A stretch of DNA of 63,172 bases, counting the filler, from Reclinomonas americana ATCC 50394 (lineage: Eukaryota), in NCBI GenBank assembly GCA_048213135.1. It is 49 parts of 49 records of this genome, joined end to end, with 100 filler letters (N's around TTAATTAATTAA, not from the genome) between each part and the next. Parts side by side here need not be neighbours in the genome. Positions count along the whole stretch, not along the records: positions 41,405 to 42,593 come from AFZH01026189.1; 48 more parts are not named here. One strand, 5' to 3'. Below the pieces are notes generated by a model that saw only the letters and a program-made list of their open reading frames with translations, did no database searches and was not told the DNA's origin. The translations under genes were made by a program, and so were the position numbers. Positions 1-63,172 of the stretch are shown here, in pieces (within the stretch, counting starts at the first letter, position 1; every line of letters begins with the position of its first letter).

Positions 1-482
1 GGGAAAGGGGAGAAGGGGGAAGGGGGAAGAGAATGGCAAGGGGGAGGAGTGACGAAGGATGGGGGACGAGGAAGGGGAGAAGAGGGATGGGGAGAAGGGG
101 AAGGGGGAAGGAGAAGTGAGGAGGGAAGGGAGTGATAGATAACTGAGAAGCGAGGAAGAGAAGGGAAAGGGGGAGGAGTGACGAAGGAAGGGGACAGGCG
201 AGAGGCGACGGAAAGGGAGAAGAGAAGGAGAACAGAGAGAATGCAGAATAGCCGAGAGGTGGAGACAGGGAAAGAGGAGGTCACTTGACAAGGAGAGCTG
301 GAAGGAATGATGGGAGGGAGGCGCAGGAAAGACAGCGTGGATGAACACGGAGGATAGGCAAGGATGTGAGTCGACCCATGTTACTTTGTCTCCCATCATG
401 TCGTTCGTTTCACCTTGTCAACTCCCCTCATCTCTCGTCCTCTCTGCTCCTACTTTCTCCCTCTTATTTTCCCCTTCCCCAC

Positions 483-821
483 GCAACAGTGGCACCACCA
501 GATACACCCAAAACCGCAGTCGCTCCGTTCCCGCCGCACACACAATCATCGCAAACAGCGACACCAGCGCCCACATGCGCACAAACTGCGCATACTCCGC
601 CCCATCCAGCTGCGTCACCGCACTGCCAGTGCCGGAGAACTCACGCGGGAGCACCAAGAAGAAGAGACTGGAGCCGACAAATCCGCCAGTGCCCGACGAA
701 CCGGCCGGCGGCGGACCGAATGCCAGTGCGTAGCCGAGTGCCCATAATGTGAGTGCGCAGCAGGAGGCGATGATCAGGTTGCGCAGAACGGTGCGGGAGG
801 CGTGTCGTGCGCGGCAGGAGC
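483..821 (-). CDS. Ammonium transporter (Amt/Mep family), internal exon, divergent
   Basis: GSCRARHASRTVLRNLIIASCCALTLWALGYALAFG...GGFVG...IVCAAGTERLRF matches the Amt TM1-TM4 motifs (GYxLAFG, GFxG, AERxRF). It is bounded by a polypyrimidine-AG acceptor (823-822) and a GT donor (482-481). Confidence 0.8.
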
Positions 822-1057
822 CTGGAGAAAGAGGGGAAAAAAAGGGGATTTTGATAATCTTGTTCGATTTCCAAGGGAAGGGAGAGGGAAAGGAAGTGAA
901 GGAGGGAGAGGGAGGGTGGAAGGAAAGAGAGAAGGACAGAGGAGAAGGAGAACAAGAGAAAGGCGTCAAAAAGCGAGATAGCTGACTGGCGTTGTTCTGA
1001 TGCATGTGTGTGAAGCATTAGAAACGAACGGCTGCCAACGCTCCCTTCCCTCCGTGA

Positions 1058-1147
<90 letters not shown>

Positions 1148-1153
1148 TAGGAG

Positions 1154-1198
<45 letters not shown>

Positions 1199-1298
1199 NN
1201 NNNNNNNNNNNNNNNNNNNNNNNNNNNNNNNNNNNNNNNNNNTTAATTAATTAANNNNNNNNNNNNNNNNNNNNNNNNNNNNNNNNNNNNNNNNNNNN
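1199..1298. other. Artificial contig linker (N44-TTAATTAATTAA-N44); first of about 48 identical linkers spaced every ~1.29 kb
   Basis: An identical N-flanked six-frame-stop 12-mer recurs through the window, and sequence content changes abruptly across each one. Confidence 0.98.
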
Positions 1299-2495
1299 GG
1301 GCGACAACCAGCACGATGCCTTTGAGCGGAGCCAGCGGCAGCAGCCCGGGGATGCAGAGGTACACCAGGCACGTGGTCAGCACCTGAGCAACGACCAAGA
1401 AAACCAAGTGGCGCAGCGAGCGCTGTCCAGGAAGTTTGCTGTTCGCCGCCAACAGCGCCGTTGACTCGCGATCAGCAAGCTCCGGCGGCTCGCCACCTTC
1501 CATCAGTCGGCGAATGCGAGCGTTGAAGCAAAAGTGGCAGATCGCCACAAGGACGCAGGCCCACAGTCCGGCGATGATTGCAAAGTACACGGGAAGGTCG
1601 AAGCGATAGGTGATGTCTGTGAACAGTATGAGGCCGCATGAGGGAGAAAGGGGGGGAGGGACAGAAGAGGAAGAGCACCTCTAACATTGTCGTTGTGCAC
1701 GGTGGGCGTCTGCACCAAGGCCAGCAGACTCTGCGCGAGAGCACATTGAGCTTTCGGTCGCGATCAACAACTTCGACGGCGAACCGCACCGTGCAAATCC
1801 CACAGAGCGCTGCACACACGGAAGAAGCTCGTTGAGAACGGTAACGGGGTGACGGACAGCGTACGATAAGCTCACCCATGCCCGTGGAGAGACTGACGGT
1901 CAGGCTGCGCGAGTGAAACCGGGAAATGAAGGGAAACAGCAGCAGCAAGCTGCCGGAATAGATTATCCCCTGGAAGAACGCAAACACGAGCACAGCCACA
2001 CTATACAGCGCAGTGCAGTCAGCCACAGAATAGCCAGTGATCATTGCACCCCATAAGCTCCGACCTGTGCTCTTCACCAAACAGCCCGACAGTGGCACGC
2101 CACGTGAAGACGAATACGGGTAGTGTCACCGTGCCGAGAACGCCCAGGCCAACCAGCAGCACTCTGGTGCGACGGAGTGTGGACGACTGAGCACTGTGCA
2201 CCTCCTTCTTGCGCCCGCATGTGAAGAACCACTGCATGCAACCATGAGTGAGTGTAAGAAAGGCAACACAGACGTGATGTACTCACCACTGCACCGACAA
2301 GCACAACCAACGCAGTGCCGGTTTGACTGGCCGCACTAATGTATGCACCCATGGTCCCTGTGCATCCACCAACAGAGGTCAGCACGGGCGGGTCACACAG
2401 ACAGACACACCAATCAACGCAGCTTCCTTCAGGCAACGCAGCAATCAACAGTGGCTCCTGCGAGACACCATCAGTGAGAGACACACTCGTGCATA
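1299..2495 (-). CDS. SLC52-like (riboflavin transporter family) multi-pass membrane protein, multi-exon fragment
   Basis: Spliced segments TDGVSQEPLLIAALPEG, GAYISAASQTG, VFTWRATVGLFGEEH/SVAVLVFAFFQGIIYSGSLLLLFPFISRF, LLALVQ and RFDLPVYFAIIAG follow the SLC52 motif order (ELPLLVxxLPEG; HSxAFL...TFLPFxSRL; LALxQG; RFSxxxFF). Confidence 0.65.
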
Positions 2496-2595
2496 NNNNN
2501 NNNNNNNNNNNNNNNNNNNNNNNNNNNNNNNNNNNNNNNTTAATTAATTAANNNNNNNNNNNNNNNNNNNNNNNNNNNNNNNNNNNNNNNNNNNN

Positions 2596-2796
2596 GTGTC
2601 TCCCCTTGGTGCTGTCGCCCCTGCGTGTCTCCCCTTGGTGCTGTCGCCCCTGCGTGTCTCCCCTTGGTGCTGTGGCGCCTGCGTGTGTCCCCTTGGTGCT
2701 GTAGCCCCTGCGTATCTCCCCTTGGTGCTGTGGCGCCTGCGTGTGTCCCCTTGGTGCTGTAGAGCCTGCGTGTCTCCCCTGCGTGTCTCCCTTGGT
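2596..2796 (+). repeat. 29-bp minisatellite, about 6.5 tandem copies (GTGTCTCCCCTTGGTGCTGTCGCCCCTGC)
   Basis: Head-to-tail copies with 1-3 substitutions each and no spacers; runs off the contig start. Confidence 0.92.
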
Positions 2797-2950
2797 TCAA
2801 CTGCCCCCTTTTCCCCTCCCACATCGTCACCATAATCATTGTCGTTGTATTGTTTCGCTTCTTGTACAAACTCACACCTCGAAAGTATTTCACAAAGAGA
2901 GAAAGAAAACTCGCACATCCACACACCACCACACACACACAATCAATCAA

Positions 2951-3355
2951 TCAAGAGGAAGTCTTGTCAGTCGGTTTCGCCGAAGCTCCAGCCTGGGATG
3001 AGGCCGCGGCCGAGTTGGAGGCCGAAGAGGAGGGATACGAGGCAGCGAGATGCTCACGCGGCACAAACTTGCCGCGCGCCGCATCAAACCCCTCAAAGAG
3101 CTTCTCCAACAACGGATGCCGCAACTCGCCGCCGGCGGCCGATCGCTCACGCTGCAGGCACTCCTCGGCCACATACGTAAACGACGGGCCCTTGTCGCGC
3201 ACATCGACCAGCACGTGATAAAACGGCTGGTTACGACCGCGCGTCAACCCATCAATGCCCTGTCGCTGAATCCACGCCTCACCCTGCTTGCACGTCGCGT
3301 CGTATCCATACACAACTCCACGATACCGCAGTGAAGGATGGAACACACAGTCGCC
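2951..3355 (-). CDS. YccV/HspQ-like hemimethylated-DNA-binding domain protein (FBXO21/ClpF-type C-terminal exon)
   Basis: HPSLRYRGVVYGYDATC...W...RNQPFYHVLVDVRD...TYVAEE...HPLLEKLFEGFD...YP is the YccV-like domain signature. AG acceptor near 3356, stop at 2951. Confidence 0.85.
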   Translation of the reverse strand, partial: GDCVFHPSLRYRGVVYGYDATCKQGEAWIQRQGIDGLTRGRNQPFYHVLVDVRDKGPSFTYVAEECLQRERSAAGGELRHPLLEKLFEGFDAARGKFVPREHLAASYPSSSASNSAAASSQAGASAKPTDKTSS

Positions 3356-3694
3356 TGCACAACTAAGTCAGCAAAAAGAGAATATTCGATTTCTTCAAAG
3401 CAGCAGAAAACACAGCAGCGCCGAGTCACAAACACTCACTGATGCACACTCTTACGTACACACACGCGCAAAACAGCCAAAATCAAAGTTAAACTGAACT
3501 TGCATTCTCTTTCTCTCTCACACTCACACACACAAACGCGCACACATACGCTGAATTACACAGACGATCTCTCACCTCTCTCTCTCCCTCTCTCATACAC
3601 ACACAAAAGCACAGGAAGTCTGCATCACACAAAGATTCACTTTTCACAATCAGAGTAACTGCACTCACACAGACGATCTCTCTCTCTCTCTCAC

Positions 3695-3780
<86 letters not shown>

Positions 3781-4140
3781 ACGAACGACNNNNNNNNNNN
3801 NNNNNNNNNNNNNNNNNNNNNNNNNNNNNNNNNTTAATTAATTAANNNNNNNNNNNNNNNNNNNNNNNNNNNNNNNNNNNNNNNNNNNNAGAGAGAGAGA
3901 GAGAGAGAGATGAAGAAAGAAGGAGCAAGGTGGAAGACAGGGGAGAAAGAGGGAGGGAGGGAGGGAGAGAGAAAGAAAACAGGTGGAAGAGCAGGGAAAA
4001 TGGAAGACGAAGAGGGAGAGAGTGACAGAGAGAGAGATGAAGAAAGAAGGAGCAAGGTGGAAGAGGGCACGAGGGAGAAGAGAGAAGGTTGGGACGAAGA
4101 GGGAAGGAGACTGCATCGTCTAGCGCAGCAACAACGCAAC

Positions 4141-4999
4141 GAGTCATCAGATTGTTCCGCGGGTTGGCGCCCCAGAAAATAGCCGTCGCACGCTTGCCAC
4201 GCGCGTAGCTGGCAGCGGGCTGCTGGTGCACGTCTCCAAAGTGGCCACCAAGTGGCGGCTCGTCGAACAGCACCGGCGGGATGAACGAAATCTGTCGTCA
4301 CGTTGTGCCACGTTAAGTGACACGAGTGGAGTATGTCAAAAAATACGGCCACAGTGCACTCACCGTCGTATTGCGCAGGTCCGGTGGGAACGGTCCAGGC
4401 AGACTCGGACGGCCAACAGACATGTCAGTGGCCAGGCGGTAGGTTTCCTGTCACAGATGACAATTAGAAATCACGCTCCACACGACTCCGCCCTCCGCGC
4501 TCCACATCGCTCACCTGCTGCAAGCCAGCCAGCTCGTGCGGTCCAAAGAGCGTACTGGCCGCCTCATACCGCTGCCCTCCGTACCTGGAAAGCAAAAAAC
4601 GCACATCAGACTGTCAATTCTAGTTTCCACAAGCATTCCCATAACGCTCTGCTGACGAAACTCCTCGCGGGTGGTAATGTACTGCGCGTACGTGTTGGCC
4701 AAACCAGTGACCAGCGGCAGCACCTTGAACCGCGAGTTGGTGTCACTGAACGCTTGCACAATCGTGTTCCGCAATCGGCGACCGCTCATGGTCGTCGGCT
4801 CGCCTGTGTAACTGCCGTCAGACAAACGCAGCAGAGGAGAGGACGGGTGACGGCTACGCACCTGGGTATGCGGCATTGACAACGCGACCGATACGAATAA
4901 CCTGCAGCGGGAGAATCCACGGAGCCCACGGCATCGGATAGAGTCTGCAAGAGTGCGACATGAGGGAGACATGAAGAATTGCACCCAGGCCGGTAAGAA

Positions 5000-5004
<5 letters not shown>
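4141..5004 (-). CDS. Neutral/alkaline non-lysosomal ceramidase, multi-exon fragment
   Basis: PWAPWILPLQVIRIG, PGEPTTMSGRRLR, GLANTYAQYITTREE, QRYEAASTLFGPHEL and FGDVHQQP...GANPRNNL, joined by GT-AG introns. Confidence 0.92.
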
Positions 5005-5044
<40 letters not shown>

Positions 5045-5182
5045 AGTAATAACTCTGACTAATTTGCATACGACTGTAGTTGNNNNNNNNNNNNNNNNNN
5101 NNNNNNNNNNNNNNNNNNNNNNNNNNTTAATTAATTAANNNNNNNNNNNNNNNNNNNNNNNNNNNNNNNNNNNNNNNNNNNN

Positions 5183-6378
5183 GTTGCACAAACGTGTTCG
5201 GACCGCAGCGAGCAGCTTCTCACCTCTTCCAAAATGTGCCGTGTGTGCGTATCAAGCAGCAGTGAAAGGTCCGAGGCCTTGCTGCAAGTTGGCTGCAGCG
5301 TTGGAAGCAGCAGCAGCGCTTTGCGGACCCGAGCGGCGACCGCCTCGCCTTGCTCCACAATCGCCCGAACGCGATGATGCGCGCCGGCGCCGCGATCATC
5401 GGGCGCCACTTGGTCGCAAACCGCTTGCACACACGTCAGCAGCTGTTGCTGAGCTGTGAGAGCTGGAACAGACGACGTGCAGAGGCTTGCCACGCGGCTG
5501 TCGCGATCCTCCGCTGGTATCACGGACAGAAGCTCGACTGCGACCGGCGGTGCCGGTGGCGCATCACTGCTCCCGTCAAACGTGAATCCTGCAACGGTGT
5601 AAGCAGGTACAGTAGCAGGCGCACCACAATCACAGATGAGCTCACTCACCATGTAGACGATTGACGGCGGCCTGCAGGTGCTGCTCAATTGGCTCGCGCA
5701 CCCTGCTTCGCTCGCGCGTCGCAGCATCGTCGTCGTCTGTCGGTATCTCCGTGAGAACAAGATTGTGGCATGCTGTGACGTGTGTGGACGCAACTTGGTG
5801 GTGAACCATCCATAAACTGCACCAAACTACTCTTGCTGCTAGAAACAGCATCACGGAGCTGCCTCTCGAGGTCGCCCACGTGTCCGCGCACCTGCAGCAA
5901 CTCCTCGTCCATTCTCACGATTCGCTCCTGCAGTTCCGTACGCTTCACAAATCCGTCGTCTGCCTGGTTCCGGAAGACGTCGCGCTCTCGCTCAGCCTGA
6001 GCCAGCTGACGACGCAGGTCACTCAATTCACGCCGCAACAAGTCGCTTTCTCGCTCCTTGTCTCGATCCTCGTCCACCATCGACAGCCGTCGGACTGCGT
6101 GCGCAACTTCGTCGCTCGCTTCGCGCTGTTGGACAGCTCCGTGGCGCGACACGGCCGATGGCGGGGGCGGCAGTGGTGCTGTAGGCAAGACCGTGGGCCG
6201 ACTGGCTGCAGTGGTGGGAGCGACTACGTCCCGCCGCTGTGGATGGTGCACGGCAGCTGTGCTGCGGGATGGCGAGTCAGGCACTGGTTGGCACGGCGCC
6301 ACCGCCATCGTCTTGGCATACGAGATGTCTCGCTGATCAACATCGACGTCGGCCACCTGCTGGCAGAGGCGGGCGAGC
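5183..6378 (-). CDS. Hypothetical coiled-coil protein, multi-exon (copy A)
   Basis: Heptad-rich RRELSDLRRQLAQAERERD...LERQLRD segment; near-identical to 14255-15449. Confidence 0.55.
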
Positions 6379-6559
6379 NNNNNNNNNNNNNNNNNNNNNN
6401 NNNNNNNNNNNNNNNNNNNNNNTTAATTAATTAANNNNNNNNNNNNNNNNNNNNNNNNNNNNNNNNNNNNNNNNNNNNGAACACGCACACACGCACACAC
6501 AGTCAGTCGCCGGAACAATACACAACACATGCAAAAAAAAACACGAGTCGCAGCCTCAC

Positions 6560-7660
<1,101 letters not shown>

Positions 7661-7829
7661 TATCACACACGCACANNNNNNNNNNNNNNNNNNNNNNNNN
7701 NNNNNNNNNNNNNNNNNNNTTAATTAATTAANNNNNNNNNNNNNNNNNNNNNNNNNNNNNNNNNNNNNNNNNNNNAGACGCAACAGTGAGTGGAGAATGA
7801 GCGAGCGCAGCGGCTGGCGTGGAACGAAA

Positions 7830-8972
7830 CTTGCGAGTACAAGATCAGCAGCCAGCCGAGGTTGTAGACGCGCACAGTGACGGCCATGAAGCGGTTGCCT
7901 TCGCGACGCTCCTGATCGTAGGCGCGCACCGTGCGAATGTTGCTGAGCACCTCGTTTGCCACCTGCTGCTGCTCGGCCAAAATCTGTAGCGCACACAAGC
8001 ATGTTAGCGCGACCCATATAACCCTCCAAGAAGAAGAAAATGACAGCATACGCAACGTCGTAGATCTTGGTCGTCAGCTTGCGGATCAGGTTACCGAAAA
8101 AGAGCGAGAAGCCGACGAGGAATGGCGTGGTGGCCAGCACAATGATGCTGAGCAGCCAGCTAATCTCCAACATCCACACCAGCGAGATGACGACGGTGGC
8201 CACAATGGTCAGAATGTTTGACAGCGTGGTGGTGATGCTTTGCAGCTGGCTGACGTCGAGTGACCTGCGGGTTCAGGAGAGGATGAGGAAGAGAGCGGCG
8301 CGCGGAGAGAAAACGTCACGCTCGACGCAACATACGCGACATGAGCTCGCCCACCGCCTTGAAGTCAAAGAACGCCATATTTTGCGCCAGATAGCTGCGC
8401 ATGAGCGTGATGCGCACACGCATCACAATCTTACGGCCGGCCAGACCAAAGAGGAGACCCGTGGCGAGTGACAACAACGCCGTGCCGGCGTAGAAGACAC
8501 CCATGAGAATGAGATAGTAGTGAGCGGCCGACAAGTCCGCATCCCTGCAGAGACGAACGAGGGTCAGGAGATGATGAGAAGGAAAGGGGCAAGGGGGTGA
8601 GCGCGCACGCAACTGCATCATGGTGCTGGCCGAGTACTGCAGCTGATTGAAAAAGTAGCCCGTCAGTTTCGGCTGCACCAGCGAGACACCGGTGGAGCCC
8701 ACGGAGAAGAACGTGGCCCAGAAGATCCACCACCGCTCCGGCTTGAGCGCCGAGTACAATCGCTTCACGTGCTGCCATGTGGAACCAGAGCGCGCTCTTT
8801 CCTCCGGCGACTAATGTAAAAAAAAAGAAGAGATCGACATGAGATCGAGATGCCGTCGACTTTGCACCTATGCGTGTGTGCGCGTGTGTGTGCGTCTCTC
8901 TCACCACTGCCGACTTGACGGCAGCATCCACCACCTGCTTGGCCTCTTCATCATCGGCGGCCTTGCTGGCGG
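7830..8972 (-). CDS. ABCB half-transporter (TAP/MDL-like) transmembrane domain, multi-exon fragment
   Basis: AGRKIVMRVRITLMRSYLAQNMAFFDFKAVGELMSR, ISWLLSIIVLATTP, VANEVLSNIRTVRAY...E..RF. Confidence 0.88.
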
Positions 8973-9072
8973 NNNNNNNNNNNNNNNNNNNNNNNNNNNN
9001 NNNNNNNNNNNNNNNNTTAATTAATTAANNNNNNNNNNNNNNNNNNNNNNNNNNNNNNNNNNNNNNNNNNNN

Positions 9073-9817
9073 GTTCTCCGACAGCGACGGCACCTGCGCG
9101 TCGAAGGCCACCGGTCCCGGCAGTGCGGCCGACGACGGCAACACGGGAGGGATCGGGGCCGGCGATGCCATGCGATTCGACGGCGGCGTTGGTGACACCA
9201 CCATCTCGTTCGCGTCTGCAGGTGGAAGGAGAGAAGTAAGCACAACAACATCGACAATGCGATGCACACGAGGCACAACGCAACGGAACGGGCTGGACGG
9301 TAGCCATGCCGAGGAGGCCTTCAACTCCTCCTTGGAGCGCTTCATGCCCGACGACGCCGGCAGCGACTTGACAGCTGCACACAATCATCAAGAGTCAGCG
9401 GGCGCGAAATGAAATGTAACTGGATCGCAAACACACACACGCACCAGCCAACGCTGCATTGTCGACGCTCGACAGCACCGGTACGCCACTCGTGCCAATC
9501 TTGTTCTGCTGCGCCGGTGGCGGGCAGAAGCACGACAGGCAGCAAAAGGCGGAGCCGTTCTTCTGCTGCTGTTGCTGCTGCTGCTGTTGCTGCAGCTGCT
9601 GCAGCTGCAGATCGGTGAGGGTGGCACCGCCACCGCCACCACCGCCGCCACCACCACTGCCACTGTTGCCGATGCTGCTACCGCCGACGCCCGTGCTGAG
9701 ACCGCGAGCGGTCATCATGCGGCGCTGGCGCAGCGAGGCTTGTGAGATCGGCAGCGCATACTGCGTGCCGTCGTTGTTGTCGGTGGTCGGTTCCGGGATG
9801 GCGACTGCTTGGCCCAT
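9073..9817 (-). CDS. Hypothetical protein N-terminus (polyG/polyQ, Cys cluster), multi-exon
   Basis: MGQAVAIPE...polyG, polyQ, FCCLSCFC, followed by GT-AG introns and further exons. Confidence 0.5.
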
Positions 9818-10369
9818 GGGAGGTGTGTGTGTAACTAACGCGCACGCCAGTAACAAAATGCAAACGCGGGAGCAATGACGGTTGTTGATGGGGAGGTTGA
9901 TCCAACAAAGGAGAAGATTCTCGATTGATGATCAAGTGTTGTTGTTCGGAAGGGAGGGAAACACTCTGCGCATAAAACACGCGTCAGCACAACACACAGC
10001 GAGAGGCGGGGAATCAGTGCGACAAGCAAGCAGGAGGAGGAGGTGGTACGGTGGTGGTGGTGGTGATGGAAGAATGCGTGTGTGTGAAATGAGATTGGGA
10101 CGACAGAGAGCGGGTGGAAGGAGTCGGCGAGGGCGCGAAAAACACACGAATGTGAGAATCGTGTTGCGACAGCAGAGAAGGTGGTGGTGGTGGTAGTGCG
10201 TGTGCACGAGAGAGAGTCGTGGAGGAAGAACGTGGCAGGAGGCACGTACACGGGAAGAATAAAAAAAAGNNNNNNNNNNNNNNNNNNNNNNNNNNNNNNN
10301 NNNNNNNNNNNNNTTAATTAATTAANNNNNNNNNNNNNNNNNNNNNNNNNNNNNNNNNNNNNNNNNNNN

Positions 10370-11565
10370 GACCCATGGACTTGCCGGAGGTGTGTACATT
10401 GCGTTAAGTGTGTCTATGTGTGTGCGTCATGTCGCTCACTGCTGCGCAGTCGTTCCCTGCTCTCGCTCGCAACTTGGGTGCCGCACTGGAGAACCACCCC
10501 GATGTGCGCTTCCACGTGTGCCAGGCGCTGGTGAATCTGATCGAGTCCAACACGGCCATTCGCAACAATGTCGAGTCCAACTCGGAGGAGGATGTTGGTG
10601 AGGGGGATGCAGATGGTGGCGTGCTGGTTGTTTTCTCGTGTGTTCTCACGAGAGAGAGTTGCAGCGCGCGCACAAGCTGGCCTCGATGTCATGGCGCGCT
10701 TCGCGAAGAACTTCTTGCCGCTGCTCTTCAACCTGATCACCTCGTCGGACGCAGTCACGGAGCCGCAACGCGAGGTCGTGTTGCGGGCGATCACGGTGTA
10801 CGCTTCCATCACCAAGATGCAGTTCGTCGTCGGCCTGCTGAAGGATGTGGTGAAGCGTCTGCTCGAGTCGGTCACCAACAAGGCCGAGGTGCAGGATGCC
10901 AGCGAGCTCAAGAGTCGCGCCAAGACGTTGCGTGTGCGACTGGGTGTTGCTGGTTGTCACTTTGATGTCATGCTCATCACACCGTTTCGCAGTGCGCATG
11001 ACATGCTTGACATTGCCGGGGCTGTGGCTCCCACACTGGACGCCGAGTCCATCCAGCTGTTGTACCGCGTCATTGTTCCACTGTTTCAGGTGCGCGACGA
11101 TGACTGCTCTCGCTTCACTCTCGGCGCACAGAGTCTGACATGGTGCTGTGTGCTACTAGGATGCCGACATTGGCGTTCAGAAGCGCGCGTATGGCGTTCT
11201 GCGCATCTTGTGCGAATCGCATGCCGAGTTTGTCGGTGTGGCACTCAACCAGCTGCACGTCGATTTCTCCGAGTCGCTGTACACGTGCCAGCCGCCTGCC
11301 AGAAAGGTTGAGTGTGCACCATTGATGTGTTTGCAGTCGCTGCATGTGCACCAGTGACTGAGCTTGCATTCCTGTCACCCTTTGTCACAGGCTCGCCTGC
11401 ATGCGCTCTCCTTGATTCTCAAGGCGGTGCCGCGCGAGACTCTATTCGAGTTCCTCAGCGACATTATCGGCGAAGTCGTGCTGTGCCTGAAGGATGTGAA
11501 TGCAAGTGCTCGCCTGGCTGCCTACGATCTGTTGGTGCAGATTGGGCATGCGGCCGCCGTGTCAC
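10370..11565 (+). CDS. RRP12: Ribosomal RNA-processing protein 12 (HEAT repeat), multi-exon fragment
   Basis: HPDVRFHVCQALVNLI, ARFAKNFLPLLFNL, VQKRAYGVLRILC and IGEVVLCLKDVNASARLAAYDLLVQIG match RRP12. Confidence 0.85.
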
Positions 11566-11677
11566 NNNNNNNNNNNNNNNNNNNNNNNNNNNNNNNNNNN
11601 NNNNNNNNNTTAATTAATTAANNNNNNNNNNNNNNNNNNNNNNNNNNNNNNNNNNNNNNNNNNNNACTGTACTGTAC

Positions 11678-11729
<52 letters not shown>

Positions 11730-11740
11730 ATCACACGCAG

Positions 11741-12859
11741 ATACCGGCAACAGCACGGTTCGTCTTGTGCTGTTGCCGGCAGCACGACTGTCAGCCACGC
11801 CAGCCACCGTCAGCGGAAGCGCAAACACGTCGGTAACCGTGCAAGTGACTGGCATTGCGGCACACACGCTGTACTATTTCCGCCTGGTTGTGGGTTCGAC
11901 GACGGCTTCGGCCTCGTCGTTCCTCTCTCTTGGTCAGTACGATCGCGATGTAAACTGTGAGCCACTCTTGCTGAGTGTGCAAGTGCATGTGTGTTTGCAG
12001 GATCGTCGACTGCGATATCTGGCACCTCCACTGTCACCACCTTGTCAGCGACTCTGCAGGCCACGGTCAATACGAATAACGAAGGCGCGTTGACCACCTC
12101 GTTTGAGGTGTCTCGCGTGCCGTCGGCATTCGGTGTCACAACCGCCACGAGAGTCGTCAGCACTGTGGCCGGCAGCAGTGGCGTCAGTGGATATGTCAGT
12201 GGCACTGGTACCGTGGCGCGATTCACCAGCCCTGCAGTGCGTACGGGATTGCCCATTCTTTTCCGACGGCCTCATTCTCTATTCTCTGTGCCGCTGACCT
12301 CCCGAACGTGTGTGTGTGCGCGCGCGCAGGGCATTCGATGCGATGAGACCGGAGTGGCGTACATTGCCGACTCGGGGTGCATACTTATTTGTTTGTGGAA
12401 GAACACTTGCCTGCTGCGCGACAGCTGATTGCTCCTCCTCGGGATGCAGAAACCACGTCATCCGCACCATGTCAACGGCTGGCACTGTATCGCTGTTTGC
12501 TGGCACGCCCAGCAGCTCCGGATTCGTCGATGGGGCCACCGCCAGTGGAGCCACGTTCCATAGGTATGTTTTTTGGGCGAAGATGGTCTATTCTCACTCT
12601 CTCACTCTCTCATCCCACTGATCAATGTGCCACGGTGCAGCCCGCACGACGTCGACATGGATGCAATCACGGGTATCGTGTATGTTGCCGATGTGCGTAT
12701 GATACCATTCTCTGCTCCCCGGTACTGCCGTCGTCTCACATGTTGACGTTTTTTCGACAACGCAGACCGGCAACCATGCAATTCGTCGTATCAATCAAGG
12801 ATTGGTGACGGTTCACGCCGGGTCTGGTAGTAGCGGACTTGTGGATACTTCGACGAGCA
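11741..12859 (+). CDS. Extracellular FN3-like plus NHL-repeat beta-propeller protein, multi-exon
   Basis: VTGIAAHTLYYFRLV (FN3-like); VSTVAGS..SG..GTGTVARFTSPAGI...YIADSGNHVIR; FHSPHDVDMD...VYVADTGNHAIRRI. Confidence 0.8.
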
Positions 12860-13028
12860 NNNNNNNNNNNNNNNNNNNNNNNNNNNNNNNNNNNNNNNNN
12901 NNNTTAATTAATTAANNNNNNNNNNNNNNNNNNNNNNNNNNNNNNNNNNNNNNNNNNNNCCTGGTTCGTTTGTGAGTCTCCTTGCTTCATGATGTGCTTC
13001 TGTCACCTCACCTTTGCTTCCTTTCCAG

Positions 13029-13821
13029 GTGTCCACGCCACCACTGTCGGCCGAGCACTACGCCGTCATCAACATGCATCTGCAACAGCTCGAGCATCTC
13101 AAAATCATGTCGAAACCCTCGCCCGGCGGTGCGTGCCCTGTCAGCAGAGCATGCACACATGTGCCGTTGCTCACTCCTGACCGCCACAGCAGACGACCGC
13201 CCACTGTACAACTGCACGATCTCGCTTCCACGTCTCAAGACATTACGTATTTCGGCGTCGTCGCGCAAGTTGCTCGGCTGGAACATTCGGTGCCCGGAAC
13301 TCGAGGTGAGTGCTTGTGCTCTTGTCGGAGGGCGCGCAATGGAGACGGCTGCTGATTGAGATGAGCAGGTGTTCATGTTGCGTGCGCACGTCTTCGAGCC
13401 CGGCGAAGTCGAGCTTCCCCAGTTGCGCGAGCTGGTGCTGGCCGGGTTGCGAGCGACCTCGCGCTTCATGGTGCTCGAGGGCGTTCTGGCGTGCCCGGCC
13501 ATCGAGAGCGTGCAGATGCAGCTGGTGTGCGAGTGCCCGACGGACGCAGCAGCAGCAGCAGCAGCAGTGGAAGGCGGCAGTGATCCGCCCGACGCGCCAT
13601 TCATGCCACCCTCGCTCAGCACTCTCAGCTGCCCGGATCTGCGACAGATCCGCATCGCGCCCATGATCCGGCTGCAAACGCCACCGGGTCCACCGTGCGA
13701 TCGCTGCTCCACCCCGCGAGTGACCATCGAATGCTCCGCCAGTGGCGACGTCGCCATGGCCGATCCACTCACTGGCGCACTCTCGCTCACACTCCAGCGC
13801 AGATCGCCACCACCACCATAG
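13029..13821 (+). CDS. Leucine-rich-repeat-like protein, 3' exons (copy A)
   Basis: Repeated LPRLKTLRI, CPELE, LPQLRELVL, CPAIESV and CPDLRQIRI units; stop at 13821. Confidence 0.55.
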
Positions 13822-13929
13822 TAATAATAATAATGATGATAAACACAAAGCCGCACTTGTCGCTCCTGTCATCGACGTCTGCTTGTCGCCGGACAGAGAC
13901 GAAAAGGAATCCACTCGCCACCGACGCTC

Positions 13930-14154
13930 ATGAGAAGACCACGCACCGCTGTTCTTGTTGGCGGAGAGATTGGTCGCAGTCCACGCATGCAGTACCACGC
14001 ACTGGCACTCGCCGATGTTGCGTTCGTCACCTCTGACAGTGACACGCAGACAACTCACTCCAACTCTTCCGCCACGCAACAGGTGGCCGGCCACGACGTG
14101 GATCTGATCGGCTTCCAAGGTGCGCTGCTCACCTCGCCACCAGCTGCCTTCCCA
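13930..14154 (+). CDS. ALG1: Chitobiosyldiphosphodolichol beta-mannosyltransferase, 5' exons (copy A)
   Basis: AVLVGGEIGRSPRMQYHALALAD/VAGHDVDLIGF matches the ALG1 hallmark GDxGRSPRMQYHA. Confidence 0.88.
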
Positions 14155-14254
14155 NNNNNNNNNNNNNNNNNNNNNNNNNNNNNNNNNNNNNNNNNNNNTT
14201 AATTAATTAANNNNNNNNNNNNNNNNNNNNNNNNNNNNNNNNNNNNNNNNNNNN

Positions 14255-15449
14255 CTGCATAAACGCGTTCGGACCGCAGCGAGCAGCTTCTCACCTCTTC
14301 CAAAATGTGCCGTGTGTGCGTATCAAGCAGCAGTGAAAGGTCCGAGGCCTTGCTGCAAGTTGGCTGCAGCGTTGGAAGCAGCAGCAGCGCTTTGCGGACC
14401 CGAGCGGCGACCGCCTCGCCTTGCTCCACAATCGCCCGAACGCGATGAAGTGCGCCGGCGCCGCGATCATCGGGCACCACTTGGTCGCAAACCGCTTGCA
14501 CGCACGTCAGCAGCTGTTGCTGTGCTGTAAGGGCTGGAACAGACGACGTGCAGAGGCTGGCCACGCGGCTGTCGCGATCCTCCGCTGGTATCACGGAGAG
14601 CAGCTCGACTGCGACCCGCGGTGCCGGTGGTGCATCACTGCTCCCGTCAAACGTGAATCCTGCAACGGTGTAAGCAGGTACAGTAGCAGGCGCACCACAA
14701 TCACAGATGAGCTCACTCACCATGTAGACGATTGACGGCGGCCTGCAGGTGCTGCTCAATTGGCTCGCGCACCCTGCCTCGCTCGCGCGTCGCATCATCG
14801 TCGTCGTCTGTCGGTATCTCCGTTAGAACAAGTTTGCGGCATGCTGTGACGTGTGTGGACGCAACTTGGTGGTGAACCATCCATAAACTGCACCAAACTA
14901 CTCTTGCTGCTAGAAACAGCATCACGGAGCTGCCTCTCGAGGTCGCCCACCTGTCCGCGCACCTGCAGCAACTCCTCGTCCATTCTCACAATTCGCTCCT
15001 GCAGTTCCGTACGCTTCGCAAACCCATCGTCTGCCTGGTTCCGGAAGACGTCGCGCTCTCGCTCAGCCTGAGCCAGCTGACGACGCAGGTCACTCAATTC
15101 ACGCCGCAACAAGTCGCTTTCTCGCTCCTTGTCTCGATCCTCGTCCACCATCGGCAGCCGTCGGACTGCGTGCGCAACTTCGTCGCTCGCTTCGCGCTGT
15201 TGGACAGCTCCGTGGCGCGACACGGCCGATGGCGGGGGCGGCAGTGGTGCTGTAGGCAAGACCGTGGACCGGCTGGCTGCGGTGGTGGGAGCGACTACGT
15301 CCCGCCGCTGTGGATGGTGCACGGCAGCTGTGCTGCGGGATGGCGAGTCAGGCACTGGTTGGCACGGCGCCACCGCCATCGTCTTGGCATACGAGATGTC
15401 TCGCTGATCAACATCGACGTCGGCCACCTGCTGGCAGAGGCGGGCGAGG
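14255..15449 (-). CDS. Hypothetical coiled-coil protein (copy B of 5183-6378)
   Basis: Colinear with copy A, with scattered substitutions and the same end points. Confidence 0.55.
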
Positions 15450-15614
15450 NNNNNNNNNNNNNNNNNNNNNNNNNNNNNNNNNNNNNNNNNNNNTTAATTA
15501 ATTAANNNNNNNNNNNNNNNNNNNNNNNNNNNNNNNNNNNNNNNNNNNNGGCAAGTCTCTCGTCTCAGCACCTCGAGTGTGCAGCACTCGACGGGCAGGT
15601 GGGCGGCACGCAAC

Positions 15615-16450
15615 TGTCAGCTTGCGAATGTGATGGAACAAGCCGGGCTCCAGTTGGATCGGCAGACCACGCTCCGTCGCCTCAGCAGACACTTCGATCT
15701 CCTGCGCAGGCTTGCGGTCCTCCACGTCCTCAAAGTCCATATTGCCTGGGGCAAACACTCAACAACGTCAATGCCTCGCATACAAGTCACCGACACACAC
15801 GCGACAGCACGCACCCGCATCGGTGAACAGCTTGAGGTTACGTGGGGCACGGTCTGCCAACACCAGACGCAGCAACAATCAGCAACATGTGTGAGAGAGA
15901 GAAAGAGACAGAGGTGCGCAGTGCACACACCGCGCGACACCGCAGTGATCTCCAGTGCGGTGATGTTGACCGGCACCTTGAACGGCAGTGTGATCAGCAG
16001 TTGCTACCACAGAAAAACGATTTCAGTGAGAATATGAACAACACGCCGAGCACGCAAACTCGCGCTTCTGTTGCACCTCATCCACGTCGCTCTCCAGGTA
16101 CCTCGACGCGTCCATGTGAATGAAGCTGTCCACAGGAGAGCCAGAAATACACGTGAGACAAGAGCTCACTTTCATCTCGCGAGTGTGTGTGAGACACAAA
16201 GAAAAAACGAAACGCGTCAGCCAGCGTGTGCACAGGATCCTGCTGATTGAGACACGTCCATCCCTGCAAACACACAAAAGACGTTACGCGCGCGCGCGCA
16301 CACACACAGAGAAACATGTCACACTTTTACACAAACCTGGCGATCAATGGCATCGTCCAGTGGAACAATCAGCTTCTCATCCTGCTGTTGCTGTTGCTGT
16401 TGCAGAGAGGCAGCCACAGCGGCCGCCGTCGACTTAGCGCTACCCAACAT
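15615..16450 (-). CDS. PITH-domain protein (TXNL1/PITHD1-like), multi-exon
   Basis: MLGSAK...LDDAIDRQ/GWTCLNQ, YLESDVDE/QLLITLPF..PVNI, MDFEDVEDRKPAQEI...IQL...FHHIRKLT. Confidence 0.85.
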
Positions 16451-16536
16451 TGTGTGAAATTGAGAGGGGACAGTTCTGGTGCGGACAGTGTCGACTCGCC
16501 TCCCGCGAAAACCTCATTCATAGCAAACGGCGTGGA

Positions 16537-16658
16537 ATGGCACACGGAGCTGAGACAGCGCGCCTGTTGAAGGAGGAGACTGCGCGGGATGAGTGTGCGC
16601 AGTTGTTGAAGACACAAACGGCGCAACTGTCGCAGTTTGCCATTTGCTGTGAACAAGC
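16537..16658 (+). CDS. Probable first exon of a hypothetical gene divergent from the PITH gene
   Basis: MAHGAETARLLKEETARDECAQLLKTQTAQLSQFAICCEQA, then a GT and an intron-like CT repeat. Confidence 0.4.
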
Positions 16659-16686
16659 GTTGCGTGGAGTCACACTCACGCACACA

Positions 16687-16745
<59 letters not shown>

Positions 16746-16845
16746 NNNNNNNNNNNNNNNNNNNNNNNNNNNNNNNNNNNNNNNNNNNNTTAATTAATTA
16801 ANNNNNNNNNNNNNNNNNNNNNNNNNNNNNNNNNNNNNNNNNNNN

Positions 16846-17072
16846 AGTGGGAAGGCAGCTGGGGGCGAGGGGAGCAGCGCACCTTGAAAGCCGATCAGAT
16901 CCACGTCGTGGCCGGCCACCTGTTGCGTGGCGGAAGAGTTGGAGTGAGTTGTCTGCGTGTCACTGTCAGAGGTGACGAACGCAACATCGGCGAGTGCCAG
17001 TGCGTGGTACTGCATGCGTGGACTGCGACCAATCTCTCCGCCAACAAGAACAGCGGTGCGTGGTCTTCTCAT
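16846..17072 (-). CDS. ALG1: ALG1 5' exons (copy B)
   Basis: Reverse-complement near-duplicate of 13930-14154. Confidence 0.85.
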
Positions 17073-17181
17073 GAGCGCGGCACGTGGATTCCTTTTCGTC
17101 TCTGTCCGGCGACAAGCAGACGTCGATCGATGAGGAGCGACAAGTGCGGCTTTGTGTTTATCATCATTATTATTATTGCTA

Positions 17182-17971
17182 CTATGGTGGTGGTGGCGAT
17201 CTGCTCTGGAGTGTGAGCGAGAGTGCGCCGGTGAGTGGATCGGCCATGGCGACGTCGCCACTGGCGGAGCATTCGATGGTCACTCGCGGGGTGGAGCAGC
17301 GATCGCACGGTGGACCCGGTGGCGTTTGCAGCCGGATCATGGGCGCGATGCGGATCTGTCGCAGATCCGGGCAGCTGAGAGTGCTGAGCGAGGGTGGCAT
17401 GAATGGCGCGTCGGGCGGATCACTGCCGCCTTCCACTGCTGCTGCTGCTGCTGCGTCCGTCGGGCACTCGCACACCAGCTGCATCTGCACACTCTCAATG
17501 GCCGGGCACGCCAGAACGCCCTCGAGCACCATGAAGCGCGAGGTCGCTCGCAACCCGGCCAGCACCAGCTCGCGCAACTGGGGAAGCTCCACTTCGCCGG
17601 GCTCGAAAACGTGTGCACGCAGCATGAACACCTGCTCATCTCGATCAGCAGCCGTCTCCATCGAGCGCCCTCCGACAGGAGCACGAGCACGCACCTCGAG
17701 TTCTGGGCATCGAATGTTCCAGCCGAGCAGCTTGCGCGACGACGCCGAAATACGCAATGTCTTGAGACGTGGAAGCGAAATCGTGCAGTTGTACAGTGGG
17801 CGGTCGTCTGCTGTGGCGGTCAGGAGTGAGCAACGGCACATGTGTGCATGCTCTGCTGACAGTGCACGAACCGCCGGGCGAGGGTTTCGACATGATTTTG
17901 AGATGCTCGAGCTGTTGCAGGTGCATGTTGATGACGGCGTAGTGCTCGGCCGACAGTGGTGGCGTGGACAC
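17182..17971 (-). CDS. LRR-like protein 3' exons (copy B)
   Basis: Reverse-complement near-duplicate of 13029-13821, with one fewer Ala in the polyA run. Confidence 0.55.
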
Positions 17972-19498
17972 CTGGAAGGGAGGCAGAGGTGAGGTGACAG
18001 AAGCACATCATGAAGCAAGGAGACTCACAAACGAACCAAGNNNNNNNNNNNNNNNNNNNNNNNNNNNNNNNNNNNNNNNNNNNNTTAATTAATTAANNNN
18101 NNNNNNNNNNNNNNNNNNNNNNNNNNNNNNNNNNNNNNNNACGCAAACACTCACCGTGAAATGTGCAGCGCAGCAACAACCGTGTGGTCGATGCGTCCCT
18201 CCTCCTCCGTCGAATCCTGCCTGTCTCTCTCTCTCTCCATCTCTCTCACCAACAAGAAAACACGCTCTCTTTCTCTCTCTCCTCCCCCCTCTCCTCCCTT
18301 CATTCTTGCTCACACACAAACATACAGGCACAGCGATCCACCACCACCACCGTCCGTCATTCTCACGGAGTGGGAAAGGAGAAATCGGTTGAACTGTCGG
18401 ACAGGTGAAATGAGGCAAAAACCGATTGCATGCCGGCCGCCCTCCTGGTGGGTGTGGGTGCGTGGCAGGTGGGAGACAGCCGGCTGCTATTGATGCAGGA
18501 ATAGGGGGCCTGAATTGGGGAAGGAAAAGAACTCTGCAAGAAATGGAAGTGGAGAAAGGGGAAGAAAGGAAGCACGAACGGGCGGTGAGTGGTGGAAATC
18601 GAAGCAATCCGGCATGGTACCGAATGAAATGCAGCCGAGATATCCGACAGGGGGATGGGTGAAAGGTGTGAGTGAGATGAATTGCACGATGGAGTCGATG
18701 GAGAGAGTGGAGAAGATGCACAGCATGCGAAACACTCACACAGACGCATGCAGCAAGCAACGGTGCGGATTCAGCTGAAATGATGGCCATCGATGGAATA
18801 ACAGGGCGGGAATGAGGTCAGATTTGGAAACAAAGGATGGGATCACATGGGCGGAGCGGGGAAGAAGGATTCTGCCAGAGGGAATGCGGAATGCAGATGC
18901 CGGTGAGGAGCTGCAATGGATTGACTGATGCAATTCCGATGGAAGATTGAGAAAATTGTGGAGGGTGGAGGAGAGGCGAAGCAGGTCATTTGATGCAAGT
19001 GCCATGTACAAGGAGAAGTGAGGAAGGGTGATGCAGTGGGGAATCAAGAATTGAGATACTGGTGGGGAGATACGAGGAGGGACATTTGATTGGTCACTTC
19101 CGAACTCACATGAATCGCAGAGAGAGGGTGAAAGGAGAGGTCAAATCGATCAGCGATTGATGGAGGAGTGGGGATGGAGAGGTGCGAGAGTGTATTCTTG
19201 GAGTGGAATGAGGAAAATAAGAAAGGCACGGGTGAGAATTGGGGAATGGAGATGGAAGGGCGAGAATTGGGGAAAGGAGATGGTAGGGAGCAAGGGCGAG
19301 AATTGGGGAAAGGATGTGGGGAGGGAATAGAATGTNNNNNNNNNNNNNNNNNNNNNNNNNNNNNNNNNNNNNNNNNNNNTTAATTAATTAANNNNNNNNN
19401 NNNNNNNNNNNNNNNNNNNNNNNNNNNNNNNNNNNGTGTGTGTGTGGTGGACATGGACATGGCGATGCACATGCGACTCACACCTCTCTCACGCGCAG

Positions 19499-20569
19499 TT
19501 TGTGCTGGCCAATGTCGGCAAGAGCTACGTTGTGCGCAACGACTCATTCCGCTCGGTCGACATGACGGTGACTGCCGAGAGCATTCAGGAGCAACAGCAG
19601 CGCAAGAAGGGTGGTGGTGTGTAACAACTATACATACAGTCAATCACTTTTTTTGTTATCCTCTGACAGCTGGTGTGTGTGTGTGGCGCACAGCCGCTGC
19701 AGGCGACAGTGGTTCGTCGAGCGGTGCTGCGAGTGCCGCCCACGGTGCCTCCTCGAGTGCTCCGGCCGCTGCTGAGGCTGCTCATGCTCCTGCCCCCGCT
19801 GCTGCTGCTGCTGCTGCTGCGGAGCAACCGCAGGCCAATGGCTCTGTGGCTCATGAGTCCGCCCCGGCGGCCGCTGCTCCGGCATCCCCGGCGTCCCCGG
19901 CTCGCCACGCGCCCCGTGCTCCGCGCCCGGCTTCGGCTGGTGCTTCGCCGGCGTCTCAGGCGGCCCAGGCGGCCCCGGCTGCTGCTGCTGCTGCTGCTGC
20001 CGCTGCTGCTCCTCCGGCTGATGCTGCTGCCGCTGGCCCCAAGGGTGTGTGTGTGTGTGCGCGCATATAGGTCGTTCGCAGCGCTGATTGCTCACTTGTC
20101 TCTCGCGTGTCGACAGCTCGCTTCTCGTACGCGGCTGCCGCTGCTGCTCCTGGCTCTGGTCCACAGCGTCCGGCTCCGCGTCGCCCGGCCAGTGCTGGCG
20201 CTCCCGCTGCTGCTGCTGGTGCTCCCGCTGCCGCTGCCGCCGCTGCTCCCACTCCGGGTGGTGAGAAGGCTGGCGCGGCCGAGGGCGCTGCCGAAGGTGC
20301 TGGAGCTCGTGGTCGCAAGGGTTTGTTTGGCACAGAGAGAAGGAAAACAGTGATTCACTCCTTTTTGCTTCGACACTCATCTCCATGTGGGTGTGGCAGA
20401 TGATCGCCGAGGTGCAGGCGCTGCGGCTGGTGACGAGGCTCCGAGTTACGACCCGAAGTCGATCTATGTGAGGGATCTGCCGCGTGAGCTTTCGGATGAG
20501 GAGTTGAAGAGTGAGTTTTCGCGCTTTGGTGATGTCAGCGGTGTGACGAACCGCTCCACTGCCGAGTCG
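19499..20569 (+). CDS. G3BP/Bre5-like NTF2 + disordered linker + RRM protein, multi-exon
   Basis: FVLANVGKSYVVRNDSFR (NTF2 end), Ala/Pro-rich linker, then SIYVRDLPRELSDEELKSEFSRFGDV (RRM start). Confidence 0.8.
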
Positions 20570-21895
20570 GTGAGTGCGACTTGGAACTGTTGTTGTTGTC
20601 ATTGCCCCGTTGCTTATGCGGCCCATCTCTCTGNNNNNNNNNNNNNNNNNNNNNNNNNNNNNNNNNNNNNNNNNNNNTTAATTAATTAANNNNNNNNNNN
20701 NNNNNNNNNNNNNNNNNNNNNNNNNNNNNNNNNAAACCAATGCAAGACGATTGACGTCGATCGCAATACGTCGACGTCGAATATTATTCCGCGAAAGCGA
20801 CCGTCGGCGAGAGAACCCATGAAAGATGTCGCACAAGGATATGATCAACAGCGGTTTCTCGTGCAGAAACGCCGGCGACCGCTGCAGCTGGCTCTAAACC
20901 AGAACCAAGCAAACAACTCCCCACCCGCAGCAGCTGCGCCGCAGCCTCAGGGCAACTAGGCCCATCGCGTCGCTACTGCAGCACCCAGCTTCAACGAGTT
21001 CAGCGTATACATAGGCCGCTGATCGATATCATGACACAATTTGTTCCTTTTCAATTCAATATACTTCCTGCATTCTTCGACATCTGCTCATTCAAGACGG
21101 GAATCGCCATGCAACCACGTTCCTGCTCACACCAGGCAATGCCTCGAACTCCACAGCACACTTCGATATTGCAAATATCGAACGAAACGCACCATGATGC
21201 ATTGATGACTCATCACCATTGACAACGCACGCGCCCCTTGCACTCTCACAAAGAAAGAGAGGCACACGATATGACTGTGCGGGTAGTCGCCGACCCGTTC
21301 GCCTCTCCCGTGCGCGAGGGCGGGCGGCAAACCGTCGACTGGGACTCCATGCCGCGATACATGCACATGACAGTGAAAAAGTCGCCGCTCGCACACGCTT
21401 CTTCTTCTTCGTCTTCTGCGTCCCCTGTGACACAGGGCGCGCGACGTCGGTTGATGATTAACGTCGGTGGTGGTGAAGTGGGCACGTTTCGATCGACGGC
21501 GGGCAAAGCGGCGAAATTGTTGTTCAATGTGCAGGTGATTGTGTGTATGTGAGAGAGAGAAGTATAAGGAGAGAGTGAGAGAGAGCGGGAAGGGAGGGAG
21601 AGGTGCATTTCTCTGTCTGTGGCATTGTATAAGTCGTTGTTGGTTTGCATTTGTGGTTGGCATTTGTGAGGAGCTGCAGTGTGTTCTGTAGTGGTGCAGA
21701 GGAGGTGCTGCTTTTGCTCTGCAGCCTCTCTTCTCTCTCCTCGCAGTCTGTCTGTCTGCTTGTCTGTTTCTTGCTTTGTTCCTTACATATCGATTGCATT
21801 CTCCTTGCTTGTCTCCTCGACAGCTGTTCCTCTGCAGCCTCTCTCTCCCTCCCTCTTTCCCTCTCTCTCCTGCTGTTCCTGTGCAGCCTTGTCTT

Positions 21896-21928
<33 letters not shown>

Positions 21929-22079
21929 NNNNNNNNNNNNNNNNNNNNNNNNNNNNNNNNNNNNNNNNNNNNTTAATTAATTAANNNNNNNNNNNNNNNN
22001 NNNNNNNNNNNNNNNNNNNNNNNNNNNNTCTCTCTCACACACACACTCCTTCCCCCAATGACCTCGCTGTACATACACA

Positions 22080-22420
22080 ATACGCAACAGCCAAGTCAGC
22101 CGGCGAGTCCGCACTCATGGTCGACGTCGGCGACTCCGGATCCAGCATCCACCGCGGTCGTAAGTACCGATGTTGTTGCACTGCCTTGTGCACCATCGTC
22201 AGGTACACAGGATTGCTCGGTCGCTTGGCCAGGAACGGATGCGCAAACAGGTACACAGACGACCGGTTGCGTCGTGCAACACGCATCTTGATGTTCGAGT
22301 CGCGATCCAATGCATCCCCAGCATCATCAAAGTGGACGCAAACCCCTCCTGTCACACTTTTATCAGCCACAAATACCGAAAACTCACCGAACCCGCTCTC
22401 ACGACACCGCCTTGCTCGGC
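22080..22420 (-). CDS. Hypothetical protein exon
   Basis: Globular-looking frame RESGFGEFSVFVADK...YLFAHPFLAKRP...RPRWMLDPESP flanked by intron-like repeats; no family recognised. Confidence 0.35.
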
Positions 22421-22950
22421 GACAGCAGCAGAGGAAGAAGATGCAGACGAAGATGACGCAGCAACACGAGAAACAATGGAGTGCGTGTGCGTGTGTGTGA
22501 AAGAGACAAGTAACAAGAGGCGAGAGTGCGAGAGAGCAACACAAGAGAGAGAGAGAGAGCGAACGTACAACAAGACAGCGCATGTGTGTGCGTGCGTGCG
22601 TGAGAGCGACAATGAATTGAAGTATGACAGATTGTACACAGAGTGTGCTCGCGCAGTTGCGGGAGGCGAGCATGCAACCATCAGCAATAGTGCACAAAGT
22701 GGGGCACAAAAGAACAGCAACGCATTTCTCTCCCTCTCTCTCTCTCCGCCCCCACCCCCCACAAAAAAGCATGAAATGCGAGCAAACAACACTGACAAAG
22801 CGCTCTCCCTACAGTCCATGAAAAGAGGTTCGACACAAAAGCATACATCGCACTACGCAGTACTACAGGAACACGCTATCTCCCCGAATAGCGCAACATC
22901 AACACACTCACACGTGCAACCATTCACTTGGTACCACGCACAAGCACAAA

Positions 22951-22951
22951 T

Positions 22952-23034
<83 letters not shown>

Positions 23035-23035
23035 C
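22951..23035 (+). repeat. (AAC)n microsatellite; one example of many (GT)n, (GA)n, (GAGT)n and (TTG)n tracts, mostly at contig ends
   Basis: Directly visible. Other examples lie at 1060-1198, 3699-3778, 34952-35046 and 52803-52891. Confidence 0.95.
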
Positions 23036-23317
23036 GACGACGACGCTAACATGACTATCGAAATGAAAACGAAGGAGAACAGGAACAAGGAGAGGACTTT
23101 GGAGGAGAACGTGAGCAAATCAAGAAGAAGACCAACAGAAGAGTCGGACAAAGACGACGAGGAGGAGTGAGGAAGAGAAAGGCGCGAAGAAGAAGAAGAA
23201 GAAGAAGAAGAAGAAGANNNNNNNNNNNNNNNNNNNNNNNNNNNNNNNNNNNNNNNNNNNNTTAATTAATTAANNNNNNNNNNNNNNNNNNNNNNNNNNN
23301 NNNNNNNNNNNNNNNNN

Positions 23318-24209
23318 TGGCATGTCACGAGAGCCGGAACTTCGTGCAGCGGTGGCTGCACTGCAGCAACAACTGCACGACGTCACTGTTGCGCTGCGTG
23401 ACGCTGAACGTGATATGGAACGACGAAATAACGACCTGAATGAGGCGTGGACGGCCATTGTAGAGCGCAACGCCAACATCTCGAATCTCGAACAGCAGTT
23501 GCATCACGCTGCGGAGCGTGTGGCACAACTCATCACAACAGCAACAACAACAACACCACCACCGGCCAGTGCATCCGTGGACACGTCGTCGGCGCCTGGT
23601 CGGTTGATGGAGTTGGTCGACCAGCTGGCACAGCAGGTGCTGCGTGAGGCCGAGTCGGTGGAGGCCATCACCGCCGAGTTGTCTTACGCTCGGCAAGCGC
23701 TCGAGGCCGCCACTGATCGTGCCAACAATTTGGAGGCTCGTTTGCTGGAGGTGACCAGCGAAGAAGCAGAAGCAGCGCGTGAACAGCAGCCGAGCAATGC
23801 CGACGGTGTCGACGAACGCCATGCGATGCTGAGCGTGACGCTGGAGGAGCAGCGTTTGCACATTGACGAACTCGTGCGAGCGCTGGAGGTCGCCGAGCGG
23901 GCAGCGGCAGCCAGCAGCCACGACGCGGCTGAGATGCGCCGATTCCTGCTGTCGGTCGGAGCCGTGTCGAGTCAGCGCACAGATCTGTTGGAGGAGTGCC
24001 AGAGGTTGACACGAAGCCTTTCGGCAAGTCTCGAGCGGCGGTACAACGATGCACTGGCACAGGCAGCGTCGCCAACACAGCGCCGAGATGTGGAGGAGCG
24101 ATGGCATGTGGAGGTTACTGTGCCGCTGCGCACCGTGGATCAGGCGCTGGCCGAGTTGAGGAAGTGCGAATTTGATATTCGGAAGCGGGGCGAGAAGTGG
24201 TGTTCGTGA
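23318..24209 (+). CDS. Coiled-coil protein, C-terminal exon
   Basis: 295-codon open frame rich in heptad E/L/Q/A, ending at the TGA at 24209. Confidence 0.65.
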
Positions 24210-24310
24210 CGAGAAGCTGGGTTTCTTTTTGTTTAAGTTGGCGGAAAGCCTAATGAGTGTGCGTGTGCAGCAGCAATAAGGAATGCAAATTGTTTACTTT
24301 ACTACTTCTC

Positions 24311-24510
24311 TCACTGTCCGAGGAAAGGCACCTCGGCAATGCTCATCGCCACCGCCTGTTGCTCCAACTCGCTCTCCGAGTGCACCAACACATCGTCTTC
24401 TGCGTCCACTTGTCCGTCGCCGGCCACGCCTGTCACAATCAAACGGTTAAGCAGATGCACACGCGAAGCACACCGCGCAAATGCTGACTGGGCTGGTACC
24501 TTGCGCTTCC
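24311..24510 (-). CDS. 3' end of a convergent gene with a UIM-like motif
   Basis: Last exon ...DVLVHSESELEQQAVAMSIAEVPFLGQ*; ELEQQAVAMSIAE resembles the UIM consensus. Confidence 0.4.
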
Positions 24511-24610
24511 NNNNNNNNNNNNNNNNNNNNNNNNNNNNNNNNNNNNNNNNNNNNTTAATTAATTAANNNNNNNNNNNNNNNNNNNNNNNNNNNNNNNNNN
24601 NNNNNNNNNN

Positions 24611-25803
24611 GACGGCCACTGGCACCGGCTGCCGCTCTGGATCACACTCACAGGCGAGCGCAAGCAGCGACTCGAGCAGTTGCTCCAAGTGATGGCGGTC
24701 CAAATGACTGAGGGGCACTCGAATGCGGCTGGTGGAAAAGTTGGACGAAAGCTGGCACAACAGCCACTGGCGAGGAGAGAATCCGAACTCCAGTCGAGCG
24801 GCCAGCAGCTGCATGACGCGAGCGACAAGCAGTTTGAGAACCTCACACTGCAACGATGCCTCCAACTCATCGGGAGAGGCCTTCTCCGTCTTTCGCCACC
24901 AGACGCTGTTAAAGATGGCGGCCAAATCGGCATGGCCACCCGTCTCCGGGCGGTTGCAGTCGAGGTACAGCCCCCACCGGACTGACAGGATGTCGAACAG
25001 GCACTTGGTCTTGCCCGCACCGGAGACGTTGACGAGGGTGAACAGAGTCTTGTCCGCCGAGAGACGAAAGAACTCGCGAACGGCATCCGATTGACCTCTT
25101 TCGTCGCCCAAGTGACCGCGGATGAACCGCAGATCCACCAGACGAGCGGGTAGCACAACTGGCAGTCCAGATACGCCTGTGTACGGGTTGGTGGCAGCAA
25201 CGCCAACCTCCATCCTCTGCCTGGCATCATGAACAGTTTGCCGAGCTCCGAGAATGGCATCGGCTGGGATGTCGACGCCTGTGCACACAAACAACAACAA
25301 CAACAACAACGACGACAGACGGACCACGGGTGAGCACCTTCAGGCTCACGAAACGAAAAGCAGCAGCGCAAATACTCACCAGTGAGTTGAAGGGCTGCAT
25401 CATACTTGCGCGCGCGATCTTCCCCTTCTTCCGGCGTGAGTGCCGACGACATGATCAACCATTCGGTGTGCTCGCTGAATGGCACCATCTGGCCGCGTGC
25501 AAACGGCGGAGGACTGCCGTCGAGCAACGACGCTCGAGGGGGGTTGGATTGTTGTGGTACAGGTGGCTGACGGCCATCAGCCGCCACCAACACAATGAGT
25601 TCTATCTCTGCGTCGCCGTCGTCTTCATCGGTGTTGTCGGGGGAGCGATGCCAACCTGATTAAGCAGACGATGAGAGGGATGTGTGTCGACTGCACGCAG
25701 CGCGACGAGTCTCTCTCACCTCCACTCTTGCGACGTTTGAGTGGCGGCGAGTCACCAGCATCCGCTGCTGTGTGGCTGCCGCAGGAGCTGGCTCCGCCAA
25801 CGC
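24611..25803 (-). CDS. P-loop NTPase of the Crinkler/RHS-effector-associated type, multi-exon fragment
   Basis: LFTLVNVSGAGKTKCLFDILSVRWGLYLDC...GHADL...LLVARVMQL...SPRQWLLCQL; upstream PPLKRRK (NLS-like) and EIELIVLV. Confidence 0.65.
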
Positions 25804-25903
25804 NNNNNNNNNNNNNNNNNNNNNNNNNNNNNNNNNNNNNNNNNNNNTTAATTAATTAANNNNNNNNNNNNNNNNNNNNNNNNNNNNNNNNNNNNNNNNN
25901 NNN

Positions 25904-26330
25904 ACCGTGGCCGGGGTGGTGCCGGCGAGGAAGGCGGTGCGGGCCTGCGGGGTCAGCTCGCCAAAGCCGTGGCGCCAGCCGAGCATCGCCCGGGCGAACA
26001 AGGGCATCGCCCCGATCTGTGCTTCGGCCCGCAGGCCCACCGCGATGAAGCCCTGATTGCGGGTGGCGGCGATGGAGATGCCGCCTGTGCTGCCTCCGCC
26101 ATTGTCCGGGCCAAAGCCGGCGCCATTGCGCGTCATCGTCAGCGTGACGTTCTGGCTGTCATAGGCCAGGGACGGCGTCAGGAAGGCGAGGTTCGAGGTC
26201 AGCGCCGAGAACTGGCCGGTCACGCCCCCGTGGCGGTCAGGATGGTTTAGCGCGTCGCCGCCGCGTAGTTGCCGCTCTCGGCCAGCACCTGCACCGTCCC
26301 ACCCGTGATCGCCGTGCTGTGCAAAGCCGC
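25904..26330 (-). pseudogene. Bacterial autotransporter remnant
   Basis: GGTVQVLAESGNYAAATR*TILTATG carries a TAA at 26249-26247 and then a frameshift. GVTGQFSALTSNLAFLTPSLAYD..NVTL is fused directly to late barrel strands LRAEAQ...LGWRHGFG. Confidence 0.7.
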
Positions 26331-26338
26331 TACAACTT

Positions 26339-27096
26339 TCAATAGGTGACCACCGCCTGAATCGTGTCGGCGTACTGACCCGGTGACGGTGTGGCCTGAG
26401 CCGGGACACGTCCGTAGACATGGCTCGTCTGCGCCAGACCGGAGCCGATGCCCGTCAATGTATCGAGGCCGAGCGTGCTGCCGAAGGGTTGGCTTCGCGC
26501 GACATCCCGATAGAGCCCGTAGGTGATCGTCTCCGCTCCCTTCGTCATGCGCCTCATCGTTGGATTCGTGGCACCCGACAAGCCGCCGTTCAGGCCGATC
26601 TGATAGGCGGTGCCATTCGTGCAGGTCGGTGCCAGGGTCGTGAACGCGTCCTGCGGCGTGGCCAGCACGCCGACCGAGCCGAAATTCAGATCGCTTGTCG
26701 TCACCCGGCAGGTCGCCGGCACGTTCGCGCTGACCGTGAAGCTCGTCGACTGGGTCACGGTAAGGAGCTCGCAGCCGAGCAGGAAAGACAGGAGCCCGTA
26801 GCGGACCCGGGCGTCGGTGCCGGCGAAGCTGCTGGAGTAGGTGACGGGCGCCGCGGTAGCCTGGCCACTGTAGACACGGCCATAGATGGTGACGCTCCGG
26901 CTGCCGGTGCCAGATGCGGACAAGGTCAGGTTGAAGCCGACTGCCGAAGCTCCGCCCGCAGGCCAGCCTCCCGATCCCCAGGGCACGCTGGCCGCCGCAT
27001 CGGAGAACAGGCCGTAGTGCAACTGGTTGGCGCCGTTCGTCAGGGTCCGGTTTGCTGCGCTGGTGCCGCCGCCGCTCCCGGGCCCGAGTTCGATGC
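26339..27096 (-). CDS. Bacterial spore-coat-U domain / Csu-type fimbrial protein (two SCPU domains), 5' partial
   Basis: FTVSANVPATCRV...LNFGS, TCTNGTAYQIGLNGG, RRMTKGAETITYGLYRD, VYGRVPAQATPSPGQYADTIQAVVTY*; intronless with high GC3. Confidence 0.9.
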
Positions 27097-27196
27097 NNNN
27101 NNNNNNNNNNNNNNNNNNNNNNNNNNNNNNNNNNNNNNNNTTAATTAATTAANNNNNNNNNNNNNNNNNNNNNNNNNNNNNNNNNNNNNNNNNNNN

Positions 27197-27626
27197 TGCT
27201 GATCCCGATGGCATGGTCACGCGCAACGACGGGCTATCCATCATGTACGAGCTCGACGACGACAAGGACGACGCGGCCGATGCAGACGACGGATACAACG
27301 CGGATTCTGTGTGCTGCAGCTGCGAATGCAACGAGTACGAGTCGCGCAGCGTATGCTCCAACGCTCTCAACGATGCCGCCACCTGTTGAGGGGAAAACGT
27401 AAGGTTTTGAATTTCTCCGATCGATGAGATCGATCGCAACTCGTTTCAACTGCTCCGTCTTCTCCGCGCGCTTCTCAATCAGCATGAGGTAGCCGGTGGA
27501 GAAGTAGTTGCCGTACTTGCGTTCCATGGTCTCCAGAGTCTGCAAATCGATTTCCACCTCGCGCAGCTCGGCTTCCAACACCGCAGCGTGGTTCTGCAAC
27601 GACGAGTACAGCTCAACCTCCGTCAT
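27197..27626 (-). CDS. Hypothetical protein N-terminus (short coiled coil), two exons
   Basis: MTEVELYSSLQNHAAVLEAELREVEIDLQTLETMERK...; divergent from the IFT144 gene. Confidence 0.5.
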
Positions 27627-27992
27627 GCTGTTGTTTGGGGGAGGGAGGGCAAGAGAAGGGCAAGAGAGAGAGAGTGAGACATGGCATGACATCGCGTTAA
27701 AGAAAAACCGCGGGTGGGTTTTTTCGTGCAGTTGTGAGTGCATGCGATGTGTGTCAACGAGGAAAGCGATGTGCGTGCGTCGCGGGCGAGCGTGTGTGCA
27801 TGCGCGTGGACGCAACTGTGCGTGATATGCGATTGTCCAGTCACGCGCGAGCATCGACTGTCCAAGCGCAATTTCGTTTGACAACGCGCGCAGATGGTGA
27901 GTGGGCACACAAGAGCGACACAATGAGCGCGTCTTGTGTGTGTATCGCCGTCTGTGTGTGCGGGTGTGTGTCTGTGTGAAATTTTGCGTGAC

Positions 27993-28198
27993 ATGGCGGT
28001 GTGTGTGTGTTGGGGTGTTGTGTTTCCCGCGCAGAGTCGTCTGTTTACTCTCGACGCGTCTGCGCACGGGCCGGGGCCTGTGCTGTTTGCGTGGAACCCC
28101 AATGGACAGATCCTGGCGTCGGTTGGCATCAACCGTCGTGTGAACATCTGGGATCGACAGGGCGCGCTGTTGAATGAGATACCGCTGTCGGCGGCGGG
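27993..28198 (+). CDS. WDR19: Intraflagellar transport protein IFT144 (WD40), first exons
   Basis: MA/SRLFTLDASAHGPGPVLFAWNPNGQILASVGINRRVNIWDRQGALLNEIPL aligns with the WDR19 N-terminus (FAWQ..G.YLA..G....V.I.DRHG....EI.L). Confidence 0.75.
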
Positions 28199-28313
28199 GT
28201 GAGTGGATGAGAGAGGGAGGATATGGGGAGGAGAAGGGGTGGATAATGGGGGGATAATGGGGGAAGAATGGGGGGAAAAGGAGAGTTGATTGTCGATCAT
28301 TGTTGTGATGATT

Positions 28314-28371
<58 letters not shown>

Positions 28372-29783
28372 TCGTCGTGGTAGTACGACNNNNNNNNNNN
28401 NNNNNNNNNNNNNNNNNNNNNNNNNNNNNNNNNTTAATTAATTAANNNNNNNNNNNNNNNNNNNNNNNNNNNNNNNNNNNNNNNNNNNNCCCTACTCTCC
28501 TTCTTCTCTCTCCTCTCCCTTTACCTCCACTCTCCCTTCCTCCCTCTCTCTCTCTCCCTCCCTCTCTCTCTTTCTCTCCCTCTCACTTCTCATTTTTTGT
28601 CTCAAGTGCCTGTTCGTTTCCATCTCTCTCGTAGTCTGCATTCCTCGTTTGTCGACCTGCTCTGTGGTTGTGTCTTTCGTCTTTCTGATTCACGCTGTGC
28701 AACGTGCAGACACGACCTCGCGCGTCTCGGACCACACGCGACACGATGCAAGTCCACCACACGCATTTCAGGAGATTCTTTGCTGGTCTTCCGATGCAGT
28801 ATCGATGCGCGCATTTTGTGGAGCAAGAGTTGCGTTTGTGTCGCCTATGCGTGCTGGCCTTTGAGCTTCATGTGTTTCCCGGTGCTCTCCCGTGTCACGA
28901 TGCTAGCTTTCTTTCTCGTTCTTGTATGTTTTCTGATTGTGTCTAACTCCTGATCTCTTTCTCATTTGTGGTTACTCTTCCCCTTCTTCTGCTACCTTGT
29001 TGTTGAGTTGTGCAACTTGGCACTCGCTTTATTATCTCTATTCGTGATCTCTTTCTGTTGCATGTAGTCAAGGATACCGGCAGAAAATATAGATATGCAC
29101 ACTGGGGGGACGAAGTGTCTGATTGCCGTGTTTCTTTTTATTCCTTTTTGTTATGTGTCTGGTGAGCAAAGACACTTGGTCCTGTGTGTATTCTCTTTCT
29201 TTTATTGACGCTTTTCGGAGAAATACTTTCTTCTTGCAACCGTCTCACCTGTTCTTGGCCCTGCAGGTTGCCGTGTCGCTGTTCATTGGAGCCGCGCACC
29301 GTTCCTGTTTCAGCGTGACAGCTTCTTTGACTGGTAATACTATTTCTTTTGCGTTGGGTTGTTTTGATTATGCAGTGTCTTACATTCTTCCAGGCGGCTC
29401 CATTCTCTTCATGCTCATTCTCCACCATCCCCGTCTCTGTGGTCGACGTTGACAATCGATGCTCTCTCGGTTTGTTGTACAGTGTCGTTTTATTGTTGAC
29501 CAAGAAACAACTTGTGTATTGACGTACGGTGATTACAGTGTGTGCGCAGTCCTCCATTCTTCTCTTATTGACGACCGGTTGGCACTGTTTTTTTTTTGTC
29601 TTGCGGTGAGGTCCCACATGCCGGCCATTCCTCTTCCCTCATTCTCCTTCTCACATTTGCACTTCCCCTTCTCTTCTCTAGGTNNNNNNNNNNNNNNNNN
29701 NNNNNNNNNNNNNNNNNNNNNNNNNNNTTAATTAATTAANNNNNNNNNNNNNNNNNNNNNNNNNNNNNNNNNNNNNNNNNNNN

Positions 29784-30536
29784 GTCCTTGTCGTCGCTGT
29801 TGCTGTCGACCATGGCCAGCCAGATTTTGTCGGCCGCCGTCAGCGCGTTGCCGCGCACGGTCAGCTGCGTGGCGGTGCCGACCGCGAGGCGTCTCGGTAT
29901 CTCCACATGCAACACTTGGCCTGCATCGAGAGGGCCAGGGGGCGAGAAAAAAGTCAGTGCACTTGCACCTCCAATTCGCCAATCGTGGAGCGAATAACGA
30001 TAAAACGATTGGTCTCGCAAGATATTGTGCGATATCTCACCAATAATCACCAGCGCTCCACCGTCCACTGGGGCCCAGGAGCCCCCGACACTCCGCGCAC
30101 ACAGCTGGAACACGCCGCCAGCCGAGCCACGCACGCCCACCTGCACCACTCCACCGACATTGACCGATACCGAAACCAAACTGACCATTGCTGAATCAGC
30201 GGAAACACACGTGCCCAGGGCCGACACTTGCAAGTCGGTCAGCAGCGGCAACGGACTGGCAGGCAGTGAGGGCAGTGCCACCAGATGCTCCGCTCCATCG
30301 CCCACCACCGACAGGAGAACTGTGAAGAGAAATGCCGACCAAGTCGAACAAACAGAGAGTGAGTGGAGCGTGTTCGAGGCCGAGGTAGATAGAAGGCGAG
30401 AGGAGCGCTCACCATCAGGCACAGCCATGTCCGCCAGTGTCGCATGGGTGCCGAGAGCGATTATTAGTGCCATCATCACCATCATGGTGGAGTGAGCAAC
30501 ACGCCGGCACGTGCCACGACCAATTTTCCTCGTCAT
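29784..30536 (-). CDS. Secreted or surface beta-rich protein N-terminus, multi-exon
   Basis: Signal-like MMVMMALIIALGTHATLA followed by beta-strand-rich segments (GVFQLCAR, QLTVRGNALTAADKIWL). Confidence 0.55.
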
Positions 30537-30742
30537 CGCCTTCTCTTCTCTGACTGTCACTCGCTCACTCTCTCTCTCTCTTCTCTGTAAAGTAAAAACG
30601 CGTAAAGTCAAAAGAGACTGAAGCGGTTTGCTCTTTGGTATTAGTTTCTCCTTTCTCTTTCTCGTCGTCTGTCTCTTCTCTTCTCTCTCTCGCACAATAA
30701 ACAGAAATCGGAATATTTGTCCCAGCGTCCGAAAAGTGCGGA

Positions 30743-30975
30743 ATGCTGAGCGTGCATCAGTGGGCCTGGTTCATTGCGGTCGCCGCTGTGTACCTGCGCA
30801 CAGTGTATCCCACTGTGGCCGGTGGCGACAGCGGCGAGCTGCCAGTGGCCGGTTGAGTGGCATTTTGTCTTTTTTCGGCAATCTCTTCTTTTCTCACTCG
30901 TGAACAGCGTCGACATTTGGCGCTTTGCATCCCCCGGGCTACCCACTCCTTACTGTGCTGGCGCGAGTGGCGATT
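30743..30975 (+). CDS. TMEM260: TMEM260/DUF2723 protein O-mannosyltransferase, 5' exons (paralog 1)
   Basis: YLRTVYPTVAGGDSGELPVA/ASTFGALHPPGYPLLTVLA matches the GGDSGEL...HPPGYP hallmark. Confidence 0.88.
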
Positions 30976-31119
30976 NNNNNNNNNNNNNNNNNNNNNNNNN
31001 NNNNNNNNNNNNNNNNNNNTTAATTAATTAANNNNNNNNNNNNNNNNNNNNNNNNNNNNNNNNNNNNNNNNNNNNGCGACCATGTTAGAAGCTGTGGCTG
31101 TGCAATTCACACAGAAAGC

Positions 31120-32220
31120 GTCGCACCAGTCCATTGGAACACATTCGGAATGTTGACAGAGAATGGGTCACACGACGCGCTGGCAGTTTGCGTGATCCAG
31201 TATTGAACGTTGACGGTTTGCGTGGCAACCCACGAAGCAGCCGAAATGAGACCAATCTCCACTGTCGATGTGGCCGGCGATCGGCACAGCCATGTAATCG
31301 GGACAATGTCGTCGACAAAGAGGACACCTTGTGGCGTCGGATCGACCGGGCGCACAGACGGGACTGCAGAATAGAAGAAATACTTGAGTGAGAAAACCAT
31401 TCTTCTATACACGGAAAAAAGGAAAAGCACACTGACCTTCGATGGTAAACGAGGTGCTGTTGCCCAGGGTGCTAACCATGGATGCAACTCGGATTCGGAA
31501 TGAGAACGCGGATCCGATCCAGTTCGCCGGAATCGATGACAGAGTGTACGACTCTACGTTGGGCACTGTCGACGAGCAGGTACGCGCCAAGGCGCTGCCG
31601 AGAGTGGAGGCCACGGCGCCAGTGGAGTCCATCAGCAGGAAATCAAAGCTTGTCGCCTGCACATTGTCGTTGCACGTCCAGGAAATGCTGTATGTGTCAT
31701 ACACAAACAGCGCTGGCGGCACTGCGAGCACCGTGATGGTCGTGTCTACGCGCACGCATTTCCAGCAAGTGAGCGATCTCAAACACAACACAGCAATGCT
31801 ACGCGGTGAAACGCACCTCCAATCTGGAACGCGTTCGACACAGTGAAGACTTGAGCATTGGCCGAGTCCGACACTCGCACAACGTACGTCGACGAGGGGG
31901 TCAGCAAAGCAGGAACCGTCCATGCGACAGAGTTTGTCATCGCGCCAGGAGGCTGCACGCATGTGACAGCAACTGCGTTGCGAATGGTCACGCTGAAAGT
32001 TGTACCGGGCGTGTTCAGCGCGCTGTTCTGCAGCACGACATCCACCTGCATACGTACATTCCCCCGCAATCAGTTAGTCACGTGCCATGCGCCCTTGGCA
32101 ACACTTGCACGCACCAGTGTAGTTCCAGGTCGCTGGCACTGCCACTGGATAGAGTACGAGTACGTGAAGAAGAGACGAGCGCCACTTGCGGGTGCAGTCA
32201 CCGTCATTGTGGGGTCTGTA
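31120..32220 (-). CDS. Surface protein with tandem Ser/Thr-rich Kre9/KNH-like Ig-fold repeats, multi-exon
   Basis: Three ~105-aa units: xTVxxP...YSIxWxC...VxxxL...C...WTVP...YxxRV...SxxFxI. Confidence 0.65.
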
Positions 32221-32367
32221 CGCGCAATGAATACGAGAGAATACACACACACACAGAGAGAGAGAGANNNNNNNNNNNNNNNNNNNNNNNNNNNNNNNNN
32301 NNNNNNNNNNNTTAATTAATTAANNNNNNNNNNNNNNNNNNNNNNNNNNNNNNNNNNNNNNNNNNNN

Positions 32368-33210
32368 CAAGGTCATGATGAAGTCGTTCCTCACTGGCAT
32401 GCCCGACTGCAAGCTGGGCCTCAACGACCGCACGGTCATGGACATGGACAAGGGGTGAGTTTCGCGAGGAGGGAGAATGGGTCCCGTCACTCTTTGTCTT
32501 GCGAATGCATTTGCGTCTTCTTTCCCTTGTTCCTCTGGCATCCATTTATTTCACTCTTTTCCCTTCTCTCCCTTCTCTGCCCCTTCTCCTCTCCCCTTCT
32601 CTTCCCCCATGCTCTCCCCCCTTCCTTTCCCCTTCTCTCCTCCTTCGTTTTCCCCCTTCGTTCCTCCCTTCTCTTCCCCCTGTTCATTCCCCCTCTTCCT
32701 TCCCCCTTTTCCTTCCCCCTTTTCCTTCCCCCTTTTCCTTCCCCTTGGCCTTTCCCTCACACCCCCTTCCCTCTCTGCAGCCGCTCAAGCCACCGCGCCC
32801 CGGCCGGCCCCTCCTCCTCCGGCCTGGTCCCGCAATCGTCGGATCGCACCATTCAGCTGGACGATGTGACATTTGATCGTTGCGTCAAGCTCGGTCGCTT
32901 CGACTCGGACCGCACCATCTCCTTTGTGCCACCCGACGGCGAGTTCGAGCTGATGGGCTACCGCATCACCGACAACATTATTCTGCCGTTCCGCCTGCCG
33001 CAAGTCAGCGTGCGCGAGATGGGCAAGACACGAGTCGAGTACCACGTGACGGTGAAGGCCGACTTTTTGCCGCAGCTCTTTGGCATGAACGTGCAGGTGC
33101 TCATTCCCGCACCGAGCAACACCGCCAAGACAACACTGAACTGCACCGGCGGCAAGGCCAAGTACGATCCGACGAAGAAGGCCATTGTGTGGCGCATCAA
33201 GCGCTTCCCG
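32368..33210 (+). CDS. AP2M1: AP-2 complex mu subunit, two exons
   Basis: MKSFLTGMPDCKLGLND, IQLDDVTF..CVKLGRFDSDRTISFVPPDGEFELM.YR, GKAKYDP...IVWRIKRFP; intron 32455-32780. Confidence 0.9.
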
Positions 33211-33699
33211 GTGAGTGGAGCGGGAGGGAGAGGGTGGAAGGAATGGGAGGGAGGGGGAAGGAGAGGGAGCGAGGGGAAGGAGAGGGAGAGAGAGGGAGAA
33301 GGAGAGGGAGGGAAAGAGAGAGAGAGAGAGATTGTCTCTTGCATTCTTCTCCCTTAAATGAAGGGCAGAGGGAATGGAGAAGGAGGGATACGGGAGTGAG
33401 TCGAGAGTGTTGTCCATGCGACTTTTGCATTGTATCCTTCGCGTGTTCTCTCTCACATTCCCCCTCCACGTCCACGTCACTCGATGTGAGGGACATAATA
33501 TAGAAGGAGGGATAGAGGTGTGAGTCGGGAGTGTTGCATGCAGAAAGCATTCTTCGTTTCNNNNNNNNNNNNNNNNNNNNNNNNNNNNNNNNNNNNNNNN
33601 NNNNTTAATTAATTAANNNNNNNNNNNNNNNNNNNNNNNNNNNNNNNNNNNNNNNNNNNNCAGCAGGCGAGCAAGAGCAGGAGCACACACAACGCATAC

Positions 33700-34851
33700 A
33701 CGCAACATCGCTAATCTTGCCGCACAGCGTGTACTGGCCGTAGGGGTACGAGCCAATATACCAGTTCTCGGTGCTCTCCATCATGCCGACACTCGTCTGC
33801 GCCTGCGTAATCAACTGGCCGTCGCGGTACATGTACAGCGTTGATCCGTCGCAAACGCCTGCAGCCATGCAACGACGAGAGTAAGCACCTCATCCGGCGC
33901 ACAAAACGGAGAAAAATGAACGCAACATGCGACATGCATCCACTTGTCGTTGTAGCCGCTGCCACCCATGTACATGGATGCCATGAAGCTGCCCGCCTCG
34001 GAGCTGGCGAGGGAGAAGAGAAGAAAAAGAAAGGAGCAGTCAGCTCTGCGAGTCGCGGCATGGCAAATGGAAAACTCTGTAGACGCAACTTGATGCCGAA
34101 CGTGATGCTGCCATAGTTGAAGTATCTGTGCGTGTGGACGGGAGGATAGAGGACACACAAGTCAGCTGCCTGGAGTGCAACACGCACTCACACCAGCGGG
34201 ACGACTCACGCATAGGCATTCTTCGTGGTACCACCCTGGTTGAACATGTAGCCTTGCGAAATGTTGTCAATGTTGGTGACGCGCACCCACATCTCGACGG
34301 TGAAGGCACCGGAGAAGCGCAGTGACTCGGGTGAGCCGAGGTTGACGGAGCCCTGCATCGACAGCTGAAGGCAGCCCTTTTGCGGTGCTGCAAGACACAA
34401 TCCACGTCAGTGGAATGTGAAGATACGGAAAGAGAACACCTCATGCGGCGCACGCAACAAACAGTGGGGCCGCCGAGTGTGACAGCGCGCAACAGCTTCA
34501 TCGAATCGTGCGGATCAAACACCTGCACGGTGACATCAACACGCTCCTCGTCGTCCTGCACCACGCGAGCGCGCGTTAGACAGCAGGCCAAACAAGGTGC
34601 ACAACAGGCACTACGCTGACACAAGGCAAACCTTGGCACCGACGCCCGGCAGCGCAGACTTGGATCCAGAACCACCGGCAGTCGCCGCCGCCACAGCTGC
34701 TGAACCAGCGGCAGCCGAGGCACCGAAAGGCGCGGCAGAGCCCGCAGTGGGGAAAGGAGAGGGAGGCGGGACCACGCCGGGAGTCGACAAGCCGTCTCCA
34801 GCCGCCGACGACGACGATGCGCCGCCTTGCTTCTTCTTCTTCTGCAGAAGC
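33700..34851 (-). CDS. LamG/concanavalin A-like domain protein, multi-exon
   Basis: LRFSGAFTVEMWVR, KWMHVA/GVCDGSTLYMYRDG, NWYIGS...GKISDV. Confidence 0.8.
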
Positions 34852-35053
34852 NNNNNNNNNNNNNNNNNNNNNNNNNNNNNNNNNNNNNNNNNNNNTTAAT
34901 TAATTAANNNNNNNNNNNNNNNNNNNNNNNNNNNNNNNNNNNNNNNNNNNNAGAGAGAGAGAGAGAGAGAGAGTGAGTGAGTGAGTGAGTGAGTGAGTGA
35001 GTGAGTGAGTGAGTGAGTGAGTGAGTGAGTGAGTGAGTGAGTGAGTGTGGTGA

Positions 35054-35084
<31 letters not shown>

Positions 35085-35164
35085 GCCTTCACCTTACGTC
35101 ACCTTATCGTCGCCTTTCTCGCTTTGTCTCTCACTTGTTGTTGTGTATTGTTGGGTGGTGAGCA

Positions 35165-36035
35165 GGAAGGTCTGCACGGTGACGCCTTCCCGTGGGAGCA
35201 GCTGAATCGAGTGGCGCAGCGACTGGACGAGTTTCATGCGGCCACCTCACAGGATCTGGAGATGCCGCCGTCCACCAAGCAAGGTCCCGCGCGCGCGCGC
35301 ACTCAGTGACAAAGGCCTCGTTCGCTCACCTCCGTTGCAGCTCGCATCAACGTGCAGGCGTTGGCCGACAAGCTGCGCCCGATTGTGTTCCGTGAGCAGG
35401 TCATGTTTGCGCGTCGGCTGCTGCGCGCCGACTTGGAGTTCAGTCTGTTGCAGCTGGACGAGGAGGTGCACTTTCTGCGCGAACAGGAGGCGCTGGAGAC
35501 GGAGGAGACCCCGCCGCTCATTCCGTACGCCACGCGCGCGGAGCTGGCACCGTACTACTTTGTGCTGGACGATGTCGATCTGAGCGGGCGGCTGGCACCG
35601 GAGACAGCGTCGTTTCTGTCGCACCAGTCGCGTGCGCTGCTGCCGCGTGGTTCCCCGGATGCAGCCTCCGGGGCCACAGTGAGTGCCGCCACTGAGTTTG
35701 ACAGCGCAGAGGAGCGCTGGCGCCTGCACGAGGAGGAGTTCCACCGCCTGCTGCGCCAGTCCGACGTGCAGGACCGCCTGGTGGCCTTTATGCGTGACTG
35801 GCGCACCACCGAGGAGGCCACGCTGTTGCGCGTGGAGCAGCTGCTGCCGACGGAACAGTGGCGACTCTTTGCGCAAGTGTGCTTCCAACGAGTGCAGCAA
35901 AAGCGCGAGGCTCAAACGCGCAAGGTCAACCTGCTGCGCCGACGACTGCGCGAGCTCACCACGCATCGCACCGCCGTGCAGGCGCAGCTGCGCAAGCTGC
36001 AGAAGCTAAAGCTGCCAAAGACACTCGATCGCTAA
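35165..36035 (+). CDS. Hypothetical helical protein, 3' exons ending in a coiled coil
   Basis: Long GC3-rich frame ending ...LRKLQKLKLPKTLDR* at 36035. Confidence 0.65.
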
Positions 36036-36055
36036 TGAACCAACTTGTTATCAAA

Positions 36056-36142
36056 ATGATGGTCCGCGTGTGGGCAGTTGTCGCCACATGGGCACTGCTG
36101 GTGCTCACTGTGTACATGCGCACTCTCACACCGACCGTGGCT
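36056..36142 (+). CDS. Probable second TMEM260/DUF2723 gene start (paralog 2)
   Basis: MMVRVWAVVATWALLVLTVYMRTLTPTVA parallels paralog 1 (AAVYLRTVYPTVA); the contig ends just before the expected GGDSGE. Confidence 0.6.
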
Positions 36143-36315
36143 NNNNNNNNNNNNNNNNNNNNNNNNNNNNNNNNNNNNNNNNNNNNTTAATTAATTAANN
36201 NNNNNNNNNNNNNNNNNNNNNNNNNNNNNNNNNNNNNNNNNNAAAGCGAGCCACTTCGCGGAATTGACTATTGTCCGTGGCAAACTGTGAGTCGAGTTGA
36301 AGTGTGTTAGAGAAG

Positions 36316-36483
36316 ATGGCAAGTGTGCGGAGAGCGAGTGGTGTGTCGAGTGTGGAATCGGCTGTGTCGAGTGGCTCCTCGTCGTCGCCGTCGTTGTTGG
36401 GCGGGTATCACATGACGTGTCAGCTGGAGAGTGTGCGCATGATTAGTAGTGTGTTGCAGGCGTTGCAGTTTAGGAGAGATCAG
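36316..36483 (+). CDS. RAD1: 9-1-1 checkpoint clamp subunit Rad1/Rec1, first exon
   Basis: YHMTCQLESVRMISSVLQALQFRRDQ resembles the Rad1 N-terminus (A/C.LDNVR.L...L.AI.F); donor GTGAGC at 36484. Confidence 0.6.
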
Positions 36484-37552
36484 GTGAGCAGAGAGAGGGA
36501 GGGAGGGAGGGGAGGGAGGGGAGGGAGAGAGAAGGAGAGGAGAAATAAGTCGAAGTTGTGAGAGTGTGTGTGAGAGAGAGAGAGAAAGAGAGAGAGAGAG
36601 AAAGAAAGGAGAGGAGAGATCAGGCAAGGAGGGTGGAGAGGGGAGAGAAGATAGAGAAGAGAGAGGAGGGATATGGCGACGATTTCAGAGAGAGAGAGAC
36701 AAGTGATGACGAGAGAGAGCGAGAGAGAGGGAGAGAGAGAGAGAGAGAAAGAAAGAGAGGCGACAGAGAGAAAGAGAGGAGAGGAAGAAGGAGAGGAGAA
36801 GGGAGAGAAGATGGAGAAGAGAGAGAGAGAGAGGCGACAGAGGAGAGTGGGGAGAAGGAGTGAAGCGAGAGATCGTGTGCGGAGCGAGGGAACAGAGGCA
36901 AGCGAGTGAGACGAAGGAGAGCGAGAGCAGGATCAGAGAAGGAGAGGAGTAATCAACTGAGGAAGATGAGAGACAATGGAGAGGGGAAAACAGAGAGTGA
37001 GTGAGAAGAAGAAGATGAGAGAGAGAAAGAGAGAGAGAGAGAGTTTGGACTGCTTTCCGGAGCGAGACAGGGAAGACAGAGGAGAGGACCAGAGCGAGAG
37101 ACAAGTGTGAACGTACGCGGAGCGAGGGAGGGGAAAGAGCGAGGAAGACGAAGAGAAACAGTGGAGTTCTTGCCGCACGAGACAGGTCGATGATAGAAGC
37201 GAGATATATGCGAGAGAGAGAGAAAAGGGTGAGAGCCAGAGACGAGTGCGTGTATACCGGCGAGACGAGCAAAGGAAGATTGTGTTAGTGTGACCTTCTA
37301 CCCCTTCTGTCTCCCTTCGCTCACTAATCTTGTCTGGCAAGCACTCCACACTCTCTCTTCTTCTCCCTCAGTCTTTCTCCTTCATAGCTCCTCGTCTGAT
37401 CTCTCCCTTCTGCCTCTCTCTCCCTCTCTCTCTCTNNNNNNNNNNNNNNNNNNNNNNNNNNNNNNNNNNNNNNNNNNNNTTAATTAATTAANNNNNNNNN
37501 NNNNNNNNNNNNNNNNNNNNNNNNNNNNNNNNNNNACATCTCCCCACCACAG

Positions 37553-37823
37553 GAACTGTTGAACGCGGCGCAAGAAACGCTTGTGGAGGTGGCACGTCAG
37601 TATGAGGACCTCGTGCGTGAGTACGAGCAGCTGGCCGTCAAGTTTGCCGAGGATCCCAAGCGCACCTCGCCCGACGACTTTTTCCGTCTGCTGTGCACCT
37701 TTTTGGCCGACTACAAGGTGTGTGTGTGCTGTACGAGCGACGTCCTCGTGGCCCCCTGCCTCTAACCTAGTCGCTCGTCAGGGTGCAATCGGCAAAGCCT
37801 CGGGTGGCAGTCGACGGAGATGA
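37553..37823 (+). CDS. Formin FH2 domain C-terminal exons
   Basis: YEQLAVKFAEDPKRTSPDDFFRLLCTFLADYK matches the FH2 end motif (FGEDP...EEFF..F..F). Confidence 0.8.
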
Positions 37824-37915
37824 TCAAGAAGAACTCATGTGTATGCACCAATTAAACAAAAACGAAATCGCAACACTTTCTTCGTCGTCGTCGTCGTCGT
37901 CGTGCGGAGGAGAGC

Positions 37916-38682
37916 ATGTCGAGTGCCGCACCGACAGCGTCGCCTGTGGAAGGCGGCTCGTCGCCATCACGCAGCGGTCGCAAGCGCTCACGTTCTCAGT
38001 CGCCTTCGCGCAGCACATCCACCACCGCCACCACTGCCACCGCCGCACCAGCGCCAAGCGCATCGCCCGAGCGCAAGAGGCGGCGCAGCAGTCGGCGATC
38101 ACGCTCTCCCTCCTCTTCTTCCTCCTCGTCATCGTCGTCATCGTCTTCGGCGTCGTCGACTGCAGCTGCACCGCGGGAAAAGCGGCGCAGTCGCAGCAAG
38201 GAGTCGAGCAAGAAGAAGGAGAAGAGCAGGCACCGCAGCAGCAGCAAGGATGTGGAGGACAGCAGCAAGTCCAAGTCCAGCAAGAGGAGCAAGAGGAGCC
38301 ACAGCCGCGACAAGCGCGACGACAAGAAGAAGAAGAAGAACAAGTCATCACATGGTCGACCAGTGCAGTTGTCCAAGGTGAGTCGCGCGCTCTCGACGTG
38401 CATGCACATCTGTGTGTGGGGGGAGAGCTCTCACAGTGTGCATGCTCAGTTCTTGCATGGAGGCGATTCGTCGTCGTCCTCGTCGTCTTCCTCGTCGTCG
38501 TCTGATGAGGGGCGGCGACGGCGGCGGCGGCGGCACAAGCACAAGAAGAGGAGGAGCCGGAAGGGTGGCAGTGGCTCGAGTAGCAGCAGCAGCAGCAGTA
38601 GCAGCAGCAGCGACGATGGCGATGCCGTTCGGAGTGTGATCTCAGGCAAGAAGATCAAGCGCGATCTCGGTCGTGACAAGCG
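37916..38682 (+). CDS. Ser/Arg/Lys-rich nuclear-type protein, multi-exon
   Basis: RS dipeptides, polyS and K-rich tracts, with an ordered RSVISGKKIKR segment. Confidence 0.6.
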
Positions 38683-38825
38683 GGTGCGATGGAGGTGGCG
38701 ATGGCGTTAGTTTGAGGGCTTCTTCNNNNNNNNNNNNNNNNNNNNNNNNNNNNNNNNNNNNNNNNNNNNTTAATTAATTAANNNNNNNNNNNNNNNNNNN
38801 NNNNNNNNNNNNNNNNNNNNNNNNN

Positions 38826-39961
38826 GGAGCAGAACGCACAGCGGATGGAGCAAGTGGCGGCTCTGCGTGGCGAGATGAGCGGCAGCGCGCGTGAGGCCAC
38901 CACCATGGCCGAGTTGCAGCAGCTGTTTGAGCAACAAAAGGCGGAGAGTCAGCAGACCGCCGCCGCCATGCATCGGTTCGTCACATACAGTCTCGTCCCT
39001 CTCTCTTTTTTGTTTTTCGTCACTGATGATTTCCCTTCCTATACTCCGCAGTCTGCAACGCGATCTGCTGGCGAGCCGTGCCCGCGAGGCCGAGTTGGCC
39101 GAGCGTGAGGAGACAGCCACCAAGCGTACGCTGGAGTTGCAGCGCGAGTTGTTGCTGCACGAGCGTGCGGCCACCTCACTGGACTCGGCGCTGGCCACGG
39201 CATCCTCGTCGCTGCAGCAGCAGCGCGCCGATGCCGCAGCGACCTCGGTCGACCGTGACGCGCACGCACATCGCCTGCGTGAGGCGGAAGCTCGTGTTGC
39301 GACACTGGAGGAGGAATCGCGACGCCTGAATGCCGCGCAAAGCAGAATGCAACGGCAGTTGACGGAGGCGTCGGATCGCGAGAGTTCGGCGGAGCGCAAA
39401 CTGGCCATCATGGAGGACGAGTTGCGACTGGCGCAGGAGGGCGCAGCCGTGGCACTTCGAGAGCACGCGGCCGTCGAAGTGAGTCTGCACGAACGCATCA
39501 GTGCGCTCACCCGCGACATGGAGGCGGCGCGTGTCAGTGCCTCCGGCGAACTCGGCGCGCAGCTGAACAGCAAGGATCGCGAGTTGCAGCAAGTGGTGCG
39601 GCAGCTGGCGGACGCAAAGCGGGCCACCACCCGTCTGGAGGAGGAGCGCGAGTCAGCGCGCGACCGTGAGCGGGTGGCACGCGACCGCATTCTCAAGCTC
39701 GAGGAGGAGCTGCGTCTGCGGGAGCGCCACTTGACCTCGTACGAGGGCGAGCTGCAGGGCCAGGCCGTGGCCGCCGCCAGTGCCGCCGGCGAGCGTCGTG
39801 GTGCGGCCGAGACCCGTGCGACCCTGGAGCAGGAGCTGGCCAACAAGGAGCGTGCTCTCGGTGTGCAATCTGCCGAGGTGGAGAGGTTACGCAAGCAACT
39901 CAAAGATGCTACCACACGCCTGGCCGGTGTGGAGGAGGAGGCTCGTGACGCCACAAAGCAG
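38826..39961 (+). CDS. Long coiled-coil protein, internal exons
   Basis: About 300 aa of continuous heptad-rich sequence between GT-AG introns. Confidence 0.7.
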
Positions 39962-40116
39962 GTGTGTGTCTCTCCATTTTTTTCGTGTATCATTGGCGAC
40001 TGAATCTTATTCTGGTNNNNNNNNNNNNNNNNNNNNNNNNNNNNNNNNNNNNNNNNNNNNTTAATTAATTAANNNNNNNNNNNNNNNNNNNNNNNNNNNN
40101 NNNNNNNNNNNNNNNN

Positions 40117-40739
40117 ATGTCGCGCTGGCTCTGGCGCTCACGGCCATCATCGTCGCGTTCCTCGGCCAGCCGTCGTCCGGGTCGATGTCTCCGACGCTCG
40201 AGCCGGGCGACCGGATCGTCGTGAACAGGCTCGCCTTCGTCGGCTCCGACCCCACGCCCGGCGACATCGTCGTGTTCCGCCCCGACGACAGCTGGGGCGA
40301 GAAGCCCGCTGCCGGCAACTGGGCGAGCGGTGCCCTGCAGTGGATCGGCGAGACCACCGGCATCCGTCCCTACGTGCTGGTGAAGCGGGTCATCGCGGGC
40401 GAAGGTCAGACCGTCGAATGCTGCGACGCCGAGGGGCGAGTCCTCGTCAACGGCGAGCCGCTCGACGAGCCGTACGTCGTGAAGGACCTGCCGTTCGTCA
40501 GCGGCGAGCTCGACTGCGACACCACTCCCCTGTCGACGCGGTGCTTCGCGAAGGTGACCGTGCCCGAGGACTCGTACCTCGTGCTGGGCGACAACAGGGC
40601 GAACTCCGCAGACTCCGTCTTCCTATGCCGCGGCGCCGCCGATCCGGATGACGGATGCTGGCGCTGGATGCAGCGGGACTCGGTGTTCGGCAAGGCGGGC
40701 CCGATCCTGTGGCCCGTGTCGCGTTGGGGCGGCCCGTAG
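40117..40739 (+). CDS. lepB: Bacterial signal peptidase I, 5' partial
   Basis: SGSMSPTLEPGDRIVVNRL (Ser), LVKRVIA (Lys), VECCD..GRV.VNGEPLDEPY, LGDNRANSADS; actinobacterial style. Confidence 0.92.
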
Positions 40740-40749
40740 TCGCCGCGGA

Positions 40750-41304
40750 TCAGCCGCAGCCGGGCGTCTCCAGGGTCACCGGCGTCGCACGCACCATGGG
40801 GGTCGTCCAGACGTCGTAGGCGCCGTAGTCCGCTCCGGTGGTGCCCTCGGCGCCCTTCATCGAGACCGTGATCGTCGCTGCCGTCTGCGGGGGTGTCACG
40901 ACGTTGATGCGCACGACCGAGCGGCCGAGGTGCGTGCCCTCCGCGACCAGTGCGAAGCTCTCCGCGCCCTCGACGTTCCACGAGTCGATCGTCGCGCCGA
41001 CAGGAGCGTAGACGACGACATCCGTCGCGATGTGGCCGGGCTCGAAATACGGTCCGGTGATGAAGTAGGGCAGCGCGTCAGCCTGCTCCGGCGTGATGTT
41101 GTTCGCGAACGTGATGGTCTGCTGGAAGGTCGGCGGTCCGGATGCCGTGCACTGGTCGCTGCTGGAGACCACGCTCGCATCCGCGTAGTAGTCGGTCTTC
41201 GCGCCCGTCGTGTCGTTGAAGTAGACGCCGGCGATCGTCTTGTCGTCGTTCGTCGCCGGCAGCGTGCCCGCGAGGCGGGTGTCCGACATCATCGCCTCGA
41301 TGTC
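40750..41304 (-). CDS. Actinobacterial DUF4012-like protein C-terminus
   Basis: LAGTLP...GVYFNDTTGAKTDYY...LPYFITG...VYAPVG...TTPM; convergent with lepB. Confidence 0.65.
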   Translation of the reverse strand, partial: DIEAMMSDTRLAGTLPATNDDKTIAGVYFNDTTGAKTDYYADASVVSSSDQCTASGPPTFQQTITFANNITPEQADALPYFITGPYFEPGHIATDVVVYAPVGATIDSWNVEGAESFALVAEGTHLGRSVVRINVVTPPQTAATITVSMKGAEGTTGADYGAYDVWTTPMVRATPVTLETPGCG

Positions 41305-42400
41305 NNNNNNNNNNNNNNNNNNNNNNNNNNNNNNNNNNNNNNNNNNNNTTAATTAATTAANNNNNNNNNNNNNNNNNNNNNNNNNNNNNNNNNNNNNNNN
41401 NNNNTGTTTTGGTAAAGGTTCGAACATCAAGACAGCTGTTTGCTTGTTTGTTGGTGAATGAATTTGTTGTTGTTAGCAATGGAGAGTTTTGTGTATGTAA
41501 ATCTGTTAGAGAGGTAATTATGTGTTTATATATTCTTGGTGTGCCAAGGTCATTGTCGGCAAGGGATTTGCGGGCGTTTATCGCATTATTGGAATGTGGT
41601 GAATGAAGTGTTTTTTTAAGTGAAGGAGCTCCGAGAACGAACACAGACACACACACATGGAACCTGCTGATGCCTCAAGACTGGTATTTGTGTTGATGTT
41701 TTGGATATCACAGCAATTAAATTTCGTCATGTTTCACGGACGGGCAAGTCCCGTTGCCTCTGACTCATCAGTGCGCACACGCTTGTGACTCGAGTCGCGC
41801 TCTCCTCCACTCCAAACTTCTCAGACACAGCCTACAGTGCATGTGCCACACAACCATCGGCAAAAGAACCACACTGAAGTACCTCGACACCGAGGCAATC
41901 CAGCTTGCCCGCCGAGGCAACCCCGCTTGCCCGAGGCAAGCTGGCTTGCCTCGTTGTTCCATCATCGATCGGTGGTCAGACCGGTCGAACAGACAGCACA
42001 CAACGCCACATCCTCATCACGCGGCGCCGGCAGTGCGTGCACGTGCGCTTCTGGCGTGGCCCCCCGTGACCGCATTGCTCGTTCTCGTGGTGCGTATGCT
42101 TCGAGCAAGAACGAGAGAGAGAGAGAGAGAGAGAGTCAGTGAGTGAGAGAGGGCGAGAGAATGAGAGAGAGAGAGAGAGAGAGAAAGGCAGAAGAGGGTG
42201 AGAGGGGAAGCGCTTGCGGAAAGAAGATGCTGATGATTGCACATATATATGCCGCGCAAACTCACTGGTCCTCTCGCCCCTCACTCAACGCACAGACTCT
42301 TCCCTGTGGGCCAGTGATGGAATTCGAAGAGGAGCATGCACACGTGCAGTCAGCATTCTTACTCGACGCCGACGGCAATCGAAAAGTCGTCTGCCCACTT

Positions 42401-42593
42401 GGTCAAGGGTCAAGGGTCAAGGGTCAAGGGTCAAGGGTCAAGGGTCAAGGGTCAAGGGTCAAGGGTCAAGGGTCAAGGGTCAAGGGTCAAGGGTCAAGGG
42501 TCAAGGGTCAAGGGTCAAGGGTCAAGGGTCAAGGGTCAAGGGTCAAGGGTCAAGGGTCAAGGGTCAAGGGTCAAGGGTCAAGGGTCAAGGGTC
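42401..42593 (+). repeat. Perfect (TCAAGGG)n heptamer array, ~27.5 copies, at the contig 3' end; candidate telomere
   Basis: Uninterrupted GGTCAAG units with the G-rich strand pointing to the contig end. Confidence 0.9.
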
Positions 42594-42914
42594 NNNNNNN
42601 NNNNNNNNNNNNNNNNNNNNNNNNNNNNNNNNNNNNNTTAATTAATTAANNNNNNNNNNNNNNNNNNNNNNNNNNNNNNNNNNNNNNNNNNNNGAAGAGA
42701 CGAGGGAAGAGCTTGAGGAAAAGATGGGGGCAAGAGAATGGGGGAAGCGATGTGGGGAAGTGAAGAGGGAAGAGTTGGGGAAGACGGAAGGGGGAGAACA
42801 GAGACCACGGCATGACAAAGCTGGTGACGATTAAAGCACACAGGATTGTAACGATGGAGATGGTTGATCTGAACAAGAAGAACCTTGACAGACCACGGAC
42901 GGGAGTGACGCAAC

Positions 42915-43735
42915 GATGAACTCAGGCAGCTGGTACTTTTCCAGTAGCTCGCGCCTGGGGAACTTGCCAAACAGCAGCCGAGCGCACACCAGGTACATCA
43001 AAATCGTTCTGTGCAAGCGCGATGGGCGAATGAGATCAACAGCGATCAAAGTCAAAGAAAGGCGCTTATACGAGAGAAGTGAGACGTATCAGACCCCGGA
43101 AGAAAGTCACACACAGGAAGGTGTAGAACACGACACTCCTCCACACCCACCTCTTGTTGGCCACATACTCCTGATGGCAGCGCGCAAACGCCGTGCTCAA
43201 GTGCTGCTCGGCGGCCTTGAGTTCGGCATTGATGAGCGCGTACCGTCCGCGAAAGTAGCAGTGTGTCACCACCAAGCTCACGGGGTACCCATCGAGAGCA
43301 GACAAGCCGGCCGATGCCGCGCCCTGTCGCTCGAAGGCGTTGACAATGTGTTTGCACTGGTCGAGCTTGTTGTTCTGTGCACAAAACCCGGCGTGAATCA
43401 ACTGCTCCCCGTCACACATCTCGGCTGTGGAGCAGCGAACCGCAAAGTAGATTTGGAAGAGCTGATTGTTGACGGTGAGGGTGGCCACCGGCAGCATGTC
43501 GCGAATGGTGCGCACCACTTTTTGGAGGCGACGGATGGCATCGTCGACGGTGGCGGCAGACGATGTCTGCGGTGGAAGGGAGTGAGCACGCAGGGTCACG
43601 AAGGCTGCGTTGCGAGAAGAATGACTGACCATTGTGACGGCGATGCGCACGTTGACGGTGAGGGCGTGCAGTGGGGAGGTGATCCACTCGGGAAGTGAGC
43701 CCGAGTATGCGTCCAGGAATGAGTCGAAGGTTCTG
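42915..43735 (-). CDS. PCID2: PCI-domain protein PCID2/CSN12/Thp1-like, multi-exon
   Basis: NQLFQIYF/NNKLDQCK, YPVSLVVTHCYFRGR, AEQHLSTAFARCH...NKR/TILMYLVCARLLFGKFP...LLEKYQL. Confidence 0.82.
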
Positions 43736-44147
43736 CGAGTGAAGAGGGAAGGGGGGGAGGCGAAGGAGAGTGAGAGAGACAGAGTCAGAGAGGGAGAGAG
43801 TGAGAGCACAGGGCAAAGAGAATGGCACATAGTGAACAACCAAGAGCGAAACAAGTAGGGAGGAGCATCGGCACTGAGCAGNNNNNNNNNNNNNNNNNNN
43901 NNNNNNNNNNNNNNNNNNNNNNNNNTTAATTAATTAANNNNNNNNNNNNNNNNNNNNNNNNNNNNNNNNNNNNNNNNNNNNGTTTCCTCTCCCTTTCTTA
44001 TTCTCCCACTCACACTCTCTCTCTCACTCCCTCTCTCTCTCTCAAACACACTCTGCGTCTCTATTCCACGGCGCATGGTTCCAAGCTCATCACTACTTCT
44101 CTCCTTTCCCTTCCCCCACTCTCCCCCCCCTCCCGCTCTATCCGCAA

Positions 44148-44815
44148 CTCTTCACATCGGCCAGCGACGACGCTGCTACTCTCTCATTGTGAATCGCCCG
44201 CATCTTGTCCAGATTGCTCTCCACCATGGCAAAGTTGCCCTTGATCTGGAAACCAGCTCATTTTGAGTCACGCGTGACAAATATCTCTCTCTTCCTCCCT
44301 GCGCACCTGATTGACTTGCCCGAGGAAATGCTGCCGTGCCTCCAACGTGGCCGGATCGCGTGAGTATGGGACACCCTTGTTGTCACTCGTCTCGCCCGGC
44401 TGCAGGTGCTCATCCATCGGTCCCATCTCAATGTCGCTGACCGACACGGGGTCCTCGCTGGTGAACCCGCGCCGCTTGACCCGTGGATCTACTCCTGCAC
44501 CGTCATCGGCGGCGGCCGCTGCGGCAGGACTGGCGGTGGGTGCCGCCGATGGTCGTCGGGTGGCGCGCTTGGCGGTCTCCCAGCTGCGGGGGCACGAAAG
44601 GAGTGAGTGCTGAGAGGGGGAGGAGAGAGGGCGTGGTGCACGAAACGAGCCACCAGCTGCTGCCGCTGGTCTTGCACGTGCTCTCGACGAGGCGGCCGAG
44701 GATGCCACGGAGGTGTCGTCGGAGGCGGCGGCAGATGCGGTGGATTTGGTGGAGACGACGGTTTCTGTGCGGGCAAAGCCGGTGCGTCGGCTTGATTTGC
44801 CTTCCCAGGGGGTCT
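44148..44815 (-). CDS. Plasma-membrane-type syntaxin (Qa-SNARE) N-terminal exons
   Basis: DIEMG followed by spliced HFLGQVNQ/IKGNFAMVESNLDKMRAIHNE, which resembles helix Ha (FFxQVxEI...I..N...H). Confidence 0.55.
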
Positions 44816-45898
44816 GTGGTGGGTGGGGGAGGAGGGGGGAAAGGGAGGGAGGGAGGAGGGAGGGAGGGAGGGAGGGAGGGAGGGAGGGAGGGAGGAGGGA
44901 GGGAGGAGGGAGGGAGGAGGGAACGTAAAAGAGATGATTATGACTCGACGACGCCAGAGGAAAAAAGGAAGCAAGGATAGGATTAGGCACAAAGCCGAAA
45001 AGAATAAAGGGAGTGCAAGAGCAGATGGAGATACCAGCACTTAGTGCGTGCATGGCTCTACGACGCCAGAGGAAACGAAGCATGAAGAGTGGGCGAGTTG
45101 AAGAAAAACATCAGCAGTCGTGCTTGAGACAACTAGGACAGCGGTATTGCAGAACGAACGCTTTCTCTCANNNNNNNNNNNNNNNNNNNNNNNNNNNNNN
45201 NNNNNNNNNNNNNNTTAATTAATTAANNNNNNNNNNNNNNNNNNNNNNNNNNNNNNNNNNNNNNNNNNNNTGGAGGTACCACAAGGGAAGGATCATGTGG
45301 CAGTGCCCACCCAACGCGAGATAGTCGACAATCATTGCATACACTAATACGATCACAATAATACCGAGTGGACGGATGGATGGATAGAGAAGAAAAGGGA
45401 AGTATGCGCACTAATGATACCACAAGCACAACCGCGACCGCCACAATCACTCCGGCGTTGTCCATGCGCGGATGGAAATGAGGAGCAGGCAACGAGAACA
45501 CACACACACACACATCACCATGAACAAAAACACCACACCATCCCGAACAGATGGCGGGATAACGACGCAGCGGGTGCGACCGCAGAGAACACATTAAACA
45601 AAGGGGGGGGAGGCGGCGGGAAACACCAAATCGAGATCCGCGAGATTAACTAACACACACACACACACACAGTTGACGGGCCGCACAAGTGGCATCGACT
45701 GGGCACGGAGAGTAGAGGAGGGGAGCGGATGCGCGGGGGGGAAGCGATGAACCACAAGGGAACACGGGAGGGGAGGGAGGAAAAATAAGAAAGGAACGAC
45801 GAGACCCTGTCACCACCACATGGGCGACTCTCATAAGCACTCTCGGGCCAGCCACGGGGCACGAGATGTTTGGCACACAAATAGATTTTTCACACACA

Positions 45899-46214
45899 TC
45901 ACGCGCGGTGATCAGCACCCGCCACTCCTGCAAAAAGCACACACAATATGAGTGAACTGACCACATCAGCACGAGTTGCAACATTTCGCTGGCACACACA
46001 AACCTGGTATCCGATTGCCTCGCAGGAACGCCACCACATCGTCGCATCGTGCCATCTCTTGCAGGAACGGGGTGATCTCGTTCAGCTCCGTGTCGTTGGG
46101 GTCGTCGAACCACGACGAAATCGGCAGCGCATTCTCCGGCTGGAAAATGTACGACGCCGGCGAGTTGTCGATAATCACTGTTCGTGAGAGCTCGCGGCCG
46201 ATGCATGAGAGGTC
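45899..46214 (-). CDS. SCP/Psr1-like CTD small phosphatase (NIF HAD family), C-terminal exons
   Basis: DLSCIGRELSRTVIIDNSPASYIFQPENALPISSWFDDPNDTEL..I.PFL. Confidence 0.92.
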
Positions 46215-46377
46215 CTGTGTAAGGGGGAAGGGTGAGCGACGGGGATAAGGGGGAAAGGGGGAGGGGGGAGAAGGGGAAAGGGGGAGGGAGAGAAGGGAGA
46301 GGGGGGAGGGAGAGGGGAGAAGGGGAGGGGAGAAGGGGAGGGGAGGGGAAGGGGGAGTTAACAGAGCGGGAGATGCA

Positions 46378-46458
46378 GAGAGGGCGAGACGCACAGAGGG
46401 GGGACGCACAGAGGGCGAGACGCACAGAGGGCGAGACGCACAGAGGGCGAGACGCACA
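46378..46458 (+). repeat. 16-bp intronic minisatellite (GAGGGCGAGACGCACA) x ~5
   Basis: Directly visible tandem copies, one of them a shorter variant; runs off the contig end. Confidence 0.85.
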
Positions 46459-46605
46459 NNNNNNNNNNNNNNNNNNNNNNNNNNNNNNNNNNNNNNNNNN
46501 NNTTAATTAATTAANNNNNNNNNNNNNNNNNNNNNNNNNNNNNNNNNNNNNNNNNNNNCGAAACCAGTGAGCCCTCACCAATGTGCGCTCACCTATATGC
46601 TGTAG

Positions 46606-47746
46606 ATGCGATTCCCGTGTCGAGCATCGCGATATCTGCCAGCACATTCTCGCCTGGCGCCACTCTCAACAGTGTGGTGGCGACGCTGTCGCCAGTTGGT
46701 GTCAACTGCTGTCAGTCGTACACGTACTCGATTGTGGGTGGGCCTTCCGCCGGCAATTTCGTGGTCGTTGGCAACGAATTGCGATCGAATGTGGCGGCGC
46801 TGACGGGCGATAACCAGACCGTGACGATTCGTATCGATGACGGTACAGGCAATACGTACGATCAGACGATTGTGATAAACGAAGGTGCGTTGCAATGCGA
46901 GTGCATTTCTTTTGCACGGGTTGAATATGTGCTGATGTTGTGTGCTGTGTGTACACAGCCAACACGCCGCCAACGGCCATATCGCTGTCATCGTCACAAT
47001 TGTGGCCGGTGCCTGCGCCGGCCGGCACGGTTGTGGGCGTTCTCAGTTCCACCGACGCCAACTGCTGCCAGTCGTACACGTATACCATTGTGCAAGATGC
47101 AATGCCGGCGCGTTTTGCAATTGTGGGCAATCAGCTCGTTGTGGCGAGCGGCTCGCCTGGCTTGAGCGGCAACAACCTACAAGTGCAAATCCAAGTGGAC
47201 GACGGTCACGGTGGAGTATACACTCAAGTGATCACCGTCAATGAGGGTATGTTGTTCTTTCTACGATGCAGTGTTCGAGTAACTGTTTGGCTGACGCAGC
47301 GAGTGGCAGGCAATGTTGCACCGACGGACATTACTTTGTCGGGCACAACGTACGTACCGCCGACGGGTGGTGCGAATGTCGCCGTGGGTACTCTGGCGAT
47401 GGTCGATGTCAATTCCAACGAGACGGCAACGTTTTCTGTTGTGGGCGGCGCGCATCAAGCACTCTTCAACATCTCTGGTGCAATTCTGCAGCTCGCCAAT
47501 GCTGGGCAAACGGGCACCAATCTGCAAGTGATTGTTCGTGCTCGCGACAGCGGGAACCTGTACGTGGACAAGCTGTTTGTGATCAACGAAGGTGCGTGTC
47601 GCGTTTTGAAAAAAACGATGGAGAACAAGGTGCAGCTTTTCATTTTGAGATTCGTATGCGCAGCCAATGTGGCACCGACCAACATTGTGGCTTCGTCGCT
47701 GGTGTACTTGCCGCATGCGACAACACACGACGTGCTGGTGACACTG
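46606..47746 (+). CDS. Tandem cadherin-like (bacterial-type) repeat surface protein, one repeat per exon
   Basis: Units N.PPT.I.LS...GTVVG.L...D.N...YTY.IV...F.IVGNQL...V.I.VDDG.G..Y...I.INE. Confidence 0.82.
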
Positions 47747-47879
47747 NNNNNNNNNNNNNNNNNNNNNNNNNNNNNNNNNNNNNNNNNNNNTTAATTAATT
47801 AANNNNNNNNNNNNNNNNNNNNNNNNNNNNNNNNNNNNNNNNNNNNATTTCTTTTGCGCGGCTCTCATTCCGTCGGACA

Positions 47880-49033
47880 GGACGCTAGCGAGTCCGTCGA
47901 CGTGAATGCGTGATGCCGCATTGTATGTGGCTCTGTCGCTGTGCACATCGAGTGAGGTGAATCTGTGGCTGGTGGATGGCGTCGAGGCCTTGTGCAAGCA
48001 CTGTTTGCAAGTCGAGCAGCGATGGGTATGCACATTGATGCATGCAAACTCGCACACTTTCGTCACTCCTCATGCACACAGGCGATGCATGTGCGACAAC
48101 GTGACGCGGAGAACGAGTGGCAATGTCGAGCACTGCACGAAAGTGAAGCCGTTGTGCAGCCTGTGTTGCGTGCATGTGCAATGCCGCTGCCACTCGTGGC
48201 GACATGCCATTGTGCGGTGCGTCGCTTGCTGGCGCTGGCGACTGCCGCTGAAGACAAGTCGACATCGACCTCGTCGTTGTGGCAGTGGCTGCTGGTGCAG
48301 GCGCGATGTACGGTGCGTCGACTGATGCAATGCCGATGCGCATGTGCGTCGCCCGCGGCGTGCTTGGCGGCCGCTCGAGCACTGCTGTTGCGCTGTCAGT
48401 GGCGAGCGCAGCAGCAGCGACATCGTGAAGAGCCAGCAGTGGCTGCGTGCACTGCGTGGGCGCACTGGCATGCCTCTGCGGCTGTGCAGTCGTCGTCGTC
48501 GTCGTGGAGTACGTTGTTGGGCGTGCAATATGGGTGTTGCTTGGGTCGTTGTTGACTGTGCGGCACAGGTCGCGTTGACACGCTGTGTCTGCTGCAGTAT
48601 GCTGGTGGCACTGGTGCATCGCTGGAGGCGGCGTTGGTGGCCTTGTGTGCGCGTCGGCGGTGGGAGCACGTGTGGTGGGAGCGTGCGATTTGTGAGGTGT
48701 GGCGCGCAGTGGGGAGTGCAGATGTCGCGTTCAACTTATTCGCGATGCAGAGTGTTGCGAGGAAGTCGCTTACAGGAGCGGCGGTGATGAGGCGAGTGCA
48801 ACTCATGATCCAGGGCGCCGTGCAGAAACGGCGTCGATTGGGGGTGGAGGAATTCGTGGCCATTCGGAGCACACTGCAAGCCGGCTGGAATCGCCTGTCG
48901 GCTCGGTGTGAAGTGTGTGTGTGTGTGAGTCGCACAACTCACTCTCTTGCGCTAACCTCGTGATCTACAGGGAGGCTCTCGTGGTGCGATCGTTGTACTG
49001 GGAGCTGGGGCGGGTGGCACTGTGCGTCGACTC
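47880..49033 (+). CDS. Hypothetical Trp/Cys/Arg-rich helical protein, multi-exon
   Basis: Open frames separated by plausible GT-AG introns; no family recognised. Confidence 0.3.
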
Positions 49034-49133
49034 NNNNNNNNNNNNNNNNNNNNNNNNNNNNNNNNNNNNNNNNNNNNTTAATTAATTAANNNNNNNNNNN
49101 NNNNNNNNNNNNNNNNNNNNNNNNNNNNNNNNN

Positions 49134-50154
49134 TCGCGTCAGGCGATCCAGCAGATCGTGGCAGGCCGCCGGGTAAGCAAAAATCCACTTTTTCGTCTTG
49201 GCAAAGGTCTTGGAGCCACCGCCCTCAATCATGTACGACATGAGGGTGAATGGCGCGCCGGCGAAGCCAATCAGCGGCACCTTGCCCTCGAGCGCATGGC
49301 GGGTGGTGGTGATGGCGTCGTAGACGTACTTGAGTCGCTCCGACACGTTCGGATCCTCCAGCGCCGCCAAGTCGGCGGGTGTCTCCAGTGGTTTGCCAAA
49401 GGTGGGGCCCTTGCCGGGGACCATCTGAATGGGGGGGGAATGGAGGGAAAGGGGAGGTGAGAGGGAATGAAAGGGAAAGGGACGTGAGGGGAAGGGGGAG
49501 GGATAGGAGAAGGAACGGAGAGATACCATGGAGGAAAGAATGTGCAGGAAACGATTAGTTGTGAGGGAAGTTGAAAGCACGGGACTGGAAAGAAGGAGGG
49601 CAGAGCTTCGACAACGTGTGCAGGAGGACAAGAAGTGCAGTTCCTGATGCACAACTACGTTCAGATGGCAAGACACTGCGTTGAGAAGTAGGGAACATGG
49701 ATTCTCGTCTTCCTGCACCGCTGTGATACATCCTCCTGCTGAATGCATTCCGCTCTTTCTTTGCTGCAGCCAGTCGCGATCTTGCTCACCTCGTCTTCTT
49801 CAACATCAGCTCTCTCCCTCTTTCTCTCTCTTTCTCTCTCTCTCTCTCTCTTTCACCTTTCTTTCTTTTCTCTCACTCTCTCTCTCTCTCTTTTGCTCCC
49901 TCTCACCTCCTCCTCCCCCCTTTCCCCTCACTTCGCCCTCTCCACACCCACCTCCACATCCATGCCAAACGCTTGCGGAATCACGAGGATATCGGAAAAG
50001 ATAATCGCCGCATCCAGATCCTTCAACCGAGCACAGTGAACCATCCAGAAGAGAGAGAGAACAGAGCAATGCATGGACTTGAAAGAGAGAGACAAACCAT
50101 GCGACGAATCGGCTGCAGTGTGACCTCGCACGCCAACTCAGGCGTCTGACACAC
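49134..50154 (-). CDS. UROD: Uroporphyrinogen decarboxylase, multi-exon fragment
   Basis: CQTPELACEVTLQPIRR, LDAAIIFSDILVIPQAFGM, GKGP.F, VPLIGFAGAPFTLMSYMIEGGGSK. Confidence 0.96.
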
Positions 50155-50973
50155 CTGCAAACGGAGAGAGTGAGCAAAAGGGAGAAATGCAGCAGTCACT
50201 TGTCATGCAGTCGCTGAGTGTTAAAGAGAGGGAGAGAGGGAGAGAGGGAGTGAGGGAGAGAGAGAGAGAGACAGAGACAGAGAGAGAGAGGAGGAGAGAA
50301 GAAGGAAGAAAGACGAAANNNNNNNNNNNNNNNNNNNNNNNNNNNNNNNNNNNNNNNNNNNNTTAATTAATTAANNNNNNNNNNNNNNNNNNNNNNNNNN
50401 NNNNNNNNNNNNNNNNNNAAGACTGAGAGAGAGAGTCCAGTTGCGAGAGAGCGCGCGAAACTATTGACTGGTGAAATGGTGAATCGAGGCTCCGTTCTCC
50501 TCCAGAGTGAGGTTGCGCATCTCGAAAGGGACGCTGGTGGCGGCCATCTCTGTCGACAATGTGGCTTGCGATCTGGCGAGCGTCGTAGAGTGAGGTGTGC
50601 AGGACACGACTCTCAATGAGTTGTCTTTCTCTCACTCGTCCCTCCCTGTGACGCTGCGGCACTGCGCTGGTGGGTCGTTGATGTGGGAGTGCGCGATGCA
50701 GGCGAGCACAAGCTGCTTTCTTTGCGACGTCGACGTCGCGATCGACGTTTGTTGCAAAAATGGCTCGAGCTGTGCTACTGCATCGTCTCATGCACATCCC
50801 CCATCGCCTGTGGATGCCAGCACTCTCACGTTGGGACGGAGCGGGGCGCGGCCGGGGCGGGGCAGATGGATCTAATTATAAATTGAGGACCAAAATCGCG
50901 TGCACTGCAGGCGACGGCGGCCGTGATGCCTTTGAGACACTTGCGCGCGACATGGCGAGCACGCACAGCGAGA

Positions 50974-51036
50974 GACAGTGACAAGTTCGCGACAATCGTG
51001 ACAAGATTGACAGGATTTTCGCGCCCACTATATAAA
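50974..51036 (+). promoter_or_regulatory. Candidate core promoter: five GACA motifs, an E2F-like TTTCGCGC and a TATATAAA box
   Basis: GACA at 50974, 50980, 50991, 51000 and 51009; TTTCGCGC at 51017-51024; TATATAAA at 51029-51036, 72 bp before the ATG at 51108. Confidence 0.5.
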
Positions 51037-51107
51037 CGTCGAGTGTGCGTCCATTTTGCATTCACATTCCCCCTGCACGCGCACCCTGATCCCCTTCTTT
51101 CCCAACC

Positions 51108-51605
51108 ATGAGTATTGTCGAGCAACGAGCATGCGCCGTGTGCGCCAAGTCGCGCTCTCTACCCTCCTTCCAGCTCGCGTGTCAGGGTCGCTGTGCACAC
51201 GACGCCGACACCTGCAGCAAGTGCATGGCGCAGCACTTCATCGCCAACGCGCAAGACGTGGAGACAGGCCGCGCCCGCTGCCCCTCTCTCGGCTGCCGCC
51301 AGCAGCTCGACGTGCACGACGTGAACCGCCTGCTGGGCAAGGCGGCGGCCGATCGGTACAGTGCCGCACTGCTGCAGCGAGCGCTGGATCTCGACCCGAC
51401 AGTGGTGCGATGCGCGGGACCCGATTGCGAGTTTGCGGCCATTGTGCCGGATCGCGATCGCGCGTGTGCGCCGGCTGCGGCGGCGATGCAGTGCGAGCGT
51501 TGTCACACGCGCACCTGTGTGGTGCACCGCGCCGCCGTGCCATGTGGTGAGTGTGCGACCGCGGCAGCTGGTGGCTCGAGCTCTGGATCCAGCTCGGAGC
51601 ACGTC
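51108..51605 (+). CDS. RBR (RING1-IBR) E3 ubiquitin ligase, 5' part
   Basis: CAVC...C.H...CSKC...RCPSLGC (RING1); VRCAGPDC...CERC....CVVH (IBR). Confidence 0.85.
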
Positions 51606-51729
51606 NNNNNNNNNNNNNNNNNNNNNNNNNNNNNNNNNNNNNNNNNNNNTTAATTAATTAANNNNNNNNNNNNNNNNNNNNNNNNNNNNNNNNNNNNNNN
51701 NNNNNGTGTCCTTCTGTTCTCCTCTCGTC

Positions 51730-51768
<39 letters not shown>

Positions 51769-51799
51769 TCCCCCCCTCCCTCTCTCTCTGTCTCTCTCA

Positions 51800-52574
51800 C
51801 CACGGCATGGGCGGAATGACCGAGGCCGCCTGCCGCGGCCGACAAGGTCGCGAGAAGGGCTCAGCCGTGCGCTTCCCGTGGAAGGAGCCCAGCAGCGTCA
51901 ACGGAAACGTCACCAACGCCAACAGCAGAATGAAAGAGAGTGCCGTGCGGAAGGGCAGTGCGGCCGTGGAGCCGTACGTGACCGCCACAGAATTCAACAC
52001 GCTCCACACCGCAAAGGCCGGCACCGAGAACATGCAAAACGTCAACAGTACGTTCTTCACCCAGTCCTCCTTGCGACCCTCCATCTTTTTGAAGAACGAG
52101 GCCGACGTGTAGCCGGCCACACTGCCCGTCAGTGCGTACGACACGATAATGGCCGCGTACAGCGTGCCGCGTGTGTACTCGTAGAACACGCCGAGCGTCG
52201 TCAGCGACATCACCAGCATCGACAGCACGTACAACTGCAGGCCGACACCACACAGCGCCGCAAAGAGGTTCTTGTGCGGCGGAAAGCGGAACACATCACG
52301 CGCCAGCTTCTTCCATCCCGTCTCCAGCTTCTCATCCTCCAAATCCACCGTGGCGTACATCTGGTAGTCGCGGTTGAGGATGCGCATCATGAGGAACACC
52401 AGCGCGCCCGTCAGCAGCACGACCACGACCAGCGAGTTGAGGATGGAGAACCACTGAATCTCCAACTCCTTCCCACTCGGCAGACTCGCCAGGCGCGTCA
52501 CGCGGTCGTCGTAGGAGAGCGGTGAGTCGTGCCACTGTGCCGAGTAGGTGAACTCGAGGACCATCGGTTTTACC
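51800..52574 (-). CDS. TM9SF/nonaspanin (EMP70 family, TM9SF1-like) exon
   Basis: LEIQWFSILNS, RILNRDY, ETGWK....DVFRFPPHKNLF, RGTLY, AGYTSA, STAALPF. Confidence 0.93.
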
Positions 52575-52799
52575 TGCAAGGCGGGGGAGGGGAAGGATGA
52601 GAACGGATGGATAAAGGTGAGTGGGATAGAGACTCCTGCGGCGAATAACAGCTATGACTGAAGAGAACGGGAGCGAAAGACAGCAATTGCGAAGCAGAGA
52701 CATTTTGGTTGCGAGAAAGACAGAGAGGGAAACAGAGAGAGGGGGGTACATGGATGTCGGCACTGATAATGATGCAGAGGTGCAGAAAGAGAACGGACA

Positions 52800-52891
<92 letters not shown>

Positions 52892-53042
52892 NNNNNNNNN
52901 NNNNNNNNNNNNNNNNNNNNNNNNNNNNNNNNNNNTTAATTAATTAANNNNNNNNNNNNNNNNNNNNNNNNNNNNNNNNNNNNNNNNNNNNCTCTCTCTC
53001 TCTCTCCTCCCCTCTCCCTCTCCCTCTTTCCCAAAACACACC

Positions 53043-53838
53043 TTGATCATCCACCGTGATAAACTTGGTGTGCAGCACACCACCACGCCCATTAGTGACA
53101 CTGGTCATGTTGACCGAGCGCAGCTGAATGGTGCCCTCCTTGGCGAGATTGGCGGAATCGGTGTCGGGAAACATGTCGGTGGGCACCGACTGCGCCACAC
53201 GAATGTCCACACCACGCTTCTTGGCCGCCTGCAACTGCGCATAGAACTCGGGTCCCCACTGCCCATTCAGCGCCGGGTACGGATCACCACTCGTCAAATC
53301 CCAGTACAACGCCGCAATGCCTGCAGAGCGCGCATGGAGTCGAGTGAGCACAGCGTGCCCTCAGGGCTCGGAACAATCACGCAGGCTGTGAATGCACGCC
53401 ACGCATGCAATGCCTCTCTCTCCTATTGACACAGCAGTTGCACGCAACGAATGTTGTTCTTTGCCGAGGTCACCAGATCGGTCCACGCGACATGCGTCAG
53501 TTCATCGCCGTCGACACCAATCGGCTGCAGATTGAGCATGAACGGGAGGCTCTCCGCCAGACGGAAGTAGCACTTGTCGTCGGGGTTGTTGGCATCGCAG
53601 TCCATGGCAGGCGCCTTCACACACAGAGAGAGCGCGCGTGTGTGTGAGCACGACATGTTCACACTGTGCTCTCTCTCTCTCCTTTGTCTCTCTTGCTGCG
53701 TGCATGCATGTGCAGAGGGAGGAGACACCTCACCAGCGGATAGCGGTTGCTCCACACCAGAGAGATGGTGGCCACTGCAATGGCAATCGACACAAAGCCG
53801 CCGGCAAAGCCAATCTCCCACCATGTTATCGTCTTCAT
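53043..53838 (-). CDS. PLD3/PLD4-like phospholipase D family protein (type II membrane), multi-exon
   Basis: N-terminal TM segment, CYFRLAESLP, AWTDLV.SAK, IAALYW, KRGVDIRVAQ, and HKD motif GVLHTKFITVD. Confidence 0.88.
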
Positions 53839-54019
53839 GAGAGCAGCACCGCACAAACACACACTCCACACGCAGAAGCAGCAGCTGTGTGTGCGTGACG
53901 ATGTGAGCGGGACCAAGGACATGCAGTCAATGCAAGCGTTTTTCATTGTCTGGCGCCGATGAATGCATACAGGCAAGGGTCCGGAAGCATAGTACAGGCG
54001 CACAGTTGTGCTTGCTTGT

Positions 54020-54177
54020 TCAGGCCAGCAGTGGGGCCAGCGAGGCGTCAGCCTCCCTGACAAACTTCCGCAGACCGGCACCGTTCTGCTGCACACAGCT
54101 AGTGAGCAAGGGTGGGCACTCATCCACTCTACGTTCACGCTCACCTCCACGCTCTGCGCAACGGCATTGACAAACGC
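54020..54177 (-). CDS. 3' end of an upstream gene (weak resemblance to the TrpA C-terminus)
   Basis: AFVNAVAQSVE/NGAGLRKFVREADASLAPLLA*; too short for a firm call. Confidence 0.3.
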
Positions 54178-54277
54178 NNNNNNNNNNNNNNNNNNNNNNN
54201 NNNNNNNNNNNNNNNNNNNNNTTAATTAATTAANNNNNNNNNNNNNNNNNNNNNNNNNNNNNNNNNNNNNNNNNNNN

Positions 54278-54785
54278 AGCTCGTCCAACCGGTGCCGGAG
54301 GCCCTCCTCCGCCGCACTCGGCTTGTGTCGCACATAGCGGAACGCCGCCACCTGCGCCACCAAATGAGCACGTGGCGGACACGTGGCACAATTACTGCAA
54401 AGTGTACCTCTCCGCCGGTCTTATCGGTGCCGGCCATTCCATTCTTGATTTCGGTGAACAGCTGGGCAAAGTTTGCCGCGCGCTGCTTGCACTCGGCGTC
54501 CTCCAGCGATACATTCTCGTCCAACTGCGGCGGTGTCGGGCGCTTATGCATCACCACGCGCTGGTGAATGACTCCATCGCGCGTGACGTCACCGCCCGCG
54601 CTCGCCGTCGACGACGATGAAGACACATTGTTGTTGTTGTTAGAGTTGTTGTTGTTGTTGCCGCCAAAGAGCACGCGATAGGCGACAAAGATAGTCAGCA
54701 GAGTCGCCAACGTCACCACCACAGTCGTCAACATCGACTGACGACCAGTGCGCTTGCGCTCATTGTAGGCGGGTCCAGAGAGCAT
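54278..54785 (-). CDS. Type II membrane (Golgi-type) protein N-terminus
   Basis: Short basic tail, one TM segment, polyN/S stem, then FTEIKNGMAGTDK. Confidence 0.6.
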
Positions 54786-55102
54786 CTTTGCGCGCTCACT
54801 ATGCGTGCACAACAAAACACAGAGGCAAAAAGGAGGGCGTTTTTGCAAAGTCAGCACGCGTTTTGTCGGAGTATCACACACAACATAAGCAAATGCGATG
54901 TCACCTTTGCGAATAGCACGCACTCACTGAACACAGGGAGCGTGTGACACAGTCGCACGTGCGCAAACACACACACACAGATGCACACGCAAGCGCAAAG
55001 TCTGACTTTGCTCGCCTCGTGCCACAAAAAAACCGACTTAACGAAATTGCCGTGACGCCGACGGACGGAATGGGATGGTGGAACAAAACATATCACTCAA
55101 AC

Positions 55103-55231
55103 ATGCGCGAGTTTGTGCTGGCACTCTCTGTGTTGCTTTGTGCGGCGGTGGTCATTGCGTCGTTTGATGCGGACCGCATGCATGTGGTCGACACGCGGTT
55201 GGTTGATGGACGGTGGAATGTGTTGTTCCGA
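55103..55231 (+). CDS. Secreted protein first exon (possibly phosphatase-like)
   Basis: Signal peptide MREFVLALSVLLCAAVVIA followed by FDADRMHVVD...NVLFR. Confidence 0.5.
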
Positions 55232-55259
55232 GTTGCGTGAGAAGTGAGAAAGTGAGACA

Positions 55260-55300
<41 letters not shown>

Positions 55301-55382
55301 AATAGTGAGAGAAGAGTGCATGACAGTGTGAGAAATAGCGTCACACACTCACACACACACAAACACACTCACACACACGCAC

Positions 55383-55463
<81 letters not shown>

Positions 55464-55713
55464 NNNNNNNNNNNNNNNNNNNNNNNNNNNNNNNNNNNNN
55501 NNNNNNNTTAATTAATTAANNNNNNNNNNNNNNNNNNNNNNNNNNNNNNNNNNNNNNNNNNNNACTCTAGATCTTGCTGCTTCTTCGTTGTCTCCTCTCT
55601 TCCTTTCCTCTCTCTCTCTCTCTCTCACTCCCTACTGCGCGCTCTCTCTCTCTCTCCTCTCTCTTTGTCCCACCCTCTCTCTCTCTCTCTTCCCCCACCC
55701 CCACACACTCACC

Positions 55714-55896
55714 ACTCAAATCCACCACCTCTCTCCCCTCCAGACTCCTCCGCAACGCGCCATGATCCGCACGACCCCACATCGCCACCGACTCGGGCGA
55801 CATTGAGCGAGGCACTGTCGCGAGGAACAAGTGCCTCTTCACCGCCTCCTTCTCCTTGTCCTCTTGAGGGACTGAGTGATGGTGAGCTGTGCTCAT
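55714..55896 (-). CDS. Hypothetical protein first exon (possible LRR start)
   Basis: MSTAHHH...LRRSLEGREVVDLS, then a GTGAGT donor. Confidence 0.45.
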
Positions 55897-55944
55897 TGGT
55901 TGCGTGTGTGTGTGAGGGTGGTTAGGACCGCGAGTTGTCAACAC

Positions 55945-55956
55945 TTTGGCGCGAAA
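55945..55956 (-). promoter_or_regulatory. E2F-type binding site TTTCGCGCCAAA
   Basis: Matches the classical E2F element and lies about 50 bp upstream of the ATG at 55896. Confidence 0.5.
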
Positions 55957-56405
55957 ATATCGGAAAAACTGGGTTGTCCGAAGTTGATTTCGACACTTGT
56001 AAAAAACAGTGTGTGAAGTCGGTGGGCCAAACTCAAATAGCTTTTTCATACATGTCCACACTCAAGTGCTTGTGGCGGGCAGCGACAGGCAAATTCATCG
56101 TGTGTTCGGATTTGCAATATATTTGTATTTTCTTGCACAAGTCGGTCTGCTGCGTCGACGCCCTGCGGTGTGGGAGGTTGAAGTGCACGTTCCTTGCGAG
56201 CGTAGTGTGGCGCCGGCAGCGGAAGGTGATTTATCTGTTGAAGCAAAGCAAAAACAGTGGAGGCGTCGCAGTTGGTTGGTGGCGTGGTTGAAAACAGAAG
56301 AGAGCTTGTTACTTGATGGATCAGTGAAGTTTCTATTATATATTTCTATTATATGTTGATGGTGAGGCTCTTATCGGTGGTGGCTTGAGCAGGTGGAAGG
56401 TGCAG

Positions 56406-56442
<37 letters not shown>

Positions 56443-57851
56443 CGCAACAGTGATTTCAAACACTGTGACAGCCACTGACTGGTGGCCGCACAGTGAGAAA
56501 CAAGAGGACTGTAGAAGACGACGTTGACCACAGACACGATGTTGTTGTTGTCGTCGTTATTATGTACAGTGGTGGCAGTGGAGGGGAAGAACGTGCAAGA
56601 CAAGCTGGCTGCGTGAGAGCAAAGCCAGCAGTGTCAGCAGCTACTGCCGTACAGTGGTGACGCGAACACAGGCAGCCACGTGCGCCATCCGTGTCATCAT
56701 CACGCGTCGCTGGCTGGCACAGTCAACTTCTGCGATCTCCACGTGATTNNNNNNNNNNNNNNNNNNNNNNNNNNNNNNNNNNNNNNNNNNNNTTAATTAA
56801 TTAANNNNNNNNNNNNNNNNNNNNNNNNNNNNNNNNNNNNNNNNNNNNTGATGCAAGGCTCTTAAACATGCCACGGATCTATTCTATGCAGAGAGAGAGA
56901 GAGGCACAGTCATGTGACTTTAACAGACACTTGCCGTGATCGATTCTTCTCTTTCAGATAGAGAGGGAGAGAGAAACTTGTTCTGTGAGTGCAGCAGGTG
57001 CATGCATGTCTCGTAAAGAGGGTCTCCTCTCCTCGAGAGATAGTGACAAGAGTCTTGCGAATGCGCAAGTTAGACCGCACGGGACGCACATCGATTGATG
57101 AGCGAAGACAGCACACAAGTCAAACGAAAAGCGCTGCTGAAATCAAGACAGAGACTCTGTCAAGATCGATTCTTCTTTCATCGGAGCAAAGGCGTCGCTC
57201 GACACCATGCGTGACTCTGTCGAAACGACCTTTCCCGAGCTCACATCGATTGTTCTTCCACCACGAAGAGAAAGAGAGAGAAAAGCAGGGGAGTTGTCTG
57301 CTTTAGAAATGAGAGTGAAGCAAAGAGCGTCGCCTGGAGAAGTGAAAGAGGCACACATACACAGCACGAGCAAACGCGAACCAGAGCGCGGCTCATTCCG
57401 CGGATACGTGGTCCCATACGCGTACTGGATCGTCGGCGACTCCGGTCGCTCATTGCCTGTGCGCGGAGAAAGAATGCCAATGAGAGAGCGAGAGGCAAGA
57501 GGAGAGGAGAGAGGCAAGAGGGGGAGAGGCACGCACTTTGAGCCGCTCGCCTGACCTGTGTGACGCGGAACAAACGAGGAGAGGTGGGCACAAAACGCAC
57601 ACGCACAGATATCAGCAAAGAGAGGGAAAAGGAGTGAGAGAGTGAGTGACTCTGTGTGCGTGTGTGTGTGTGTGCGTGCGTGTGTGTGTGTGTGTGTGTG
57701 AATGAGTGAGTGTGTGTGAGTGAATGAGTGAGTGAGTGTGGGACAGCGAGTGAGTGGCCTGAGTGAGTGGCCTGAGTGAGTAAAGGGAGTGAGTGGGTGA
57801 GTGCAAGAGTGAGTAAAGGGAGTGAGTGGGTGAGTGCAAGAGTGGGTTTGT

Positions 57852-57895
<44 letters not shown>

Positions 57896-57939
57896 ATGTG
57901 CTTGTGAGAGAGAGAATGCAAGTGTATGCGTGACTGTGA

Positions 57940-57981
<42 letters not shown>

Positions 57982-58874
57982 ACTTACCTCATTGACTCCA
58001 CTGCGCATGAGAAGAGAGACACACACAAAGACNNNNNNNNNNNNNNNNNNNNNNNNNNNNNNNNNNNNNNNNNNNNTTAATTAATTAANNNNNNNNNNNN
58101 NNNNNNNNNNNNNNNNNNNNNNNNNNNNNNNNTGGCAACTACCCTGAGTGCGATTGAAAATGGAGCGATCACTGAAAGACATTGTCAGTTCATTCTTGAA
58201 AGAGGCCTCAATTGGGGGATAAGTTGGGAAACGGAGAGAGAGCAGAGGGCGCATGGGGTAAGTCGACGCGGATGAGGGAATCAAAGGCGAATAGACGGAC
58301 GAGAATAAAATCAGATGATTGCACGGAAAGCTAATCTGAGTTGAAGATGAGATGACTGAGTGAGTGAGCGAGTGAGGGAGAGAACTGATAGGACGAGCCG
58401 AGGTGTGCAAGATGCACGATCGGAGAATGAGATGGGTGAGTGAGTGAGTGACTGGTGGGGATGGTGAGCGAGTGAAGAAGACGAACTGATAGGACGAGCC
58501 GAGGTGGGCGAGATGAACAATCGGAGAATGAGAAGGGTGAGGGGGTGAGTGAATGGCGATGATGGTGGACTGTACATCAGTATCGTAGGTGAGTGGATAC
58601 TCGGGAAAGGGAATGAGAGAAAAGTACGAAGAGGCATGGACTGTGAGGTGACATGCATGGTGGGTGGAGTGAACATCGACAAGGGGGAGGGAATGAAGAG
58701 TGAGTGGGTGGCAAAGTCGGATGAAATTAGAGGGAAAGCAGTGGAAATACAAGGCAGCAAAGACAGTGGTTGGGATGATTTGAGTGTGTGTGAGTGCTTC
58801 AGCGGGAGAGTCGATGCGGGAGGAGGAGGAAGAGAAGGGAGATGGAAGGACAAGGGAGGGAGAAGGAGAGAAAA

Positions 58875-59270
58875 GAAGAGATGACAGTCGAGGTGAAGGA
58901 TTGGAGAAGAGAGAGGGAAAAGAGTGCAGAGAAAGAATGATGCAGGTTGATGAAGGGTGATATGAGGGCATGGAAGGACAAGGGTGTGGGGCAATTGAGC
59001 ACAAGAGAAAAGAGATGGCAGTCGAAGTGGAGGGTTGGAGAAGAGAGAGAGAGGGGGGAAATTTAAAGAGAGAGAGCACAGAGAAGTGCTGCAGGTTGAT
59101 GAAGGGTGATATGAGGGGCATGGAAGGACAACGGTGTGGGGCGATTGAGCACAAGAGAGAAGAGATGGCAGTCGAAGTGGAGGGTTGGAGAAGAGCTCGA
59201 GAGAGACGGAGGGAAAAAGAGAGAGCACAGAGAAGTGCTGCAAGTTGATGAAGCGTGAGATGAGGGAGTG
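58875..59270 (+). repeat. ~150-bp degenerate tandem repeat (about 2.5 copies) in a purine-skewed non-coding contig
   Basis: GCAGGTTGATGAAGGGTGATATGAGGG recurs near 58942, 59091 and (variant) 59240. GAACTGATAGGACGAGCCGAGGTG also occurs twice, near 58382 and 58483. Confidence 0.8.
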
Positions 59271-59418
59271 ACGATGTTGGCAGAAAGCGCGTGAGGGGTG
59301 AGTTTATATATGCGTGGANNNNNNNNNNNNNNNNNNNNNNNNNNNNNNNNNNNNNNNNNNNNTTAATTAATTAANNNNNNNNNNNNNNNNNNNNNNNNNN
59401 NNNNNNNNNNNNNNNNNN

Positions 59419-60530
59419 ATGCACACGCGGTCGCCGTGTACCAACTCCACCGCAAACGTGTACGACGCGCCGGCACTCACACTGGTGAGTCGGATCTGTC
59501 GGTGATCGTTGACGGCCTGTGCGGCGGCCAGACTGGCCATTTGCGCGGCCGACTGCGGCGGCGCCATTTGCATCATCTGCGCCGGCCCGAGTGGCTGACG
59601 AACCGGCGCCGACGGTGGCGCGGCCATGGGCTTCAGCGGCTGCCCGTCGGGTCCAACGCCGGCACTGCGAGCATAGTACACCTCGGCAGGCGGCGCCGCG
59701 GCGGACTCCATCGCCATGTCGCCCTTGACGTAGGACAGAGCGGGAGGAGCACCAGCGGCGGCCGACGAGGGCAGGCTTGCGCGCGAGGTGGCTACAGGCA
59801 CCGCCACAGGGGACAGCGTGGCCGCTGGAGCGAGAAAACTGCTTGCTGCTGCCGCTGCCGCTGCCGCACCCGGTGATCGTGCCGGCAGCTGTACATAGGG
59901 CGACACCGGGGCTGCAGTGGCGGCGTGATACGACGGTGGTGGAGGTGGTGGTGGCGGCTGTTGAGCAAGAGGATGCTGTTGCATGGGAGGCGCCGGCGTG
60001 TGGTACGGTGGTGGCGGCGGTTGCTGCTGCTGATGGTACTGCGCGTGCATCGGTGGTGGCGGCGCAGCAGCCGACACTGTGGTGGCGACAGCATGTGGCG
60101 GCGGCGGCGGCGCAGCAGAGCCCGACCCCGACGCACCACCATACGGATCGTAGGCTGGCACTGCGGGCGCACCGCCACCCTTTTGTTGCGGCGCAAGCGA
60201 GGCCACTGCGCCATTCGGCAGCTCCGCATCGATCTCCGTAATGTCAAAGTACACAAAGGCGACCGACGGGTCCGACGTGGCCGTCAGCGCTCCCGTGTAC
60301 GGATCCAGCGCCAGACTCAGTTGTCGTGACTCGAACTTGACATTCACCAGACGGTCTGGTGAGCGACACTACAAGGTGAGTGAAATTGTATGGAGGACAG
60401 GGAGAGCAGGGAGACACACCGCCAGCAGCTGTCGACTGTCGCTTGTACTGCGACGCTGGTTCGTATTTACCGTCATGATCGATGTTTCCCTGCGGGTCAG
60501 CACGAACAGTTCCGTACGTCTGCTTGGGAG
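59419..60530 (-). CDS. Hypothetical protein with a Pro/Ala/Gln-rich linker between beta-rich segments
   Basis: Open frame of more than 300 codons, including VAFVYFDITEI and SYTFAVELV. Confidence 0.55.
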
Positions 60531-60702
60531 CAGGGAAGGGGTGAGTGAGAGGTGAGAGAGGAAGAAAGAGAGAGACAGAGTGAGAGACAGAAGAAGAATG
60601 AANNNNNNNNNNNNNNNNNNNNNNNNNNNNNNNNNNNNNNNNNNNNTTAATTAATTAANNNNNNNNNNNNNNNNNNNNNNNNNNNNNNNNNNNNNNNNNN
60701 NN

Positions 60703-61888
60703 AGCAGCGGCGGCGGCGGCAGCAGCAGCAGCGGCGGCGGCGGCCGTGACCGACGACATGCTGATGGAGGAGGACGAAGCGGAGGCCGAGTCGAGTGGCA
60801 CCTCTGTTGTGCCTTTCCACGTGCTCTCACCTCTCAAGGATCGACCGCACCTGCTCCAATACCGAGGCTTGATTCAGGCGCCGATGGGTGATCAGCTGCC
60901 TCGGCGTGTCTGTTGCGTCTTTTTTATGTGGTTGCTTTTTTTTTGGTCTCTCGTTGCCTTGCTCACTCCCCGTGTTGCAGACATTGGCGGTCAACACATG
61001 TCGGTGCCGCGCATGTACTCGCAGAACGACTTTGCCGACTCGTTCATGGCGCTGGTGCACACGCGAGTGCCACTGCCGGAGCTGGCGCAATTGTACCAGC
61101 GGGTCAGCGAGCAGGCCGAGTCCACCGAGTCGACCAGGGCGGCGCTGGCCCGACAACGGCAACGAGCTGCCGCCGGTGCTGGTGGGGCGGGTGGCGGCGG
61201 CGGGGCGATCGTCAGTCGGTCCGTGGCCAACACGTGGTCGTACATTGTCGCCAAGTCGATTCCCGAGGTTTGTATCGTGACACTTTGTCGCCCACCATGT
61301 GTGTTTGCCTTGTGAGCTCACACCATTTCTTTTTGTGAGCAGGCGGTGGAGCGCATGCGCAAGGCGCGCGAGCGGTACCATTCCAATTTCAAGAAACTGA
61401 TTCTCAACTACCAGCGCGAGATGAAGAAGCGCGTGCAAAAGGCACTCAACTCGTGGCGCGCGGCGCAGAACCGCGGTCGCAAGTTGGCACGAGAGGTGAG
61501 TTTGTCGCTCGGTTTGAGGAAGTGTGTCGCCTGTCTCTCATGCGTGCGTGCACAGATGGTCAACTACTGGAGAAAGTACGAAAAGGATGCGGCGGAGCGG
61601 AGCAAGAAGGAACTGCGCGAGTTCCAAGAAGCTGCCAAGCGCGAAGAAGAAGCGCGCGAGGCGAAGCGACAGGCGCGCAAGTTGAACTACCTGCTGACGC
61701 AGACCGAGCTCTTCTCGCACTTTATGAGCAAGAAGCTGGTGGCCGACGAGGGCGAGGCGGGTGGCTCGGCCAGCGGATCAGCACCGCAGCCGTCTGGCGC
61801 CGCCGCCGCTGCGGACGATCTGGCCGGCCTCCCACCATTAGACGATGCGACAATACCGGTGTTGCCGGCACCTGCCGTCGCCGTCGCC
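60703..61888 (+). CDS. INO80: Chromatin remodeller INO80, DBINO/HSA region, multi-exon
   Basis: RGRKLARE/MVNYWRKYEK...KREEEAREAKRQARKLNYLLTQTELFSHFM. Confidence 0.93.
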
Positions 61889-62027
61889 NNNNNNNNNNNN
61901 NNNNNNNNNNNNNNNNNNNNNNNNNNNNNNNNTTAATTAATTAANNNNNNNNNNNNNNNNNNNNNNNNNNNNNNNNNNNNNNNNNNNNTTATAATTAGTT
62001 CAACTCACGGGGGACGTGCTTCGTAGA

Positions 62028-62934
62028 GGCACTGAAGGAGGCCGCGCCTCAGGTAGCGTAATTGAGTGCCTGCTTTGGTAGAGAGTCGTGACTGACTTGT
62101 GTTGGCGAAGGGTGTCGACTGCATCTTTGAGAATGTCGGTGGCGAGATGTTTGGTTTGTGCTGCTGCAGTCGAGATCGTAACGTAGCACTCGACTCACAT
62201 GCTGGGGGAGCAGACGCGATTCTGCAGCATGCCAACAATTTTGCGCGTGTCGCGCTGTGTGGCCTCATCAGTGCCTACAACGACGCTGCGCCGACTGTAC
62301 TTCGTTGCGTCGGTGTTTGAAGTGAATTGAGGGAGCGGTTGTGCTTACTAGATGCTATCAGGCGACGTTCGTCCACTGTTGGTCAAGCGCATTCGTCTGG
62401 AGGGGTGAGTCCCAAGTGCTGTTGAGACGCTGGTCGTCGCCGGACGAATGATTGTTTGACATGTGCATGCCACAGCTTTATCTGCAGTGACTCGATCGCC
62501 AAGTTGCGTCCTTTTCTTCCATGTGAAATTGTAGATTGATGCTCAGTCGTCGTGGTGTGCAGGTGGCCGGGCTGGTTGCGACAACTGGGTCAGTGGATTT
62601 TGGAGGGCAAGCTGCAGTACGAGGTGCCGTGTCACACGCTCTGCGTGTCGTACAAGCAGCGAGTCCTGACTTGATTTATTTCTGGTAGGTGGACGTGGTG
62701 CCTGGATTGCACAATGCACCAAAGGCGCTGCGTCGCCTGTACATGCCGGGTGATCGTGCGCCTGGCAAGTTGGTCGTCAAGGTCTCATTATCTGTTTCTA
62801 TTGGGAACTGTACCTGCCCGTGTCTCACTCTTCTTCGTTCACGCCAGGTTGCCGACGAGGACAGCGGATTTGTGACAGATGCCGCTGAGCGCGAGGAAGA
62901 ACGCCGCCTTCGCGAAGAGGACGGTCGCGAGTGA
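62028..62934 (+). CDS. NADP-dependent oxidoreductase (PTGR1/alkenal reductase type), 3' part with seven short introns
   Basis: ALKEAAP/GVDCIFENVGG, ARVALCGLISAYN, LLVKRIRLEG/F, GKLQYE, GLHNAPKAL...GKLVVK. Confidence 0.9.
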
Positions 62935-63007
62935 GAACGCTGTTTGCCTCCTCCTTTGTGTTGCAGCTCAATGGAAACCGTCGTTGCGATGAGCACTTTC
63001 ACTGTTT

Positions 63008-63124
63008 CTATCTCCCTTCATCGTCGGCACTGTATGGAGTCGTGCCAGTGATTTCTGCGTTGCAGAAGGGACACGTGTTGAAGTTCTCTCGGTGACGCTC
63101 GACGCATCGTGTGCAGCATGCGTG
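63008..63124 (-). CDS. RING-finger C-terminal exon of a convergent gene
   Basis: HACCTRCVERHRENFNTCPFCNAEI...* after a CAG acceptor; not present in the supplied ORF track. Confidence 0.7.
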   Translation of the reverse strand, partial: HACCTRCVERHRENFNTCPFCNAEITGTTPYSADDEGR

Positions 63125-63172
63125 CTGTGGGCATCGCAGAAAGGGATGAGCGACAATGGCAAGTCGAGCGAC

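Follow-up and report, generated by a model that had tools for sequence, protein, structure and literature searches.

What is the array of TCAAGGG units that ends one short contig of Reclinomonas americana ATCC 50394, and does it mark the end of a chromosome? The window, i.e., the whole stretch of 63,172 nt that was analysed, is composed of 49 short contigs of ~1.19 kb each with a fixed N spacer between them, and belongs to an assembly (G000) of 108 Mb in 16,441 contigs. Very likely, TCAAGGG serves this organism as its telomeric repeat and is made by telomerase. The array, the contig that carries it, and the adjoining spacer comprise the following features:

41405..41708, + strand: repeat segment common to the telomere-capped contig C883 (94%), also in C9462/C9562.
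42113..42184, + strand: GA microsatellite in the subtelomeric flank.
42190..42402, + strand: junction-proximal flank, single-copy in the assembly, with an abrupt join to the array at ...CACTTGG and no degenerate units.
42401..42593, + strand: (TCAAGGG)n array, very likely telomeric, with 27 perfect units and the G-strand toward the contig end, where the assembly truncates it.
42594..42693, no strand: artificial, non-biological spacer (N44-TTAATTAATTAA-N44) separating unrelated contigs.

The sequence-only reading had described about 27.5 perfect TCAAGGG copies running to the contig end with the G-strand outward, and this description holds. The 193 bp at 42401-42593 consist of GG, 27 perfect TCAAGGG units, and TC (27.6 copies, 100%), and they terminate the 1,189-bp contig C10722 with the G-strand running 5' to 3' outward. 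The same reading had seen no TTAGGG array, and neither the TTAGGG nor the CCCTAA hexamer was present anywhere in the window. Position at a contig end is by itself weak evidence, because in this fragmented assembly dinucleotide repeats are found, without strand bias, at 9 of 98 contig ends of the window (outward GA 4, CT 4, CA 1). The 213-bp flank at 42190..42402 gave only two matches in the assembly, one at its own locus and one partial, over 43 bp of C90. On the proximal side, 304 bp of C10722 are common to C883, and the central ~115 bp of this segment is a dispersed repeat that is also frequent inside large scaffolds. With its abrupt junction on single-copy DNA, the end of C10722 looks like a telomerase-healed break.

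Across the assembly, (TCAAGGG)4 yielded 202 overlapping matches and its reversed control none. All 202 were placed, and they form 15 loci (197 matches in 14 loci and 5 on C11387) instead of the single locus that the sequence-only reading had named as evidence against a telomere. Thirteen of these loci are contig ends (C883, C7524, C8922, C9695, C9724, C10105, C10722, C11387, C11504, C14290, C14775, C15131, and C15552), and the remaining two adjoin N gaps inside scaffolds, on C13 (257.3 kb) and C931 (5.9 kb). The G-strand pointed toward the end or gap in all 15 arrays (binomial p = 6e-5), and it pointed outward in 13/13 when contig-terminal arrays alone were counted (p = 2e-4). Terminal arrays of at least four units spanned at least six unrelated flank types, and the longest assembled array held 30 units. 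Two exit patterns gave 4 and 2 matches, all of them variant units inside arrays already placed or the array on C11387, which stops 5 nt short of its contig end; by these patterns, no array of at least four units continued into unique DNA. As assembled, 13 of the 15 arrays had no DNA distal to them, a contig end not being equivalent to a chromosome end. Those on C13 and C931 were followed past the N gap by ~5.9 and ~5.5 kb of scaffolded sequence, respectively, which reflects either mis-scaffolding or true interstitial arrays. Shorter outward TCAAGGG copies ended C9783, C9827, C11373, and C8736, and further ones were found on C2459, 12 nt short of its end, and on C340, next to a gap. Distal TCAAGG, CAAGG, and CAG tails on C9724, C11504, and C8736 were left out of the template inference because they are possibly homopolymer read errors.

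Other candidate repeats in the same genome were searched for as well. A mixed family of TTGAGGG, TGGAGGG, and TCGAGGG units gave 139 matches, of which the 100 listed lay on 20 contigs. Among the matches listed, 15 loci were flanked on both sides (including C401, which has a gap 14 nt downstream), 2 were outward, and 3 were inward. The mixed units and both polarities, as seen in these 100 of 139 matches, ruled out TTGAGGG/TGGAGGG as a real telomere. Canonical TTAGGG caps, which the sequence-only reading had listed for checking, were found at no end: (TTAGGG)3 matched six times and (TTTAGGG)3 twice genome-wide, all at one internal site (C130:15.8 kb). This C130 run was rejected as a telomere, since it is a gap-adjacent slippage gradient into TAGG, TAG, and AG that points into unique DNA. 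A search with (TYDGGG)4, a pattern matching TTAGGG, TTGGGG, TTTGGG, and TCAGGG, added only one internal TCGGGG match, and no (TCAGGG)4 array was present in the genome. Searches for TTAGGG-type repeats and, among the matches listed, for mixed heptamers returned no second telomere-like terminal repeat.

The flanks of the arrays contained a subtelomere. A long unit with 85-99% identity is common to six capped contigs (C883, C8922, C9724, C10105, C11504, and C14775). The distal 400 bp of this unit occurred in 12 copies, all on small unplaced contigs (~2 kb or less), and five of them were capped. Six of the seven uncapped copies were oriented alike and stopped at, or a little short of, the position at which C10105 enters its repeats; the seventh, on C9010, runs on into other DNA. 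The copy on C9317 stops on the first GGTCAAG. In C10105, the subtelomeric unit is followed by CCGAGGG/CCAAGGG variants and then by perfect TCAAGGG units. A succession of shared subtelomere, degenerate proximal repeats, and perfect distal repeats is typical of chromosome ends. In its proximal part, the subtelomeric family is a dispersed repeat inside large scaffolds too.

A telomerase that could make such a repeat was also predicted. PF12009 matched two scaffolds, C233 and C281, whose TERT copies are ~95% alike over the first 2.3 kb and are probably alleles. The copy on C233 contained a TRBD (PF12009, E 1.4e-10), a TEN match below the cut-off (E 0.0014), and, in the RT domain, motifs A, B', C, and E including the three aspartates (exon structure read by eye). 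A word search with the TERT exon returned no matches, but a HMMER search of 1.8 billion proteins did find relatives, and the best relatives of the RT exon were TERTs. PF02765 exceeded its cut-off on C298 and C821, and POT1 is the predicted single-strand telomere-binding protein here. TERT, which the sequence-only reading had suggested looking for, is thus present with TEN, TRBD, and RT motifs, accompanied by POT1, and to judge from these genes the telomerase machinery appears otherwise ordinary.

TCAAGGG is regarded as telomeric because its perfect arrays occur only at ends or gaps and in one polarity, because a multicopy subtelomere grades into the repeat, and because TERT and POT1 are both encoded; the proposal of a TCAAGGG telomere, made from the window alone, is supported by the same lines of evidence. 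A standard telomerase would copy an RNA template with CCCUUGA plus a short alignment region. The altered template that the sequence-only reading had envisaged may have arisen by mutation of an ancestral TTAGGG type once this lineage had separated from that of Andalucia.

TCAAGGG, in any rotation, is absent from the motif sheet of TeloBase Table S1 (545 rows; PMC10767889), in which the nearest motifs are TCTAGGG, TTAAGGG, TCAGGG, and TTCAGGG. The first two are also 7-mers, each one substitution from TCAAGGG; the sheet gives no organisms for them, so as far as tested their resemblance to TCAAGGG is convergent. TCAGGG and TTCAGGG are C-containing G3 repeats like TCAAGGG, but without AA; TCAGGG, one deletion from TCAAGGG, is a plausible step from TTAGGG. 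TCTAGGG is the repeat of chlorarachniophyte nucleomorphs. Within Discoba, the relevant passages of PMC3622300 give TTAGGG for Andalucia godoyi and trypanosomatids and TTTGGG for Naegleria gruberi, and they report TTAGGG as probably ancestral for eukaryotes; neither TCAAGGG nor CCCTTGA occurs in these passages or in supplement file 2. Andalucia godoyi is a jakobid like the present organism (by one marker) and has a G3-ended repeat, but the repeat here is 7 instead of 6 nt long and has TCAA for TTA, i.e., at least two changes. The trypanosomatid and Naegleria motifs in those passages indicate repeat changes within Discoba, but neither contains C. In the literature searched, the only jakobid telomere repeat was the TTAGGG of Andalucia in the same passages of PMC3622300; the passages of PMC7050145 on Andalucia describe subtelomeric scaffolds of transposon or viral-like sequence and give no telomere repeat. 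The full-text literature searched, with supplements and most subscription journals outside its scope, contained no report of a TCAAGGG telomere. Relative to the sources checked, TCAAGGG appears to be a new repeat in what is very probably a telomerase-made telomere of ordinary mechanism; the surprise is moderate, since new telomere motifs are found often (the TeloBase list holds ~540).

The repeat is an added motif for telomere catalogues and assembly tools, and the exact template CCCUUGA can serve as bait for the jakobid telomerase RNA, the type of which was not found described. With two changes in the repeat, the adaptation of POT1 and TERT to it can also be tested. Several of the roots proposed for the eukaryote tree lie close to the jakobids, and a switch from TTAGGG to TCAAGGG within them would mean that the ancestral repeat was not fixed in the group.

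For seven ends, the departure point of the capped copy could be set by comparison with an intact paralog. In C8922, C11504, C14775, and C15131, the caps start at four separate positions in the subtelomeric family. C7524 was capped in a tandem gene repeat and C13 inside an ORF of NACHT type (motifs identified by eye). C9695 (L038:1663-1845) contained an rDNA copy with its upstream spacer that was capped 55 nt after the 18S start; the intact counterpart is on C13845. The paralogs of all seven capped flanks continue without the repeat. Microhomology at these junctions, in the order given, was 3, 2, 3, 2, 3, 1, and 1 nt (the overlap at C7524 was read by eye), and a blunt-join simulation gave P = 0.001-0.008 for the sum. 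Short microhomology at junctions is a prediction of telomerase-mediated healing. A broken 3' end would pair over 1-3 nt with the template and be healed by telomerase, and such pairing at broken ends would produce staggered junctions. The further claim that an unusually permissive telomerase routinely caps breaks on 1-3 nt of homology, and that truncations within rDNA, within NACHT (NLR-like) genes, and within virus-like endogenous inserts thereby reshape chromosome ends, is considered unlikely. If true, permissive capping could be the regulated removal of viral inserts, the diversification of subtelomeric immune-type genes, or programmed chromosome fragmentation in a deep-branching eukaryote.

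Library chimeras also form at short microhomologies. It is quite unlikely that the staggered junctions are chimeras of this kind, produced by template switching at microhomology, with only the C10105-type end native; the motif would still be telomeric in that case. Each junction was seen once and in the assembly only, which speaks for chimeras. On the other hand, chimeras predict both polarities and the resumption of other DNA, whereas the long arrays were all outward and terminal, and terminal truncation is to be expected for four of the seven junctions, which fall within the subtelomeric repeat family.

A very improbable source of the arrays is an ordinary heptamer microsatellite or satellite that breaks the short-read assembly, the real telomeres being absent from it. 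The genome is rich in contig-ending simple repeats, two of the arrays are at scaffold gaps, and TCAAGGG is not confined to ends. TCAAGGG dimers started at 92 sites, all of which were examined, against none for the reversed control; 16 were in long arrays, 5 were short copies that pointed outward and lay at an end or gap or close to one, and 71 were interstitial. With 71 such sites, TCAAGGG is also part of dispersed repeats, and the interstitial dimers and trimers belong to a minisatellite of ~41 bp, to a MITE-like element, and to purine-rich tracts. True telomere motifs are often accompanied by short internal copies of this kind. Metagenomes contained 87 stretches with (TCAAGGG)6, mostly within degenerate TTTAGGG-like tracts, and of the 80 loci classified 62 were internal, 8 outward, and 10 inward; none of these 80 provided an independent terminal TCAAGGG telomere. 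Set against the 15/15 outward arrays found here, the 62/80 internal loci indicate that TCAAGGG is a plain microsatellite elsewhere and a polar terminal repeat in this genome. An internal array predicts both polarities, as in the control repeats, but only one was observed. Moreover, the paralogs that continue without the repeat tell against a microsatellite, and capping accounts better than slippage for an array that is inserted 55 nt into 18S rDNA and has no sequence after it.

The dispersed elements that carry interstitial copies were located as follows:

L063, L100, L104, L111, L119, and L121 (C56, C8780, C11634, C15630, C717, and C971): copies of a ~190-bp MITE-like element with imperfect C-rich/G-rich inverted ends and an internal TCAAGGG dimer.
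L066, L074, L075, L077, L128, L137, and others: sites of the ~41-bp dispersed minisatellite, in which TCAAGGG is followed by a variant unit.

The minisatellite is the source of many interstitial dimers and may be derived from telomeric DNA. C14056 (L109, 459-473) has the same flank as the capped C15131, with only two TCAAGGG units and then unrelated DNA, and represents either a onetime end that has been fused or repaired or an internal seed with subsequent extension.

That the capped DNA comes not from the main chromosomes but from another eukaryote present in the culture, or from linear extrachromosomal or viral elements, is scarcely credible: the assembly is mixed, the capped contigs are mostly short and more AT-rich (GC 0.40-0.56), and two caps are on AT-rich virus-like inserts, but repeat families, NACHT-type genes, and the style of the microsatellites are common to the capped flanks and to large scaffolds, C13 among them, the TERT (two copies ~95% alike), POT1, and U6 (three identical) genes look like the alleles of one diploid, and no other telomere-like terminal repeat was found. 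The reading that TCAAGGG is the telomere repeat of the organism itself is preferred.

The bacterial DNA in the assembly includes a full bacterial rRNA operon on C1 (L087, 277-282 kb) and GC-rich (0.68-0.69) bacterial-looking contigs in the window (40117-41304 and 25904-27096); the assembly is therefore not a clean single genome. Two near-identical contig pairs were observed in the window (5183-6378 with 14255-15449, and 12960-14154 with 16846-18040), and together with the paired C233/C281 they indicate uncollapsed haplotypes of a heterozygous diploid, so that the true genome is smaller than 108 Mb. A search of the assembly for eukaryotic 18S returned only the bacterial 16S on C1; ~400 nt of the organism's own 18S were recovered. 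The RRP4 exon had its best match in Seculamonas ecuadoriensis (63%, E 6e-76), followed by a match of 52% (E 3e-50), among 112 hits. The RRP4 tree was built from the top 60 hits and two named sequences, leaving out rows that aligned over <150 residues, and its 60 rows placed the exon in a group with S. ecuadoriensis (support 98/85). The best matches of a second marker, DIM1, were two unnamed proteins at 86% and 79%, with no named jakobid among 111 hits, so that DIM1 did not inform on the lineage. The organism is a probable jakobid (Discoba) on the sequence of one gene, RRP4, which is located on a contig other than those with the arrays.

Some capped ends carried further genes. C8736 (L238, 1-5275) and C14290 (L043) both begin with the same host repeat, continue with AT-rich intron-free DNA, and finish in a TCAAGGG end. 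C8736 (GC 0.35) contained an 866-residue fibre-like ORF with YadA_stalk matches that is cut by repeats, plus smaller ORFs, and looks like a truncated endogenous virus-like element. NACHT-type and WD40-repeat genes were at or beside three telomere-repeat sites (domains read by eye), hinting at subtelomeric NLR-like gene families:

L001 (C13:255.8-257.3 kb): NACHT/WD40 site.
L239 (C340:13.7-15.9 kb): NACHT/WD40 site.
L050 (C931): NACHT/WD40 site.

The TRBD region of TERT on C233 (L088:6100-6174), and the same region in C281, harbored a candidate AT-AC intron of ~75 nt that is probably of the U12 type. Its 5' end is ATATCCTTT, a branch site TTCCTTGAC lies 12 nt before the closing AC (by eye), and splicing it out keeps the TRBD frame. 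A U12-type AT-AC intron in TERT suggests a minor spliceosome. Furthermore, U6 snRNA genes were located in an RRP4 intron and just behind DIM1 (L226 [C9242:813-923], L227, and L228), the three copies being identical in sequence. No upstream promoter motif common to the two distinct U6 loci, sought as a handle on the telomerase RNA, was found by eye, and identical U6 genes without a common upstream promoter suggest gene-internal Pol III promoters.
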